A stretch of DNA of 64,000 nt, from positions 13,589 to 77,588 of the forward strand of contig JBAXAJ010000003.1 in the NCBI GenBank assembly GCA_037142555.1, given 5' to 3'. The stretch comes from Candidatus Shapirobacteria bacterium (GTDB taxonomy: Bacteria > Patescibacteriota > Microgenomatia > UBA12405). The notes under the pieces were generated by a model. The model was given only the letters and a program-made list of their open reading frames with translations, was not told the DNA's origin and searched no databases. Numbering within the stretch: position 1 is the stretch's first letter; every line of letters begins with the position of its first letter. A program made the translations under genes and the position numbers. Positions 1 to 64,000 of the stretch are shown here, one piece after another.

Positions 1-847
1 ATTTGGTAAAAATCCTCAAAGCTTTTATAAGTCAGCCATCATTCTCTGTGAACTTGGTTTCGATGGAGTCGACATTAATATGGGTTGTCCAGCCAAAACT
101 GTAATCCAAAATGGCAGTGGCGCCGCTCTAATTGGAACACCAGATCTAGCGCTTGAAATAATAAAAGCAGTTAAGAAGGGGATTGATGATTGGTTCTATG
201 GATTTGTCAAAATCACCGACCTTGGTCTCCACAAAAAAAGTCTCGATATAATCGAACGTAATAAAAAATATTCAAGCCTCCCTGTCAAGGGAGGTGCCCA
301 AAGGGCGGAGGGTTTTATAAAACCAACATTATCTGTTAAAACTCGTCTTGGCATTTCTGAATCAACTGTTGAATCTTGGATTCCAGTTCTATTGTCTCAA
401 GATCTAGATTTTCTAACCATTCATGGCCGCACCCTTAAACAAGGTTATGCTGGCAAAGCTGATTGGGCTGAAATTGTTAAGGTTGTCAAAATGGTTAAAA
501 AAACTAAAACTAAAATTTTTGGCAATGGTGATGTCAGTACAAAATCTCAAGCCATAAAATTTGCTAAAAAATATGGGGTGGATGGAATTTTAATTGGCCG
601 AGCCGCTTGTGGGAACCCTTGGGCTTTCATCGACCATTGTGCCACTCCAAGAGAAAGATTTTCTGCCATGCTTCTTCATGCTCAACTTTTTACTACTGTT
701 TTTCCAAATCGTCGTTTTGATAGTTTGCGTAAGAACTTTTTATTTTATGCCTCAGGATTGGCAAATGCTAAACAACTCAGATCAAAATTAGTCCGACTAA
801 ATTCGATTGAAGACCTTTTGACGCTTGAAGGTGAATTCGTAAATTGA
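1..847 (+). CDS. tRNA-dihydrouridine synthase (Dus family), 5'-truncated by the window edge
   Basis: Frame 2 reads FGKNPQSFYKSAIILCELGFDGVDINMGCP from nt 2, which is the Dus DxNxGCP signature, followed by TIM-barrel-like sequence. The true start lies upstream of the window. Confidence 0.7.
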   Translation, partial: FGKNPQSFYKSAIILCELGFDGVDINMGCPAKTVIQNGSGAALIGTPDLALEIIKAVKKGIDDWFYGFVKITDLGLHKKSLDIIERNKKYSSLPVKGGAQRAEGFIKPTLSVKTRLGISESTVESWIPVLLSQDLDFLTIHGRTLKQGYAGKADWAEIVKVVKMVKKTKTKIFGNGDVSTKSQAIKFAKKYGVDGILIGRAACGNPWAFIDHCATPRERFSAMLLHAQLFTTVFPNRRFDSLRKNFLFYASGLANAKQLRSKLVRLNSIEDLLTLEGEFVN

Positions 848-861
848 TAAAGTTAAAGGCT

Positions 862-1272
862 ATGTCAAACGAAAACCAAAATCCAAACCAAGTCGCAAAT
901 TTACTCAATGTTGAATCACTCATCAATGCTTCAACTGCAAGATTCGACACTCTAAACAAAGAATACCAAGAGCAAAAATCAATGCTCGATTCTATTCTCG
1001 AAAGTGATGTCGAATATCAAGAAATAGCTCAGGAAGCTCAAAAACAAGCTAAATTGAAAACCATTGCTAAACAAAAAGTTATGATCAGACCAGAAGCAGT
1101 TCATATAGTCGAAAAGATTAAAGATGCTCAAACCCAAATTAAAGAAATTAAAACTGCCATGTCAGACTATTTAGCCCAATATGTAGTTCTCTCTGGCACC
1201 AATCAAATTGAAGGTCCAGATGGTGTTCTTCGCCAAATCATCTACAGTGCTAAACTAGTTAAAAGTAAATAA
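862..1272 (+). CDS. hypothetical coiled-coil protein
   Basis: ORF 844-1272, with the likely start at MSNENQ just after the Dus stop. Sequence is K/E/Q-rich with heptad character and no recognisable catalytic motif. Confidence 0.45.
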   Translation: MSNENQNPNQVANLLNVESLINASTARFDTLNKEYQEQKSMLDSILESDVEYQEIAQEAQKQAKLKTIAKQKVMIRPEAVHIVEKIKDAQTQIKEIKTAMSDYLAQYVVLSGTNQIEGPDGVLRQIIYSAKLVKSK

Positions 1273-1288
1273 TGTATAATTAAACCCT

Positions 1289-1600
1289 ATGATCAATTTA
1301 AACAAAGAAAATTTTAAAACTGAAGTTACAGATTTCCAAGGCAAAGTTCTCGTCGATTTTTGGGCTCCATGGTGTGGCCCTTGTCAAATGTTAACTCCAG
1401 TAATGGAAGAACTCAGCGTTGAAATGGAAGGAAAAGTCAAAGTCGCCAAAGTCAATGTTGATGAAGAACAACAACTTTCAATGGACTACAATGTCTCTTC
1501 TATTCCTATGGTAATCCTTTTTGAAAATGGTCAAATTAAAGAAACTATAATTGGCTTTCGTCAAAAAGCTGATTACATTTCTGCCATAAATAAGGCATAA
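1289..1600 (+). CDS. trxA: thioredoxin
   Basis: 103 aa with a WAPWCGPC active-site motif and thioredoxin-typical length. Confidence 0.9.
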   Translation: MINLNKENFKTEVTDFQGKVLVDFWAPWCGPCQMLTPVMEELSVEMEGKVKVAKVNVDEEQQLSMDYNVSSIPMVILFENGQIKETIIGFRQKADYISAINKA

Positions 1601-1603
1601 TTA

Positions 1604-2596
1604 ATGGATATTTCAAAACTAAAAACTTTTTTAGAAGAAAACAATCAACCAGCTTTCCGCTATCGACAAATAATCAAAAACTATTTTTCTGGTCAATTTA
1701 GTTCTTTTGAACAGATGACAAATCTATCAAAAGATTTAAGACAAGTTCTAGAGACTAACTTCCCATATTCATCTCTAAAAGAATTAAAAGTCTTAAAAGA
1801 TGAACAAACCGAAAAAGTAGTTTTAGAATTGGAAGATGGTCAAAAAATAGAATCAGTTTTAATGAACTACGATGAATGGTTAACTGTTTGTGTTTCCAGC
1901 CAAGTTGGTTGTCCTCTCAATTGCAGTTTTTGTGCCACTGGCAAAATGGGTTTCAAAAGAAATTTAACAGCCGATGAAATTGTTGATCAAATCCTATTTT
2001 GGAATCAAAAATTATATCCAAAATATGTTGGTCGGGTTGTTTTCATGGGGATGGGTGAGCCTTTCTTAAATTGGGATAATCTTTTTAAATCTCTAGAAAT
2101 CATAAATTCAGAAACTGGTCTAAACATAGGTGCTCGAAAAATTTCTATTTCTACCGCTGGTGTGGCTGACAAAATAGTTGAATTTGCCAATCTTAAGGCT
2201 CAATATAATTTAGCCATTTCTCTTCATTCAGCTGATCAAAACAAAAGAGAATCATTCATGCCAATTGCTAAACAGTTCAATCTTGATGAACTCAAAAAAG
2301 CTTGTCTCTATTATGTCAATAAAACTAAACGACAACTATTTTTTGAATATGCTCTAATGGATAATAATACTAGTCAAAGCGATGCTAAATTATTAGTTGA
2401 TTTCATCAGATCTCACCATCTTTTCTTTTTGAATTTAATTCCTCTAAATCCTGTTTCTGGTGGAATGACTCCAGCCACCAAAGAAAATGAAGAAATCTTC
2501 ATAAATTATTTAAATAAATCAAATATAGAATATTCCCTCCGTCGTTCTTTTGGTCAAAATCTTAATGCCGCCTGTGGTCAGTTAGTTACTGTATAA
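1604..2596 (+). CDS. rlmN: radical-SAM 23S rRNA/tRNA adenine-C2 methyltransferase RlmN-like
   Basis: CPLNCSFCATG radical-SAM CxxxCxxC cluster motif, a MGMGEP motif and ~330 aa length typical of RlmN/Cfr. Confidence 0.8.
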   Translation: MDISKLKTFLEENNQPAFRYRQIIKNYFSGQFSSFEQMTNLSKDLRQVLETNFPYSSLKELKVLKDEQTEKVVLELEDGQKIESVLMNYDEWLTVCVSSQVGCPLNCSFCATGKMGFKRNLTADEIVDQILFWNQKLYPKYVGRVVFMGMGEPFLNWDNLFKSLEIINSETGLNIGARKISISTAGVADKIVEFANLKAQYNLAISLHSADQNKRESFMPIAKQFNLDELKKACLYYVNKTKRQLFFEYALMDNNTSQSDAKLLVDFIRSHHLFFLNLIPLNPVSGGMTPATKENEEIFINYLNKSNIEYSLRRSFGQNLNAACGQLVTV

Positions 2597-2603
2597 TATA
2601 CCC

Positions 2604-3554
2604 ATGCTTATCGATGAAGTTAGAATCAATATTAAAGGCGGCGATGGTGGCGATGGTTTCGTCCACTTCTATTCTGACGCTTGGAGACCAAAAGGTGGCC
2701 CAGACGGCGGCGATGGCGGTAATGGCGGTTCAGTTTATTTCGAGGCAGTCAACGACATCAGTAAATTAAGTCAATTCAGACATGCCAAGGTCTATTCAGC
2801 CGAAGATGGTGTTGCTGGCAGCAAAAACAATTGTAATGGTAAAAATGGTGAAGATTTAACTATCTATGTTCCAGTTGGAACTCTAGCTACTTATGATAAT
2901 GGAACTTCAACCGAATTCACCGAAATTGGTCAACGCGCCATGATGGCTAAAGGTGGAACTGGTGGCCATGGAAATAATTTCTTTAAATCATCAACTAATC
3001 AAACTCCTCGAGAATGTCAAAAGGGTTTCAAAACTCCAAAGAAAAATCTATTTTTACAACTAAAATTAATTGCTCAAGTCGGTCTAATTGGGTTGCCAAA
3101 TGTTGGTAAAACCAGTCTTTTAAATGAAATAACCACTGCTGGAGCCAAAGTTGCTAACTATGCTTTCACCACTCTCGAACCAAATCTTGGGGTAACCGCC
3201 GCTGGTCACATCATTGCCGACATCCCTGGGTTAATTGAAGGTGCAGCCGATGGTAAAGGTCTAGGTTTCAAATTTTTAAAACATATTGAAAGAACTAAAC
3301 TTCTAGTCCACTGTGTTTCTGCTGAATCTCAAGATCCATTAGCTGACTATCAAACCGTTCGCCAAGAATTAATTAATTACAGTTCTAAACTAGCTGACAA
3401 AACAGAACTTGTTATTTTAACCAAAACAGATGTTGTCGAACCAAAAGAAGCAAAAAGAATTCAATCTCTCATTAAAGCAAAACTCTCAGTATCCATCCTA
3501 GACACTGAGAGCATTAAAAAACTAAACGATTTAATCTCAAAAAGTTTAAACTAA
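2604..3554 (+). CDS. obg: GTPase Obg
   Basis: N-terminal glycine-rich Obg fold (GGDGGDGFVHF, GGPDGGDGGNGG) followed by a G-domain with GLPNVGKTSLLN (G1) and DIPGLIEGA. Confidence 0.9.
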   Translation: MLIDEVRINIKGGDGGDGFVHFYSDAWRPKGGPDGGDGGNGGSVYFEAVNDISKLSQFRHAKVYSAEDGVAGSKNNCNGKNGEDLTIYVPVGTLATYDNGTSTEFTEIGQRAMMAKGGTGGHGNNFFKSSTNQTPRECQKGFKTPKKNLFLQLKLIAQVGLIGLPNVGKTSLLNEITTAGAKVANYAFTTLEPNLGVTAAGHIIADIPGLIEGAADGKGLGFKFLKHIERTKLLVHCVSAESQDPLADYQTVRQELINYSSKLADKTELVILTKTDVVEPKEAKRIQSLIKAKLSVSILDTESIKKLNDLISKSLN

Positions 3555-3971
3555 AACTTTTTTAATTTTTTCCCAATCTTTCTTAAGTTGAGTTGCCATT
3601 TTAACAACACTGGTTTTAGATGCTACTAAATCATCTTTAAAATCATTAACAACTTTTTCTACAATCAATCCATATTTATCTTTATCGATTTCATTACCAG
3701 CAGTTTTTAAAGCGACAATCTTATCGACTACTGCAGTTCTAATTTCTGTATATTTATCAGTGGCTGCCTTAGTAGCTTCACCAAAGACTTCAATAACTTT
3801 AGCTTCAGTTTCCTGAACTCCAGTCTTAACTTGTTTTTTAAGACTTTCAGCTAATTTCTTTAAATCATCTCTGGTTTCTTTACCAGATTTTGGGGCTAAT
3901 AATAGTCCACCGATTGCGCCAGCTGCTGCTGCGACTAAACCTACGAGAAAAATTTTTCCTGTTTTTGCCAT
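3546..3971 (-). CDS. YtxH-like (DUF948) small membrane-anchored protein
   Basis: N-terminal hydrophobic/Ala-Gly segment followed by the LLAPKSGKETRDDLKK motif and a long amphipathic helical tail. Confidence 0.6.
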   Translation of the reverse strand: MAKTGKIFLVGLVAAAAGAIGGLLLAPKSGKETRDDLKKLAESLKKQVKTGVQETEAKVIEVFGEATKAATDKYTEIRTAVVDKIVALKTAGNEIDKDKYGLIVEKVVNDFKDDLVASKTSVVKMATQLKKDWEKIKKVLV

Positions 3972-4040
3972 TTGTTTTGTTCCTTTTTAAATGTATCTAA
4001 CACTTCAGTCTAGTTCAAATTGTTCAAACTGTCAATAAAA

Positions 4041-4931
4041 TTATCTATTAATATCTCTTTCTGGCCAGTGTTTATCTATTTGGACATTTAATTCCAAAAA
4101 CACTTTTCGACTAGACATCAATTCCAATTCTTTTCTAGCATTAAATCCAATTTCTTTAATTTTCTTTCCACCAACCCCAATAATCATTCTCTTATATCGG
4201 TCAGCAGTAGTATAAATAGTTGCTTTAATCAAAATTAATTTCTTTTTATCTTTAACTGAATCAACTTCGACATTCACAGAATAGGGGACTTCTTTTCTTA
4301 AAAATAAATAAGTTTTTTCTCTAATTATTTCAGCAATATATTCTTCAGAATTTAAACTTATCTTGACTTTATCTTTTGATTCCATCACTTCAATGTTGTT
4401 CTCGATGTCACTTTCATCTGTTTCAAGTAATAATTCGAAAATAAGTTCAATCAAACCTTTCACATTTTTTTCTTTAATAGCACTGACTGTAATCACTTCA
4501 TCAAACTCATCTTCTAAATAGTTATATTCTGGTAAATGATCTTTAGTCCCACTAGCAATATCCATTTTGTTATAAACCAAAATCTTTTTGGCCTCAGATT
4601 TTCTGACTAACCCAATTACTTTATTTTCTTCTTCACTCTTTGGTCTAGAAATATCAACCACACAAATCAAAACATCAGCTCTTCCACTTTCTTTTGGAGC
4701 CTCAGTGTTAACCCGTTTACCGACTAAATCATTAATCTTATTAATAATTCCCGGAGTGTCAGAAAAAATGATTTTACCTCTAGGATCAGAAAAAATAACC
4801 CGAGCGTTTTTTCGAGTTGTTTGAGGCAGTGGGGAAGTTATTGCCACTTTTTGACTCATAATGGCATTTAACAAGGTCGATTTTCCCACATTTGGTCTTC
4901 CTAAAATTACTACTCTTCCGAATTTCATCAC
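4041..4931 (-). CDS. era: GTPase Era
   Basis: N-terminal GRPNVGKSTLLN P-loop, DTPG, NKMD, and a C-terminal KH-like domain within 296 aa. Confidence 0.9.
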   Translation of the reverse strand: MMKFGRVVILGRPNVGKSTLLNAIMSQKVAITSPLPQTTRKNARVIFSDPRGKIIFSDTPGIINKINDLVGKRVNTEAPKESGRADVLICVVDISRPKSEEENKVIGLVRKSEAKKILVYNKMDIASGTKDHLPEYNYLEDEFDEVITVSAIKEKNVKGLIELIFELLLETDESDIENNIEVMESKDKVKISLNSEEYIAEIIREKTYLFLRKEVPYSVNVEVDSVKDKKKLILIKATIYTTADRYKRMIIGVGGKKIKEIGFNARKELELMSSRKVFLELNVQIDKHWPERDINR

Positions 4932-5016
4932 CTATTCTACCAGTTTTTTTGAATTTTAACTAAGTCATTGCCAAACTTAATTCTAAAGGTAAAATAAAAA
5001 GACTATATTAAAATAA

Positions 5017-5045
5017 TTGACACTTAGCAAACTAAGTGATAGACT
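5017..5045 (+). promoter_or_regulatory. putative sigma70-like promoter of lon: TTGACA, 17-nt spacer containing palindrome CTTAG-CAAA-CTAAG, then TAGACT
   Basis: TTGACA at 5017-5022 and TAGACT at 5040-5045 with an exact 17-nt spacer. The ATG at 5053 is only 7 nt downstream, suggesting a leaderless or near-leaderless mRNA. Confidence 0.4.
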
Positions 5046-5052
5046 GCTAATT

Positions 5053-7428
5053 ATGACAGACATTAATAAAGATAAAATCAAAACCACCCAGCCTCTAAGA
5101 AAAATATTGCCTTTAATTCCACTAAAAAACATTGTTTTGTTTCCATCTGTGGAAACCTCACTTTTCTTTGGTCGTAAAGAATCAATGAACTCACTATTAC
5201 ATGCCTATGACAACACTAATAAATTAGTGATTGTTACTACTCAACGCAATCCAAAAATCGAAAAACCAGAAAAAGATGATCTCTATTCAGTCGGTGTTCT
5301 AGCCAAAATTGAGCACATTCTCCAAACTGATGGCAGTTTACATGCCATTGTTAAAGGAATTTCTCGAGTCAACATCACTAATGTTATCCAACTAGAACCT
5401 TTCATAATGGTCGAATATGTCGATCTTCCGGTCATTTCTGAACCAGCTGCTGACATCCAACAAACAGCTGAAACTATTCTAGCTCAACTTAAGAAAGCTT
5501 TTGCTATGGGTCGTCAATTTGATCTCCCAGCCATGATGCAACTAAGCAGTGGTGTTTCCAGCAGTGATCTTGCCGATCAAGTCAGTTTCTCTGTTGAAGC
5601 CAAAATTTCTGAAAAACAAATATTATTGGAAACTTTAATGGTCAGCCAAAGACTAAAAGCTGCCACTGAATATTTGATTCAAGAGATGAAAGTAGCCGAA
5701 CTAGAAAGATCTATTGAAGAAAAAACCCAAGAAAAATTCAATACTGGCATGAAACGAAACGTTCTAGAAGAAAGAAAACGTCAAATTGAAAAAGAATTAA
5801 AACGCCTTGGTGAAAGCAGTGCTGGTGAATTTTCTGAACTAGAAAAGAAAATTAAGAATAAAGATATTCCTCAAGAAATCAGAAAAAAATTAACTAAAGA
5901 ACTAGAGCGTCTGACTGAAATGGGCCCAATGGCTCCAGAATCTAGTTACATCAGAACCTATCTAGAAACTGTGGTTGAACTGCCATGGGGCAAATATGCC
6001 AACACTAATGTGACCCTTTCTAAAGCCAGCAAAATTCTTGACAAAGATCACTATGGGATCAAAGATGTCAAAGAAAGAATTCTCGAATATTTAGCTGTCC
6101 TAAATCTTAAAAACAAAAATCAAAAGAAAAATGAAGAGGTGACTTCCACTGCCAACATTTTATGTTTCATCGGGCCTCCAGGGGTCGGTAAAACTTCTCT
6201 TGGTAAATCTATTGCCGAAGCTATGGGTAAATCATTCGTTCGTGCTTCTCTTGGTGGAATTCGTGACGAAGCCGAAATCCGAGGTCATCGTCGAACTTAT
6301 GTTGGAGCCATGCCAGGCCGAATCGTTAAAGGTCTAAAAGATGCCAAATCTATGAATCCAGTTTTCATGCTTGATGAAATAGACAAGATTGGGGCTGATT
6401 ATCGTGGTGATCCATCTGCTGCTCTTCTAGAAACTCTCGATCCAGAACAAAATCGTGAATTTGCCGATCATTATCTAGATTTTCCTCTAGATCTATCAAA
6501 AGTCTTTTTCATTCTAACTGGGAATGACATTTCTACAATTCCAGGCCCTTTACGAGACCGTCTAGAAATAATTGATTTCTCTGGCTACACTCAAGAAGAA
6601 AAATTCCACATTGCCAAAAACTATTTAATTAAAAAAGAATTAAAAGCTAATGGTTTAAAAGAAGCTAATATTAACGAGATTAAAGATGAAACCATCAAAC
6701 ATATAATTGATAAGTACACTCGTGAGGCTGGTGTCCGTAGTTTGGAAAGAGTTTTTGCTAGTCTTTTCAGAAAAGTTGCTAAAAAAATTATTGTCAGTAA
6801 AACCAACAAAGTTGATTTAAATAATCAACTTATTCTTAAAAAGTTTTTGGGACCAACTAAATATAATTCGACTCTCAAAGGTAAAAAAGATGAAGTTGGT
6901 CTTTCAACTGGTCTAGCTTGGACTTCAGTTGGTGGTGAAATTTTATTTATCGAAGTCAACATAATGCCAGGTAAAGGTCAATTAATTCTAACTGGAAAAC
7001 TTGGAGCGGTGATGAAAGAATCATGTCAAGCTGCTCTTTCCTACATTCGTAGTCAAGCCAAAACTTTTAATATTAAACAAGATTTTCACAAAATTGACAT
7101 CCATATCCATGTTCCAGAAGGTGCCACTCCGAAAGATGGTCCTAGTGCTGGCGGTGCCATAACCACTTCTCTAATTTCAGCTCTAAAACAAGTTGCTGTG
7201 CCTCGAGATATTGGTATGACAGGGGAGATAACTCTTCGTGGTAATATTCTAGAAATTGGAGGTCTTAAGGAAAAATCTATTGCAGCTCACCGAGCTGGTC
7301 TCAAAACTATCTTTATTCCAAAAGACAATGAAAAAAGTTTAATTAACATTCCAAAAGAAGTTAAAAAAGACATCAAATTCATTCCAGTCGAACACTACAA
7401 CGAGATTTATAAGAAGATTTTTAAATAA
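5053..7428 (+). CDS. lon: ATP-dependent protease Lon (La)
   Basis: Lon N-domain (PLIPLKNIVLFPSV), AAA+ Walker A GPPGVGKTSLGKS, and a protease domain with the DGPSAG serine motif. The start is set at MTDINKDK because that aligns with known Lon N-termini; the track ORF begins at a TTG 36 nt upstream. Confidence 0.9.
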   Translation: MTDINKDKIKTTQPLRKILPLIPLKNIVLFPSVETSLFFGRKESMNSLLHAYDNTNKLVIVTTQRNPKIEKPEKDDLYSVGVLAKIEHILQTDGSLHAIVKGISRVNITNVIQLEPFIMVEYVDLPVISEPAADIQQTAETILAQLKKAFAMGRQFDLPAMMQLSSGVSSSDLADQVSFSVEAKISEKQILLETLMVSQRLKAATEYLIQEMKVAELERSIEEKTQEKFNTGMKRNVLEERKRQIEKELKRLGESSAGEFSELEKKIKNKDIPQEIRKKLTKELERLTEMGPMAPESSYIRTYLETVVELPWGKYANTNVTLSKASKILDKDHYGIKDVKERILEYLAVLNLKNKNQKKNEEVTSTANILCFIGPPGVGKTSLGKSIAEAMGKSFVRASLGGIRDEAEIRGHRRTYVGAMPGRIVKGLKDAKSMNPVFMLDEIDKIGADYRGDPSAALLETLDPEQNREFADHYLDFPLDLSKVFFILTGNDISTIPGPLRDRLEIIDFSGYTQEEKFHIAKNYLIKKELKANGLKEANINEIKDETIKHIIDKYTREAGVRSLERVFASLFRKVAKKIIVSKTNKVDLNNQLILKKFLGPTKYNSTLKGKKDEVGLSTGLAWTSVGGEILFIEVNIMPGKGQLILTGKLGAVMKESCQAALSYIRSQAKTFNIKQDFHKIDIHIHVPEGATPKDGPSAGGAITTSLISALKQVAVPRDIGMTGEITLRGNILEIGGLKEKSIAAHRAGLKTIFIPKDNEKSLINIPKEVKKDIKFIPVEHYNEIYKKIFK

Positions 7429-7975
7429 TAGTCACATACTTACTAACACCACCTTCATTTCTTTTATTTATCACGTCAGCAAAAGCTTTGACAATTTTGT
7501 CATCGTCACTTGATTTATTATAGTTAACAACTATTGATTTGTCTCTACCTTCTTCAGAATAAAATAATGCTACTCTATGGTCTCCATTTATTCTAAATCT
7601 AATTTCACCTTGGCTAAATTTAAATTTCAAAACAGTATTGTCTTCTTCCTCCCAACAAATCTCAGCTTTCTTCTTTTCTTTTTTAATCCCAAAATCATCT
7701 AAGTTTTTCAAACCAAAATCTAATAGATAATCATCTCTAATTTCTTGAAGAAAAACAATAATTCCTGAATAAGCAAAAGTACCTTCATGTCCTTTTAGTT
7801 TTTGTTGTCTGCATTTTTCTTCAATATCATAGTTTGCCTGTGATTCGGCAGTTAATTTTTTTAAATCTAAAATATGTTCTTTATTTAGCATCTGAAGAGT
7901 AATATAACATAAAAAAAGCCGTTGTAAATTTTTTGGTATTATCCAATAATTTACAACGACAGTTTTGCCTACCAC
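7421..7975 (-). CDS. hypothetical protein, GTG start overlapping the stop of the upstream Cys-rich gene
   Basis: 184-aa ORF with no recognisable motif. Its GTG start overlaps the TAG of the 7975-8259 ORF by 1 nt, and its 3' end overlaps the lon stop by 8 nt (convergent). Confidence 0.45.
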   Translation of the reverse strand: MVGKTVVVNYWIIPKNLQRLFLCYITLQMLNKEHILDLKKLTAESQANYDIEEKCRQQKLKGHEGTFAYSGIIVFLQEIRDDYLLDFGLKNLDDFGIKKEKKKAEICWEEEDNTVLKFKFSQGEIRFRINGDHRVALFYSEEGRDKSIVVNYNKSSDDDKIVKAFADVINKRNEGGVSKYVTII

Positions 7976-8259
7976 TATTTTATTCTTTTAATTTCTTTAC
8001 CTGTCCAAATACCATGGGCTTCATGTTTACTGCAACCTGTGCAAGCAACAATTTTTCCATCATGCATATGTGCATGTGGCGGTATTTCATAGGTTTTGCT
8101 TGGTGTATGTAGAATAACAAAATGTCCTGGGAAGACATGGTTTCTACAGTGAAAACAAAGAATAACTTTTTTCTTAAAACATTTTGGACAAAATTTATGA
8201 CCTTTTGTTCTAGTCAAATGCCCACATTCTGTGGCTCTGAAAATTTTAAAAATTTTCAT
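7975..8259 (-). CDS. small Cys/His-rich putative zinc-binding protein
   Basis: 94 aa containing CPKC and CFHC (a Cys4 ribbon), a later CTGC, and many His (HAHMH, HEAH). HNH-like nuclease chemistry is possible but cannot be confirmed by eye. Confidence 0.45.
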   Translation of the reverse strand: MKIFKIFRATECGHLTRTKGHKFCPKCFKKKVILCFHCRNHVFPGHFVILHTPSKTYEIPPHAHMHDGKIVACTGCSKHEAHGIWTGKEIKRIK

Positions 8260-8319
8260 TTAGAATCCCTTCTTTCTTTTTTGATCCAAATATCGCTTGT
8301 GATAAATTTAGCTTTTGGG

Positions 8320-8328
8320 ATTATATCA
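8320..8328 (-). promoter_or_regulatory. extended -10 element (TGaTATAAT) upstream of the Cys-rich gene
   Basis: The minus-strand sequence reads ctgaTATAATccc about 60 nt upstream of the ATG at 8259. No convincing -35 hexamer was found. Confidence 0.3.
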
Positions 8329-8352
8329 GATAATAAGGCAAAAACAAGCAAT

Positions 8353-10068
8353 TTACATCTTTTCCACAGTTTCGATGCCTAGCAGTTTAAGTCCCGTCTT
8401 TAAAACACTAGCAGTAGTGTGAGTCAAAAATACTCTAAAGTTTTCTTGCTTTTCACCAATAATTCTGTTTTTAGCGTAAAATTCGTTATATTTTCTAGCC
8501 AAACTCAATAAATATTCAGCAATAACAGCAGGGGAATATCGAGTCGAACTTTCTATAATTTTTTCTTCAAATCTATAAAATTCTTTGATTAAAGCCATTT
8601 CATCTGGATTAACATCTTTTTGAATTTCATCAACATTCTTTTGTTCTTTAATTTGAGTCTTATTCAAAACACTCAAACATCTAGCATAGGTATATTGCAA
8701 ATATGGGCCCGAATCCCCTTCTAAACTCATAATTTTATCCCAGTCAAAAATCACATCTCTTCTAGGGTCACTCGATAAATCATTAAATTTTACTGCTCCA
8801 ATTGCCACCGCTTTAATTTGTTCTTGATTATTATCTGGAGCAATTTCTTTTGCTTTTTCCATTGCCTTATCAATCACATCAGACAAATGAATAGTGTCGC
8901 CCTTTCTAGTTGAAAACTTCCCAGTTGTCCATCTAATTAATCCATGAGCAATATGAACCATTCCTAACTTTGGCATCCAACCCATCAATTCAGCTGTTTT
9001 AAAAACTTGTCTAAAATGCAATTCTTGGTCAACTCCAACTTCATAAATTATTAAGTCTGGTTTCCAATTATCTAGTCTATATTTAATAGTTGCCATATCA
9101 CGAGTGAAATAAGTTGTTGTCCCGTTTGATTTTTGTAACATTGCTGGTGGCATGTCACCAAGTTCTACAATCAAGGCTCCTTCACTTTTTTTAGTTATCT
9201 TTTTATTAATAATTTCTTTAGTGATTTGAGGCAACATATCTTCGTAAAAAGATTCGCCATGGATATAATCAATTTTTACACCCAGAAGTTCATAAACTTT
9301 ATCAAATTCCCTAAATGAAATATTAATACATTTTTGCCAAATTTCTCGAGCTTCTTTGTCACCATTTTCTAGTTTTGCAAAATAGTCTCTGCCTTCATCA
9401 ATTAATTTTTCATCACTTTCAGCTTCTTTATGAAATTTAACATAGAGTTTTTCCAAATCTTCGATTGTTAAATCTTCTATTTTTTTATCATTCCATTTTT
9501 TAACAGCAGCCACTAATTTCCCATATTGAGTTCCCCAGTCACCAATGTGGTTATCACCAATGCACTTCCAACCTAAAATTTGATAAATATTATAAATAGC
9601 CTGACCAATATTAGTTGATCTTAAATGTCCAATTCCAAATGGCTTAGCAATGTTTGGAGCCGAATAATCAATAACCATTGTTTTATCTTTTCCATATTCA
9701 CTCAATTTATTTTTAAATTCAATTTCATAATTTAAAACTTCTGCTTCTTTAATCAAATATTCGGTTTCTAAATAAAAATTAATAAAACCAGCTCCAGCAA
9801 TTTCAATTTTTTCTATGTAGTCATTTTGTAAAATATTACTTTTAATTTTTTCAGCCAATTCTCTTGGGCTTTGCCCGCCGGAGCTTTTGCGTAGGCGGGT
9901 TGCCAACACCATAGCTATATTTGTTGAGTAATCACCAAAACTAACATCACTTGGATGTTCAATTTTAATTTCTTCTTCCTTTATATTAATGTCTAAAGCT
10001 TTAATACTTTTAATTAATATTTCTTTTAAATCTTTTACAATTTTCATATTAAAAAACTTTTGAACCAT
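8353..10068 (-). CDS. argS: arginyl-tRNA synthetase
   Basis: Class I synthetase with SAPNIAKPFGIGHLRST (HIGH-region variant typical of ArgRS), an N-terminal Arg-specific additional domain and a C-terminal DALR-like region within 571 aa. Confidence 0.85.
   Translation of the reverse strand: MVQKFFNMKIVKDLKEILIKSIKALDINIKEEEIKIEHPSDVSFGDYSTNIAMVLATRLRKSSGGQSPRELAEKIKSNILQNDYIEKIEIAGAGFINFYLETEYLIKEAEVLNYEIEFKNKLSEYGKDKTMVIDYSAPNIAKPFGIGHLRSTNIGQAIYNIYQILGWKCIGDNHIGDWGTQYGKLVAAVKKWNDKKIEDLTIEDLEKLYVKFHKEAESDEKLIDEGRDYFAKLENGDKEAREIWQKCINISFREFDKVYELLGVKIDYIHGESFYEDMLPQITKEIINKKITKKSEGALIVELGDMPPAMLQKSNGTTTYFTRDMATIKYRLDNWKPDLIIYEVGVDQELHFRQVFKTAELMGWMPKLGMVHIAHGLIRWTTGKFSTRKGDTIHLSDVIDKAMEKAKEIAPDNNQEQIKAVAIGAVKFNDLSSDPRRDVIFDWDKIMSLEGDSGPYLQYTYARCLSVLNKTQIKEQKNVDEIQKDVNPDEMALIKEFYRFEEKIIESSTRYSPAVIAEYLLSLARKYNEFYAKNRIIGEKQENFRVFLTHTTASVLKTGLKLLGIETVEKM
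9874..9899 (+). repeat. GC-rich palindromic motif copy A inside argS coding sequence
   Basis: CCCGCC-ggagcttttgcgta-GGCGGG. It stands out against ~33% GC surroundings. Confidence 0.6.
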
Positions 10069-10414
10069 TAGGTAAATCTTTATCTAAAAATAATATAGAA
10101 ATAGTTTCAGCGGCCTCGGCCGCCGTAGCTTCAGCGGAGGCGGCGAAAATCATCGCTTCAGATTCTTCTCCCATAATTTTTCTAGGTTTTACATTAGTCA
10201 CAAAAACAGTTTTTTTGCCAATTAATTCTTCTGGATTATAAGATTTAGCAATTCCAGAAAAAATGACTCTTTCTTTTTCTTCACCAAAATCAACCACCAT
10301 TCTAATTAATTTATCTGATTCTTCAATCTTTTTAGCTTCCTTAATTTCTCCAACCATAAATTCCACTTTAGCAAAGTCATCATATTTAATTTGATCCATG
10401 GCTAATTCTATCAA
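10049..10414 (-). CDS. tRNA-binding domain protein (CsaA/Trbp111-like)
   Basis: 121 aa. VGEIKEAKKIEESDKLIRMVVDFGEE resembles the OB-fold tRNA-binding domain found C-terminal in MetRS and in CsaA. Confidence 0.6.
   Translation of the reverse strand: MIELAMDQIKYDDFAKVEFMVGEIKEAKKIEESDKLIRMVVDFGEEKERVIFSGIAKSYNPEELIGKKTVFVTNVKPRKIMGEESEAMIFAASAEATAAEAAETISILFLDKDLPNGSKVF
10119..10144 (+). repeat. GC-rich palindromic motif copy B inside the tRNA-binding-protein coding sequence
   Basis: GCCGCC-gtagcttcagcgga-GGCGGC. It has the same architecture as copy A, with loops identical at 10 of 14 positions. Confidence 0.6.
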
Positions 10415-10445
10415 AAAAAGAGTAATTTTGTGTTATCATTTCCTC

Positions 10446-11804
10446 ATGCAACTAGATACTTCTATATTCAAATCATATGACATTAGAGCTGTTTATCCAA
10501 CTCAAGCTGATGAAGAATTAGCTGAAAAAATAGGCAGGGGATTTGCTAAATATCTAAATTTTCCAAAAGAAGTTGTCGTTTCCCGAGATGGTCGAAGTTC
10601 AGGACTTTCAATGAAGAATGCCTTAATTAAGGGTTTAACAAGTGTTGGGGTTAACGTTCTTGATGTTGATTTAGCGTCAACTGACATGTTCTATTATGCT
10701 TGCCAAACTAAAGATCTCCCAGGAATTTCTGTCACTGCCAGTCATAATCCAAAAGAATACACTGGTTTCAAAATGGTCAAAAAAATCCCTGAACTCTTGT
10801 CTGGTGATGCTGGGATTAAAGAAATTAAAGAATACATTTTAAATAATGATTTACCTCAAGATGTTGCCACTCCTGGAACAATTAACACTCAAAATCTTTG
10901 GCAGGAATTTGTTGATTATGTTTTATCTTTAATAGACATTACTAAAATTAAAAATTTCAAAATTCATGCTGACACAGCCAATGGCATGGTCGGCCCATTT
11001 TTAGAATTACTTTCCCAAAAACTTCCAAGTATTGAATTTGTAAAAATGTTTTGGGACATTGATGGCAATTTCCCAAATCATGGTGGTGACCCACTTCAAG
11101 CCGAAAATAGAACAGAAATTCAAAGAAAAGTCCCAGCTGAGAATAGTGATTTAGGAATCATGTTTGATCCAGATGGTGACAGATTTTTTGTCATCGACAA
11201 GAAAGGTCGTTTCATCCCAGGTGATTTCATGACTGCCATTCTGGCTGAATACTTTATTAAACGATATCCTGGTTGTGGAATTGTCTATGACATTCGAGCT
11301 TCAAAAGTTGTTCCAGAAACAATCATTGCTTGTGGTGGAAAAGCTTTCGCTAATCGAGTCGGACATACTCATATTAAAGCCAGAATGAAACAAGAAAACG
11401 CCTATTTTGGTGGAGAAGTTTCAGGTCACTATTATTTTAAAGATTTCTTTTTATGTGACACCGGTCTAGTCACTTTTGCCTATCTTCTAGACTTTCTATC
11501 AACCACTGATAAAACATTAGAAACTATAATTGACGAAATGTTGGCTAAATATCATATTTCTGGAGAAATTAATTCCAAGGTTGCCAATGTCCCAGCTGTT
11601 TTAACAAAAATAGAAAACACTTATGGATCTCAAACAATTAGTCCAATTGAACGAATGGATGGTATGACTTTTGAAATGGGTGATTGGCGTTTCAATATTC
11701 GTTCATCTAACACCGAACCATTGCTAAGGTTAAACCTCGAAGCTAACACCGAAGAGCTCATGATTCAAAAACGAGATGAAGTTTTGTCTCTAATTAATTC
11801 CTAA
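10446..11804 (+). CDS. phosphomannomutase/phosphoglucomutase family (alpha-D-phosphohexomutase)
   Basis: FKSYDIRAVYP N-terminus, the TASHNP catalytic Ser-phosphate loop, and a GGEVSGHYYF sugar-binding loop. The start is moved to the internal ATG at 10446 to avoid overlap with the divergent gene. Confidence 0.8.
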   Translation: MQLDTSIFKSYDIRAVYPTQADEELAEKIGRGFAKYLNFPKEVVVSRDGRSSGLSMKNALIKGLTSVGVNVLDVDLASTDMFYYACQTKDLPGISVTASHNPKEYTGFKMVKKIPELLSGDAGIKEIKEYILNNDLPQDVATPGTINTQNLWQEFVDYVLSLIDITKIKNFKIHADTANGMVGPFLELLSQKLPSIEFVKMFWDIDGNFPNHGGDPLQAENRTEIQRKVPAENSDLGIMFDPDGDRFFVIDKKGRFIPGDFMTAILAEYFIKRYPGCGIVYDIRASKVVPETIIACGGKAFANRVGHTHIKARMKQENAYFGGEVSGHYYFKDFFLCDTGLVTFAYLLDFLSTTDKTLETIIDEMLAKYHISGEINSKVANVPAVLTKIENTYGSQTISPIERMDGMTFEMGDWRFNIRSSNTEPLLRLNLEANTEELMIQKRDEVLSLINS

Positions 11805-11808
11805 TTTT

Positions 11809-12603
11809 ATGAAAGAAAATATTCAACCAACAACTGAAACAAAAAGCATTTTAAATATGAAAGATGTTTTGGATTGTTTTGAACTAAAATATAATCATCA
11901 AAATTTAAAAAACTTTGCTGAATTAATTAACAGTGGGTACACTCCATTAATTGTCAGTAATCATCAAAGCCACGCTGATGGTTTTCCAATAGCTCTACTT
12001 ACAGAAAAAATCACTGATTTAACTGATGAAAATTTCAATGCCTTTTATTTTCCAATAGCCGCTTCTATGGCCACTGGACACCAAAATGAACCCATGAAAA
12101 ATTATTTAGAAAAAGTTATTCCAGTTCTTGAATCAAAAAATCTCTATTTAATTCCAGTTACTCGAGAAAAAGATGAAAAAGAATATGGAATTAAAGACAA
12201 AAATTTTGAGAGTATTAAGAAATTATTATCAGCTTATAAACAAGGTTATGGTGTAATCTATTGTCCAGAAGGATCAGTCAGAGCTGGCAGAAACGATGGA
12301 AATGGTGGCATAAACGGCATGATTAATGTTGAAGAAAACAATTCCTTTGATGGCACTATTGAAAGATATCTTAAAAAAGATATTCCTTTTTGTGTTCTTC
12401 AAATAGCTATCAATGGCACTCATAAATTTTGTAATCCAGACACTTACAAAATAGAAATTCCAGATTCAAAAATAACTCTAACTGTTGCTGATGAAATTTT
12501 GACTAATGAAGATTTTGAAAATAAAAATATTAAGCCAACTGAATTAGTAATGCCAAAAATTGCCAAAATTTTACCTTTTGAAGCCAGAGGAATCCATAAA
12601 TGA
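11809..12603 (+). CDS. putative lysophospholipid/glycerolphosphate acyltransferase (PlsC-like)
   Basis: NHQSHADG matches the HX4D acyltransferase motif. The rest of the protein is unrecognised. Confidence 0.4.
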   Translation: MKENIQPTTETKSILNMKDVLDCFELKYNHQNLKNFAELINSGYTPLIVSNHQSHADGFPIALLTEKITDLTDENFNAFYFPIAASMATGHQNEPMKNYLEKVIPVLESKNLYLIPVTREKDEKEYGIKDKNFESIKKLLSAYKQGYGVIYCPEGSVRAGRNDGNGGINGMINVEENNSFDGTIERYLKKDIPFCVLQIAINGTHKFCNPDTYKIEIPDSKITLTVADEILTNEDFENKNIKPTELVMPKIAKILPFEARGIHK

Positions 12604-13802
12604 GCTATCAACCATCAAGCAAGATTCTAGATAATTACGCCGATGTTTTGGTTAACTTCGCTCTCAACAGTGGTAATGGTGTCAAAAAAGGTGAAGTAGT
12701 TTTTCTCCAAGTTCCCGAAAGTGCCAAGCCTCTTTTGATTTCTCTGCAAAGAGCTGTTCTAAAGGCTGGTGCTCATGCCATTATCCAATATATTCCAACC
12801 GGAATTTCTCGAGATTTTTTTGATTTAGCCAACGATGAACAAATCCAATTTTTTCCAACTTACTATACAAAAGGGAAAGTTAAACAAGCTGATCATTTCC
12901 TAGTTATTCTTGCCGAAACCGATCTCCATGAACTAGAAGGGGTTGACCCAAAAAAAATAATGGACAAAAGTTCAGCTTCTAAACCATATAAAGATTGGCG
13001 CGATGCGAAAGAAAATAAAGGCAAATTGACTTGGACTATCGGTCTCTATGCGACTCAAGCCTCAGCCAAAGAAGCTGGTCTAACTCTATATCAAGCGTGG
13101 CAACAAGTCATTAAAGCTTGTTACCTAGACCATTCAAACCCAGTTGAAAAGTGGCGTCAAATTAAAACTAAATCTGAATCTTTAATCAAAAAATTAAATA
13201 AACTAGAAATAACTAAAGTCAATATTAAAGCCAAAGACACTGATTTAGATATTGGTATTGGTGAAAATCGTCAATGGGTTGGTTGCAGTGGTCGCAACAT
13301 TCCTAGTTTTGAAATTTTTACTTCTCCAGACTGGCGTCAAACAAATGGTTACATTTCTTTTGATCAACCACTCTATAGACACGGCAATTTAATTAAAAAT
13401 ATTAAGCTGACTTTTAAAGACGGAATAGTTGTTGATTCCAAAGCTGGCTATGGTGAAAAGTTTTTAAAACAATTAATTCAAGTCAAAAATTCAGACAAAA
13501 TAGGGGAATTTTCTCTAACTGACAAACGCTTTTCTAAAATAAATAAATTTATGGCTGAAACTCTCTATGATGAAAATTTTGGTGGTGCTTTTGGTAACAC
13601 TCATATTGCTCTTGGTTCCTCTTTTAAAGAAACTTATTCTAAAAACATGAATAAATTAACACCAAAAGATTGGGAAGATTTAGGTTACAACGATTCAGCT
13701 GTTCACACTGACATCATTGCGACTAGTGACAGAACCATCAAAGCGACTCTCAAAAACGGCAAAGAAATAGTTCTCTATAAATCAGGCAAATTCCAGATTT
13801 AA
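12600..13802 (+). CDS. M29-family aminopeptidase (AmpS/aminopeptidase T-like)
   Basis: 400 aa with an N-terminus of the form ...LDNYADVLVNFALN..KKGE.V.. and overall architecture typical of thermophilic aminopeptidase T/S. Confidence 0.6.
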   Translation: MSYQPSSKILDNYADVLVNFALNSGNGVKKGEVVFLQVPESAKPLLISLQRAVLKAGAHAIIQYIPTGISRDFFDLANDEQIQFFPTYYTKGKVKQADHFLVILAETDLHELEGVDPKKIMDKSSASKPYKDWRDAKENKGKLTWTIGLYATQASAKEAGLTLYQAWQQVIKACYLDHSNPVEKWRQIKTKSESLIKKLNKLEITKVNIKAKDTDLDIGIGENRQWVGCSGRNIPSFEIFTSPDWRQTNGYISFDQPLYRHGNLIKNIKLTFKDGIVVDSKAGYGEKFLKQLIQVKNSDKIGEFSLTDKRFSKINKFMAETLYDENFGGAFGNTHIALGSSFKETYSKNMNKLTPKDWEDLGYNDSAVHTDIIATSDRTIKATLKNGKEIVLYKSGKFQI

Positions 13803-13953
13803 TTATCCTATATTATTTATTTTACTACGCATTCATGCTATACTATTTCGTTGGAACGATTAAATTAAAATCAACGACGATTTTAAATTTAGTGGTCTAA
13901 TAAAAAAAAAAGAAGTACTTTAAAAAAAAACGACAGAGAGGAGGAAAAACTTC

Positions 13954-14319
13954 ATGGAAGAAAGTCTTATCCAGCTCGCAACAGAGAGAGGATTATCTAA
14001 ACTTGAAGAAAGCAATGGAATAACATATTTCATTGGAATAATCGAGTTTTATGACCCCACAAAAAAGTTTGGATTTACAAAAAATGAAAAAAATGGAAAG
14101 GAAGGAGTATATCTAGGTGGTAAAAACAGAAGGACCCCATTGATCCAAAACAGTCAACTTGAATTGGTGGAAAAAGTAGAAGAACCAGAAGAAAAAGAAA
14201 GGCCAATGAAAGATAATCTAGTTATTTGTGCTGTAGAATTTGGCATAAAAGGTAGATTGAAAGCAGCGTGTTGGTGCTTGAAAGAAGATTATCAAAAAGC
14301 AATTGAGAAAATCAAATGA
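13954..14319 (+). CDS. hypothetical protein (atypical codon usage, strong SD)
   Basis: 121-aa ORF preceded by GAGAGGAGG 8 nt upstream of the ATG. Its purine-rich sense strand and GGA/AGA codon preference differ from the neighbouring genes. Confidence 0.5.
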   Translation: MEESLIQLATERGLSKLEESNGITYFIGIIEFYDPTKKFGFTKNEKNGKEGVYLGGKNRRTPLIQNSQLELVEKVEEPEEKERPMKDNLVICAVEFGIKGRLKAACWCLKEDYQKAIEKIK

Positions 14320-14341
14320 GAAAAAGGAGTAGTGGAAAAGT

Positions 14342-14665
14342 ATGAATATTTTTTGTAAACCAATCCAACAGTACGAACGTCCATTTTGTAATTCAGTTTG
14401 TTTTATTTCTATGAGGCAAGAACCTTCTTGTTACAAGTTAATGTGTGAAATAAGTTCAATAGAAGAAGGTCAAGAAATAATAGCAATTTTCGAACAAGGA
14501 GCAATAATTGCTTCAAAGCCAGGCCCTGGCGGAGAGTTAGTATTGAAAATTGCTGTCTCTGTCGAGAATAGTTGTTTAAATTATTTAACTAAGCTAATTA
14601 TTGAAAATGATAATTATATTAATAAACAAATAATTGAACAATGTCGTAAGGAATTTAAAGTATAA
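14342..14665 (+). CDS. hypothetical Cys-containing small protein
   Basis: 107-aa ORF with an AAAGGAG SD upstream, positioned 22 nt after the previous stop and followed by a terminator. Confidence 0.45.
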   Translation: MNIFCKPIQQYERPFCNSVCFISMRQEPSCYKLMCEISSIEEGQEIIAIFEQGAIIASKPGPGGELVLKIAVSVENSCLNYLTKLIIENDNYINKQIIEQCRKEFKV

Positions 14666-14672
14666 GAATAAC

Positions 14673-14730
14673 GCACCGGTGTGTAAATTTAATTGTCATT
14701 TGACAACTATTTTTACCCCGGTGCTTTTTT
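14673..14730 (+). terminator. rho-independent terminator-like structure (GCACCGG ... CCGGTGC then T6)
   Basis: A 7-bp GC stem (14673-14679 pairing with 14718-14724) is followed by TTTTTT at 14725-14730. The long loop contains an internal TTGTCA-TT-TGACAA hairpin. Confidence 0.5.
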
Positions 14731-14747
14731 GTGTATAATATAAATCT

Positions 14748-15080
14748 ATGACAACAGAACTAAAAATCGAAGACATAAAAATTGGCACAGGCCAAGAAGT
14801 TAAAGCAGGTGACACTGTAATCATGGATTACTTAGGTACTCTTGAAGACGGTTCAAAATTTGACAGTTCCTATGATCGTGGTGTTCCTTTTGACACCAAA
14901 ATTGGAGTTGGTCGAGTCATCCAAGGTTGGGACAAAGGTGTTCCAGGGATGAAAGTTGGTGGTAAAAGAAAACTAACTATTCCATACCAAATGGCCTATG
15001 GTGAAAACGGAATTCCAGGAGTCATCCCACCAAAAGCAACTCTAATCTTTGAAGTTGAATTAATTGATATTGAAGAATAA
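14748..15080 (+). CDS. FKBP-type peptidyl-prolyl cis-trans isomerase
   Basis: 110 aa containing DGSKFDSSYDRGVPF...GWDKGVPGMKVGGKRKLTIPYQMAYG, a canonical FKBP domain. Confidence 0.85.
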   Translation: MTTELKIEDIKIGTGQEVKAGDTVIMDYLGTLEDGSKFDSSYDRGVPFDTKIGVGRVIQGWDKGVPGMKVGGKRKLTIPYQMAYGENGIPGVIPPKATLIFEVELIDIEE

Positions 15081-15082
15081 AA

Positions 15083-15733
15083 TCACCATTTTACTGGCTC
15101 AATATTATTAGTAATCAAATAATCGTTACATTTAGAAAAGGGCTTTGATCCAAAAAATCCATTATGAGCCGAGAGGGGAGATGGATGAGCTGATTTAATA
15201 ACCAGATGTTTTGATTCATCAATCACTAGTCCTTTTTTTTGAGCATAATTCCCCCATAAAATAAAAACCAATTTCTCTTTTCTGTCGGATAATGTTTTAA
15301 TAACCGCATCAGTGAATTCTTCCCAACCTTTTTTCTGATGTGAAGCCGCCATATGAGCTCTGACTGTCAAAGTTGCATTAAGCAACAATACTCCCTGATT
15401 TGGCCAATTGTCTATGTTTCCATCAACACCAAAATCACTTTTAATTTCTTTGTAAATATTAACCAAAGATGGTGGCAGTGTCACTCCTCTGTTCACAGCG
15501 AAAGCCAATCCATTAGCCTGATTTGGCCCATGATATGGGTCTTGTCCCAAGATTACTACTTTAACTTTATCAAAAGGAGTCATCTCAAAAGCATTAAAAA
15601 TAAACTTAGCACTAGGATATATTTCTGTTACCTTATATTCAGATCTGACAAACTCAGCTAATTTAACGAAATAATCTTTACTAAATTCAGCTTCTAATTC
15701 TTTTTTCCAAGATTCTTCAATTCTAACTTCCAT
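15083..15733 (-). CDS. ung: uracil-DNA glycosylase
   Basis: GQDPYHG water-activating loop and C-terminal HPSPLS motif within 216 aa. Confidence 0.9.
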   Translation of the reverse strand: MEVRIEESWKKELEAEFSKDYFVKLAEFVRSEYKVTEIYPSAKFIFNAFEMTPFDKVKVVILGQDPYHGPNQANGLAFAVNRGVTLPPSLVNIYKEIKSDFGVDGNIDNWPNQGVLLLNATLTVRAHMAASHQKKGWEEFTDAVIKTLSDRKEKLVFILWGNYAQKKGLVIDESKHLVIKSAHPSPLSAHNGFFGSKPFSKCNDYLITNNIEPVKW

Positions 15734-16307
15734 TTGTTTTGACCCCAGATTTAATAAAACAATCTATCAATAAATCTGTTGGTAAACCATTAAGTCCAGT
15801 AAATGACCCTTCCAGATATTTCAAAAAAGTTGTCTGGTAAAGATAAAGAGGCGAAATAGCCCCTGACCATTGTAAAACATTATTATTGTTCACAAAATGA
15901 TTAATTTCTTGATCAGTAATTTGTCTAAGATTAAAACGGGAAACAGAAGTTGTTGAAAAATCAATTTTGTTTTTTTTATCAATATAACAAAAACCAGTGT
16001 AAACAACAGATTGGTTTTCCATTTGTAGTTTCAACATTTCTTTTGCTTCATCATTATTTTCTGGTTTTTCCAAAACTTTTCCATTACAAACCACAAAACT
16101 ATCAGCTGCAATTATTATGCCATCATTTTCTTTTGCCACAATTTCCGCCTTAAGCCTAGCAATTTTTTCAGCTCTAATTGCATAATCACTGTCTCTTATT
16201 GATTTCTCATCAGCATCAGCTGGAATAACCACATAAGGGACGCCAAAAACATCCATTATTAATTTTCTCTGTTTTGAAGCAGAAGCTAATATTATTTTTT
16301 GTTCCAT
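15723..16307 (-). CDS. maf: Maf-like nucleoside triphosphate pyrophosphatase
   Basis: ILASASKQRKLIMDVFG N-terminus and ~190 aa length typical of Maf/YhdE. Confidence 0.75.
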   Translation of the reverse strand: MEQKIILASASKQRKLIMDVFGVPYVVIPADADEKSIRDSDYAIRAEKIARLKAEIVAKENDGIIIAADSFVVCNGKVLEKPENNDEAKEMLKLQMENQSVVYTGFCYIDKKNKIDFSTTSVSRFNLRQITDQEINHFVNNNNVLQWSGAISPLYLYQTTFLKYLEGSFTGLNGLPTDLLIDCFIKSGVKTNGS

Positions 16308-16347
16308 ATTGTATTTCTATTATAAAACATTCAAGGAAGATATTCTA

Positions 16348-16394
16348 AGCCTGATAAACCCTGTTCAATCACTCCCGTATAGAAAATAGAACTA
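16348..16394 (+). repeat. direct repeat copy 1 (47 nt) abutting the stop codon of the EamA gene
   Basis: agcctgataaaccctgttcaatcactcccgtatagaaaatagaacta. It matches 17397-17444 at about 43 of 48 positions. Confidence 0.8.
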
Positions 16395-17270
16395 TTATTT
16401 CTTTGTTACCAAATAAGCTCCTACAAAAGCGACAATCGCACCGATAATATATTCAATAGATAGTTTTTCACCCAACAACAATATTGACCAAAAGAAAGTA
16501 AATATTGGCTGAAGATAAAAAACCATTGAAGTTATAATTGGTGAAGCTTTCTTGATTGTGTGTTGATATAAAAGAAAATAACCAGCTGTACCTAAAATTC
16601 CAACATACAAAACACTCAAAATAACAGGCATTGATAAATTTGAAACAATATTTGGGATATTAGGAACAGTTGCAAAGGCGATAAGTCCTTGGACAATTAT
16701 TGTTAATGCTACAAAAGTAGTTGTAATAAAAATAGGTGATGAACTTTTCTGTAGGTCTTTAGAAAAAACAGTGTAAAAAGAATATGCAATAACAGCAACT
16801 AATACAAGTAAATTCCCCCATATAGTATTTTCTCCACTTACAGAGTGTGTAAGGAATGGGACTAAAATAATAACTGAAACACCTAAAAATCCAAGAACTA
16901 TGCCAGTGATCTTAGTTTTAGATAATTTCTCTTTATAAAAAAAACTAGTTATTAAGGCAACAATAATTGGAACAGCCGCATATAATATTTGAGCTACAGT
17001 TGCTATGGATTTTCTAATTCCCATTGCAAAAAAGGTCACATTTACGACTGCTAAAACAGAAACTAGTAAAGTTTTAATTAAAGTATTTTTATTTATTTTT
17101 TCTTTCTTATATAAAAATATAGGAAATATAAATAACCCAGCGGCAACAAATCTAAGAGCAATAAATAGTGGAGTGGTAAGTTCGTTAAGGGCAATTTTGG
17201 TAAAAGGTGAAATTCCTCCACCAAGAAAGGCAACTATTATTACTAAAATGATTGGGATATAACTACTCAT
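16395..17270 (-). CDS. EamA/DMT-family 10-TM transporter
   Basis: 291 aa with two hydrophobic 5-helix halves, typical of the drug/metabolite transporter superfamily. Confidence 0.6.
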   Translation of the reverse strand: MSSYIPIILVIIVAFLGGGISPFTKIALNELTTPLFIALRFVAAGLFIFPIFLYKKEKINKNTLIKTLLVSVLAVVNVTFFAMGIRKSIATVAQILYAAVPIIVALITSFFYKEKLSKTKITGIVLGFLGVSVIILVPFLTHSVSGENTIWGNLLVLVAVIAYSFYTVFSKDLQKSSSPIFITTTFVALTIIVQGLIAFATVPNIPNIVSNLSMPVILSVLYVGILGTAGYFLLYQHTIKKASPIITSMVFYLQPIFTFFWSILLLGEKLSIEYIIGAIVAFVGAYLVTKK

Positions 17271-17396
17271 TGATATTAGTATATCAACGTTTATTTTAAT
17301 TACTGATTCTAAACTGTGACCCCAGACCTACCGCAAGGGAACCAAATCATCAATGAACTTATTTTCTACTTCAAAATCTTTGCTGATGATATTTCC

Positions 17397-17444
17397 AGCC
17401 TAATAAATCCTGTTCAATTACTCCCCGTATAGAGAATAGAACTA
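17397..17444 (+). repeat. direct repeat copy 2 (48 nt), 12 nt upstream of the CYTH gene start
   Basis: agcctaataaatcctgttcaattactccccgtatagagaatagaacta. It is in the same orientation as copy 1. Confidence 0.8.
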
Positions 17445-17456
17445 AATAATAATATT

Positions 17457-18050
17457 TTGTTAAAATTAATTATGGAAATTGAATATGAAGCAACTTTTAC
17501 TAATATAGACAAAAAAGATATTCGTTTTGAATTAAAAAAAATTGGGGCTAAACTTATAAAATCAGAATTTTTACAAAAAAGAATAGTTTTTTCACTTCCT
17601 GTAGGGAATGAGATTAAAGGTGGTTGGTTAAGAGTTAGAGATGAAGGTAATAAAAATACAATGAGTCTTAAAATTGTTGATGGTAATAAAATTGAAAATC
17701 AAAAAGAAATATGTTTAGAAATTAATGATTTTAATAAAGCCGTTGATTTTCTCGAGTTGATAGGTTGCAAAAAAAAATCCTACCAGGAATCAAAAAGGGA
17801 ATTATGGAAAATAGATGATGTTGAAATTACTATTGACGAGTGGCCTTTTTTGGAACCATTTATAGAAATTGAAGGAAAATCAGAAAAATCTGTTAAAAAT
17901 GTTTGTAAGAAGTTGAAATTTGATTATGAAAAAGCTATTTTTGATAGCGTTGATTTTCTTTATAGTAAAAAATATAAAATTCCAAAAGAAAGAATTAATA
18001 ACCTAACACCACGAATAGTTTTTGGAGAAAAAAATCCTTTTTTAAAATAG
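17457..18050 (+). CDS. CYTH-domain protein (CyaB/thiamine-triphosphatase-like triphosphate tunnel)
   Basis: N-terminal MEIEYEATF with the ExExK signature, later acidic motifs, and ~190 aa size typical of CYTH proteins. Confidence 0.55.
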   Translation: MLKLIMEIEYEATFTNIDKKDIRFELKKIGAKLIKSEFLQKRIVFSLPVGNEIKGGWLRVRDEGNKNTMSLKIVDGNKIENQKEICLEINDFNKAVDFLELIGCKKKSYQESKRELWKIDDVEITIDEWPFLEPFIEIEGKSEKSVKNVCKKLKFDYEKAIFDSVDFLYSKKYKIPKERINNLTPRIVFGEKNPFLK

Positions 18051-18052
18051 TG

Positions 18053-18124
18053 TGACTCTACGGGGAATCGAACCCCGATTGGCAGAATGAGAATCTGCTG
18101 TCCTAACCATTAGACGATAGAGCC
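18053..18124 (-). tRNA. tRNA-Glu (anticodon CUC)
   Basis: Minus-strand sequence GGCTCTATCGTCTAATGGTTAGGACAGCAGATTCTCATTCTGCCAATCGGGGTTCGATTCCCCGTAGAGTCA folds as a cloverleaf. It has a 7-bp acceptor stem, U8, A14, GG in the D-loop, a GCAGA/TCTGC anticodon stem, loop TTCTCAT with U33, C34-U35-C36 and A37, and a TTCGATT T-loop. No CCA is encoded. Confidence 0.85.
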
Positions 18125-18366
18125 TTATTATTTATTAATCTTTCAACAGCTTTTCTACTCTTCCAAGATTTAATTTGTGTTTCTCTTTTTCTTGCTAGAG
18201 AAAGTGTCAAAAGTTCCTCAAAGTATATCAAATTCCAAGGCATTTTTAATTTTGTGTATCTAGATCTTCCAGTATTATGGTAATTTAACCTTTCTTTTAT
18301 ATTTGAAGTCGATCCAATATAATAAGAATTATCTTTTAATGAAATTAAAATATAAGTATAATACAT
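18103..18366 (-). CDS. GIY-YIG nuclease-family small protein (YhbQ/UPF0213-like)
   Basis: MYYTYILISLKDNSYYIGSTSNIKERLNYHN...YTK...PW.LIYFEE....A...E..IK is a GIY-YIG catalytic core in 87 aa. The start is taken at the Met preceding the domain; the track ORF extends to 18498 across the tRNA fragment. The last 7 codons overlap the tRNA-Glu 5' end. Confidence 0.7.
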   Translation of the reverse strand: MYYTYILISLKDNSYYIGSTSNIKERLNYHNTGRSRYTKLKMPWNLIYFEELLTLSLARKRETQIKSWKSRKAVERLINNKALSSNG

Positions 18367-18374
18367 GTAATTTA

Positions 18375-18450
18375 TCCTAACCATTAGTCCCGATCCTTCG
18401 GATCGAGGATGCTCGATTCGGCTTATTATCGAATCGGCAACGATAGAGCC
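18375..18450 (-). pseudogene. duplicated 5' fragment (nt 1-24) of tRNA-Glu interrupted by a 52-nt hairpin-containing insertion
   Basis: Minus-strand sequence GGCTCTATCGT[52-nt insert]CTAATGGTTAGGA is identical to tRNA positions 1-11 and 12-24. The insert TGCCGATTCGATAATAAGCCGAATCGAGCATCCTCGATCCGAAGGATCGGGA contains two hairpins: CGATTCG/CGAATCG, and CTCGATCC-GAA-GGATCGGG. No anticodon or T-arm follows. Confidence 0.7.
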
Positions 18451-18471
18451 AAATACTGTATAATTAACTAG

Positions 18472-19611
18472 ATGAATTTTACCAAATTTAACTATCATTT
18501 AAAGCTTATTGCTCTAACTGTTCTTTTTTCCACCTTTTTTACCTTATTTTTCTATTTAAACATCCCTGGAAAAATTGGATTTAATAATGTTTCTTTGGAA
18601 ACTATTTTTGCTAATTATGATGGTCCAAATTACATGGTTATCGCCAGATGTGGCTATGACAAAGATTGTATCAGTCAAAACTTTCCTCAATATAATAAAC
18701 CTGAATATTATCCAGCTCACTTGCCAGCCTACCCAGCTTTAATTAATATTATTTCTAATTTCACTTCAACTCCAAAAGCCATGATTCTAGCGACTCTCTT
18801 AAGTTCTATTTTCTTAACTTTAATATTTTTTGAGTTTTTAAAACTATTCATCAAAGAAAAAACAGCTTTTTGGTTGTCAACTCTTCTTCTATTTTTCCCA
18901 GCCCGTCTTCTAGTTTTGCGTCAAGTCGGTGCTCCAGAAGCCCTATTTTTAGCCACCATAATCGCTTCAATCTTCTATTTTAAAAAAGGCAAATATTTAA
19001 TTTCAGCCATTTTTGCTGCCATTGCTCAAAGTCTAAAAAGTCCAGGAATTCTTTTATTCATCTCTTTTGGAATAATGGCTATTTATGAATTAATTAAATA
19101 CAAAGACTTTTTAAAAACTTTTAAAAAATACATTTGTTATCTATTAGTTCCAGTCACAGTTTTTGGTGTCTTCTATTTATATTTAGTTCAAACAGGGGAC
19201 TTTTGGGCATATTTTCATAGTGCCGACAACTATAATTTAATAACTAAAATCCCTTATGCTGTTTTCTGGGGAAATCATAGCTGGGTCAACACTATTTGGT
19301 TAGAAGACATTGTTTATATCTTCTTGATAGCGTTCTATGGAATATATCGTTTATTCAAAAAATATAAATTTGATATTATTACTATTTTCCCGATCGTTTT
19401 TATGGTTGCCACTATTGGAGTAGCTCATCGTGATATCAGTCGTTACATCGCTCCAATCTATCCTTTCTTATTATTAGCCTTTGCAAAATTTTTAGATAAA
19501 AAATCTATCAAAATAATTTTTCTGATTTTACTTCCAGCCATTCTTCTCTATGCCATCAACTTCATTTCTGGTAACATCGCTCCAATCTCCAACTGGGCCC
19601 CATTTCTCTAA
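18472..19611 (+). CDS. polytopic membrane protein, possibly GT-C-like glycosyltransferase
   Basis: 379 aa with 9 or more predicted hydrophobic helices. No soluble catalytic motif is recognised, and the start may lie at a downstream Met. Confidence 0.4.
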   Translation: MNFTKFNYHLKLIALTVLFSTFFTLFFYLNIPGKIGFNNVSLETIFANYDGPNYMVIARCGYDKDCISQNFPQYNKPEYYPAHLPAYPALINIISNFTSTPKAMILATLLSSIFLTLIFFEFLKLFIKEKTAFWLSTLLLFFPARLLVLRQVGAPEALFLATIIASIFYFKKGKYLISAIFAAIAQSLKSPGILLFISFGIMAIYELIKYKDFLKTFKKYICYLLVPVTVFGVFYLYLVQTGDFWAYFHSADNYNLITKIPYAVFWGNHSWVNTIWLEDIVYIFLIAFYGIYRLFKKYKFDIITIFPIVFMVATIGVAHRDISRYIAPIYPFLLLAFAKFLDKKSIKIIFLILLPAILLYAINFISGNIAPISNWAPFL

Positions 19612-20486
19612 CTAATATAAATCTTATTATTTTCTTGTACGATTAAATCTCTCATCAACATCATCGAGATTGTTGTTGATATTTCACTAATTGGTGATCT
19701 AATTTTTTGACACAATTCATCAATCGTCACTTCTTCATTTTCTAAAACTGAAATTATTTCTTTTTCTAATTCAGATAAATTACTATAGTCTTTAAATAAA
19801 TTTTGTTGATTAGGACAACTACTATTATTTCCCAAAATATCAGCCACACAAGTCACCATTTTTGCCCCTCCACTTTGAATTAACCAATTTGTTCCTTCAG
19901 CAGTTTTAAAACCAATTTGGCCAGGGATAGCAAATATATTTTTCTTTTGTTTCAATGCTAATTTGGCCGTGATTAAACTTCCTGATTTCAACCCAGCTTC
20001 AACTATAAAAACTCCGATAGTTGATAGGGCCGACACAATTCTATTTCGTTGAGGAAAGCTCCATAAAGTTGCCTTAAAATCTGGTTCATATTCTGAAATT
20101 ACTAAACCACCTTTTTCCAAAATTTCAGTATAAAGATTATCGTTTTCACTTGGATATAACTCATCAAGTCCGCTTCCCAAAACCGCAATCGTTTTACCAC
20201 CTAATTCAAGACAATTTCTATGAGCCTCACTATCAACCCCATACATAAAACCAGAGATTATAGTAATTTTTTGACCAATTAACTCTGGCATAAATTTACT
20301 AATTATTTCTCGTCCATAGCGACTCAAAGCTCTGCTCCCCACTACTGCTAGTGTTTTAATAAATAGTTCTTCATTCCAACTTCCTCGATAATATAATTTT
20401 TCTGGACAATCACTAATTTTTTTTAAAAGATCAGGAAAATCTTTTTTCTCAATCATTTTAATCGGCCATCTCTTCCACTCTTTCAT
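19608..20486 (-). CDS. dprA: DNA-processing protein DprA (Smf)
   Basis: Rossmann-like LAVVGSRALSRYGREI...ISGFMYGVDSEAHRNCLELGGKTIAVLGSGLDELYP, the hallmark of the DprA/Smf fold. Confidence 0.85.
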   Translation of the reverse strand: MKEWKRWPIKMIEKKDFPDLLKKISDCPEKLYYRGSWNEELFIKTLAVVGSRALSRYGREIISKFMPELIGQKITIISGFMYGVDSEAHRNCLELGGKTIAVLGSGLDELYPSENDNLYTEILEKGGLVISEYEPDFKATLWSFPQRNRIVSALSTIGVFIVEAGLKSGSLITAKLALKQKKNIFAIPGQIGFKTAEGTNWLIQSGGAKMVTCVADILGNNSSCPNQQNLFKDYSNLSELEKEIISVLENEEVTIDELCQKIRSPISEISTTISMMLMRDLIVQENNKIYIS

Positions 20487-20791
20487 ATATTTTCATAATG
20501 ATTAATCCTTTCAATTTCTTTATCTACTTCATTTAATACAATACAAAGCGCGTCAATTCTGTATTTCTTAAACTTCTTAGCAATTTTATTTTCTAAAATT
20601 AAAAAGCTTTCAGCTACTCTTTTAATTTGACTAAGTTTTCTCTTATCAATCATTTCCTCTGGAATCCCAAATTTATCTCCAACTTTTAATTTGACCTCCA
20701 CAAACACCACCAGTTCATATCCTTTTTTGACCAAAAATTCCCTAGCCATATCTTCACCATTTTTCCCTTTATTATAATTTTCTATTTTCAT
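20483..20791 (-). CDS. yraN: YraN-family (UPF0102) putative endonuclease
   Basis: 102 aa with N-terminal GKNGEDMAREFLVKKGYELV and a later D..E.K PD-(D/E)xK-like core. Confidence 0.6.
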   Translation of the reverse strand: MKIENYNKGKNGEDMAREFLVKKGYELVVFVEVKLKVGDKFGIPEEMIDKRKLSQIKRVAESFLILENKIAKKFKKYRIDALCIVLNEVDKEIERINHYENI

Positions 20792-22311
20792 AATCTATAT
20801 TGCAAAGCTTCTGCCACATGAAACTCTTTAATAATTTCCGCCTTCTCCAAATCAGCAATAGTCCGAGAAACTTTTATTAATCTGAAATAAGATCTGGCCG
20901 ACAAGGCAAACTTATTAACTGCTTGTTTTAGGAGTAAATTAGCTTCATCACTTAGTTTTGCAAATTCTTTTAGATGACTATTTTTCATGTCTGAATTGCT
21001 GTGGATATGAGCTAAATCTTTAAACCTTTCGCTCTGGATTTTTCTAGCCTCGTTAATTCTTTTCTTGATTTCCAAAGAACTTTCTCCACTCACTTTTTGT
21101 TTATCAATCATTAAATTATTAACATCAACAGCTGGAACTGTTAAATGCAAATCAATTCGATCCATTATTGGTCCAGACAACTTTTTTTGATAATTTAAAA
21201 CTTGATAACTGCCACATTTACATTCTTTTTTAGGATCTCCAAGATGTCCACACGGGCAAGGGTTTGCAGCTGCCACCAACATAAACTGAGCTGGGAAAGT
21301 CATTGAACCACTGGCTCTAGAAATACAAACATAACCATCTTCAAGTGGTTGTCTCAAAGCTTCAAGCGAATTTCTACCAAATTCTGGAAATTCATCCAAA
21401 AACAAAACTCCTCGATGAGCCAAAGAAATTTCACCCGGACGAGGATTACTACCACCACCAATTAATCCTATTTGTGAAGTTGTGTGATGTGGCCCTCTAA
21501 AAGGTCTCTGTCGAACTAAAGATCCACCAGGAGGAATGTTGCCAGTTAAAGAATAAATTTTAGTCACTTCCAAACTTTCTTTTTCAGTTAAATTTGGCAA
21601 AATTCCCGCCATAGCCCGAGCCAACATAGTTTTTCCCGATCCTGGAGGCCCCATCATAAAAATATTATGTCCACCAGCGGCCGCAATTTCCAAAGCTCTC
21701 TTTGCCTGTTGTTGGCCCAGAATTTCATTAAAATCAAATTCAGGCCGAATGTCATTTAAAATTTCAGTTACATTAATTGCTTTTAATGGCTCAATCAGTT
21801 TTTCTCCATTCAGATGTTTAATCAGAGTTTTCAAATTATCGACTGGATAAACATTAATCCCTTCAACCACACTAGCCTCATTAGCACTCATTCTTGGAAC
21901 AAATAAATCTTTCACTCCATTTTCTTTTGCTAAAAGCGCCAACAAAAACACGCCTCGGCTGTGGTGTAAACTGCCATCTAGTGATAATTCACCATAGAAA
22001 TAGGCCTTTTCTTTTGGTAATTTAACTTCACCAATTGCCGCAATAACTCCAATTGCCACTGGTAAGTCATAAGCAGAACCATCTTTTGCCAAATCAGCTG
22101 GTGCTAAATTAACTGTGATTTTAGCCACTGGAAATTCAATGTCCGAATTAATTATGGCTGTTTTAACTCTTTCTTTAGTTTCATCAACTGAGCGACCAGC
22201 TAAACCTACAATCCCAAAAGAGGGGAATCCCTTATCCGCAACATTAACTTCAACATCAACATTTTCACTCTTTAAACCAATATTGGCCATCGATAATATT
22301 TTAATTAGCAT
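20788..22311 (-). CDS. comM: YifB/ComM-family Mg-chelatase-like AAA+ ATPase
   Basis: N-terminal Lon-like S5 fold, Walker A GPPGSGKTMLA, and a RGVLFLDEFPEF Walker B/sensor region within ~500 aa. Confidence 0.85.
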   Translation of the reverse strand: MLIKILSMANIGLKSENVDVEVNVADKGFPSFGIVGLAGRSVDETKERVKTAIINSDIEFPVAKITVNLAPADLAKDGSAYDLPVAIGVIAAIGEVKLPKEKAYFYGELSLDGSLHHSRGVFLLALLAKENGVKDLFVPRMSANEASVVEGINVYPVDNLKTLIKHLNGEKLIEPLKAINVTEILNDIRPEFDFNEILGQQQAKRALEIAAAGGHNIFMMGPPGSGKTMLARAMAGILPNLTEKESLEVTKIYSLTGNIPPGGSLVRQRPFRGPHHTTSQIGLIGGGSNPRPGEISLAHRGVLFLDEFPEFGRNSLEALRQPLEDGYVCISRASGSMTFPAQFMLVAAANPCPCGHLGDPKKECKCGSYQVLNYQKKLSGPIMDRIDLHLTVPAVDVNNLMIDKQKVSGESSLEIKKRINEARKIQSERFKDLAHIHSNSDMKNSHLKEFAKLSDEANLLLKQAVNKFALSARSYFRLIKVSRTIADLEKAEIIKEFHVAEALQYRL

Positions 22312-22404
22312 ATTAAAATTTAACAGAAAATCTTTAAAGATGTAATATATCTAACTAAATCACTTACAACCAAATAAAAGACGAAACTTTGATAAAATAT
22401 AAGG

Positions 22405-24396
22405 GTGCCATTTCAAATAAAATCACCATATAAACCAACTGGAGATCAGCCTGAAGCTATCAAAAAATTAGTCAGTAATTTTCAAAAAGGTGAAAACAGA
22501 CAAACTCTTTTAGGTGTCACTGGATCTGGTAAAACTTTCACTATTGCCAATCTTATTGAACAAACTCAATTACCAACTCTAATTATTTCCCACAATAAGA
22601 CTCTAGCTGGTCAACTCTATCAAGAATTTAAAGAGCTTTTTCCAAACAATAAAGTTTCCTATTTTGTTTCTTATTATGACTATTATCAACCAGAAGCCTA
22701 TCTTCCTGCTTCTGACACCTACATTGCCAAAGAAGTTCAAATTAATGATTTAATCGATAAATTAAGGTTAGAAGCCACTTCAAACCTATTTTCTGGCAAT
22801 GATAACATCATCATCGCCTCTGTCAGTTGTATCTACAACATCGGTGATCCAATGGAATTTGGTGATTTAACTATCGATTTTAATATCGATCAAAGCTGGC
22901 CTCGTCGTCAACTTTTTGAAAAATTAATCTCTCTTTTCTACACTCGTTCAGAGTTAGAATTTAAAAGATCAACTTTCCGAGTCAGAGGTGAAACTATTGA
23001 AGTTTGGCCATCCTATCAAGATTCTGTAATTTCACTGGAATTTCAAAATGATGTTTTGAAAAAAATAATTGAAAGAAACCCAATGACTGCCAAAGAATTT
23101 AACCTTGAAAAATTTAGACTCTATCCAGCTAAACAATATGTTGGCGCTTCAGGTGAAAAATTAGACCATATCTATGAAGAAATTAGGTCTGATTGTGTTA
23201 AACAATCCGAAAAATTTAAAAGCCAAAACAAAATTCTTGAAGCTCATCGAATTGAACAAAGAGTTGATTATGATCTAGAAATGCTTAAAGAAACTGGCTA
23301 CATAAATGGCATTGAAAATTATTCAACTTATTTCGAAAAAGATCGAAAAGCTGGTGACCCGCCATACACTTTAATCGATTATTTTCGTCATCTTTGGGGT
23401 GACAATTTTTTGACTGTCATCGATGAATCTCATGTAACCATTCCTCAAATTGGTGGCATGTTCGGAGGTGATTTCGCCAGAAAAACTAATTTAGTTGATT
23501 TTGGTTTTCGTCTTCCATCCGCTTTTGACAACCGACCTTTAAGGTTTGAAGAATTCAACAAAAGAGTTTCCAAAGTTGTCTATGTTTCCGCCACTCCTTC
23601 AAAATATGAAATTGAAGATTCTAAAAATAATATTGTTGAACAAATTATTAGACCAACTGGTCTAGTTGATCCACCAATCACCATCAAAGCAAGCAAAAAC
23701 CAAATCCCAGATTTAATAGAAGAAATTAACAAAAGAATTGCTAAAAAAGAGAGAAGTTTAGTTTTAACTTTAACTAAAAGAATGGCTGAAGATTTATCAA
23801 CCTATTTATCTGAAAAAACTTCCATAAAAGTAGCTTATCTCCATTCGGACATTGCTACTCTCGAAAGATCAGCTATTCTAGATAATTTACGCTCTGGTAA
23901 CTATGACGTTTTAATTGGTATTAATCTTTTGCGTGAAGGTCTAGACCTTCCAGAAGTCAGCTTAGTAGCCATTCTTGATGCAGATCAACAAGGATTCTTA
24001 AGGTCAAAATCAGCTCTAATTCAAATAATGGGTCGAGCCTCAAGACATCTTTCTGGCCAAGTAATCTTATATGCTGATCGAGTTTCCGATGCCATGGATG
24101 GAGCCATAAAAGAAGTCAATCGTCGTCGTAAAATTCAGTTAAAATATAATAAAGATAATAACATTACTGCCAAAACAGTGGTAAAATCTATTCGTCCTCA
24201 AATTATTGAATTAATTAAAACTGAGACAAAACCTGAATGGTTTAAGATTGATCCATCAACCTTAACTCCAAATCAGAAAACTAAACATATTAAAGATCTT
24301 AAAAAACAAATGCGCAATTTTGCTTTTGCCCTAGATTTTGAAGAAGCTATAAAAATTAGAGATAAAATAAAGGAGATAGAACAAAGTGTTAGATAA
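22405..24396 (+). CDS. uvrB: excinuclease ABC subunit B
   Basis: GVTGSGKTFTIAN Walker A, helicase motifs including DESH, and the C-terminal UVR motif ...FEEAIKIRDKIKEIE. Confidence 0.95.
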   Translation: MPFQIKSPYKPTGDQPEAIKKLVSNFQKGENRQTLLGVTGSGKTFTIANLIEQTQLPTLIISHNKTLAGQLYQEFKELFPNNKVSYFVSYYDYYQPEAYLPASDTYIAKEVQINDLIDKLRLEATSNLFSGNDNIIIASVSCIYNIGDPMEFGDLTIDFNIDQSWPRRQLFEKLISLFYTRSELEFKRSTFRVRGETIEVWPSYQDSVISLEFQNDVLKKIIERNPMTAKEFNLEKFRLYPAKQYVGASGEKLDHIYEEIRSDCVKQSEKFKSQNKILEAHRIEQRVDYDLEMLKETGYINGIENYSTYFEKDRKAGDPPYTLIDYFRHLWGDNFLTVIDESHVTIPQIGGMFGGDFARKTNLVDFGFRLPSAFDNRPLRFEEFNKRVSKVVYVSATPSKYEIEDSKNNIVEQIIRPTGLVDPPITIKASKNQIPDLIEEINKRIAKKERSLVLTLTKRMAEDLSTYLSEKTSIKVAYLHSDIATLERSAILDNLRSGNYDVLIGINLLREGLDLPEVSLVAILDADQQGFLRSKSALIQIMGRASRHLSGQVILYADRVSDAMDGAIKEVNRRRKIQLKYNKDNNITAKTVVKSIRPQIIELIKTETKPEWFKIDPSTLTPNQKTKHIKDLKKQMRNFAFALDFEEAIKIRDKIKEIEQSVR

Positions 24397-27058
24397 AATA
24401 ATAGTTAAAGGAGCCAGAGAAAACAATTTAAAAAATGTTTCCTTTGAATTTCCTAAAAATAAAATGGTAGTTTTCACCGGAGTTTCTGGCTCTGGAAAAT
24501 CTTCTATGGCTTTTGACACTCTCTTTGCTGAAGGTCAGCGTCGTTATGTTGAAAGTCTTTCTTCTTACGCCCGTCAATTTTTAGGCAGCATGAAACGTCC
24601 AGATGTTGATTTAATTGAAGGACTTTCGCCGTCAATTGCTATCAACCAAAAAGCAATTTCTCACAATCCTCGTTCAACGGTCGGAACTGTCACTGAAATT
24701 TATGACTATCTCCGTCTACTATTTGCCAGAATTGGTCATCCACATTGTCCTAACTGTGGTCGAGAAGTTTCTCCTCAAACCAGTAAACAAATAGTCACTC
24801 AGATTTTAAATGTTGCTAAAACTCAAACTCACAATAAAAACGTCTATAAATTTTTTGTCCTTTCTCCAATCGTAATTAATAAAAAAGGTGACTTTATTGG
24901 TCTAACTGAAAACTTAAGAAAACAAGGTTATAAATGGATCAGAGTTGATAGCCATATTCTTGATCTTTATACCGATTTTGGAATTGCTAAAACTAACAAA
25001 CATGACATTTCAGCAGTTGTTGATCGAGTTTCTATAAGCAGAGATTCTTTTAAAAATGAAAAATCTCTTTACGATCGTCTAATCGATGATGTTGAACAAG
25101 CTATGAAATTAGCAAATGGCCTAGTAGTTGTTTCAGAAGTCAAAGACACTTCTTTTGATTTTCCAGATTTTCCAACTGAAATGACCGACACTCTCTATTC
25201 AGAAAATTTTGCCTGTCCTGTTTGTAACATTTCTCTAGCCGAAATTGAACCAAGATTATTTTCTTTCAATTCTCCTCAAGGCGCTTGTGAAGACTGTAAA
25301 GGTTTAGGTTCTAAATTTCAAATTGATCGTTCTAAATTCCCTGAATGGAAAGCTAAAATGCTCGAGGGCAGATATGTCAATTCTGGTTCTGACGCTGTCA
25401 GAGAAGAACTAGAAAAATTCATGATTAAAAAACCTTGTCTCACTTGTCACAGTTCTCGTTTGAACCCTGAAGCTCTATCAATCACTATTCTAGATAAAAA
25501 TATCTATCAAATTTGTCAACTTCCAATTGAAAAACTAACAAATTGGATGATGACTCTAGATTCTGCTCTCCAAAATGACATTGAAAAAGAAATTTTAGTT
25601 CCTATTAGAAAGGAGTTAAGTGCTCGTCTAGAATTCTTATTAGCTGTTGGTCTAGATTATTTAAGTCTAGAGCGTGAAGCTGGGACTCTATCAAGTGGTG
25701 AATCACAACGAATTCGTCTAGCTAGTCAAATTGGAACTGGTCTAACTGGAGTTCTCTACATTCTTGATGAACCAACCATTGGTCTTCATTCTCGTGACAA
25801 CGATCGTCTAATTGGAACTCTAAAAAAACTTAAAGATTTAGGCAACACCATGGTAATAGTCGAACATGATGAAGATGTCATCAGGAACGCCGATTATGTG
25901 GTCGATTTTGGCCCATATGCTGGCAAAAATGGTGGGGATATCGTGGCCCAAGGTTCAGTCTCCGACATTGAAAATAATAAAAATTCTTTAACGGGTAAGT
26001 ATCTTTCTGGCAAACTAAAAATCGAATCAGTCAGTAAAGTCCCTCTTGTCAAAGAGGGATTTAGGGAGATTGCTATAACTGGAGCCAAACAATGGAATTT
26101 AAAAAACATTAATGTTGAATTCCCATTAAACAAATTTATTTGTGTAACCGGAGTCTCTGGCTCTGGAAAATCAACTTTAATTCATGACACTTTATATGGT
26201 GGAGTTCGTAAAGCAACTCTCGGTTCTTATTATGGAACAATAGGGGAATATGACAAAATTTCTGGTTGTGAAAATCTTTCTGATGTTCTTCTAGTTGATC
26301 AATCGCCAATTGGGCGAACTCCAAGAAGTAACCCCGCCACTTACACTAAAGTTTTTGATGACATTCGTAACCTTCTAGCTCAAACTATTGAAGCCAAAAT
26401 CAGAGGTTACAGCTCCAGCCGTTTTTCTTTTAATGTCAAAGAAGGTCGTTGTCCAGTTTGTGAAGGCCAAGGTCAAATCAAAATTGAAATGCAATTCTTA
26501 TCAGACATCTATGTCACTTGTGACGAATGTCATGGATCTAGATTTAAAGAAGAAACTCTTGAAGTTGATTATAAAGGTAAAAACATAACTGAAATCTTAA
26601 AAATGACAGTCGATGAAGCTCTAGAATTTTTCAAAAATATTAACAGTCTTCGTCGTAAACTAACTACCATTCAAGAAGTCGGTCTTGGCTATTTAGAGCT
26701 TGGACAACCATCAAACACTCTATCTGGTGGTGAATCCCAAAGATTAAAAATCAGCCGAGAATTAGTCAAAAAAGAAGATGGCAAAATGCTCTACATTCTT
26801 GATGAACCAACCACTGGTCTTCATTTTTATGACATTGATAAATTAATTAAAGTCCTAAGAAAATTAGTCGACAAAGGTAACACTGTTGTTGTCATTGAAC
26901 ACAATTTGGACATGATTAAAAATGCCGATTGGATCATTGATATGGGCCCAGAAGGCGGAGAAAAAGGTGGAGAAGTGATGGTTGCTGGAACAGTTCAAGA
27001 TGTAATTAACTGCAAAAAAAGTTATACCGGCCAATATCTCAAAAAATGTTTGACTTAA
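24386..27058 (+). CDS. uvrA: excinuclease ABC subunit A
   Basis: Two ABC ATPase modules (GVSGSGKSS and GVSGSGKSTL; LSGGE signature sequences) with zinc-finger CxxC insertions within 890 aa. Confidence 0.95.
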   Translation: MLDKIIVKGARENNLKNVSFEFPKNKMVVFTGVSGSGKSSMAFDTLFAEGQRRYVESLSSYARQFLGSMKRPDVDLIEGLSPSIAINQKAISHNPRSTVGTVTEIYDYLRLLFARIGHPHCPNCGREVSPQTSKQIVTQILNVAKTQTHNKNVYKFFVLSPIVINKKGDFIGLTENLRKQGYKWIRVDSHILDLYTDFGIAKTNKHDISAVVDRVSISRDSFKNEKSLYDRLIDDVEQAMKLANGLVVVSEVKDTSFDFPDFPTEMTDTLYSENFACPVCNISLAEIEPRLFSFNSPQGACEDCKGLGSKFQIDRSKFPEWKAKMLEGRYVNSGSDAVREELEKFMIKKPCLTCHSSRLNPEALSITILDKNIYQICQLPIEKLTNWMMTLDSALQNDIEKEILVPIRKELSARLEFLLAVGLDYLSLEREAGTLSSGESQRIRLASQIGTGLTGVLYILDEPTIGLHSRDNDRLIGTLKKLKDLGNTMVIVEHDEDVIRNADYVVDFGPYAGKNGGDIVAQGSVSDIENNKNSLTGKYLSGKLKIESVSKVPLVKEGFREIAITGAKQWNLKNINVEFPLNKFICVTGVSGSGKSTLIHDTLYGGVRKATLGSYYGTIGEYDKISGCENLSDVLLVDQSPIGRTPRSNPATYTKVFDDIRNLLAQTIEAKIRGYSSSRFSFNVKEGRCPVCEGQGQIKIEMQFLSDIYVTCDECHGSRFKEETLEVDYKGKNITEILKMTVDEALEFFKNINSLRRKLTTIQEVGLGYLELGQPSNTLSGGESQRLKISRELVKKEDGKMLYILDEPTTGLHFYDIDKLIKVLRKLVDKGNTVVVIEHNLDMIKNADWIIDMGPEGGEKGGEVMVAGTVQDVINCKKSYTGQYLKKCLT

Positions 27059-28296
27059 ATTTAATTCCATCATCTCCAGGTGTTTATATCTACAGAAATT
27101 CTGAAAATAAAATAATTTACATTGGTAAAGCTATAAATTTGAAGAAAAGAGTTTCTCAATATTTTCAGCGCGATGATGCTTTAGGCCAAAAAACACTACA
27201 GCTAGTGTCTCAAATCAACAAAATCGACTACAAAGTTGTTGGTTCAGAAATTGAAGCTCTGATTCTAGAAGCCAGTTTAATCAAACAATATCGACCAAAA
27301 TATAATTCTCAATTAAAAGACGACAAAAGTTATGTCTATATAACTATCACTAAAGACAAATATCCTTTAATTAAATCAGCTTTCAAATCAACTCTTAATT
27401 CAGACTCTATTTTCTATGGCCCTTTCCCAAATAGCACAGCTGTTAAAAGTCTTCTAAAAACCATCCGCCATATTTTCCCATATTATTCATCTCATCATTC
27501 AAAAAATAAATGTCTCTATTGTCACATTGGTCTATGTCCTGGCCCAGATATTAGTATCTCAAATTATAAAAAAAACATTTCTCAAATCAAAAACATTTTA
27601 AGTGGAAATTTTAGAAAATTACTTTCTGATTTAACAAAAGAAATGAAAATATTTTCAAAAAATGAAAATTATGAAATGGCCAAAATTAAACTCGATCAAA
27701 TTAACGCCATAAACTATTTCATTTCTGGTTGGAGAAATTTAAACAATCTTTATCAACAAATCGATCTACCAGAAGACCAAACTAACAAAGCTCTCGCTGA
27801 ATTAAAAATGATTTTGTCTCCTCATCTAAATAATCTTAAAAATATTAATCGTCTTGAAGCTTTTGACATTTCTAATTTAGGCAACAAATATTTTGTCGGT
27901 TCTATGGTCGTATTTCAAAATGGAAATATTGATAAAAATGAATATAGAAAATTCAAAATATATTCTAAAGATACTCCTGATGATCAATTAATGATTAAAG
28001 AAGTAGTCTACCGTCGTCTTAAACACCCAGAATGGGGGACACCACAAATCATTCTAGTTGATGGTGGCAAACCACAAGTTTCTGCAGCAAACTCCGTAAT
28101 CAAAAATATTCCAATAATTGGTTTGGCAAAAAGAGAAGAAACTATTGTTATCAAAAATGATAAAGAGTGGACAGAAATTAATCTTCCAAAAAATTCACCA
28201 TCTCTTTTGCTTTTACAAAGATTAAGAGACGAAGCTCACCGCTTTGCTAATAAATATCGAAAAGAATTAATCAAAAAAAACACCTTTGCCAATTAA
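27046..28296 (+). CDS. uvrC: excinuclease ABC subunit C, short form
   Basis: N-terminal GIY-YIG (PGVYIYRNSENKIIYIGKAINLKKRVSQYF) and a C-terminal UvrC RNase-H-like endonuclease region (ILVDGGKPQ...IGLAKREE...LLQRLRDEAHRFA). At only 416 aa it has no (HhH)2 tail. Confidence 0.8.
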   Translation: MFDLNLIPSSPGVYIYRNSENKIIYIGKAINLKKRVSQYFQRDDALGQKTLQLVSQINKIDYKVVGSEIEALILEASLIKQYRPKYNSQLKDDKSYVYITITKDKYPLIKSAFKSTLNSDSIFYGPFPNSTAVKSLLKTIRHIFPYYSSHHSKNKCLYCHIGLCPGPDISISNYKKNISQIKNILSGNFRKLLSDLTKEMKIFSKNENYEMAKIKLDQINAINYFISGWRNLNNLYQQIDLPEDQTNKALAELKMILSPHLNNLKNINRLEAFDISNLGNKYFVGSMVVFQNGNIDKNEYRKFKIYSKDTPDDQLMIKEVVYRRLKHPEWGTPQIILVDGGKPQVSAANSVIKNIPIIGLAKREETIVIKNDKEWTEINLPKNSPSLLLLQRLRDEAHRFANKYRKELIKKNTFAN

Positions 28297-29033
28297 CGTT
28301 TTGGCATGAAAGCAATTTTGAAATAATAGACTTCATCAAGATAACTCACATCATAACAACGGACACTATCAAATTTTACATTTGTTTTAACATTCAATTC
28401 ATCATCTAAAAATATTCTTTGTAATTCCACCTCTTCTTGGTTATCTAAATCAAGAACCCCTAAAACATCTTGATTCAATTCACCTTTTTCTCCATCAATA
28501 GTGACAAAAGGAGTGTTTTCTTTAATAAAAAATAAATTTCTTTTATCATTATTTTTTTTCATTTCTAATCTAACTCTTTGTATTTCATCAAACTGACTTT
28601 GTCTAAAATCAATTTTTTCTTTTCCTTTTTCCATTTCTACTGGAATAGAAACAATTTCATTAGGATTAATCATTCTTTCTTCCTTATCTTCATTTTTTTT
28701 AGTGAAAGAATATTTCAATTCAGTTAAAGTTTTATATTTACCATAACCATCCTCTCTAATTTCATGTTCACCATAAATATTTAAAACTTTACTCACTATT
28801 ACTGTCCCTAAAATTTCTCCAGTTCTAAAAACTCCGTCTTTTCTTTGTCTGAATTTAGTTCCTTCTATAAAAAACTTTTGTTCTTCTTCAGGTGTTTGTT
28901 TTAATAATTCTTTTGACACTAAATTATTAAATTCCGATATATCAATCTGATGATCTCTATGATCGTCAGTTATAGGGATTAGTTGTCCATTATCAGTATA
29001 ACGACCAATAATATTTTTTGGAAACTCTTTCAT
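28293..29033 (-). CDS. hypothetical protein
   Basis: 246-aa acidic ORF with no recognisable motifs. Its ATG overlaps the stop of the upstream ORF (ATGA) and its stop overlaps the uvrC stop (convergent). Confidence 0.4.
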   Translation of the reverse strand: MKEFPKNIIGRYTDNGQLIPITDDHRDHQIDISEFNNLVSKELLKQTPEEEQKFFIEGTKFRQRKDGVFRTGEILGTVIVSKVLNIYGEHEIREDGYGKYKTLTELKYSFTKKNEDKEERMINPNEIVSIPVEMEKGKEKIDFRQSQFDEIQRVRLEMKKNNDKRNLFFIKENTPFVTIDGEKGELNQDVLGVLDLDNQEEVELQRIFLDDELNVKTNVKFDSVRCYDVSYLDEVYYFKIAFMPKR

Positions 29034-29542
29034 TTTTGTTCACTTTTTAATAACATTTCTTTCTTTTTTTTATCTTCTACCAACATTTCTTTCTTTTTTT
29101 CTTTGTCTTCACAAGCCTTAGGAGCCCAAAAAGTCTGTCCTGGACTAAATCTCAATTCTCTTTTTTTACCACCAGACTTTGGAATTTCATAAAAGAATTT
29201 TATTACACTTAAAGCCTTATATCTTATAAACCCCTTTGATTTTATTTCTTTACCACTTTCATCTAAAACTCTGACTGCCATTGTTTCACCAAAAGTATAG
29301 CCACCTCGATAATCAGATTGAAGACCTTTCCCCCAATGAAAATTTTCAACTTTAGTAGTAGGGGAAAAATAACGTCTATCTTTTTCTGGATGTTGGTTTA
29401 ACAACTCTTGTCGTTTTTCTTCATCAACTTGAGCTTGGTCTTTATACATGTCGCCAGAAGGATCCGCTCTATAAAGGTCTTGACCGTTAGGTAATTTACC
29501 AATAATATCTGGATCTACAAATTTACCATTTTCAATTGACAT
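29030..29542 (-). CDS. hypothetical protein with internally repeated KKKEML C-terminal tail
   Basis: 170-aa ORF. Its 3' end contains a ~30-nt tandem DNA repeat (29052-29111). Confidence 0.4.
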   Translation of the reverse strand: MSIENGKFVDPDIIGKLPNGQDLYRADPSGDMYKDQAQVDEEKRQELLNQHPEKDRRYFSPTTKVENFHWGKGLQSDYRGGYTFGETMAVRVLDESGKEIKSKGFIRYKALSVIKFFYEIPKSGGKKRELRFSPGQTFWAPKACEDKEKKKEMLVEDKKKKEMLLKSEQK

Positions 29543-29599
29543 AATTAGCTTAATTTATATTAACCTATAATAATATTATATCAAATATTAATACAATTA

Positions 29600-30754
29600 T
29601 CAACTTAAAAACTCTTTCATTCTTTCCAGACCTTTTTTAGGTCCTTCTTTTTCAAAATGAAGTCTAGCTGGCTCAAGTTTTTTAATTATCCATTCAGCTA
29701 ATCCATTTTTTAAATCAAGTGGATAGAGCTTTTCAGTCTTGTAATCTTCAATCAAATCACTAACTTTAGTGTAAACAATGTTTCCACCAAACTTTTCTGG
29801 TCTTTCAATAATGAATTCACCAGTCTCTTCTCCCCAAAAAACCAAAGTCTTAACCCAGTTTATTAAAGGATTATATTCAATTTCTTTTGGAGGCCCATAA
29901 GCTTTTCTAATTTTATTTCTAATTTCATCAGGAGTGTCATGGACAAAGATTGCTGAACCTGGTTTAGATTTACTCATTTTTAGATCAATAGCCACATCTT
30001 CTTCACTTTGTTTCAAATCTGTAGCTTCTGGCCCAGTCAAACCAGCAATCAAATTTTGGTGAACTGCAACCGGTGCAATTTTGTTTCCTTGGCTATCAAA
30101 TAGGGGATTGATGACTAATTTTTTAGCCACCTGTCTTCCGACCACATGAGCTTTTCTTTGATCCATTCCAGCATGAGCCAAATTAACTCTAAGAGTGAAA
30201 ATGTCGGCAACTTGGAGTGGGGGATAAAACAAAGTTGACATATTTACATCAGTCCCCTGCTTCTTCCCCATAATTGAGATAGACCTTAAGTTGCGTGACA
30301 AAGTCACATGTTTACCAACTTCCATGAATGTTTCCCAGTGAGTAATATTATTACTGTATAAATCTTTTCCAGTCACAAATTCAACTTGATTTTCTTCAAC
30401 ACCAAAACATTTGAGTGAAGCAATTAAACCTTGTTTAAAATAGTTTTCAGTTGCCCATCTAATATTTTCCCAGTCACCACCTAATTTATTATTTAAGTAA
30501 GAATGAAAATCAGCTAAAAGAATTTGACATCTAACTCCAGCTTTAATGAAATCAGCGATTTTACCCATTGAAATCAAACCAGTTCCTAAATGAACTAGTC
30601 CAGAAATTTCAAAACCAATATAGTGGACTAGAGGAGTTTTTGTTTCAATTAAGTGTTTCAAATCATCAGTAGTCAAAAGTTCCTGACAATTTCTGCTTAT
30701 TAAATTAATTTTTTGTTCTGTAGTTAAAGAATTTTCCATAGTTGAATTATACAA
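29600..30754 (-). CDS. tyrS: tyrosyl-tRNA synthetase, archaeal/eukaryotic type
   Basis: HYIGFEISGLVHLGTGL is the class I HIGH region of the form GFEPSG.iHLG seen in archaeal-type TyrRS. It also has ILLADFHSYLNNK and a KMSKSKPGSAIFVHDTPDEIRNKIRKAY KMSKS region that parallels archaeal TyrRS. Confidence 0.75.
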   Translation of the reverse strand: MYNSTMENSLTTEQKINLISRNCQELLTTDDLKHLIETKTPLVHYIGFEISGLVHLGTGLISMGKIADFIKAGVRCQILLADFHSYLNNKLGGDWENIRWATENYFKQGLIASLKCFGVEENQVEFVTGKDLYSNNITHWETFMEVGKHVTLSRNLRSISIMGKKQGTDVNMSTLFYPPLQVADIFTLRVNLAHAGMDQRKAHVVGRQVAKKLVINPLFDSQGNKIAPVAVHQNLIAGLTGPEATDLKQSEEDVAIDLKMSKSKPGSAIFVHDTPDEIRNKIRKAYGPPKEIEYNPLINWVKTLVFWGEETGEFIIERPEKFGGNIVYTKVSDLIEDYKTEKLYPLDLKNGLAEWIIKKLEPARLHFEKEGPKKGLERMKEFLS

Positions 30755-30764
30755 GATAATTTAA

Positions 30765-31451
30765 TCAGATTCTTTCTGCAAAAATTAACAATCTCTTCCA
30801 ATCAGTTCCAATTGGCCAACAAGTTTGCAAAATCAAAACTTCCTTATTCTCATCCTTATAATTAATATAACCAGTTTCTGAAGCTTTAATGACTTTTTTC
30901 ATATATGTTTTATAGGTATAAACTTGACCATTATATTTAATATAAATAAGATCATTTTCATTCATTTTTCCTAGAAGATAAAAAACCGCATTTTTCCTGG
31001 TCATTTCCAAACCTTGTTGGCTAGAATGAGCAAAAACATAAGTTGTTTTGCCCTTACCTAAACCTGGCAAATAAGAACCCTTAGCCTGAGCCACCACATT
31101 ATTTTCCAAAACTTTCAAATATTCCTTTGGATTAAATGGAGAAATATTAGGAATCACTTCAGAAGAAGCCAAAATTTTTGGAATTTGAATATTATATTCA
31201 TAAATACTTTGTTGAACCGGAAAAGATTCAAGTTTGACTTCAGCCTCTTTAGTGTGGAATTTATAGTTTATTAAAGATTTTCCAATTGGCCAATATAAAT
31301 ATCCAAAAGACAAAAAAGAAAAAAGAACCACGATAGTTCCAACATAAAACAAATATCTCTTTGGGCCACCAGGGTTATTATAAATAATCCCTTTCTTACT
31401 TTTTATTTTTACTTTCCTTTTTTTAGGAGTTATTTTGAAAAAATCAATCAT
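30765..31451 (-). CDS. sortase-family transpeptidase
   Basis: N-terminal membrane anchor, a His-containing TYVFAHSS segment, and a C-terminal VLILQTCWP...R matching the sortase TLxTC catalytic-Cys motif followed by the conserved Arg. Confidence 0.55.
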   Translation of the reverse strand: MIDFFKITPKKRKVKIKSKKGIIYNNPGGPKRYLFYVGTIVVLFSFLSFGYLYWPIGKSLINYKFHTKEAEVKLESFPVQQSIYEYNIQIPKILASSEVIPNISPFNPKEYLKVLENNVVAQAKGSYLPGLGKGKTTYVFAHSSQQGLEMTRKNAVFYLLGKMNENDLIYIKYNGQVYTYKTYMKKVIKASETGYINYKDENKEVLILQTCWPIGTDWKRLLIFAERI

Positions 31452-31472
31452 TCTTAATTAAATATAACCTAA

Positions 31473-31501
31473 TTGACAAATGATGCAATATACCCTAACA
31501 T
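31473..31501 (+). promoter_or_regulatory. putative promoter for greA (TTGACA, 17-nt spacer, TAACAT)
   Basis: A perfect -35 hexamer at 31473-31478 and a weak -10 at 31496-31501, about 57 nt upstream of the ATG. Confidence 0.3.
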
Positions 31502-31558
31502 ATTCAACTGTTTGTATTTACTCCGGTTAGGAGGCAGACGGGTTTTTTTTACACAAAA

Positions 31559-32023
31559 ATGATTCATAAAAATCTATTAACCAAAGATGGTTACAACAAT
31601 TTGACTGAACAACTAAAAGAGTTCAAAAAGAAACAAGAACACTTAATCATTGAGATTGAAGAAGTCGCTCAACCAGACGAATCTGGTGAAGATGGATTAG
31701 CAACTCAATTAAAAGAAGAACTTGAATTAATCAACGAAAAAATTGATGATATTGAAGTTGCTCTTGAAGATGCCAAAATTGTTGATAATGCTTGTGAAAA
31801 ACATCTCCAAGTCGAAATTGGTTGTAAGGTCAAAGTCAAAATTGCTAATAAAATAATTAAAGAATTCACTATTGTTAGCCATCTAGAAGCTGATCCTCAT
31901 GTTGACAAAATTTCCAATGAATCACCACTTGGTGTTGCTCTCCTTGGCAAAAAAGTTAATGATCAAGTTGAAGTTGACGCTCCAGCTGGAAAAATAATCT
32001 ACAAAATAATTTCTATTAGCTAA
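31559..32023 (+). CDS. greA: transcription elongation factor GreA
   Basis: 154 aa with an N-terminal coiled-coil carrying acidic tip residues and a C-terminal FKBP-like domain, matching the GreA/GreB pattern. Confidence 0.8.
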   Translation: MIHKNLLTKDGYNNLTEQLKEFKKKQEHLIIEIEEVAQPDESGEDGLATQLKEELELINEKIDDIEVALEDAKIVDNACEKHLQVEIGCKVKVKIANKIIKEFTIVSHLEADPHVDKISNESPLGVALLGKKVNDQVEVDAPAGKIIYKIISIS

Positions 32024-32039
32024 TGTAGTAAAATTAATT

Positions 32040-33500
32040 ATGGTTGATCCAAAATTAAATGAACTTCAGCGACAAAGGCAAGAAAAACTCACAAAATTAA
32101 AGAGTCTTAACTCCAATCTATATCCCCAGCCAAATCTCGAAAATAAAATAAGCACTTCCGAAGCTAAAGAAAAATTAGATCAAAAAGTTCTAATTGCTGG
32201 TCGAATAATGTCTAAACGCGGTCAAGGAAAAATTATGTTTGCTGATCTTCAAGACAGAACTGGTAAAATCCAAATTTTCTTCCAAGAAAAAACTCTAGCT
32301 GAAAAGATTAAAGAAACTAAACTTCTGGATCTAGGAGACATCATTAGCGCCTCTGGAACCGTCTTTAAGACTCAAGCAGGTGAAATAACTATTAATATTG
32401 AAGAATTCCAAATTTTAACCAAGAATTTAAGACCTCTCCCAGAAAAATGGCATGGTCTTAAAGATGTTGAAATTAGTTATCGTCAACGCTATGTTGATTT
32501 AATCGTCAACCCAGAATCTCGACAAGTTTTTGAAACCAGAACCAAACTTCTTTCCGAAATGCGTCGTTATCTAGATGACCATGGTTTCATGGAAGTTGAA
32601 ACCCCAATTCTTCAACCAGTCTATGGCGGTGCCTCTGCTAAACCTTTTGTCACTCATCACAACGAACTAGACATGGATATGTATCTTCGTATTTCTGATG
32701 AATTATATTTAAAACGCCTAATTGTTGGTGGATTTGAAAAAATCTATGAAGTCAGCAAAGATTTCCGAAATGAAGGTGTTTCTCGTTTTCACAACCCAGA
32801 ATTCACTCAAATTGAATTCTATTGGGCCTATGTTGATTACGAAGTTTTAATGAAATTCACTCAAGATTTAATCAGACATCTTTTAATGGTCACCAAAAAC
32901 ACTCTCAAAATTTCTTTCCAAGGCACTGACCTTGATTTCTCAAAAGAAATTCGTCGCTTAACTTTCAAAGATGCTATTTTCGAAACAACTAAAATTGACA
33001 TCGATAAAATCAAAAACGAAGAAGATTTCAAAAAAGAATTAGAAATTAGAAATTTGAAATTAGATTTAAAGGGAATTATTGGTCTCGGTGCTTGTTTCGA
33101 TGCTCTATATAAAGAATATGTTCGACCAGGAATCATCCAACCAACTTTCATCACTGATTATCCAGCTGAAATGATTGCTCTCGCTAAACGCAAAGAGAAT
33201 GACCCAACTAAAATTGCTTCCTTCCAACTTCTTGCCTGTGGCACTGAATTTTTGAAAGCTTACAACGAGTTAAACGATCCAAAAGACCAAGCTGATCGTT
33301 GGCTTGAAGAACAAAAATTAGCTGACAAAGGCTCAGAAATTGCTTCTCAATTTGACGCTGATTACATTCGTGCTCTTGAATATGGCATGCCACCAACTGC
33401 TGGTTGGGGAATGGGTGTCGATCGTTTCACTCAACTTATCACTGATTCAGCCACCATCAAAGACGTCATCTTATTTCCATCAATGAGAAAAGAGGAATAA
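32040..33500 (+). CDS. lysS: lysyl-tRNA synthetase (class II)
   Basis: N-terminal OB anticodon-binding domain and class II motifs (FMEVETP; motif 3 GWGMGVDR) within 486 aa. Confidence 0.9.
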   Translation: MVDPKLNELQRQRQEKLTKLKSLNSNLYPQPNLENKISTSEAKEKLDQKVLIAGRIMSKRGQGKIMFADLQDRTGKIQIFFQEKTLAEKIKETKLLDLGDIISASGTVFKTQAGEITINIEEFQILTKNLRPLPEKWHGLKDVEISYRQRYVDLIVNPESRQVFETRTKLLSEMRRYLDDHGFMEVETPILQPVYGGASAKPFVTHHNELDMDMYLRISDELYLKRLIVGGFEKIYEVSKDFRNEGVSRFHNPEFTQIEFYWAYVDYEVLMKFTQDLIRHLLMVTKNTLKISFQGTDLDFSKEIRRLTFKDAIFETTKIDIDKIKNEEDFKKELEIRNLKLDLKGIIGLGACFDALYKEYVRPGIIQPTFITDYPAEMIALAKRKENDPTKIASFQLLACGTEFLKAYNELNDPKDQADRWLEEQKLADKGSEIASQFDADYIRALEYGMPPTAGWGMGVDRFTQLITDSATIKDVILFPSMRKEE

Positions 33501-33502
33501 TT

Positions 33503-33847
33503 ATGGCAATATTAAAAATTGACAATTTTCCAACTTTTGAAGAATTAGAAAAATTGAAAGAAGAATTCGGTGAATATATTAAATTAGTTGCCGACATTGA
33601 TAAAGGAATTTTATATGGTGGTTCTCGTCTTCACGCCGACATCGAAAAAATATTAATAGATTCTGGATCTTTACAAAAAAATGTTTGGGGTGGAGGAATT
33701 GATTTAGTTTCTAAAATCATAGAATGTTCTGCTGTTGCCAACATTAGATCAGACTCAAATCCAAGTACTGAAATACTCGATCCAATAATTAGAGAGAAGT
33801 TTATAAATATAGTTAAAAAATATTTTCCTGAATTTATTTATGGATAA
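33503..33847 (+). CDS. hypothetical protein
   Basis: 114-aa ORF starting 2 nt after lysS with no recognisable motif. Confidence 0.4.
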   Translation: MAILKIDNFPTFEELEKLKEEFGEYIKLVADIDKGILYGGSRLHADIEKILIDSGSLQKNVWGGGIDLVSKIIECSAVANIRSDSNPSTEILDPIIREKFINIVKKYFPEFIYG

Positions 33848-34109
33848 CTCAAAGTTAGAACTATTAAATATTTCCACAGATTTAAAAAGATCAGTGATGT
33901 TTTTAGTTAGAAATCAAGATAATAACCCTAAAAATTGTATTTTTATTCAAAATATTTTAAAAAACTATCCTAAATTAATAAAAATTGATCCTAAAATTTC
34001 AGAAATTATTGATATCAAATATCTTAAAAATACCAAAGATAAGGCCAATGTTAAGGCTGAATTTTTATTAATGCAAAGTTTAAAACTTCAACATTATTTA
34101 GGTTTATAA
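33840..34109 (+). CDS. hypothetical protein
   Basis: 89-aa ORF overlapping the previous gene by 8 nt. Confidence 0.35.
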   Translation: MDNSKLELLNISTDLKRSVMFLVRNQDNNPKNCIFIQNILKNYPKLIKIDPKISEIIDIKYLKNTKDKANVKAEFLLMQSLKLQHYLGL

Positions 34110-34115
34110 CAAAAT

Positions 34116-34778
34116 ATGAAATTACTTCTAACTTCAGCCGGACTTGCAAACAAGTCAATAATTAAAGCGCTCCAAGAATTAGTCAAGAAACCTTTTTCTG
34201 AATTAAAAGTTACTTTTGTTCCTACTGCTTCAAACATAGAAGAAGGTGACAAAAAAGATTGGTTGATAAAAGATTTAGAAATACTTAAAGATTTAAAATT
34301 TTCCAGTATCGATATTGTTGATGTTTCAGCTGTACCAAAAGAAGTTTGGTTAAAAAGATTAAAAGAAGCAGACATCTTTTTTGTCGAGGGTGGCAACACT
34401 TACCATTTAATGTATTGGTTTGATAAGTCTGGATTATCAAAAGTCTTACCTGACTTACTAAAAACCAGAGTTTATATTGGTGTCAGTGCTGGAACCATGG
34501 TTGTTAATCCAACCGTAGTTCATTGGTATAAAGAAAAAATTGTTTGTCAAAAAATAAATAAAACCAGTTTTGGTAAAGGTTTATCTTATGTAAATTTTAT
34601 GGTTGAGCCACATCTTAATAGTTCTTGGTTTCCAGAAATGACTTTAGAAAATATCGAAAAAAAATTAAAAGATTATCCATATCCTTTATATGCTCTAGAT
34701 GATGAATCAGCTATTAAAGTTGATGGTGATAAAATTGAAGTAATTTCCGAAGGTGTTTGGAAAAAATTTGAAAAATAA
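34116..34778 (+). CDS. peptidase S51 / dipeptidase E-like (class I glutamine-amidotransferase-like fold)
   Basis: MKLLLTSAG N-terminus, a ...FVEGGNTYHL.. segment and a GVSAG nucleophile elbow, matching the peptidase E/cyanophycinase family. Confidence 0.65.
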   Translation: MKLLLTSAGLANKSIIKALQELVKKPFSELKVTFVPTASNIEEGDKKDWLIKDLEILKDLKFSSIDIVDVSAVPKEVWLKRLKEADIFFVEGGNTYHLMYWFDKSGLSKVLPDLLKTRVYIGVSAGTMVVNPTVVHWYKEKIVCQKINKTSFGKGLSYVNFMVEPHLNSSWFPEMTLENIEKKLKDYPYPLYALDDESAIKVDGDKIEVISEGVWKKFEK

Positions 34779-34779
34779 T

Positions 34780-35370
34780 ATGACCGACAGAAAAATTTTT
34801 AATGATGCTGTAGAAAAAAATCTAGAACAAAACATTTATTATCATTCTCTAGCTCTAGAGGCTTGCATGGGTGGAATTTATGATTATTTGAAAACATTTA
34901 ATTTACTCAACGATTCAGAACCAACTAAAGAAGAATGGACTCTAGCTGGTCTAGTTCACGACATCGATTATTCAGGTGAGTTTAAAGATCTCCATCCTTT
35001 AAAAACAAAAGAAGCTTTAAAGAAATATGACCTAGAAATTTCTGACACTGTCCAAGAAATCATTCTAGCTCATGATGGTCGACAAAATTGTGTTTATGAC
35101 AATAAAGCCAAATGGGCAATTTTCTGTGCTGATTCCTTAACTGGTTTAATTGTCGCTGTCGCTCTAGTTTATCCATCTAAAAAATTAACCGATGTCAAAA
35201 CTTCATCAGTTTTAAAAAGATTTCTAAAAGAACCAAAATTTGCCGCCGGCACTCGCCGTGATGAAGTTTCTAAGTGTGAATTAAAAGAAGGTCTCAATAT
35301 TCCTCTCGAAAAATTCATTGAAATTTGTCTTCAATCGATGCAACAAATCGCCCCACAAATTGGGTTATAG
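34780..35370 (+). CDS. HD-domain metal-dependent phosphohydrolase
   Basis: LAGLVHDIDY is the H...HD motif, with a later ILAHD. The start is set at the ATG 1 nt after the previous stop. Confidence 0.6.
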   Translation: MTDRKIFNDAVEKNLEQNIYYHSLALEACMGGIYDYLKTFNLLNDSEPTKEEWTLAGLVHDIDYSGEFKDLHPLKTKEALKKYDLEISDTVQEIILAHDGRQNCVYDNKAKWAIFCADSLTGLIVAVALVYPSKKLTDVKTSSVLKRFLKEPKFAAGTRRDEVSKCELKEGLNIPLEKFIEICLQSMQQIAPQIGL

Positions 35371-35371
35371 T

Positions 35372-35707
35372 TTATTTCCTTTTTTCTAACTTTATCTTAA
35401 TTAATTGTCTATGTTCAATCTCTCTTTCGCTTAGTTTACAAACAGTACCATCAGGTAATTTTTTAAATTCGGCTGCTTCTGAATGTTCTTTCCAATTTTC
35501 GATAAGATTAATTCTTTCTTTTTCTAGTTCATCACCATCAACTCCTGAAAATCTTTTCTTGTGTTGTTCTGAATTTAATCTCACAAAAAAATGTGGGTTA
35601 TTTCCAAAAATACCATCTTTTCTAGAATATACACATTCTATTTCAGATAGATTATTTAATAAACTTTCCATTTCTTTATTTGCCATAGTGTGTGATTTTA
35701 TCATCAT
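35372..35707 (-). CDS. hypothetical protein
   Basis: 111-aa ORF on the opposite strand within an otherwise plus-strand block. Confidence 0.35.
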   Translation of the reverse strand: MMIKSHTMANKEMESLLNNLSEIECVYSRKDGIFGNNPHFFVRLNSEQHKKRFSGVDGDELEKERINLIENWKEHSEAAEFKKLPDGTVCKLSEREIEHRQLIKIKLEKRK

Positions 35708-35726
35708 TTAGGTTTATAATGAACAT

Positions 35727-36365
35727 ATGGAAATTTATCCAAAAATGACTAAAGACAATACTGCTCTAGTAGTCATTGACCCAATAAATTCTTGTGCCCA
35801 CGAAGATTGTGAAACTCCAGAATGGAATGTTCACTTTTCCAAAATTCGTAAAATGTTGCCTAAACTAGACAAATTCATTAAAAAATACCGACAAAAAATA
35901 GGTGGCTTGGTTGTTATTACTAAAACAACTCCATGGAATGAAAAGCATTTAGCTAAAAATATTAACGAACTTTATACTGACCCTATGGCTTGTTATTACT
36001 CAGACGACGACAGTGGTTTTGATGAAGAATTTTTTGTAATCAAACCAGAACCAAGTGATTTAATTTTCACCAAAAACACTTATGACACTTTTGTTGGCGG
36101 TGAATTAACTAAAAAATTAAAAGACAAAGGAATTAAATACATAATCATGACCGGCATTTTTACTGATGGTTGTGTTCTAGCATCAATTGCCAGTGGTTTT
36201 TCTCAGGGTTTCAATTTTGTCATCCTTAAAGATTTAATCGAAACAACCGATTCACCAGCTCGTCAAAAAATTCAAAAACTTTTAATTGAAAATACTTTTC
36301 CAAAACTATATGGTAAAACAATTAAATCTAGTGAACTATTTGAAAATAATAATTTAATTACATAA
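35727..36365 (+). CDS. isochorismatase-family cysteine hydrolase
   Basis: ALVVIDPINSC, similar to the ALLVIDMQNDF motif, and IIMTGIFTDGCVLAS with the catalytic Cys. Confidence 0.6.
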   Translation: MEIYPKMTKDNTALVVIDPINSCAHEDCETPEWNVHFSKIRKMLPKLDKFIKKYRQKIGGLVVITKTTPWNEKHLAKNINELYTDPMACYYSDDDSGFDEEFFVIKPEPSDLIFTKNTYDTFVGGELTKKLKDKGIKYIIMTGIFTDGCVLASIASGFSQGFNFVILKDLIETTDSPARQKIQKLLIENTFPKLYGKTIKSSELFENNNLIT

Positions 36366-36366
36366 T

Positions 36367-36918
36367 ATGAAAGATAAAATAATATTCCAAGGCAAAACTA
36401 AAAGCGGAAAAATAATTTCTTTCCGTTATCCAACCATTAATGACACCCAAATTTTACTTGATTTTATAAACAAAATTTCCAAAGAAAAAACATTCGTTAC
36501 TTTTCAAGGTGAACAACAAACATTTGAAGAAGAAAAAAAATATGTCGAATCAATGGTCGATAAAATTAAAAATAAAAAGGCAGTCTATTTGTTAGGATTT
36601 ATTGATGGTAAGTTTGTCGGTTCAGCAGACATAAATATGATGGATAAAACTAGAAGCCATCTTGGTCTTTTTGGAATCACTGTTGCAAAAGAATATCGAG
36701 GTGAGGGGATTGGCAAAATTTTAATGGATCTAGTCATTAAAGAATCTAAATCAAAATTAAAAGAATTAAAACTAGTTACTCTAGATGTCTATGGTAAAAA
36801 CTTTATTGCCCAATCTCTCTATAAAAAACTTGGTTTCAAAGAATATGCTCGTCTTCCTCAAGGAGCCAAATACCGAGGCAAGTTTGATGACCTAATTTCA
36901 ATGTATAAAAAGTTATAA
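36367..36918 (+). CDS. GNAT-family N-acetyltransferase
   Basis: GVTVAKEYRGEGIGKILMD matches the acetyl-CoA-binding R/Q-x-x-G-x-G/A motif. Confidence 0.75.
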   Translation: MKDKIIFQGKTKSGKIISFRYPTINDTQILLDFINKISKEKTFVTFQGEQQTFEEEKKYVESMVDKIKNKKAVYLLGFIDGKFVGSADINMMDKTRSHLGLFGITVAKEYRGEGIGKILMDLVIKESKSKLKELKLVTLDVYGKNFIAQSLYKKLGFKEYARLPQGAKYRGKFDDLISMYKKL

Positions 36919-36986
36919 AGATAGTTTTTTTGCGATAATTCTGCGGAGATTATTTGAAGCAAATTTTGATACAATAATGGCATCTC

Positions 36987-38249
36987 ATGATTGATATTAA
37001 TTTACTTAGAAATCAGCCAGAAATCGTCAAAACCGCGCTCAAAAATCGCCAAAAAGATCCTATTGTTGCAGACCAAGTTTTAGACTTTGATAAGAGTCGT
37101 TTAAAACTACTTTCCCAAGTTGAAGGATTAAGATCCGAACAAAATGTTCTCAGTCGTGCTTTCCAAGGGAAACCAACCGAATCCCAACTTAAAGAAGCTT
37201 CAGTGATTAAAGAAAAATTAAAAACTTTAGAAGCTGATTTAAAAGTAATCGAAGATAAACAAAATTTAGTTCTAGAAGAAATTCCAAACATCCCATCAGA
37301 TGACACTCCAATTGGCAAAGATGACAAAGATAATGTTGTCATCAAAACAGTCGGTGAGCCAACCAAATTTGATTTTGAGCCTCTAGATCATGCTGATCTC
37401 GGTGAAAAACTCGACATTCTTGATATCAAGAAAGCTGCTCAAGTTTCCGGTTCTCGTTTTGGTTATTTCAAAGGTCAAGGTGCAGTTCTCGAAATGGCGG
37501 TCATGTTCTATGCTTTCAACAAATTAGTCAAAAAAGGTTTCACGGCCATGATTCCTCCAACTATGGTTAAATCAGAAGCTGAATGGAAATGTGGTTACAC
37601 CAGCAACAAAAATCTAATGAATGCTTATTATTCCAGTCCTGAAGATGATTTAATTTTCATCAGCAGTTCTGAACATGTTGTTGTTCCATATCATATGGAT
37701 GAAATTCTAGATGCTAAAAAATTCCCAATTAAATATGTCAATTATTCACCATGTTTCAGAAGAGAAGCTGGAACCTATGGTAAAGACATGAAAGGCCTTT
37801 TAAGAGTCCATAACTTCAATAAAGTTGAAATGAACATTTTCACTCTTCCAGATTACAAAATTTCTGATGCTATGTGTCTAGAAATGTTGGCTCTAGAAGA
37901 AGAATTAATGCAAGAGTTTGGAATTCCATATCAAGTTGTTCAAGCTTGCACGGGTGATCTTCCTCAACCAAATCGTCGTATGTATGATCTAAATTCTTGG
38001 TTTCCAGGTCAAAAAGCCTATCGAGAAACTCATTCTTGCAGCAACTGTGGTGACTACCAATCTCGTCGTTTAAACACCAAAGTTAAAATTGATGGCAAAA
38101 ATGAATTAGTTCACATTTTAAATGCCACTCTAATCACCGATCGCGCTGTCTTAGCTATCATCGAAAATCATCAACAAAAAGACGGCAGCATCAAAATACC
38201 TAAAGTTTTACAACCTTATACAAATTTCGAGGTTATAAAACCCATTTAA
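36987..38249 (+). CDS. serS: seryl-tRNA synthetase
   Basis: N-terminal coiled-coil tRNA-binding arm (MIDINLLRNQPE...) and a class II core within 420 aa. Confidence 0.9.
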   Translation: MIDINLLRNQPEIVKTALKNRQKDPIVADQVLDFDKSRLKLLSQVEGLRSEQNVLSRAFQGKPTESQLKEASVIKEKLKTLEADLKVIEDKQNLVLEEIPNIPSDDTPIGKDDKDNVVIKTVGEPTKFDFEPLDHADLGEKLDILDIKKAAQVSGSRFGYFKGQGAVLEMAVMFYAFNKLVKKGFTAMIPPTMVKSEAEWKCGYTSNKNLMNAYYSSPEDDLIFISSSEHVVVPYHMDEILDAKKFPIKYVNYSPCFRREAGTYGKDMKGLLRVHNFNKVEMNIFTLPDYKISDAMCLEMLALEEELMQEFGIPYQVVQACTGDLPQPNRRMYDLNSWFPGQKAYRETHSCSNCGDYQSRRLNTKVKIDGKNELVHILNATLITDRAVLAIIENHQQKDGSIKIPKVLQPYTNFEVIKPI

Positions 38250-38270
38250 TTCGCTAGAGGAGCCACCTAT

Positions 38271-38320
38271 TCCGACTTGCTTTAGTATCAAAGCTAGAGC
38301 AGGTCGGAACGGTATTTTTT
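38271..38320 (+). terminator. rho-independent terminator after serS
   Basis: An 11-bp stem (TCCGACTTGCT at 38271-38281 pairing with AGCAGGTCGGA at 38298-38308, with one G-U pair) is followed by TTTTTT at 38315-38320. Confidence 0.6.
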
Positions 38321-38337
38321 AAGGTATAATTATCACT

Positions 38338-41028
38338 ATGTTTAAACTAATTAAAAGTTTTTTTGATGAGAATAAAAGAAGAGTAAATTCTTTCAAACCA
38401 ATAATCGAAAAAATTAATGCTTTTGAAAAAGAAATTAACGCGCTTAAAGACGAAGATTTATATAAAAGAACTGAAAAATTCAAAAAACTTTTAAGTAAAG
38501 GTAAAACTCTAGATGACATTTTGCCTGAAGCCTATGCAGTAGTTCGAGAAACCATTCAAAGAACCATTGGTGAAAGAGCTTATGATGTTCAACTTATGTC
38601 GGCCATTACTCTCCACCAAGGTGCAATTGCCGAACAAAAAACCGGAGAAGGTAAGACTCACTCAGTCATCTTTCCAGCCTATTTAAACGCTCTAGAAGGC
38701 AAAGGTGTCCACATTGTCACTCCAAACGATTACTTAACTCGAGTTGGCGCCGGTTGGTATCCTCGAGCTTTGCACAAACTTGGAATCAGCACTGCTTGTA
38801 TTGTCCATGAACAATCATTCATTCTTGACCCAGAATATACTGACGAAAATGAAAAAATAGATAATCGTCTAGCTCATTTAAAGCCAATTACTCGAAAAGA
38901 AGCTTACAATGCCGACATTACCTATGGAACTAATAATGAATTTGGTTTTGATTATCTTCGTGATCACATGGTTTCTGAATATAAAGATATGGTTCAAAGA
39001 CCTCACAATTTTGCTGTCGTCGATGAAGTCGATTTTGTTTTGATTGACGAAGCCAGAACTCCTCTAATCATTTCTTCACCAAATAACCAACCAGTCGATA
39101 AATACTATGAATTTGCCAAGATAGCCTCTCAACTTCAACAAAACGATTACATCATCGATGAGAAAGCTAAATCAGCCACTTTATCAGAATATGGAATCAG
39201 AAAAATAGAAAGAGTTTTGAATGTCAAAAATCTTTATGAAGAATCATTTGAAACCATTCATTACATTGAAAACGCTATCAAAGCTCGAGCTATTTTCCAA
39301 AAAGATAAAGATTATGTCGTCAAAGATGGTGAAGTAATAATTGTCGATGAATTCACTGGCCGCATGATGAATGGCCGACGCTGGTCAGATGGTCTTCACC
39401 AAGCGGTTGAAGCTAAAGAAAGTGTCACTGTCCAACGTGAATCTCAAACTTGGGCCACCATCACTTTCCAAAACTTTTTCCGTCTCTATACCAAATTAGC
39501 CGGTATGACTGGAACCGCCGCCACTGAGTCTGAAGAATTTAAAAAGATTTATGATCTAGATGTTGTCACTATCCCAACTCATCGTGATCTTCAAAGAGAT
39601 GATCAAAACGATTTAATTTTCAAAACTCAAAGATCTAAATATGTTGCTGTTGTTAATAAAATTGAAGAACTTCATAAGAAGGGTCAACCAGTTTTAATTG
39701 GAACTACTTCAATTGAAAAAAATGGAATACTTGGTAATTTATTAACTAAAAGAGGACTTACTCACCAAGTTTTAAACGCTAAAAATCACCGATCTGAAGC
39801 TGAAATAATTTCAAAAGCTGGAAAGAAAGGTGCCATCACTGTTGCTACTAACATGGCTGGCCGAGGTGTCGACATCATTCTTGGTGGTCCAAAAGAATTA
39901 ACCGATAAAAAAACTTGGAAAAAAGAACATGACGAAGTTTTAAGTCTTGGTGGTTTATGTGTCATTGGTACTGAACGACACGAATCACGCCGCATCGACA
40001 ACCAACTCCGAGGTCGAGCTGGTCGTCAAGGTGATCCAGGTTATTCTCAATTCTATGTTGCTCTTGATGATGATTTAATGCGAGTTTTTGGTGGTGAAAA
40101 AATTAGCACTCTAATGAGTCGATTCAACATGCCAGACGACATGCCTCTAACTCATCCGCTAGTTTCTAAAGTTATTGAACAAATCCAAGTTAAAGTTGAA
40201 GGCTACAATTTTGATTCTCGAAAACACTTAGTTGAATATGACGATGTCATTAATAAGCAAAGAAAAATAGTCTACAATCTTCGCGACACAACTCTAATTA
40301 ACGCCGATTCTGAGGAACAATTAAATGAAGAAACTATTTATAAAGCTCTAAATAATCAAATAAGTTCGTTAGTCGCCATGAACAGCGACTATGAAAATGG
40401 CAAACTTGATGCTGAAAAAATAATGCTTGAATTCTCAGAAATTCTTCCAATGGATCCATCTCAAAGAAACAAAGTCAGATCAGAACTAGAAAAAGCAAAT
40501 AACCCACAGGAATATTTAGTTAATATTTTAAAAGATCAATGGCAACAGAGAATCAGTTATTTTGGTAAAGACATTTCAAAATCTGTTCTTATATTTGCCA
40601 TCATTTCCACACTTGATCCACTTTGGGTTGAACACTTAACCCATCTTGATGACCTACGAGAAGGTGTCCGTCTCCGAGGTTATGCTCAAAAAGACCCTCT
40701 GATCGAATATCGAAAAGAAGGCTACGAAATGTTCCAAAAATTAATGGGGCAATTTGAATATAACTTATCTAGAAAACTTTTCAGACTTGAACCAGTTACT
40801 GCTCCACCTCAGGCTGGGCCAGATCAAGCCACTGAAACTCGTGGTCAAGTTGAAGATCTATCTATTGAAACAAGTGCTCAAGCAGTTGATAATCAAGAAG
40901 TAGAGAATCATCAACACCAAGCCAAAGCCCAAACAGTCACCAAAGAAAACACTGTTGGTCGAAATGACCCATGTCCTTGTGGTTCAGGCAAAAAATATAA
41001 AAAATGTTGTTATCCTCAATACGAATAA
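38338..41028 (+). CDS. secA: preprotein translocase ATPase SecA
   Basis: DEAD-like motor (MKTGEGKT, DEVD), a preprotein cross-linking domain, and a C-terminal zinc finger CPCGSGKKYKKCC within 896 aa. Confidence 0.95.
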   Translation: MFKLIKSFFDENKRRVNSFKPIIEKINAFEKEINALKDEDLYKRTEKFKKLLSKGKTLDDILPEAYAVVRETIQRTIGERAYDVQLMSAITLHQGAIAEQKTGEGKTHSVIFPAYLNALEGKGVHIVTPNDYLTRVGAGWYPRALHKLGISTACIVHEQSFILDPEYTDENEKIDNRLAHLKPITRKEAYNADITYGTNNEFGFDYLRDHMVSEYKDMVQRPHNFAVVDEVDFVLIDEARTPLIISSPNNQPVDKYYEFAKIASQLQQNDYIIDEKAKSATLSEYGIRKIERVLNVKNLYEESFETIHYIENAIKARAIFQKDKDYVVKDGEVIIVDEFTGRMMNGRRWSDGLHQAVEAKESVTVQRESQTWATITFQNFFRLYTKLAGMTGTAATESEEFKKIYDLDVVTIPTHRDLQRDDQNDLIFKTQRSKYVAVVNKIEELHKKGQPVLIGTTSIEKNGILGNLLTKRGLTHQVLNAKNHRSEAEIISKAGKKGAITVATNMAGRGVDIILGGPKELTDKKTWKKEHDEVLSLGGLCVIGTERHESRRIDNQLRGRAGRQGDPGYSQFYVALDDDLMRVFGGEKISTLMSRFNMPDDMPLTHPLVSKVIEQIQVKVEGYNFDSRKHLVEYDDVINKQRKIVYNLRDTTLINADSEEQLNEETIYKALNNQISSLVAMNSDYENGKLDAEKIMLEFSEILPMDPSQRNKVRSELEKANNPQEYLVNILKDQWQQRISYFGKDISKSVLIFAIISTLDPLWVEHLTHLDDLREGVRLRGYAQKDPLIEYRKEGYEMFQKLMGQFEYNLSRKLFRLEPVTAPPQAGPDQATETRGQVEDLSIETSAQAVDNQEVENHQHQAKAQTVTKENTVGRNDPCPCGSGKKYKKCCYPQYE

Positions 41029-41030
41029 AT

Positions 41031-42047
41031 ATGATCAAAAAACTAGTATCTAAAAAAATCTGGAAAGAAATTAAAAAAGCAAAAAGCATTCTTTTAACTA
41101 TCCATCCAAGCCCAGACGCCGATTCAGTTGGTTCTAATTTAGCTCTCTATGAAGTAATCAGTAAAATGGGCAAAAAAGTCACTCTAATTGCTGGTGATTC
41201 CGAATTTCCTCAAAACATGGCAACTTTACCAAACAGCAACAAAGTCTTACCAAAAAACTTTTTTCAAATTAATCAAAATGACTATGATTTATTCATAATA
41301 GCCGATATTTCAGACAAAAAAAGAATTTCAAACCAAGGTGAAGTTAAACTTAGTAAACATTTAAAAACTATTTGCATTGATCATCATTTCAGCAACCAAA
41401 AATTTGCCAACATTAATTTAATAGATGTTAAGTCTCCAGCTACTTGCCAATTAATTTATGAATTTTTACAAGTTAATAAAATTAAAATAACTAAAAATAT
41501 TGCCAATTGTCTATTTATTGGCATCTACGCTGACACTGGTGGTTTTAAATATTTAAACACTACTCACAAAACTTTTTTAATTGTCTCAGATTTAGTCAAA
41601 ATATATCCAAAATTCAATAAAACTGTTTTTGAACTAGAAAATAATGACAAAGCTGATCGTCTTAAATTTCTATCTTTAATGTTTGCCGCCATCAAAACTT
41701 ATTGTTCAGAAAAAGTTGCTATTTCTTCCATTGATTTTAAAACTATCCAAGAAAATAATCTTGATAATAGTAGTGTCATCCATGGTTCCGACATCGCTAA
41801 TTCCATTAAATCAGTCACTGGTTGGGAAATTGGCATTAGCCTAATTGAAGTTCAACCAAATTTAATCAAAATTAGTTTCAGGACTAGAGACCCTAATAAA
41901 TATGATTTAACCAAAGTTGCCGCCGCTCTTGGTGGTGGTGGTCACAAACCTGCCGCTGGTGCTGTTTTAAACAACATGTCTCTTCAAAAAGGTATTGATT
42001 TAATCATCGAAAAACTCCAAAAAGTCTACCCAGATTTAAGAAAATAA
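41031..42047 (+). CDS. nrnA: DHH-family phosphoesterase (NrnA-like oligoribonuclease/pAp phosphatase)
   Basis: DHH motifs (HPSPDADS, ICIDHH) and a C-terminal DHHA1 GGGH motif (AAALGGGGHKPAAG). Confidence 0.75.
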   Translation: MIKKLVSKKIWKEIKKAKSILLTIHPSPDADSVGSNLALYEVISKMGKKVTLIAGDSEFPQNMATLPNSNKVLPKNFFQINQNDYDLFIIADISDKKRISNQGEVKLSKHLKTICIDHHFSNQKFANINLIDVKSPATCQLIYEFLQVNKIKITKNIANCLFIGIYADTGGFKYLNTTHKTFLIVSDLVKIYPKFNKTVFELENNDKADRLKFLSLMFAAIKTYCSEKVAISSIDFKTIQENNLDNSSVIHGSDIANSIKSVTGWEIGISLIEVQPNLIKISFRTRDPNKYDLTKVAAALGGGGHKPAAGAVLNNMSLQKGIDLIIEKLQKVYPDLRK

Positions 42048-42076
42048 AAAGGATTAAACTTCTGATAAACTAACTT

Positions 42077-42382
42077 ATGACAGATTGTATTTTTTGCAAA
42101 ATAGCCAGTGGGGAAGTCAATTGCGAAAAAATTTATGAAGACGATAATTTTCTTGCTTTTCTAGATGTTAATCCAAAAGCTCTTGGCCACACTCTTTTAA
42201 TTCCTAAGAAACATTATCAATGGACTTATGATGTCCCTAATTTTGGCGAATATTGGGAAGTTGCCAAAAAAGTTGGGCTAGACCAAAAAGAAAAATTCAA
42301 TGCTGAATTCATTTCATTTGTAACCATGGGAACAGACATTCCTCATGCTCATATTCATATAATTCCTCATTATAAAATTTAA
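42077..42382 (+). CDS. HIT-family (histidine triad) protein
   Basis: C-terminal HAHIHIIP histidine triad within 101 aa. Confidence 0.85.
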   Translation: MTDCIFCKIASGEVNCEKIYEDDNFLAFLDVNPKALGHTLLIPKKHYQWTYDVPNFGEYWEVAKKVGLDQKEKFNAEFISFVTMGTDIPHAHIHIIPHYKI

Positions 42383-42390
42383 ATAAAACT

Positions 42391-42672
42391 ATGGATCCAA
42401 ATCAAGAAATAATCTCCGAGCTCAAAGCTCTTAATGAAAAATTAGACAAAGTCACTAAACCATCAAAACTTATGTGGACTAACTTTTTGAGTGGCACTTT
42501 TCGGTCTCTAGGAATGCTTTTTGGGACTATAATCATTGGTTCAATCTTGATCTACATTTTTTCTCAAGTTGATTTTACAAAATCAGTTTCAAAATGGGTT
42601 GAAGATACTTTATCCCAAATTAGATGGGAAAAAATTGTTACCCCTCAAAACGAAATAATCGAACAAAAATAA
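42391..42672 (+). CDS. hypothetical single-pass membrane protein
   Basis: 93 aa with one central hydrophobic helix. Confidence 0.35.
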   Translation: MDPNQEIISELKALNEKLDKVTKPSKLMWTNFLSGTFRSLGMLFGTIIIGSILIYIFSQVDFTKSVSKWVEDTLSQIRWEKIVTPQNEIIEQK

Positions 42673-42708
42673 TTTAATTAAATAAAATTTATGTCGTTAA
42701 AATAAAAT

Positions 42709-43893
42709 ATGATTATATTTGGATTAATTATCATTATATTAATAATATATTTTTTTATTTCATATTTTTGGACACACTTTGGAATTTTAATTTTATTAGC
42801 ACCAACTAAACCTTGGGTTATGGAATTAATTAAATATAAAGATTTTTTAAATGGATATAAAGATGAAATATTAACCTTTTTTATAGTCTCAATCTTAATA
42901 TTAACTTTAATACAAATATTTTTTCTAAATTCCAAATTTTTAGAAAAATTTAGTATTAGAAAATTATTAATAATTTCCTTAATTACAAGTCTCATAGCTA
43001 GTTTGTCCTACCCATTTTTATCAAGTGACATTTTCAGCTATCTATTTGCCGGGAAAATGGTAACTTTTTTCCATTTAAACCCATATTTCAATGCTCCAAT
43101 TGTTGTTGAAGGAAAAGAATTATGGTTTGCTTTCACTCTATGGGTAAACAATGTGAACTACACTATTTTTGGAACAGATATTAAATATGCCTATGGTCCA
43201 GTGTTTTTAGCCTATTCATTAATACCATTTTTAATTTTTACTTCTGCCAAATTTTTAGGTGTTTTTTATGGTCTTAAATTATTAAATGTAATGGTTTTTA
43301 TGCTTTGTGGTTGGATGCTTTTGAAAATTAATAAAAATGATAAGAAAATCTTTGCTTATTGGTTTTTTAACCCATTATTGATATTAGAACTATTGATTAA
43401 TTCACATAATGATTTGATCATGGTTGCCCTTTTTATAACTTCAATCTTCTTTTCTATTGTGAATAAAAATAAAATTCTCCAAACAACAGCTTTTATAGCA
43501 TCAGTCGCTACAAAATTTATCAGTGCACCTCTAATTTTTACTTTAATATTTAGTGGCAAAATAAGATTATGGTTATTCAGATTATCTGGGTTTGCTATTC
43601 TTTTTTATAATGCTTACAACCCAAAATATATGTGGTATTACACTTGGATTTATATGATTTTCCCTTTTGTAAATTTGAAGAAAAGAAGTTGGATTATTAT
43701 ATTTTTATTTCAAAGTGTGTTACTTATCTTTGCATACTCAAAATTTATAATTCATAATCAATGGGGTTCACTTGATTGGATGCCACCACAACAGTATTTT
43801 AGATGGGGGTTACCAATTTTATTACTTATTTCTGAAATTAATATACTTCCAATATTTAAAAAGGCAAAATTATTAATCTCAAAAATAGTCTAA
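42709..43893 (+). CDS. polytopic membrane protein (possible GT-C-like/DUF2029-type glycosyltransferase)
   Basis: 394 aa, very hydrophobic with 10 or more helices and no soluble catalytic motif. Confidence 0.35.
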   Translation: MIIFGLIIIILIIYFFISYFWTHFGILILLAPTKPWVMELIKYKDFLNGYKDEILTFFIVSILILTLIQIFFLNSKFLEKFSIRKLLIISLITSLIASLSYPFLSSDIFSYLFAGKMVTFFHLNPYFNAPIVVEGKELWFAFTLWVNNVNYTIFGTDIKYAYGPVFLAYSLIPFLIFTSAKFLGVFYGLKLLNVMVFMLCGWMLLKINKNDKKIFAYWFFNPLLILELLINSHNDLIMVALFITSIFFSIVNKNKILQTTAFIASVATKFISAPLIFTLIFSGKIRLWLFRLSGFAILFYNAYNPKYMWYYTWIYMIFPFVNLKKRSWIIIFLFQSVLLIFAYSKFIIHNQWGSLDWMPPQQYFRWGLPILLLISEINILPIFKKAKLLISKIV

Positions 43894-45732
43894 TTATTTT
43901 TTTCGTGAAGCTCTGACTCGGTCAGTTTTATTCAAAAGTTTCTTTCTTAATCGAATTGTTTTTGGAGTAATATCAATAAACTCATCACTATTAATAAAGT
44001 CTAGTGATTCTTCAATCGAATATTTAACTGCTGGTGCCAACACAATTCCATCATCGTTTCCAGATGAACGCATGTTGGTTAATTGTTTACCCTTACAGAT
44101 ATTTATCTCTAAATCACCAATCATTGGTCTGAAACCAACAATTTGTCCTTCATAAACCATTTCAGTTGGAGAAATAAAAGTAATGCCTCTTTTTTGAGCT
44201 AAATCTAATCCAAAAGACAAAGCTTTACCAGACTCAGAAGCAATTAAAACTCCATTTCTTTCTTTAGTGTTATCTTCTTGTTTTGGTTCAAAGTCGATAA
44301 ATAAGAAGTTTAATGACACCATTCCTCTAGTTTCAGTCATTAAAGCACTTCGTAGACCTAAAGCATTCTTTTCACTGATTTTATAAATCATTTTAGTTCC
44401 GACCTTATCATCAGTTTGCATATCCAACATTTCTGCTTTTCTCTTACCTAATTCAGAAGTAATTGTTCCCACATATTCATCAGGAGTAATAATAGTTAAT
44501 TCATTAAAAGGTTCACAAACAACTCCGTCAATCTTTTTCAAGATTACTTCAGGTTTACCAACTTCCATTGCATATCCTTCTCGGCGTAATTTTTCAACTA
44601 AAATAGCTAAATGTAATTCACCTCGACCAGCCACTAACATTCTGATGCTATCACTTGGATCATCTTCAATTTTTAATCCTAAGTTTGATTCAACTTCTTC
44701 TCTCAATCTTTCTTTAAGTTCTCTACTGGTCAAAAATTTAGATTCATCTCTAGCAAAAACCGATGTATTAGGTCCAAAACTAGCCTTAAGAGTCGGTTCA
44801 GCGACTTCAATTGCTGGAAGTGCCACTTGAAAACTTGGTGAAGTCAAAGTTTGTCCAATTTCGATCTCAGAAATTCCAGAAATATAAACAATTTCTCCAC
44901 TAGTTACTTCATTTGCTTCAACTTTGTTAATTCCTTCATTAACATACATTTTTTCAGCTCTAAAATTACCAGCTACTTTTTGGTCAACATTAACTAAGGA
45001 AATATAATCTCCCTTTTTAACCATTCCTTGATTAACTCTTCCAACTGCTAATTTACCTAAATATTCATTCTTTTCAAAAGCAGAAACTAACATTTGGAAA
45101 GGTTGATCCATATTTTTTTGAGCACTAGGGATAGTTTTTAAAATTGTTTCAAAAAGGGGAGTCACATCACCTTTTTCTTCCATTGATTCCGGCATTTCAT
45201 AAAATGTCTTTCCTTCTCGACCGATTGCATAAATAATTGGAAAATCTAATAATTCAGGATCATCAGCTAAAGATAAAAATAAATTTTCAGCATCAGCCAC
45301 AACTTCTTTAGTTCTTTCGTCTTTTCTATCAATCTTATTAATAACCAAAATAACTTTCAATTTATAGTCCAAAGCTCTCTTTAAAACGAATTTAGTTTGA
45401 GATAAAGGGCCTTCAGCCGCATCAACGATCAATAGAACACCATCAGCCATGTTTAAGACTCTTTCGACTTCACCACCAAAATCAGCGTGTCCAGGAGTGT
45501 CTATGATGTTAATTTTAGTGTCTTTATAAAAAACAGAGGTATTTTTAGATAAAATAGTGATTCCTTTTTCTCTTTCCAGATCATTACTATCCATGATTCG
45601 ATCGACATTCATCTCTTCTTGGTTTTCTCTAAAAGTGTGTGTTTGCTTTAATAAAGCATCAACTAAAGTGGTTTTTCCATGATCAACGTGGGCAATCACA
45701 GCAATGTTTATTATATTATTGAACTTGGGCAT
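43894..45732 (-). CDS. typA: translational GTPase TypA/BipA
   Basis: [19 protein letters not shown]1 motif, a DTPGHADF motif, and EF-G-like domains within 612 aa. Confidence 0.9.
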
Positions 45733-45760
45733 CCGTAGATTGTACTATAATATAATAATT

Positions 45761-46528
45761 ATGCAACAAATTAAGTTAATTCTCTTATTTTTACTTTTAA
45801 TCTTATTTTCCACATTTATCTTGTTTTTCATCAAAAAACCAACTAAAGAAAAGGTTGAAACTAAAATTAACCAAACTATTGCTAAAGTTGAAGAAATTAA
45901 AGAAACAATTGCTCCAGAACCAACCAAAATATTAAAAGATGGTCTCCCAAATAAATTTTTAATTAAAACCGCCTTTGTAGAACAGGCTCCAGAGAAAAAC
46001 TGGGATCAACCGTGGCAAGATGCTTGTGAAGAAGCTTCACTTTTAACTGTCGATTTATATTATAAAAATAAATCAATTTCTTTAGTTGAAAATAGAGATT
46101 TAATCCTAGATATGATCAAATTTGAAGACACTCAAACTTTTTCTAAGGATATGAATATTTCTCAAATGGCCATAGTAGGTGAAAAATATCTAAATTATCA
46201 AACTAAAATAATAGAAAATCCAAGTGTTGAAGATATTAAAAAATATTTAAGTCAAAATATTCCAATAATAGTCACTGCCAATGGGAAAACTTTATTTGCC
46301 GAAAATAAACATTTTAATTCAGGTGGCCCTTATTACCATAGCCTCGTAATTCTTGGCTATGATGACACTAAAAAACAATTTATAGTTCATGATGTTGGAA
46401 CCAAAGCCGGTGCCTATTTCCACTATTCTTATTCACTACTTCTAGAAAGCATCCATGACTTTCCTGAATCTGGCCACAAGGAAGATATTAATAACGGTCA
46501 AAAAAAAGTTTTAATTTTGTTAAAATAA
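45761..46528 (+). CDS. membrane-anchored C39-like (papain-fold) cysteine peptidase domain protein
   Basis: N-terminal hydrophobic helix, then Q..WQDACEEASLL as the putative catalytic Cys and HSLVILGYDD...HD as the His/Asp, which matches the Peptidase_C39-like pattern. Confidence 0.45.
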   Translation: MQQIKLILLFLLLILFSTFILFFIKKPTKEKVETKINQTIAKVEEIKETIAPEPTKILKDGLPNKFLIKTAFVEQAPEKNWDQPWQDACEEASLLTVDLYYKNKSISLVENRDLILDMIKFEDTQTFSKDMNISQMAIVGEKYLNYQTKIIENPSVEDIKKYLSQNIPIIVTANGKTLFAENKHFNSGGPYYHSLVILGYDDTKKQFIVHDVGTKAGAYFHYSYSLLLESIHDFPESGHKEDINNGQKKVLILLK

Positions 46529-46531
46529 ATA

Positions 46532-47119
46532 ATGCCAAAAATTATAATTATTATTTTATCAATCATATTTTTATCAGCTTGTTCAAGTGACTCTATTAAA
46601 GAACAAAACATAGATCTTAATCAAGCAAAACAACCAACACCAACTATGACTCAAAATTTAATTCCAACAACTTCAGTTAACAACCAAGATTCCATAATTT
46701 CTATTAAAACCAAAGATGGTGAAATAGTTGCCAAACTCTATTCAAAAGAAGCTCCAAACACTGTCGCTAATTTCATTAAAAAAGCTAATTCTGGATTCTA
46801 TAAAAACTTAAACTTTCATCGAGTAATTCCAGGTTTCATGGCCCAGGGTGGTGACCCAACTGGAACCGGAACTGGTGGTGGCGATCAAAAATCAGAAATC
46901 AATAATATTCCTTTTGTCCGTGGCAGTTTTGGTCTAGCTCGAGCTGGAAACAAAGAAATCAGTAACGATAGTCAATTCTTCATCTGTTTTAATAACCAAG
47001 GTTGTCAACATTTAACAGGTGATTATGTAAATTTTGGAGAAGTAATCTCCGGTCTAGATATTCTAGACAAAATTCAACAAGGTGACAAAATTATAGATAT
47101 TACTACTAAAACAAAATGA
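46532..47119 (+). CDS. cyclophilin-type peptidyl-prolyl isomerase, putative lipoprotein
   Basis: FHRVIPGFMAQGGDPTGTGTGG cyclophilin core and an N-terminal signal peptide ending FLSAC, a lipobox-like cysteine. Confidence 0.85.
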   Translation: MPKIIIIILSIIFLSACSSDSIKEQNIDLNQAKQPTPTMTQNLIPTTSVNNQDSIISIKTKDGEIVAKLYSKEAPNTVANFIKKANSGFYKNLNFHRVIPGFMAQGGDPTGTGTGGGDQKSEINNIPFVRGSFGLARAGNKEISNDSQFFICFNNQGCQHLTGDYVNFGEVISGLDILDKIQQGDKIIDITTKTK

Positions 47120-47499
47120 AAAAAATAATAATCGTATTAATAATAGTTGCTGTCATTTTTGGCTTCTATAAATTAACTGCCAAAGCTCCAGCTTCCACTA
47201 ACACTGATTATCAAAATTCTGATTTTATCCTATTCTACGGCAGCAGTTGCCCTCATTGTAAAGTTGTCGAAGAATTCATCGCTAAAAACGAAATTGATAA
47301 AAAACTTAAAATTAGCCAATTAGAAGTTTATGAAAATAAATCTAATTCTGCTCTTTTTGCCAAAACAGTCAAAGAAATTTGTCCTGATAAAATAACTGCA
47401 GATGGCCTTATAGTCCCATTTTTAATCAATCCAAAAGATAAACAATGTTATCTTGGTGACCAACCAATAATCGACTATTTAACAGCAAAATCAAAATAG
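47116..47499 (+). CDS. membrane-anchored thioredoxin-fold thiol-disulfide oxidoreductase
   Basis: N-terminal TM helix and a CPHC active-site motif within 127 aa. Confidence 0.55.
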   Translation: MKKIIIVLIIVAVIFGFYKLTAKAPASTNTDYQNSDFILFYGSSCPHCKVVEEFIAKNEIDKKLKISQLEVYENKSNSALFAKTVKEICPDKITADGLIVPFLINPKDKQCYLGDQPIIDYLTAKSK

Positions 47500-47505
47500 C
47501 TTTTA

Positions 47506-47835
47506 ATGAAAAAAAAAATAAAAACCAGATTCACCCTAAAATCATTAATTAGACTAATAATCTTTTTAGCCATAATCTATCTTCTAATAAGCTTCATTTC
47601 TCTCCAAAAACCACTTAAAATACCAACTTTTAATAACCCAAATAAAGTTGAGAATATAAACTTAAATCCAAATATAGATCTAGGTCAAAATCAAGCAATG
47701 ATTTTTATCCAAGATAAATTTAATGAACTTAAAAAATTAAGTGAAGGCTTCCCTCAAAAACAAATCAAAGAAATCCAAAAAATGGTAGTTAAAAACATTT
47801 ATGATGATACGATAAAAAAGATCGATTCTAATTAA
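47506..47835 (+). CDS. hypothetical membrane-anchored protein
   Basis: 109 aa with an N-terminal hydrophobic helix. Confidence 0.35.
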
Positions 47836-47837
47836 TA

Positions 47838-48911
47838 ATGGCCTTAATATCCGAATTTAAAACAAAACTAGAAGTACTTAAAAGCAAATTGTCCTATCAA
47901 GATAATTTAACTAAATTAATTAATCTTAAAAAAGAATCAGAAAACCCTAACATCTGGGATAACCCTCAACTTGCTCAAGAAACCATGCAACAACTTTCAG
48001 ACCTTCAAAAAAGCGTTGATAATATTAAAGAAATTGAAACAGAAATCTTAAATCTAGAAGAATTTGAAACTCTATTAAAAGATCAATCAGAAAAATCACT
48101 AGAAGATGAACTAAATAATTCACTAGAACTATTAGAGAAGAAAATCAAAAGCCTAGAACTCCAAACTTATCTATCAGGCAAATATGACTCTAAGAGTGCC
48201 TTATTTTCAATTCACTCTGGTCAAGGTGGAACTGAAGCCATGGATTGGGCCGCCATGCTTCAAAGAATGTACATGAAATATTTCGACAAAAAAGGCTGGA
48301 AATATGAAGTTCTTGATATTCTTCCTGGAGAAGAAGCTGGAATCAAAGCTGTCTATCTAAAAATTAATCAAGCTTTCTCTTATGGTTATTTAAAAAATGA
48401 AGATGGTGTCCACCGTCTAGTCAGACTTTCTCCCTTCAATGCCGACCAATTAAGACAAACTTCTTTTGCAAAAGTTGAAGTTGCTCCATTCATTGACAAC
48501 AGTTCTGATATAAAAATCAGTCCTGATGATATTGAATTTTCTGCCTATCGATCTGGTGGTTCTGGTGGTCAAAACGTCAACAAAGTCAGCACTGCTGTCA
48601 GAATTGTTCATAAACCAACTGGGATTGTGGTCACTTGTCAAAGTCAACGGTCTCAAGATCAAAACCGAGAATTAGCCATGCAAATGTTAAATTCTAAACT
48701 GTGTATTCTCGAAGAAGAAAAACAAAATAAAGAAAAGAAAGATATAAAAGGGGACAACATTTTAGCTGGATTTGGCCACCAAATCAGATCTTATGTTCTA
48801 CACCCTTATAAAATGATTAAAGACCTTCGAACCCGTTATGAAACCTCAGACACCATTGGTGTCCTAGATGGAGACCTTGACGCCTTCATAGAAGCTGAAT
48901 TAAAATTATAA
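47838..48911 (+). CDS. prfB: peptide chain release factor 2 (unshifted single ORF)
   Basis: SPF tripeptide (LSPFNADQ) specific to RF2 and a GGQ motif ([11 protein letters not shown]). The frame is continuous from the ATG with no +1 frameshift site. Confidence 0.85.
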
Positions 48912-48959
48912 TAATTCTGTTACAATTAATTATTAGCTATTAATTATTAATTAAATAAT

Positions 48960-49439
48960 ATGGATATTCCAAATTTATCTCAACCAATTCAAGAACCAAT
49001 CAAAGCTAAAATATTTTCACCATCAGTTTTGATAATAATATTAGCCCTAGCTATCACGTCCGGCTTTTTCATCTCAAGATTTTTCCCTAGCACCAAAGCT
49101 TCTCTAGTCATTGATGACATCCAACAAAATGCCAGCGGTGCCATTTCAGCTGACACTATTAAAAATAAGGAAGACATCCAAGCAGGTAAACTCTATGGAA
49201 ATGTCGGTGGAACTTTCAAAGATTCTGCCACTGGAACCATCGAAGCTGGAAATATTAACGGAGTTGGAACCCACATTTTAAACAGAGATGGTGGAATTTC
49301 TCAAAGAGCTGCTCTAACTTCTGCCACAGTTGATCTAGATCTATTTGTTGGCCGTAAAGTTGAAATCAAAGGTGAAACTAATGCTTCAACAAAAGTTGGT
49401 TGGTTACTAGATGTCGGCAACATAAAAGTCCTCGAATAA
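48960..49439 (+). CDS. hypothetical membrane-anchored protein
   Basis: 159 aa with an N-terminal TM helix and a Gly/Thr-rich extracytoplasmic domain. Confidence 0.35.
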   Translation: MDIPNLSQPIQEPIKAKIFSPSVLIIILALAITSGFFISRFFPSTKASLVIDDIQQNASGAISADTIKNKEDIQAGKLYGNVGGTFKDSATGTIEAGNINGVGTHILNRDGGISQRAALTSATVDLDLFVGRKVEIKGETNASTKVGWLLDVGNIKVLE

Positions 49440-49442
49440 AAT

Positions 49443-50159
49443 ATGAGAATAAAATTTGATCAAGTTAATAAAGATTACGGTTCAATAAGTGCTCTAAAAG
49501 ATTTTACTTTAGACGTTGAACCTGGTGAATTTATCTTTATTGTTGGTCATTCTGGAGCTGGAAAGTCAACAATTCTAAAATTAATTTTGAATCAAATCAA
49601 TCCAAGTTCAGGAGAAGTAATGATTGATGATATTTATCTTAATAATGGTAAAAAAGAAGAAATAGACCATATCCGAAAAAAAATTGGTGTAATTTTCCAA
49701 GACTATCAATTAATTACAGACAAAACAGTTGAAGAAAACATTGGCATTTGTCTTGATATTGTTGAATTCCCAAAAGACCAAATTCTCTCAAAAATTGATG
49801 ATGTAATTAAAAAAGTAGACCTACAAGATCGACGTAATCTTTTCCCAGCTCAACTATCAGGTGGTGAACTCCAAAGAGCTGCCCTAGCTCGAGCTCTAGC
49901 AGTTGAACCAAGAATAATTCTAGCTGATGAACCAACCGGAAATCTTGACATGGATAATTCTTGGAATTTAATTAAACTCTTAAAAGACATTAATGAAAAC
50001 GAAAAAACAACAATAATCATGACTACTCATGACATGAGCATCATTGATTCACTAAATAAAAGAGTCATTAAACTCGAAAATGGAGAAATGATGGAAGATA
50101 AAAAAGAAATTAAAACTGAAAAAAAAGCTAAAAAAAATATAAGTTCAAAAAAAGAATGA
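49443..50159 (+). CDS. ftsE: cell-division ABC ATPase FtsE
   Basis: GHSGAGKST Walker A, LSGGELQRAALARAL signature and ILADEPTGNLD Walker B within 238 aa, located upstream of ftsX. Confidence 0.85.
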   Translation: MRIKFDQVNKDYGSISALKDFTLDVEPGEFIFIVGHSGAGKSTILKLILNQINPSSGEVMIDDIYLNNGKKEEIDHIRKKIGVIFQDYQLITDKTVEENIGICLDIVEFPKDQILSKIDDVIKKVDLQDRRNLFPAQLSGGELQRAALARALAVEPRIILADEPTGNLDMDNSWNLIKLLKDINENEKTTIIMTTHDMSIIDSLNKRVIKLENGEMMEDKKEIKTEKKAKKNISSKKE

Positions 50160-51028
50160 CCATCCTAAAAACAACTTGGCATCACATCAGAAGATCACCT
50201 TTCCAAAGCATGGTAGCAATCATCGCCATGATCGCTTGTTTCTTCGCTATTTCTTTCTATGCCATCATCAGTGATGGTCTATCCACAGTCATAAAATACT
50301 TTGAAACTAAACCTGAAGTAACTATCTTTTTAAAAGATGGGCTTGACACTAACGCCATCCAAACCATTCAAAAAGACCTAGCTTCCTACCCAAATGTCAA
50401 AGAAACTAAATACATTTCCAAAGAAAAAGCTCTCTCTATATATAAAGAACAAAATAAAGACAACCCAATGTTAACCGAAATGGTCACCGCCAGCATTCTG
50501 CCAGCTTCTTTTGAAATAATTGTTTCCGATCCAAAAGTTCTAGAACAGATTTATCAAAATTACTCATCAAAAACCAACATTGTTGATGAAGTTATCTATC
50601 AAAAAGATGTCATTAAATCTCTCTTAGAGTGGACTGAAATTATCAAAAGAATAGGGATTTCTATTGCCTTAATAATCGGTTCAATTTCATTTTTAACAGT
50701 TTTCACAATAATCGGGATGAAAGTAACCAATCGAAAAGAAGAAATTCGCATTAGTCGTCTTCTTGGAGCCTCTGCTTTCTATGTCAAAAAACCATTTCTA
50801 CTTGAAGGCATGATCTATGGTGTCACTGGTGCATTAGTTGGTTCACTTTTAAGTTTCATTATTATTACTATTTTAAGATCAAAAATAAACTCATTTTTTG
50901 ATCCAATAATCTTCATCACCAATAAACCTAGTTTCTATCTCCTTGTCTTATCATCTGAAATTCTGCTTGGTTTGATATTAGGTTTTGTCGCCAGTTGGAT
51001 TGGTGCCAGAAGATATATAAAGTTCTAG
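50156..51028 (+). CDS. ftsX: cell-division permease FtsX
   Basis: 290 aa with one N-terminal TM helix, a large extracytoplasmic loop and three C-terminal TM helices, overlapping ftsE by 4 nt. Confidence 0.8.
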   Translation: MTILKTTWHHIRRSPFQSMVAIIAMIACFFAISFYAIISDGLSTVIKYFETKPEVTIFLKDGLDTNAIQTIQKDLASYPNVKETKYISKEKALSIYKEQNKDNPMLTEMVTASILPASFEIIVSDPKVLEQIYQNYSSKTNIVDEVIYQKDVIKSLLEWTEIIKRIGISIALIIGSISFLTVFTIIGMKVTNRKEEIRISRLLGASAFYVKKPFLLEGMIYGVTGALVGSLLSFIIITILRSKINSFFDPIIFITNKPSFYLLVLSSEILLGLILGFVASWIGARRYIKF

Positions 51029-51037
51029 TAAATCTAG

Positions 51038-52243
51038 ATGACTAAAAAAATATTAATAATTCTTGTCTTATTTTCAAGCCTTTTTTTTTCTAGGCCTAAT
51101 CTAATTTTTGCCGAAGACACTGTCGACTCACTCTCAGCTAAAATTGCAGAATATAGCACAAAATTAACAGAACTTAGTAAATCCAAAAACACTCTAGCCA
51201 ATCAAATTAAAATAATTGATTCAAATGTTGAGTTAACTCAACTTAAAATTACTCAAACAGAAACTAGCATCAAAACTCTAGATGAAGAAATAAATAATTT
51301 ATCTGGCAAAATTGGTCAATTAGATATCTATTTAAACCAACTATCATCTGCTTACATTGTTCAAGTCAGTCAAAATTATAAACTTCAAAAAAGAATTCCT
51401 TCTTTTGCCCTATTTTTCACATCCAGATTTAATAATTTCTTAAATGAATATAAATACCTAGCCACTGTTCAAAAAAACAATCAGGAAAACTTAGTAACTA
51501 TTGAAACAACCAGAACTACTTATGACATTCAAAAAACTGAAAAATCTAAAAAACAAGCTGAAATGGAAGCCTTAAAAAAGACACTAGCTTCTCAACAAAT
51601 AAGTCTTGATAAACAAAAGAAATCTAAAAATATTCTTCTCGAAGCCACTAAAAACGACGAAAGAAATTATCAACAACTACTTTCCCAAGCTCGAGCTCAA
51701 TTAAATGGTTTAAGAAACTTCTCAAGCAGTGCTGGAGGTGGTTCTTGTCTATCAGCATCTCCAGGTAGAGGCAGTGATGGCAATTTCTATTCACAAAGAG
51801 ATCCAAGTTGGTGTCATCAAGTTATTGGTATTTCTAACGACTCTCAAGACACAATTGGAAGCATCGGATGTTATATAAGCAGTCTTTCTATGGTTTTCAA
51901 AAAAGCTGGTTCAGGCATGAATCCATCATCTTATGCTTCGAACCCAGACAATTTTGGTTCAATTCCTAGCTCATACATGTTAGTCAGAAATCCGCCATCA
52001 ATTCCTTCTGGATATAGTTTTAGGCAAACAAGTTACAGTACTAACACAGTTGACAATGAGCTTAAAAGTGGTCGCTATGTAATTGCTGAACTATCAGCTT
52101 TTGCTGGAACTCACTTTGTTGTCATAATCAGTGGCAGTGGCGGTTCCTACAAAATACATGATCCTTGGTATGGCCCAGATATGAGTCTAAATGATCACTA
52201 TGGAACTTCTCTAATCAGAAGTCTTCGTTTAATTACCAAATAA
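51038..52243 (+). CDS. secreted coiled-coil protein with C-terminal C39-like cysteine-peptidase domain (PcsB/EnvC-analogous FtsEX partner)
   Basis: Signal peptide, then ~200 aa of heptad-rich coiled coil, then SQRDPSWCHQV...IGSIGCYISSLSMVF as the candidate nucleophile Cys and GTHFVVIISGSGGSYKIHDPWYG as the His. Confidence 0.55.
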   Translation: MTKKILIILVLFSSLFFSRPNLIFAEDTVDSLSAKIAEYSTKLTELSKSKNTLANQIKIIDSNVELTQLKITQTETSIKTLDEEINNLSGKIGQLDIYLNQLSSAYIVQVSQNYKLQKRIPSFALFFTSRFNNFLNEYKYLATVQKNNQENLVTIETTRTTYDIQKTEKSKKQAEMEALKKTLASQQISLDKQKKSKNILLEATKNDERNYQQLLSQARAQLNGLRNFSSSAGGGSCLSASPGRGSDGNFYSQRDPSWCHQVIGISNDSQDTIGSIGCYISSLSMVFKKAGSGMNPSSYASNPDNFGSIPSSYMLVRNPPSIPSGYSFRQTSYSTNTVDNELKSGRYVIAELSAFAGTHFVVIISGSGGSYKIHDPWYGPDMSLNDHYGTSLIRSLRLITK

Positions 52244-52271
52244 AAATCCCCCACAAAAGCAGGGGATTTTT
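52242..52271. terminator. bidirectional intrinsic terminator between convergent genes
   Basis: AAAAATCCCC-(10-nt loop)-GGGGATTTTT forms a 10-bp stem flanked by an A-run and a T-run. A second, weaker AGAGG/CCTCT hairpin follows at 52275-52296. Confidence 0.65.
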
Positions 52272-52282
52272 AAAAGAGAGGT

Positions 52283-52906
52283 TTAAAAACCTCTTACAAA
52301 TTTTCTCAAATAGAATCCACCAGTTCCAAGTCCTAAGACTAAGGCTGTTTGGATAATCAAAGCACTATTTCCAGTTTTTGGAACTTCAGATTTACCGATG
52401 AAGTAACTAGCATTATCGCTATCACTTAAACCATCGACTTTAACTTCAACATTATTAGTTTCTTTAGTTAAAACATTAAGTTGAGTAGAATTTTGGATTT
52501 TAACTCTGATTAAATAATCTTTAGATTGACCTGGGTCTAATTTATCAATAGTCCATTCAACAGTATTATTATCTTTATTAAAGTTTCCTGGATTAAAAAT
52601 TAAACCTAAATATTTTGGCAACATATCTTTAACATTAATATTGTTTAAAGTTTGATTACCGATATTCTCGACTTTAATTTGGAATTCTAAAACATCTTTT
52701 TCAAAAAAAGTTCTCTTAGAAGCTTCAATATTATCGACATATTGAGAGCCGTCAATAGATCTAAGTTTTTTATCAACAGAGACTTCTTTCTTGTTTTCAC
52801 CTTGAGAATAATATTGAGCGTTTGCTTTAGTTGGTTTAACTAAAGATAAAGCCAATATGATCAAAGCGACCACAGCTATACTTATAGATAAGATTTTATT
52901 TTTCAT
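52283..52906 (-). CDS. secreted surface protein with C-terminal sortase sorting signal (VPKTG, hydrophobic segment, RKFVRGF)
   Basis: N-terminal signal peptide, then a beta-rich repeat-like middle region, then SEVPKTGNSALIIQTALVLGLGTGGFYLRKFVRGF. This is an LPXTG-type motif followed by a TM helix and a positively charged tail. Confidence 0.6.
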   Translation of the reverse strand: MKNKILSISIAVVALIILALSLVKPTKANAQYYSQGENKKEVSVDKKLRSIDGSQYVDNIEASKRTFFEKDVLEFQIKVENIGNQTLNNINVKDMLPKYLGLIFNPGNFNKDNNTVEWTIDKLDPGQSKDYLIRVKIQNSTQLNVLTKETNNVEVKVDGLSDSDNASYFIGKSEVPKTGNSALIIQTALVLGLGTGGFYLRKFVRGF

Positions 52907-52998
52907 TTATATGTGTTAATAATTTAATTATAGGACATTATATGTCCAAATAGGCTATTTGTCAAGTAAAAATCTAATAATTTTCTTTTTAAACTTTT

Positions 52999-53745
52999 TT
53001 GTCTTATACTCTACCTATGAATAAATTTTTAATAACTGAGCTTTCAGTTTTTTTCCCTTGCTATAACGAAGAGAAAAACATTAAAAATACTGTTCAAAAA
53101 ACTATTCCTATTCTCAAAGAGAATGCCCAAAAATGGGAAATAATTCTAATTAATGATGGTTCAAGAGACAACACTGCTAAAGTTCTAGAAGAAATTAGAA
53201 AAGAATATCCAACTCAAATTAAAATAATAACCCACAACCCTAATCGTGGCTATGGAGCTTCTCTTAAAAGTGGTCTCTATAATGCTAAATATCAATGGAT
53301 AGCCTTCACAGACGCCGATGGTCAGTTTGATTTCACTGAAGTCACTAAACTCATCAAACAACAACAAAAGACCAACTCAGACATTGTTATTGGCTATTAC
53401 TTAGCTAGACAGGTCTCTAAGGCTGCAATTTTTACCTCAAAAATTTGGGAGTTAATAGTATTTCTTCTTTTTGGTCTCCACGTCACCGACATAGATTGCG
53501 GTTTCAAATTGATCAATAAAAAAGTCATAGATACTATCCCAAAATTAGAAGCCGAAAGGGGAGCTTTCATTAGTAGTGAATTTTTAATCAAATCTAAAAA
53601 AGCTGGATTCAAAATCACTGAAGTCAGTGTCCATCATTATCCTCGAGTTGAAGGCGAAGCTACCGGCAGAAATTTGAATGTAATATTTAAAAGTTTTTCT
53701 GACCTTTTCCGACTTTGGTTTAAAATTAATTTCAAAAATGCTTAA
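52999..53745 (+). CDS. GT2 glycosyltransferase (polyprenyl-phosphate sugar synthase-like)
   Basis: FPCYNEEKNI and INDGSRDNT, with a DAD-like FTDADGQ motif, resemble DPM1/GtrB/ArnC-type GT2 enzymes. Confidence 0.75.
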   Translation: MSYTLPMNKFLITELSVFFPCYNEEKNIKNTVQKTIPILKENAQKWEIILINDGSRDNTAKVLEEIRKEYPTQIKIITHNPNRGYGASLKSGLYNAKYQWIAFTDADGQFDFTEVTKLIKQQQKTNSDIVIGYYLARQVSKAAIFTSKIWELIVFLLFGLHVTDIDCGFKLINKKVIDTIPKLEAERGAFISSEFLIKSKKAGFKITEVSVHHYPRVEGEATGRNLNVIFKSFSDLFRLWFKINFKNA

Positions 53746-55216
53746 TTTTATTAAAAAGAACTATTTAATAATCGCCATTATTATAATTGCCGCCTTTTTC
53801 AGACTCTATAATATTGGCGGATATATGGAATTTCTAGGTGATCAAGGTCGTGATGTTTCTATTATCAGAAACTTTTTAACTAAAGGCGATTTATTCTTCA
53901 TCGGCCCTCAAACTAGCGTTGGAAACATGTATCTCGGCCCATATTTCTATTACCTAATTGCTCCAAGCCTACTTTTATCTAATTTTAGTCCTCTTGGTCC
54001 AGCTATATTCATTGCTTTAATCAACATAGCCACAGTTTTCTTAATTTTTCTAATCACCAAAAAATGGTTTGATTCAAAAACTGCCTACATTGCCGCCTTT
54101 TTATATGCCATATCTCCAGTAGTAATAAAATATTCAAACTTCATCTGGAACCCAAATATAATGCCTTTTTTTGCCCTTCTATTTATTTATTTTGTTTCCG
54201 AAGCTCTCTTACATAATAAACATAAACATCTAATTTATGCCTCATTAGCCTTCATAATGGCCATTAATTCCCATTACCTAGCTCTAGCACTTCTTCTGCC
54301 AGCTGGTCTTTTTTGGCTCTTTAATTTAATTAAATTTATTAAAAGTAAATCAAAAGAAATTAAACCATTTTTAATTAATACCTTATTTGCGGTAATTATT
54401 TTTATAATATCTCTAACTCCACAAATTCTTTTTGATATTAAACATAATGGTCAAAATATTAAATCAATCTTAACTTTTTTCAATCACAACGATTCTGGCA
54501 TCAAAATAAAACCATTCGAAACTATTAACAAAACCCCAATTTTGTTTAACCAAATTAATACTCGTCTCCTAGCTGGCAAAAACGAAACAGTTGGTCTAAT
54601 AATCAGTATTATTTTTATTATTGGAATTATCTATATTTTTTCTAAAAAAAATCTACGACCTAAAATATCTAATTTATATTTTGTTTTAGTTTGGTATTTA
54701 AGTGGATTAGTATCTTTAGTTCTCTATGGTCAATACATTAATGATCATTATCTATCTTTTCTTTTTCCAGCGGTTTTCATACTAATTGCTTATTTGATTT
54801 CTAAAAACAAAGTTATTGGAATTCCGCTCTTTATTTTAATAACTGTCTTTTCTCTTCTAAATAATCCTTTCCGTTGGTCACCAAACAATCAATTAAGAAC
54901 TGACACTCAAATTGCCGATTTAATAATTTCTAATTCCAACAATCAAGATTTTAATTTTGCCCTACTTGCCAAACAAAATTATGATCCACCATATAGATAC
55001 ATTTTAAATAGCAAAAAAGCTAAGATAGTCGATCTCCCTCAAAATCTAGCAGACCAATTATTTGTCGTTTGTGAACCTTTTAAAATAGATTGTAACCCTA
55101 TTAATAATCCAGAATGGTCAATTGCCGCTTTCGGTTGGGCTAAAATAGAAAATCAATGGGAAATCAGTGGGATTAAAGTTTTCAAGCTTGTTCATAATTT
55201 AGATAACAAAAAATAA
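53738..55216 (+). CDS. GT-C membrane glycosyltransferase (ArnT/PMT, GT39/83-like)
   Basis: 492 aa with more than 10 TM helices and an N-terminal FRLYNIGGYMEFLGDQGRD loop like the ArnT/PMT first periplasmic loop. It overlaps the preceding GT2 gene by 8 nt. Confidence 0.55.
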   Translation: MLNFIKKNYLIIAIIIIAAFFRLYNIGGYMEFLGDQGRDVSIIRNFLTKGDLFFIGPQTSVGNMYLGPYFYYLIAPSLLLSNFSPLGPAIFIALINIATVFLIFLITKKWFDSKTAYIAAFLYAISPVVIKYSNFIWNPNIMPFFALLFIYFVSEALLHNKHKHLIYASLAFIMAINSHYLALALLLPAGLFWLFNLIKFIKSKSKEIKPFLINTLFAVIIFIISLTPQILFDIKHNGQNIKSILTFFNHNDSGIKIKPFETINKTPILFNQINTRLLAGKNETVGLIISIIFIIGIIYIFSKKNLRPKISNLYFVLVWYLSGLVSLVLYGQYINDHYLSFLFPAVFILIAYLISKNKVIGIPLFILITVFSLLNNPFRWSPNNQLRTDTQIADLIISNSNNQDFNFALLAKQNYDPPYRYILNSKKAKIVDLPQNLADQLFVVCEPFKIDCNPINNPEWSIAAFGWAKIENQWEISGIKVFKLVHNLDNKK

Positions 55217-55242
55217 AAAGAAAACCTTGTATAATCAAACAT

Positions 55243-56007
55243 ATGAAATCAATTTCTATAATAATTCCTTGCTATAACGAAGAAAATAATTTAAAAAATG
55301 GTGTTCTAAACGAAGTCTATGATTTTTTAAAAGATCAAAAATATACTTGGGAAGTAGTCATTTGCAATGATGAATCAACTGATAATAGCCTCAAATTAGT
55401 TCAAGATTTTGCTTCAAAACATAAAAACTTTAGAGTTCTAGATCTTCCACATGGAGGCAAACCATCAGCTGTTTGGGGTGGAATTCAAGAAGCTAAATAT
55501 CCGACCATTCTTTTTACCGATATGGATCAATCAACTCCGCTAAAAGAGTTAAATAAACTGTTACCATTTTTTGACAAAGATTATGATGTTGTAATTGGTT
55601 CTCGTGGTCATTCTCGTGAAGGTAATTCTCTAGTCAGAAAGATAATGGCTAAAGGTTTCCTTTTTGGTCGTCGTCTTTTTTTACTACCTAAGATAATTGA
55701 CACTCAATGTGGTTTTAAAGCCATGAAAACTGACCTAGCTAAACAAATATTCCCTAATCTTGAATTTTTCAAAAATAAATCTAAAAAAATTGGTTGGACA
55801 GTTTCTGCTTTTGATGTTGAACTTCTTTTTATAGCTCAAAAATGGGGTTACAAAATTAAAGAAGTTGAAGTTGAATGGAAAAATGAAGATTTAAGCACTA
55901 CAAAAGGGGACGATGGTGCTCGTTTCAAAAAAGAATCACAACAAATGCTTCAAGAGATAATTAGAGTTATCCGCAATGATTTTCAAGGCATCTATGATAA
56001 AAAATAA
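55243..56007 (+). CDS. GT2 glycosyltransferase (polyprenyl-phosphate sugar synthase-like)
   Basis: IPCYNEENNL, CNDESTDNS and FTDMDQS motifs. It is a paralogue of the 52999-53745 gene. Confidence 0.75.
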   Translation: MKSISIIIPCYNEENNLKNGVLNEVYDFLKDQKYTWEVVICNDESTDNSLKLVQDFASKHKNFRVLDLPHGGKPSAVWGGIQEAKYPTILFTDMDQSTPLKELNKLLPFFDKDYDVVIGSRGHSREGNSLVRKIMAKGFLFGRRLFLLPKIIDTQCGFKAMKTDLAKQIFPNLEFFKNKSKKIGWTVSAFDVELLFIAQKWGYKIKEVEVEWKNEDLSTTKGDDGARFKKESQQMLQEIIRVIRNDFQGIYDKK

Positions 56008-57532
56008 TTTTTTCAAATTTCTTCTTCTAATTTCAATTTGTGCCTTATATTTCTTTTCCCGACTCCAAAATCTAACTTCTATCCCTGTTTTTTGTGATGA
56101 AGGAATTTATATTCGTTGGTCTCAAATAATTAAGAGTGAAGAAACTCTCAGATTTATTCCTCAAACAGACGGTAAGCAACCACTATTCATGTGGTTAAAT
56201 GCCATCACTCTTAAATTTATAAATGATCCTCTAGTCAGTGGTCGAATTATCTCTGTTTTTGCTGGTTTTGGTCTACTTATATTATTGTTTATTTTGACTG
56301 CACTTTTCCTAAATTATGAAGATAAAGAAAAAAATATCTTTAAATTTATTAAAAATAGTTTTTCTAAAAACTTTTACCCCTCAATTCTAACTTCTCTAAT
56401 CTATTGTCTAATCCCTTTTTCTTTTTTCTTTGACAGAATGGCCACAGCTGATAACCTTTTGTCATTTTTTGGCCTTTTAGCTCTAATTTTTGCATTTTTA
56501 TTAGCAAAATATCCAAGATTAGACCTAGCTCTGATTCTCGGTTTTGTTCTTGGTTTATCTTGGCTCACCAAATCTCCAGCCATTTATTTTGTGGTTCTGT
56601 CTATTTTCACTTTTATAATTCTAAACATTAGAAAATTAAAACTAGTTTATCTACCAGTAATATCATCAATAGTAGCTTTTTTAATTTATAACATTCTTCG
56701 TCTTGGCCCTCAATTTCAAATGATTGCTCTCCGTAATAAAGATTATATTTGGTCTCTTTCTGAAGTTTTAAAACACCCTCTAGATCCTTTAATTCCTCAT
56801 TTAATAAATGCTTTTGATTTATATTTTAATTATATTTCTATTCCCTTAATCATTTTTTCTCTAGCTGGATTAATCTTTTATTTCAGAAGTTCTAAACAGG
56901 AAGTTAGAAACTGGAAATTTTTAATTCTCATTGCTTGGTGGATATTACCTTTAATAGCTAATTCAGCTTTGGCAAAAGTTTTTACTGCCAGATATGTTTT
57001 ATTCACTCTACCTCCTCTAATTATTCTAATTTCTATCGGCTTCTATACATTAATAACTAAGATTAAATCAAATTTATTAAAAACAATCTTAATTATTTCT
57101 GTTTTTATTTTAAATATAAATTTTATTTATAATTTATCAGTCAATCCTTTTAATCAAAAATTAGTATCTTCTGAACAAGGCTATCTTTCCGATTGGACAT
57201 CAGGTTGGGGAATTAAAGAAATTTCAGTTTATTTAAAAGAAAGAGCTAAAGAAAAGAATGTCATAGTTGGAACAGAAGGTTATTTTGGAACTCTCCCAGA
57301 TGGTCTTCAAATTTACACTAACAAAACTTCTAATTTAACCATTATCGGTGTTGGTCTAGGTTTTTCTAAAATTCCATCTAATTTAATCAATGCAAAAAAT
57401 TATGGCGATGAAGTTTATTTAATTATGAACCAATCAAGGCTCAATTTATCTCAAGAAGAAATGAATAAAGTAAAAATAATTAAAAAATATCCAAAACCAA
57501 ATAATGACAATTTATTATTAATTCAAATATAA
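55976..57532 (+). CDS. GT-C membrane glycosyltransferase (ArnT/PMT-like)
   Basis: 518 aa and polytopic, with PVFCDEGIYIRW carrying the GT-C DE motif in the first extracytoplasmic loop. Confidence 0.55.
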   Translation: MIFKASMIKNNFFKFLLLISICALYFFSRLQNLTSIPVFCDEGIYIRWSQIIKSEETLRFIPQTDGKQPLFMWLNAITLKFINDPLVSGRIISVFAGFGLLILLFILTALFLNYEDKEKNIFKFIKNSFSKNFYPSILTSLIYCLIPFSFFFDRMATADNLLSFFGLLALIFAFLLAKYPRLDLALILGFVLGLSWLTKSPAIYFVVLSIFTFIILNIRKLKLVYLPVISSIVAFLIYNILRLGPQFQMIALRNKDYIWSLSEVLKHPLDPLIPHLINAFDLYFNYISIPLIIFSLAGLIFYFRSSKQEVRNWKFLILIAWWILPLIANSALAKVFTARYVLFTLPPLIILISIGFYTLITKIKSNLLKTILIISVFILNINFIYNLSVNPFNQKLVSSEQGYLSDWTSGWGIKEISVYLKERAKEKNVIVGTEGYFGTLPDGLQIYTNKTSNLTIIGVGLGFSKIPSNLINAKNYGDEVYLIMNQSRLNLSQEEMNKVKIIKKYPKPNNDNLLLIQI

Positions 57533-57534
57533 AT

Positions 57535-59271
57535 TTGAAATTAAATAAATTATTACCATATCTAATAATAGCCTTACTTTCAATCCCAGCTTTTTTTGCT
57601 CTATTAAAACCAGGTTACTATAATATGCATGACGACATGCAAATGATTCGTCAACTAGAATTTGAAAAATGTTTAAAAGATGGTCAAATCCCTTGTCGTT
57701 GGACTCCAGACCTAGATTTTGAATATGGTTCTCCACTTTTTAATTTCTACCCACCAATGCCATATATAGTTGGTCAAGCTATCAGGACAACAGGAGTTTC
57801 TTTTGTCAACACAATTAAAGTAACAGCAATAATTCAAATTATATTAGCCGCTACTTTCATGTATTTATTAGCCTCATCAATATTTGGGCCAACAGGAGGA
57901 ATATTATCAGCCCTTTTCTACACTTATGCTCCCTATCACGCTCTAAACATCTATATTCGCGGTGCTATGAATGAAGCTTGGGCAGCAGTCTTCTTTCCAT
58001 TAATCTTTTATTTTTCTAGAAAATTAATATTAGAAAAAAAATATAAATTTGTCTTTGGATTAGCTATTTCTTTTGCTGGATTATTTTTATCCCACAACCC
58101 AATGCTATTAACTTTTGCTCCAATATTAATCATTTGGTGTCTTTTTTGGTTATTAACTACATTTAATAAAAAAAATACTTTAATCCTAAATTTAAAAAAA
58201 CAAATCACACCTATTTTAAAACTGTTGTTTTCAGCCACACTCGCTTTTTGTCTAGCCGCTTTTTTTACCTTGCCTGTACTTATTGAAACTAATTTAATTA
58301 ATGTAAATGAACTATTCACCAACTATTTTTCATTTTCTGGTCATTTTGCTAGTTTATATCAACTATTCATTAGTAATTTCTGGGGAGATGGAGCTTCAAC
58401 TTGGGGAATGAATGATGGAATTTCTTTTATGATCGGTTATATGCACTGGATCATCCCGTCATTAATACTTTTATTTTCCATTTTCCTTCTTATTAGAAAA
58501 AAATCCCTTGATAAAAAAATAATAATTTCGTTATTCGTCCTAATTATGGGTTTATTTGCCACTTTTATGATTCATAATAAATCAACTTTCATATGGCAAA
58601 TATTTAGTCCTATTCAAAAAATTCAATTTCCTTGGCGTTTCCTTAACCATGCAACTTTTTTATTTTCTCTATCTATTGGTGTCCTGCCATTTATTTTTAA
58701 AAAATATTTTAACAAAAAAATAATTACAATAATTACTGCATCAATAATAGTTGTTCTAATTTTAATTAATGTTAACTATTTCAAAGCAACTAAACCATTT
58801 CAATTAACTGATAAAGACAAATTTTCAGGCATAAATTGGGAACAACAAATAAGCGCTGGAATAAGTGATTATCTTCCAAAAACTGCTTCAGCAACTGCTA
58901 AAACAACTGCCAAAGCATACATTGATAATGTAGACCCTAAAAAAGCCTTAGTCGAACTTTCAGGCCAAAAGAAGGGGACTGATTGGATCTTTTTTAATGT
59001 ATCTGTAAGCCAAGATTCAAAAGTCATTATCTCTCAACTAGCTTTTCCAAATTTTGAAATCACCGATAACGGTCAAAAAATAGATTATCAAATAGAACCA
59101 GAACTAGGTCGAATGGTGATCAATTTAAAAACCGGAGATCATCAAATTTATGTTAAATTAAAAGATACTCCAATCAGGACTATTTCTAATTATATTTCCT
59201 TAGTTGCTTGGATTTTTGTATTAGGTTATTTTTCTCTACCTTTATGGAACAAATTGACATTGAAGAAATAA
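57535..59271 (+). CDS. large polytopic membrane protein of the glycan cluster (TTG start)
   Basis: 578 aa, very hydrophobic, with an N-terminal loop HDDMQMIRQLEFEKCLKDGQIPCRW. No confident family assignment. Confidence 0.4.
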   Translation: MKLNKLLPYLIIALLSIPAFFALLKPGYYNMHDDMQMIRQLEFEKCLKDGQIPCRWTPDLDFEYGSPLFNFYPPMPYIVGQAIRTTGVSFVNTIKVTAIIQIILAATFMYLLASSIFGPTGGILSALFYTYAPYHALNIYIRGAMNEAWAAVFFPLIFYFSRKLILEKKYKFVFGLAISFAGLFLSHNPMLLTFAPILIIWCLFWLLTTFNKKNTLILNLKKQITPILKLLFSATLAFCLAAFFTLPVLIETNLINVNELFTNYFSFSGHFASLYQLFISNFWGDGASTWGMNDGISFMIGYMHWIIPSLILLFSIFLLIRKKSLDKKIIISLFVLIMGLFATFMIHNKSTFIWQIFSPIQKIQFPWRFLNHATFLFSLSIGVLPFIFKKYFNKKIITIITASIIVVLILINVNYFKATKPFQLTDKDKFSGINWEQQISAGISDYLPKTASATAKTTAKAYIDNVDPKKALVELSGQKKGTDWIFFNVSVSQDSKVIISQLAFPNFEITDNGQKIDYQIEPELGRMVINLKTGDHQIYVKLKDTPIRTISNYISLVAWIFVLGYFSLPLWNKLTLKK

Positions 59272-60698
59272 AAAGAAAAACAACAAACAGTGTTATGTTT
59301 CTTTCCTTAAGAAATTTTGGGATTCAACTAATTTCTGTCATTGGGTTTTTCCTCTTAACTATTCTATTGGGCACTGGGGAAGTTGGTCTCTTTGCTGTTG
59401 TGGCTGAATCAGTTGGAATTCTTGGTTATTTTTCAGATGTTGGTCTAGCCGCCGCTCTAATCCAAAAAAAAGAACAACCAACCAAATCAGAGTTAAGAAC
59501 TACTTTTGTGATTCAACAACTTTTAGTTATTACTTGTCTGATAGTAATCAGTATTGTTTTCAATAAAATTAGCATAGCTAAAGGCTATGGCTCAAAAGAA
59601 TTATGGATATTCGTTTCTCTATGTTTCTCTTTCTTTGCCGCTTCACTTAAAACTCTACCATCGGTTCTTCTAGAGAGAAAATTAAATTTTAAGTTGATTT
59701 CTACTGTCGATATAATTGAAAACGTCAGTTTCTATCTAATTGCCGTAATCTTCGCTTTCCTAGGCTATGGTGTCTTTTCTTACGCCATTGCTACTTTTGT
59801 CAGAAGTCTTCTTGGGCTAGTAATCATCTATAAAATCAGCCCTTGGCCTATTGGTTTTTCTTTCGACAGAAGTTCAGCCAAAGCCCTTTTCAAATACGGA
59901 ATTCCCTTTCAACTAAATTCTTTCATAGCTGTTGCTAAAGACAGATTATCAAATCTTCTAGTTGCTGGCATAATTGGTCGCGATAGTTTTGGAATTCTGT
60001 CTTGGGCTCAAAAAGGGCCACGAATTCCTTTAAGTTTCATGGATGCCATCATGAGAGTCACTTTCCCAACTTTTTCTAGACTTCAAGAACAAAAAGAAAT
60101 TCTTAAAAAATCTCTAGAAAAAAGTATCTATTTCATTGCTCTCTTTGTTTTTCCAGTCGCCACTGGGATTGCCCTAGTCGCTCCAGACATTATTAATATA
60201 ATCCCAAAATATTCAAAATGGCTCCCAGCGATTTTACCTCTATATTTCTTCACTGCTAATGCAGCAATCGCCTCAATCACTTCACCAATAATTAATGCTT
60301 TTAATGCCATTGGGAAAGTTGGTTTAAGCACTAAATTCATGATTATGTGGACAATATTAACTTGGGCTCTCTTCCCAATTATGAGCATTAAATTTGGATT
60401 CGTTGGAACTTCTGTAGCCACTCTGATAGTTGGATTATCTTCAGTTTTTGTCTGGATCGCCGCTCACAAAATTTTTAAAGTAAACATTTTAAAAACAATT
60501 TTAAATCCACTTTTTGCAACCCTATTAATGATAATCACTGTTCTTATTTTTGAAATGTTTAATTTTAACCAATGGATAATGTTAGCTGGAAAAATCTTAA
60601 TTGCTATTTCAACATATGGACTTTATCACTTTTTCTTTTCTAAAGATGAAATTACTTGGTTTGCAAAACAACTCCCATGGCTAAAAAACAAAAAATAG
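59244..60698 (+). CDS. Wzx-like polysaccharide/oligosaccharide flippase (MOP superfamily)
   Basis: About 12 TM helices arranged like polysaccharide-biosynthesis (Wzx/MurJ-type) proteins. The start is set at an internal ATG. Confidence 0.55.
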   Translation: MEQIDIEEIKRKTTNSVMFLSLRNFGIQLISVIGFFLLTILLGTGEVGLFAVVAESVGILGYFSDVGLAAALIQKKEQPTKSELRTTFVIQQLLVITCLIVISIVFNKISIAKGYGSKELWIFVSLCFSFFAASLKTLPSVLLERKLNFKLISTVDIIENVSFYLIAVIFAFLGYGVFSYAIATFVRSLLGLVIIYKISPWPIGFSFDRSSAKALFKYGIPFQLNSFIAVAKDRLSNLLVAGIIGRDSFGILSWAQKGPRIPLSFMDAIMRVTFPTFSRLQEQKEILKKSLEKSIYFIALFVFPVATGIALVAPDIINIIPKYSKWLPAILPLYFFTANAAIASITSPIINAFNAIGKVGLSTKFMIMWTILTWALFPIMSIKFGFVGTSVATLIVGLSSVFVWIAAHKIFKVNILKTILNPLFATLLMIITVLIFEMFNFNQWIMLAGKILIAISTYGLYHFFFSKDEITWFAKQLPWLKNKK

Positions 60699-62347
60699 TT
60701 TCAATTATATTGATATTATTTTTCACTATATTTCAAATTATTCCAGTAATTAGAAATGGCATTAAATATAATTATGGTATTGGTTTTTGGGGAAGTAATG
60801 GTCATGATGCTATCTGGCACTTAAGTCTTATTAATAATATTCATAATCCGTTTGAAATTAACATGCCTATTTTTTCAGGAGAAAATTTAAAAAATTACCA
60901 TCCTTTTTTCGATATATTGATTTCTTTTTTAACTAATATAACTTATATCTCATCTAGCATCTGGTTATTTCAAATAATCCCAATAATCACAGCTTTTTTA
61001 ACTATTTATATTAGTTTTCTTCTAGGTAAAAAAATAACCAACAAATTTTCCGGTGGAATTTATTTAGCTTTTCTAACTACTTTTGCTAATTCTTTTGGTT
61101 GGATAGTTTCCTTGTTTAAAAATGGCAATTTTAGTGGTGAATCTATGTTTTGGTCAATGCAATCAATTTCAAATCAATTAAATCCACCATATGCACTCTC
61201 TATTTTATTTATTTCTATAATTCTTTTAATTATTTTCAAAAATAAAAAACTTTCAAAAAGTAAATCCTTAATATTAATAGTTTTGCTCTCAATATTACCT
61301 GTCACTAAAGCTTATGGGGCAGTCGCTATCTTTATATTTTTTGGATTATTTTCACTATATTCATTTTTCAAAAAAAATTACACACCTACTATAATTTTGA
61401 TTACCTCTTTAATAATAGGATTTTCATTATTTTCTATTTTTAACACTAGTTCTGATAAATTATTTATATATAAACCATTATGGTTCACTAACACTCTTTT
61501 TGAAGCCCCTGACAGACTGTATTCATCACAAATAACTAATCTTCGCTATACACTTGAAAGTACTGGTCAAATAAGCCCTAAATTGTTATTGATATATTCT
61601 TTTGGAATAATTGTTTTTCTAATTGGAAATTATAGTTGGAGATTATTTGGTTTATTCACATTAAAAGATAAAAACCCTATTTTAAAACAATTATTTTTAA
61701 CAATTATATTAATTACATTAATACCCCTACTCTTTGTCCAAAAAGGCACTTCTTGGAACACTATCCAATTTTTATACTATGGATTATTTCTTTCAAACAT
61801 ATTTTCAGCTTTATTTTTAACAAAAATAGAATCTAAAACATTAGGAAAAATTTTAATAACTATTATTCTTTTAACTTCTTTTATTTCTAGTTTTAGTACT
61901 ATAAAAACATTCTTAAAAAATCCAAGTCATGCTTACATTAGTAACCAAGAACTAGAAGGATTAAAGAAACTATCAACTTTAACAACAGGTAATATTTTGA
62001 CTTTTCCATACGATAAATATAAAAAGAACTCAATTAAATCTGACCCAGTCCCTTTATACATGTATGAAACCACAGCTTATGTTTCTGCTTTTAGTGAAAA
62101 ACCTGTTTATCTAGAAGATGAAATGAATCTAATAATAACTGGATATGATTGGCAATCTAGAAGAAAAGAGGCAGAAAAATTCTTTAATACTGAAGATAAA
62201 TTTTTTGCTCGAGGATTTCTTTTAAATAACAAAATTGACTATATTTATTTAGTTGATGATCAAAGTTTTAAAGTGTCAATTAATGATCTTGGAATTGATA
62301 AAATCTTTGAAAATAGTCAAACTAGAATTTATAAAGTCAGAAGATGA
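60656..62347 (+). CDS. large polytopic membrane protein of the glycan cluster
   Basis: 563 aa with many TM helices and an N-terminal loop GFWGSNGHDAIWHL. Family unassigned. Confidence 0.4.
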   Translation: MVCKTTPMAKKQKIVSIILILFFTIFQIIPVIRNGIKYNYGIGFWGSNGHDAIWHLSLINNIHNPFEINMPIFSGENLKNYHPFFDILISFLTNITYISSSIWLFQIIPIITAFLTIYISFLLGKKITNKFSGGIYLAFLTTFANSFGWIVSLFKNGNFSGESMFWSMQSISNQLNPPYALSILFISIILLIIFKNKKLSKSKSLILIVLLSILPVTKAYGAVAIFIFFGLFSLYSFFKKNYTPTIILITSLIIGFSLFSIFNTSSDKLFIYKPLWFTNTLFEAPDRLYSSQITNLRYTLESTGQISPKLLLIYSFGIIVFLIGNYSWRLFGLFTLKDKNPILKQLFLTIILITLIPLLFVQKGTSWNTIQFLYYGLFLSNIFSALFLTKIESKTLGKILITIILLTSFISSFSTIKTFLKNPSHAYISNQELEGLKKLSTLTTGNILTFPYDKYKKNSIKSDPVPLYMYETTAYVSAFSEKPVYLEDEMNLIITGYDWQSRRKEAEKFFNTEDKFFARGFLLNNKIDYIYLVDDQSFKVSINDLGIDKIFENSQTRIYKVRR

Positions 62348-62366
62348 TAGAATATTACATCTAATT

Positions 62367-63302
62367 ATGAAACATAAACCTCTAATTTCAGTTGTTATTA
62401 ATGTCCGTAATGAAGCTGAAGAGCTAAACAAGTGTTTAAAATCACTCAAAAATTTTGCCGATGAGATTATAGTAGTTGACATGCATTCCACTGATGGCAG
62501 TGACAAAGTAGCTAAAGATGCTGGTGCTAAGGTCTTTAAGTACAAAGCAATGAAATTTGTCGAACCAGCCAGAAATTTTGCCCTTTCAAAAGCCACTGGA
62601 AAATGGATACTTCTACTAGACCCAGATGAATATCTAACTAAATCTCTTAAAAAAGAATTACTCTCCACCACCAAAAGAAATGACACTGATTACGTCAAAA
62701 TTCCTAGAAAAAACATAATTTTTGGTAAATGGATTAAACATTCAAACTGCTGGCCAGATTATTTGATTAGATTTTTTAAAAAAGGGGCTGTAACTTGGAA
62801 AAAAGAAATTCATAGTCAACCAGAAACTAAAGGTAACGGTCTCACTTTCCTTGATTCAGAAAAAATAGCCATCCATCATAATAACTACACCACAGTCTCT
62901 CAATTCATCACTCGTGCAATCAGATATAGCAGTATCCAAGCAGATGAACTTAAAGCTCAAGATTATAAAATCAAAACTAGTGATTTTATTCTTAAACCTG
63001 TCCAAGAATTTAACAGCCGTTTCTTTTTTGCAGAAGGCTACAAAGATGGAATGCATGGTCTAGTTTTTTGTCTTCTTCAAGCTTTTGCAATTGGTCTAAT
63101 TTATATCAGACTTTGGGAAAAGCAAGGAACTCAAGAAAAAACTATCTTAAAAGAATCTTTTGTCTCCGCCAGTCAAGAAACTACTTTTGAATATGACTAT
63201 TGGTTTATAAAATATTTTCAAAAAGAATATTCTCCAAATATATTTAAAATAATTATTATAAAATTAAGACATCTTCTAAATTATTTCACTAAAAATTTTT
63301 AA
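62367..63302 (+). CDS. GT2 glycosyltransferase
   Basis: ISVVINVRNEAEEL and LLLDPDE (a DxD-like motif). The start is set at MKHKPL. Confidence 0.65.
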   Translation: MKHKPLISVVINVRNEAEELNKCLKSLKNFADEIIVVDMHSTDGSDKVAKDAGAKVFKYKAMKFVEPARNFALSKATGKWILLLDPDEYLTKSLKKELLSTTKRNDTDYVKIPRKNIIFGKWIKHSNCWPDYLIRFFKKGAVTWKKEIHSQPETKGNGLTFLDSEKIAIHHNNYTTVSQFITRAIRYSSIQADELKAQDYKIKTSDFILKPVQEFNSRFFFAEGYKDGMHGLVFCLLQAFAIGLIYIRLWEKQGTQEKTILKESFVSASQETTFEYDYWFIKYFQKEYSPNIFKIIIIKLRHLLNYFTKNF

Positions 63303-64000
63303 TGAAAAAAATTGCCATTGTTGTTCTAAATTGGAAACAAGCAAAATTAACAATAGATACTGTCGACTCTTTATTAAAAATTAGTCACAAAAAATTTCAA
63401 TATCAAATCCTAATCATTGATAACGCCTCACCAGATGATTCTGTAGACCAATTTGAAAAAAAATATTCTAACAATAAAAATGTTTCAATTTTTAAAACAA
63501 ACAGTAATCTAGGCTATGCTGGTGGAAACAATTTCGGCATCAAAAAAGCTTTAAATAAATTTAATTATATTTTAATTGCTAATAATGACATCCTAGTTGA
63601 TCCAAAATTTTTGGATAAATTATTTGAAGAAAGTCAAAAAAATTCAAATGCAATTTTAACTCCTAAAATATATTTTGCCCCAGGTTTTGAATATTGGAAA
63701 GATAAATACACTGCCAAAGAAAGAGGTAAAGTAATTTGGGCTATTGGTGGGAAAATAGATTGGAATAATGTTTATGGCAGTAATATCGGTATTGATGAGG
63801 TTGACCATGGTCAATACGATAAGAATCATCCACCAATGGACTTCATCAGTGGTTGTTGTTTTTTAATACCTACAAAAATTCTTAAAAAAATTGGTCTTTT
63901 CGATGAAAAATATTTTCTCTACATGGAAGATGCTGATCTTACTATTAGAGCCAAAAGTGCTGGTTACGAACTAAAATTTGTTCCAGAATCAATCATTTGG
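63303..64000 (+). CDS. GT2 glycosyltransferase, 3'-truncated by the window edge
   Basis: The ATG at 63303 follows the TAA of the previous gene. It reads MKKIAIVVLNWKQAKLTIDTVDSL...IIDNASPDDS...YMEDADL with no stop before nt 64000, so it is absent from the ORF track. Confidence 0.65.

Follow-up and report, generated by a model that had tools for sequence, protein, structure and literature searches.

The window analysed here, a 64-kb stretch of a Candidatus Shapirobacteria genome, contains a complete tRNA-Glu(CUC) gene without an encoded CCA, whose 5' end doubles as the end of a gene for an 87-aa GIY-YIG nuclease (Table 1; coordinates are given for the minus strand). The ATG of the nuclease gene follows 9 nt after a 76-nt segment (18450..18375, with 8 nt of spacer between) that consists, in order, of segment A, a 52-nt insert termed here H (18439..18388) and segment B, such that the ORF lies 21 nt downstream of H. 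A preliminary description had read this segment as the first 24 nt of tRNA-Glu split after nt 11 by an insert holding two stable hairpins, followed by an 87-codon GIY-YIG gene and a complete tRNA-Glu whose first 22 nt form the end of that gene. This layout holds in each of its parts, as evidenced by an exact 11 + 13 nt match, by the hairpin folds given below, by the ORF and its Pfam match, and by ARAGORN, Rfam and the sequence of the overlap. A longer ORF of 131 codons starting at 18498 is a calling artefact, as it reads through the tRNA fragment and homologues begin with MYYTY or MPYTY.

Table 1. Features of the tRNA-Glu(CUC) locus in the 64-kb window.
Feature	Positions	Strand	Basis
tRNA-Glu(CUC), complete, functional copy, 3' of the cassette	18052..18124	-	ARAGORN; Rfam RF00005, 61.9 bits, E 2e-12
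GIY-YIG nuclease gene, single-domain, 87 codons (ATG 18366 to stop TAG 18105-18103)	18103..18366	-	Pfam PF01541
22-nt overlap of nuclease gene and tRNA; tRNA nt 1-22 are the last 7 codons (..KALSSNG*; ALSSNG) and stop	18103..18124	-	sequence
AGGA (18378-18375) and 8-nt spacer preceding the ATG; probable Shine-Dalgarno	18367..18378	-	sequence
Segment B, CTAATGGTTAGGA, identical to tRNA nt 12-24	18375..18387	-	sequence
H, 52-nt insert, dyad-symmetric hairpin pair	18388..18439	.	ssDNA folds of both strands; covariation over 10 orthologous loci
Segment A, GGCTCTATCGT, identical to tRNA nt 1-11, in place of the native tRNA 5' end	18440..18450	-	empty-site comparison
Putative native tRNA promoter: TTGGTA (18485-18480), 17-nt spacer, TATACA (18462-18457)	18451..18485	-	sequence reading

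The putative tRNA promoter overlaps the start of a divergent membrane-protein gene (ATG 18472, + strand), and the flank containing it is conserved in loci with and without the nuclease gene alike; a promoter and terminator scan was uninformative in this AT-rich DNA (4 promoter-like sites versus 2.9 expected). Competence genes, dprA and a comM-like gene, adjoin the block. In a search of the 64 kb, the insert, the GIY-YIG gene and the tRNA fragment each turned up once. Within the window, the 11-mer and the 13-mer are each confined to the tRNA and the fragment and stand in the correct order; chance expectations from dinucleotide shuffles are 0.30 for the 11-mer and 0.12 for the 13-mer (one mismatch allowed).

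The 87-aa protein matches the GIY-YIG domain (PF01541, E 2.5e-17) over residues 1-71, ends in a tail of 7 residues encoded by the tRNA, and has no DNA-binding domain: the Pfam search found nothing beyond GIY-YIG that would correspond to the sequence-specific domain of a homing endonuclease. Across 46 homologues, Y5, Y16, R26, H30 and E62 are invariant or nearly so, and in a set of 35 homologues Y16, G18, S19, T20, R26, H30, E62 and K66 are invariant and Y5 nearly invariant, which covers the conserved Tyr, Tyr, Arg, His/Lys and Glu of the GIY-YIG superfamily; a C-terminal ALSS(N/S)G is common to 12 homologues. The closest solved relatives in a profile search of the PDB, which holds no Ssn structure, are the UPF0213 protein BH0048 (E 5e-13) and SLX1, and a weak NCBIfam match to a group I intron endonuclease (E 0.002) falls far below its cut-off. 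The nuclease is probably a single-domain member of the UPF0213/SLX1/Ssn branch. A tblastn search of plasmids returned six matches, and the two that we inspected, B. subtilis yazA and a Sphingomonas gene, adjoin RNA methyltransferase genes and give no guidance on placing the 87-aa protein. Wherever the block occurs, dN/dS of the nuclease gene is 0.07-0.18 at dS 0.5-1.9, which indicates strong purifying selection. Given these ratios and the retained catalytic residues, the degenerate homing-endonuclease insertion that had been offered as an alternative is not supported.

The comparison loci are all from metagenome assemblies. Four orthologous loci, located through the neighbouring membrane-protein gene, are empty (L098, L099, L101 and L102): the same upstream flank runs straight into a clean tRNA-Glu, which sits exactly where the fragment lies in the window, and the nuclease gene, fragment and insert are all absent. 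Nine are filled (the window, L018, L001, L002/L019 and L103-L107). The block is thus an insertion/deletion polymorphism at an orthologous site, in line with the earlier view that it was inserted, and with the presence/absence polymorphism expected of a free-standing homing endonuclease gene. On the tree of the neighbouring gene, filled sites are intermingled with empty ones, which requires at least three gains or losses. The L103 cassette groups with those of L018 and the window (83-85% identity) and its host gene with those of L002/L106 (76%), a mismatch that we count as probable horizontal movement of the cassette. However, identities of nuclease and host gene are positively correlated (r 0.56), so that vertical inheritance with subsequent losses could account for much of the history. 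The preliminary description had also held that the same arrangement occurring universally, with a fragment diverged at neutral rates, would speak for an ancient fixed architecture rather than an insertion; the block is indeed old in the clade, but some members lack it and its divergence is not neutral. At one filled locus (L106), a serine recombinase gene that is absent from the window lies just 3' of the same tRNA.

The 24-nt copy and the tRNA undergo concerted evolution. Of 60 variable cells, 58 are the same in the pseudo-copy as in the tRNA beside it, lineage-specific substitutions included, and the copy tracks that tRNA without decay across synonymous divergences of 0.5-1.9. The mirrored changes include some at paired positions 4 and 6, at Levitt position 15, and at D-loop positions 16 and 19, and because the latter two are unpaired, they point to conversion rather than to pairing. 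The AGGA that precedes the nuclease ATG is itself a copy of the 3' strand of the tRNA D-stem: ..TAGGA is found 1-9 nt upstream of the ATG in six of ten related loci (the window, L018, L103, L104, L001 and L106) and is altered or missing in the other four. Staggered cuts that leave a long target-site duplication were rejected as the source of the fragment because they do not account for H, which interrupts the repeat at one and the same position in ten loci.

Two hairpins side by side form in the insert when either strand is folded as single-stranded DNA (-14.7 and -14.8 kcal/mol; z -3.2 and -4.0), and H is dyad-symmetric on both strands. Hairpin 1 (18439-18410) reads TGC-CGATTCG..CGAATCG-A-GCA and hairpin 2 (18409-18388) reads TCC-T-CGATCC GAA GGATCG-GGA. 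Across the ten orthologous loci, 94.9% of cells are paired and 8 of 19 pairs have changed on both sides, a degree of pairing reached in none of 500 shuffles; compensatory changes include a closing pair flipped from TCC/GGA to TGC/GCA and a change from CGA/TCG to CGG/CCG. The hairpins are thus under selection. G-U pairs are nearly absent from the stems (1 of 138 and 1 of 175 paired cells). An Rfam scan of 17000-19500 (E up to 10) returned tRNA only, the weak matches to Plastid-ycf2, mascRNA and DUF2693 all overlapping the tRNA and falling far below gathering scores, and the complete leader, folded as RNA, is unremarkable (z -1.45). The almost pure Watson-Crick stems, the dyad symmetry and the lack of an Rfam match make a small structured RNA, one of two identities proposed earlier for the insert, less likely than a DNA hairpin.

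The other identity, a miniature mobile element, has fared better, in that H belongs to a recurrent double-hairpin family, TCCCGA..TCGAGGATCC..TCGGGA. The ends of this scaffold, TCCCGA and TCGGGA, are inverted repeats, resembling the terminal repeats of MITEs and REPINs, and about 13 loci hold the nuclease ORF within the loop of hairpin 1, as would be expected if short copies descend from a larger element. Several H-type copies per contig occur at L042, L027 and L069; the window has only one, so that H is not a proliferating repeat there, and no target-site duplication was seen at any insertion of H or of the compact element with the ORF inside. A scan of IMG/VR with the H pattern gave 27 matches, which we attribute to chance because all lie in GC-rich coding sequence, lack hairpin complementarity and have neither a tRNA nor a GIY-YIG gene nearby.

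The same scaffold accompanies homologous nucleases in about 35 loci, inserted in other tRNA genes and beside protein genes. It is found in pseudo-copies of other tRNAs, around the nuclease ORF, within split resident tRNAs, 3' of tRNAs, and within or next to protein genes whose ends are duplicated. In about 20 loci, a 5' tRNA pseudo-copy is interrupted by H at position 11/12, 17/18, 22/23 or 35/36, and in 16 loci the order is the mirror image (tRNA, ORF, 3' tRNA duplicate). In the window the ORF lies outside H, unlike in the compact form. At L053 and L027, a resident tRNA is split by an element carrying a different, intact copy of the same tRNA, and ARAGORN calls tRNAs when the outer halves are joined. 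Splicing of H or of the compact element at the RNA level was set aside, as the duplication of gene ends restores function and an intact tRNA is never missing. Overall, a same-strand tRNA is adjacent to 55 of the 87 scored homologues (63%), and an opposite-strand tRNA to only one; our literature search found no paper linking these nuclease genes to tRNA genes.

The closest known system is the pair of Ssn single-stranded DNA nuclease and hairpin repeat (NTS/SRM) described in 2025. Ssn nucleases are single-domain GIY-YIG enzymes that bind the hairpin repeats flanking their genes only as ssDNA and cut a few nucleotides upstream of them; SsnA of Neisseria shows no RNA binding, transformation in that genus is modulated by Ssn, and the hairpin-gene-hairpin unit has been noted, as speculation only, to be IS-like (PMC11893778, Chenal et al. 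2025). In common with that family (about 90-100 aa, a single domain and no DNA-binding domain), the window has a single-domain GIY-YIG protein of about 90 aa whose catalytic Tyr, Tyr and Glu are spaced as expected, and beside its gene a conserved hairpin-forming repeat, as is usual for the family (20-50 nt). The core of this repeat, TCCCG..CGGGA with a C after it, is similar to that of the NTS, TTCCCGCG..CGCGGGAA with TC after it. The SRM consensus from that work, HGTCWYN(0-2)YYVSBRHN(0-5)WNVSBRGN(0-2)RNCYNB, matched once in 329 kb of loci and never within 300 nt of a homologue, which is chance level (0-3 matches in shuffles). The hairpins here differ in that they form a tandem pair with dyad symmetry, the centre of which, TCGAG(G/C)ATCC, is fixed, and number one copy per 64 kb rather than the hundreds in Neisseria; moreover, the cassette lies within a tRNA gene whose end is duplicated, and neither tRNA nor Patescibacteria are mentioned in the description of Ssn (PMC11893778). 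H is most likely, by analogy, the binding and cleavage site of the nuclease on single-stranded DNA; the scarcity of G-U pairs and the stable ssDNA folds of both strands are indirect hints of such binding.

Other systems share single aspects of the locus. SegB of phage T4 is likewise a GIY-YIG nuclease gene lodged among tRNA genes, co-inherited with flanking tRNA sequence and variably present between relatives (PMC2330249), but Seg proteins are larger, contain a DNA-binding domain and cut double-stranded DNA, and are found in a phage genome with neither a companion hairpin nor a duplicated tRNA fragment. IS200/IS605 elements, and RAYTs with their REP/REPIN repeats, also combine a small nuclease that recognises DNA hairpins on single strands with short non-autonomous hairpin derivatives, co-oriented copies and no target-site duplication. 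Their enzyme, however, is an HUH tyrosine transposase that forms covalent intermediates, whereas a GIY-YIG hydrolase cannot rejoin DNA alone, so that repair or recombination must complete any move. Integrative elements that target tRNA genes, with an integrase and an attP carrying the tRNA 3' end, similarly keep the tRNA functional by bringing or duplicating the displaced part and leave cargo bracketed by a partial tRNA repeat; here, by contrast, the 5' end is duplicated, the cargo is 0.33 kb and there is no recombinase. UPF0213 proteins (E. coli YhbQ, B. subtilis YazA; PDB 1zg2, 1ywl) and the SLX1 domain belong to the same small GIY-YIG fold family, but the two UPF0213 genes inspected do not lie within tRNA genes.

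On balance, 18052-18450 is probably a small selfish or mobile hairpin-nuclease cassette lodged in the 5' part of tRNA-Glu(CUC), made up of the GIY-YIG nuclease gene, H and the copy of tRNA nt 1-24. The copy occupies the site of the original 5' end and putative promoter, and a complete tRNA is kept downstream, such that the host loses nothing: the tRNA-Glu gene stays intact because its first 24 bases are duplicated. The tRNA promoter presumably drives fragment, nuclease gene and tRNA, with the copied AGGA serving as a putative ribosome-binding site. The cassette may spread between related genomes in a homing-like manner, by recombination in which the conserved tRNA sequence and flank provide homology, and may be lost precisely by recombination between the 11-13-nt direct repeats, a loss that H would slow by interrupting the 24-nt repeat. 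If nuclease cuts beside H are mended with the real tRNA as template, gene conversion would preserve the identity of the copy; direct repeats of 11 and 13 nt are, however, short for conversion of the RecA type. More tentatively, and with appreciable doubt, we suggest that hairpin-bounded, Ssn-like GIY-YIG cassettes could form a distinct class of prokaryotic mobile elements that insert into tRNA genes and protein-gene ends via single-stranded DNA, preserve the function of the target through end duplication or a replacement tRNA, and leave short hairpin derivatives. The tRNA-identical arms of 11 and 13 nt would then be maintained homology or guide arms that direct the nuclease or repair to matching tRNA genes, rather than a scar.

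An unlikely alternative is that nuclease and hairpins form a domesticated host function controlling recombination or incoming ssDNA, as SsnA and NTS do in Neisseria, which became parked in the tRNA-Glu unit and left the fragment as a by-product. Strong purifying selection with long retention at one locus, the positive correlation between nuclease and host-gene identities, the adjoining competence genes and the effect of Ssn on Neisseria transformation (PMC11893778) would all agree with domestication, but close relatives dispense with the block, the window has a single hairpin element where Neisseria has hundreds, and the scaffold behaves like a parasite elsewhere, interrupting resident tRNAs and settling in or beside protein genes with duplicated ends. 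We find it quite improbable that fragment and insert act as RNA, that is, as a structured 5' leader or tRNA-like decoy that pairs with the 3' half of the tRNA or recruits RNase P or another factor and so controls nuclease translation or tRNA maturation. The fragment does lie within the probable transcript, the hairpins covary, tRNA changes are mirrored at paired and Levitt positions, and the stop codon of the ORF lies inside the tRNA, so that RNase P processing and translation must compete. Against this stand the mirroring of unpaired D-loop positions, stems essentially without G-U pairs, the symmetry of H on both DNA strands, its presence 3' of tRNAs and in protein genes, and the unremarkable leader fold, together with the lack of an Rfam match and of RNA binding by SsnA.

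GIY-YIG enzymes are typical intron-encoded homing endonucleases. Group I introns occur in tRNA genes of Patescibacteria (PMC13011429), and these two facts, along with the weak NCBIfam match, are what could recommend the block as the remnant of such an intron or of another classical homing-endonuclease insertion. That origin is largely refuted, and its probability very small: the roughly 70 nt of non-coding sequence contain no ribozyme and yielded only tRNA in the Rfam scan, the tRNA runs without a break, the insertion falls in the D-arm region rather than the anticodon loop, and the protein lacks a DNA-binding domain. To the scar of an integrase-mediated island using a tRNA attachment site, the classic site-specific insertion of the preliminary description, we give almost no credence. 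A partial tRNA duplicate does bracket the cargo, and a recombinase gene is present in L106; that gene is on the other side of the tRNA and absent from the window, none of the window ORFs between the repeats encodes a recombinase or integrase, and the duplication covers nt 1-24, not the 3' end. The cargo, of 0.33 kb, has no recombinase gene, the fragment is conserved rather than decaying, and the comparison of empty with filled sites refutes such a scar.

Small single-domain GIY-YIG genes number in the thousands under the annotation 'GIY-YIG nuclease family protein', with no known role. The loci compared here give comparative evidence that hairpin-GIY-YIG units come and go, in the form of filled and empty alleles, tRNAs split by an element with a spare tRNA, duplicated gene ends and short hairpin derivatives, and their marked preference for tRNA genes was not found reported in the literature. 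If the proposed mechanism is true, a hydrolytic ssDNA nuclease would join the short list of DNA-mobility enzymes, and natural pairs of hairpin and nuclease with flanking arms would become available for ssDNA tools. It would also explain many of the odd tRNA fragments and 'tRNA-like' calls in assemblies of Patescibacteria and Bacteroidota.

On the minus strand of the window, a gene for a GIY-YIG nuclease ends inside an intact tRNA-Glu(CUC) gene, the final 22 nt of the ORF being tRNA nucleotides 1-22, and is preceded by a 24-nt copy of the tRNA 5' end that is split by a 52-nt insert. The preliminary description of this block was correct in every element: the full tRNA, the ORF ending within its first 22 nt, the exact match between fragment and tRNA, and the two hairpins of the insert, which lie side by side when either strand is folded as ssDNA (-14.7/-14.8 kcal/mol, z -3.2/-4.0). 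Chance matches to the tRNA fragment were expected at 0.30 and 0.12 (window shuffles, one mismatch allowed), and insert, nuclease gene and fragment are each present only once in the window. Rfam also gives a weak similarity to DUF2693 RNA (18052-18216, minus; 22 bits where the cut-off is 81, E 0.18) across the tRNA and 90 nt of the nuclease ORF, for which the tRNA by itself is the most likely cause. Between dprA and comM-like genes, a UPF0102 (YraN-like) ORF (20483-20791, minus) encodes 102 aa, versus 124-125 aa in five related loci, and may have been shortened by an internal deletion.

Parts of the tRNA-Glu(CUC) block in the window
Feature	Position	Strand	Evidence or relation
Fragment part 1	18450-18440	minus, upstream of ORF	exact repeat of tRNA nt 1-11
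Double-hairpin insert, 52 nt	18388-18439	minus	separates the nt 1-11 copy from the nt 12-24 copy
Fragment part 2	18387-18375	minus, upstream of ORF	exact repeat of tRNA nt 12-24
Nuclease ORF, 87 codons	ATG 18366 to TAG 18105-18103	minus	Pfam GIY-YIG PF01541, E 2.5e-17
tRNA-Glu(CUC), complete	18124-18052	minus	ARAGORN; Rfam tRNA 61.9 bits

All comparison loci (L-numbers) derive from metagenome assemblies. The same arrangement occurs in nine further loci (L018, L001, L002/L019 and L103-L107), which adjoin the same divergently transcribed membrane-protein gene as the window, and at L108 in a different genomic context. With the membrane protein rather than the nuclease as query, we retrieved orthologous loci, among them four (L098, L099, L101 and L102) from which nuclease gene, fragment and insert are all absent, and in which the conserved flank (..CATCTAGTCAATTGTACAACATTT) directly joins an ordinary tRNA-Glu(CUC). 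Because this flank runs straight into the tRNA, the fragment of filled sites sits where the native tRNA has its 5' end. Filled and empty sites are interleaved when the membrane proteins are placed on a neighbour-joining tree, with the window sister to empty L098; this takes three or more independent gains or losses and marks the block as a gain/loss polymorphism of a single site. By cassette, hairpin type and tRNA D-loop allele, L103 clusters with L018 and the window, whereas its host gene groups with L002/L106, which suggests spread by recombination; the correlation between nuclease and host-gene identity (r 0.56) is also compatible with mostly vertical inheritance and repeated losses. L106 carries a serine recombinase gene (1777-3264, minus) directly 3' of the same tRNA-Glu, and the contigs of L002 and L019, otherwise identical, stop matching precisely at the 3' end of the tRNA, so the tRNA apparently acts as an ordinary integration site too, on its other side.

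Selection conserves both the nuclease gene and the hairpins. Among four filled loci, nuclease dN/dS is 0.07-0.18 at synonymous divergence of 0.5-1.9, a distance over which the insert retains both hairpins, and 35 homologues show little or no variation at the catalytic Tyr, Tyr, Arg, His and Glu. Across ten loci, 94.9% of insert alignment cells are paired and 8 of 19 pairs are altered on both sides (covariation as high in 0/500 shuffles), with pairing falling to 23-55% when partners are slid. Short elements at unrelated loci (n = 16) have 138/160 stem cells paired despite 12-13 different stem sequences. G-U pairs are nearly absent (1 in 138 in the short elements, 1 in 175 in the ten loci) and hairpin order is identical on both strands, which points to DNA hairpins over RNA structure. 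The fragment evolves in concert with its tRNA: mismatches number 0, 0, 1, 0, 2, 0, 4, 1, 1 and 6 in the ten loci, and at the six tRNA columns with differences among loci the fragment holds the local tRNA base in 58/60 cells, including single-lineage substitutions (e.g., T4 in the window, compensated in the tRNA by A69) and unpaired D-loop positions, so it is either homogenised with the tRNA or selected to match it. Neither a universal arrangement nor a neutrally diverged fragment, the patterns that the preliminary description had set against an insertion, is thus observed, although the architecture is old in this clade, and its alternative of a degenerate homing-endonuclease insertion does not agree with the constraint on the nuclease.

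Other tRNA genes, and protein genes too, contain insertions of the same scaffold. From 97 loci retrieved with the nuclease protein, we derived the consensus TCCCGA-stem/loop-TCGAG(G/C)ATCC-(T)-CGA-stem/loop-TCGGGA. A short, ORF-less form (40-90 nt) interrupts pseudo-copies of the 5' part of the tRNA that follows (Glu(CUC), Glu(UUC), Gly(GCC), Ala, Asp or Ile), at position 11/12, 17/18, 22/23 or 35/36. A compact form (about 310 nt, about 13 loci) carries the nuclease ORF within the loop of hairpin 1, and at L039, L069, L027 and L053 a hairpin loop contains a whole tRNA. At L053 (1930-2410) and L027 (470-1000) the element splits the resident tRNA, whose joined outer halves ARAGORN calls as tRNA-Glu(CUC) and tRNA-Ala(CGC), respectively, and encloses the nuclease ORF plus an intact copy of that tRNA which differs from the resident one. 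Always co-oriented, the compact form also lies beside or inside protein genes (L057, L029, L052, L096, L028, L066/L074/L086, L067): in some, the gene's first 7-22 codons recur upstream as a short, diverged copy (by our reading of the flanks, probably topA-, mutM- and uvrB-like), and in others the element precisely breaks the last 12-15 codons. No target-site duplication was found at any of these insertions. The suggestion that the 52-nt insert is a mobile element thus gains from this recurrent family, and that of a structured RNA loses from the scarcity of G-U pairs and the strand symmetry. L042 (900-1500) bears three tandem 155-nt units upstream of the real tRNA-Ile(UAU), each consisting of a pseudo-tRNA-Ile (nt 1-17, double hairpin, nt 18-38) and a spacer in which the tRNA 3' end appears as its reverse complement; this array lacks a nuclease ORF.

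Among the 87 homologues with enough flanking sequence, a same-strand tRNA is directly adjacent in 55 (63%) and an opposite-strand one in 1; tRNA genes occur about once per 20 kb, and chance adjacency would be a few per cent. Sixteen loci show the mirror-image order of tRNA, ORF and 25 nt copied from the 3' end of the tRNA, a pattern that extends beyond Patescibacteria. Examples are L077, L054, L063, L076 and L093 at tRNA-Ala, where the copies have a 17-nt anticodon arm swapped for a 17-nt TCCCG-ATTNNAT-CGGGA hairpin, and L017 (Gammaproteobacteria) at tRNA-Glu(UUC). Four tandem GIY-YIG homologues follow tRNA-Met on a Mariniphaga contig (L011, 600-3260), and three surround one tRNA-Glu at L023 (2000-2990). 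Our literature searches found no report of a tRNA association of these nuclease genes.

The closest solved structures in a profile search were UPF0213 proteins (1zg2, E 5e-13; 1ywl) and SLX1. Two UPF0213-type relatives were inspected, one on a Sphingomonas plasmid and the other B. subtilis yazA; both lie beside RNA methyltransferase genes, which they overlap or abut (L136, 1495-2543; L137, 280-831), whereas the present family is embedded in tRNAs. Of the systems described so far, the Ssn family comes closest: its members are single-domain GIY-YIG proteins (about 94 aa) encoded by genes with hairpin repeats on their flanks, and Neisseria SsnA binds its repeat exclusively in ssDNA form, cuts a few nucleotides upstream, and does not act on dsDNA or RNA (PMC11893778). 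Its authors liken the repeat-gene-repeat unit to an insertion sequence and discuss domestication, with no mention of tRNA or Patescibacteria (PMC11893778). The hairpin core here (TCCCG..CGGGA, then C) resembles that of the Neisseria NTS repeat, but the published degenerate consensus matches once in 329 kb of loci, which is chance level; we therefore propose a likeness only, in which the block would work like an Ssn nuclease and its hairpin, and claim no membership.

Domestication as an Ssn-like host function would fit the long retention of the block and its neighbouring competence genes, but we regard it as unlikely given a single hairpin element per 64 kb, relatives with an empty site, and parasite-like insertions at other loci. 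An RNA-level leader or tRNA decoy is improbable: the stems nearly lack G-U pairs, the insert is symmetric on the two strands and also found outside leaders, and unpaired tRNA positions are mirrored. The block lacks the defining features of a group I intron, making a remnant of one very doubtful, and those of integrase-type insertion also fail here, so that the site-specific scar proposed in the preliminary description is scarcely credible.

On balance, we lean towards the block being a selfish cassette, expressed from the tRNA promoter and spread by recombination. A putative tRNA promoter (TTGGTA, 17 nt, TATACA ending 7 nt before 18450) would drive the cassette, and AGGA of the copied D-stem, 8 nt before the ATG, would serve as ribosome-binding site; because the ORF stop lies inside the tRNA, RNase P cleavage at 18124 would remove it. 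A promoter scan of this AT-rich DNA gave 4 promoter-like sites, too near the 2.9 expected to be informative. Recombination on the conserved tRNA and flank would spread the cassette, and recombination between the 11- and 13-nt repeats would remove it precisely, a loss that placement of the insert within the repeat may slow. Cutting by the nuclease beside the insert, followed by repair from the real tRNA, would keep the fragment evolving in concert with it.
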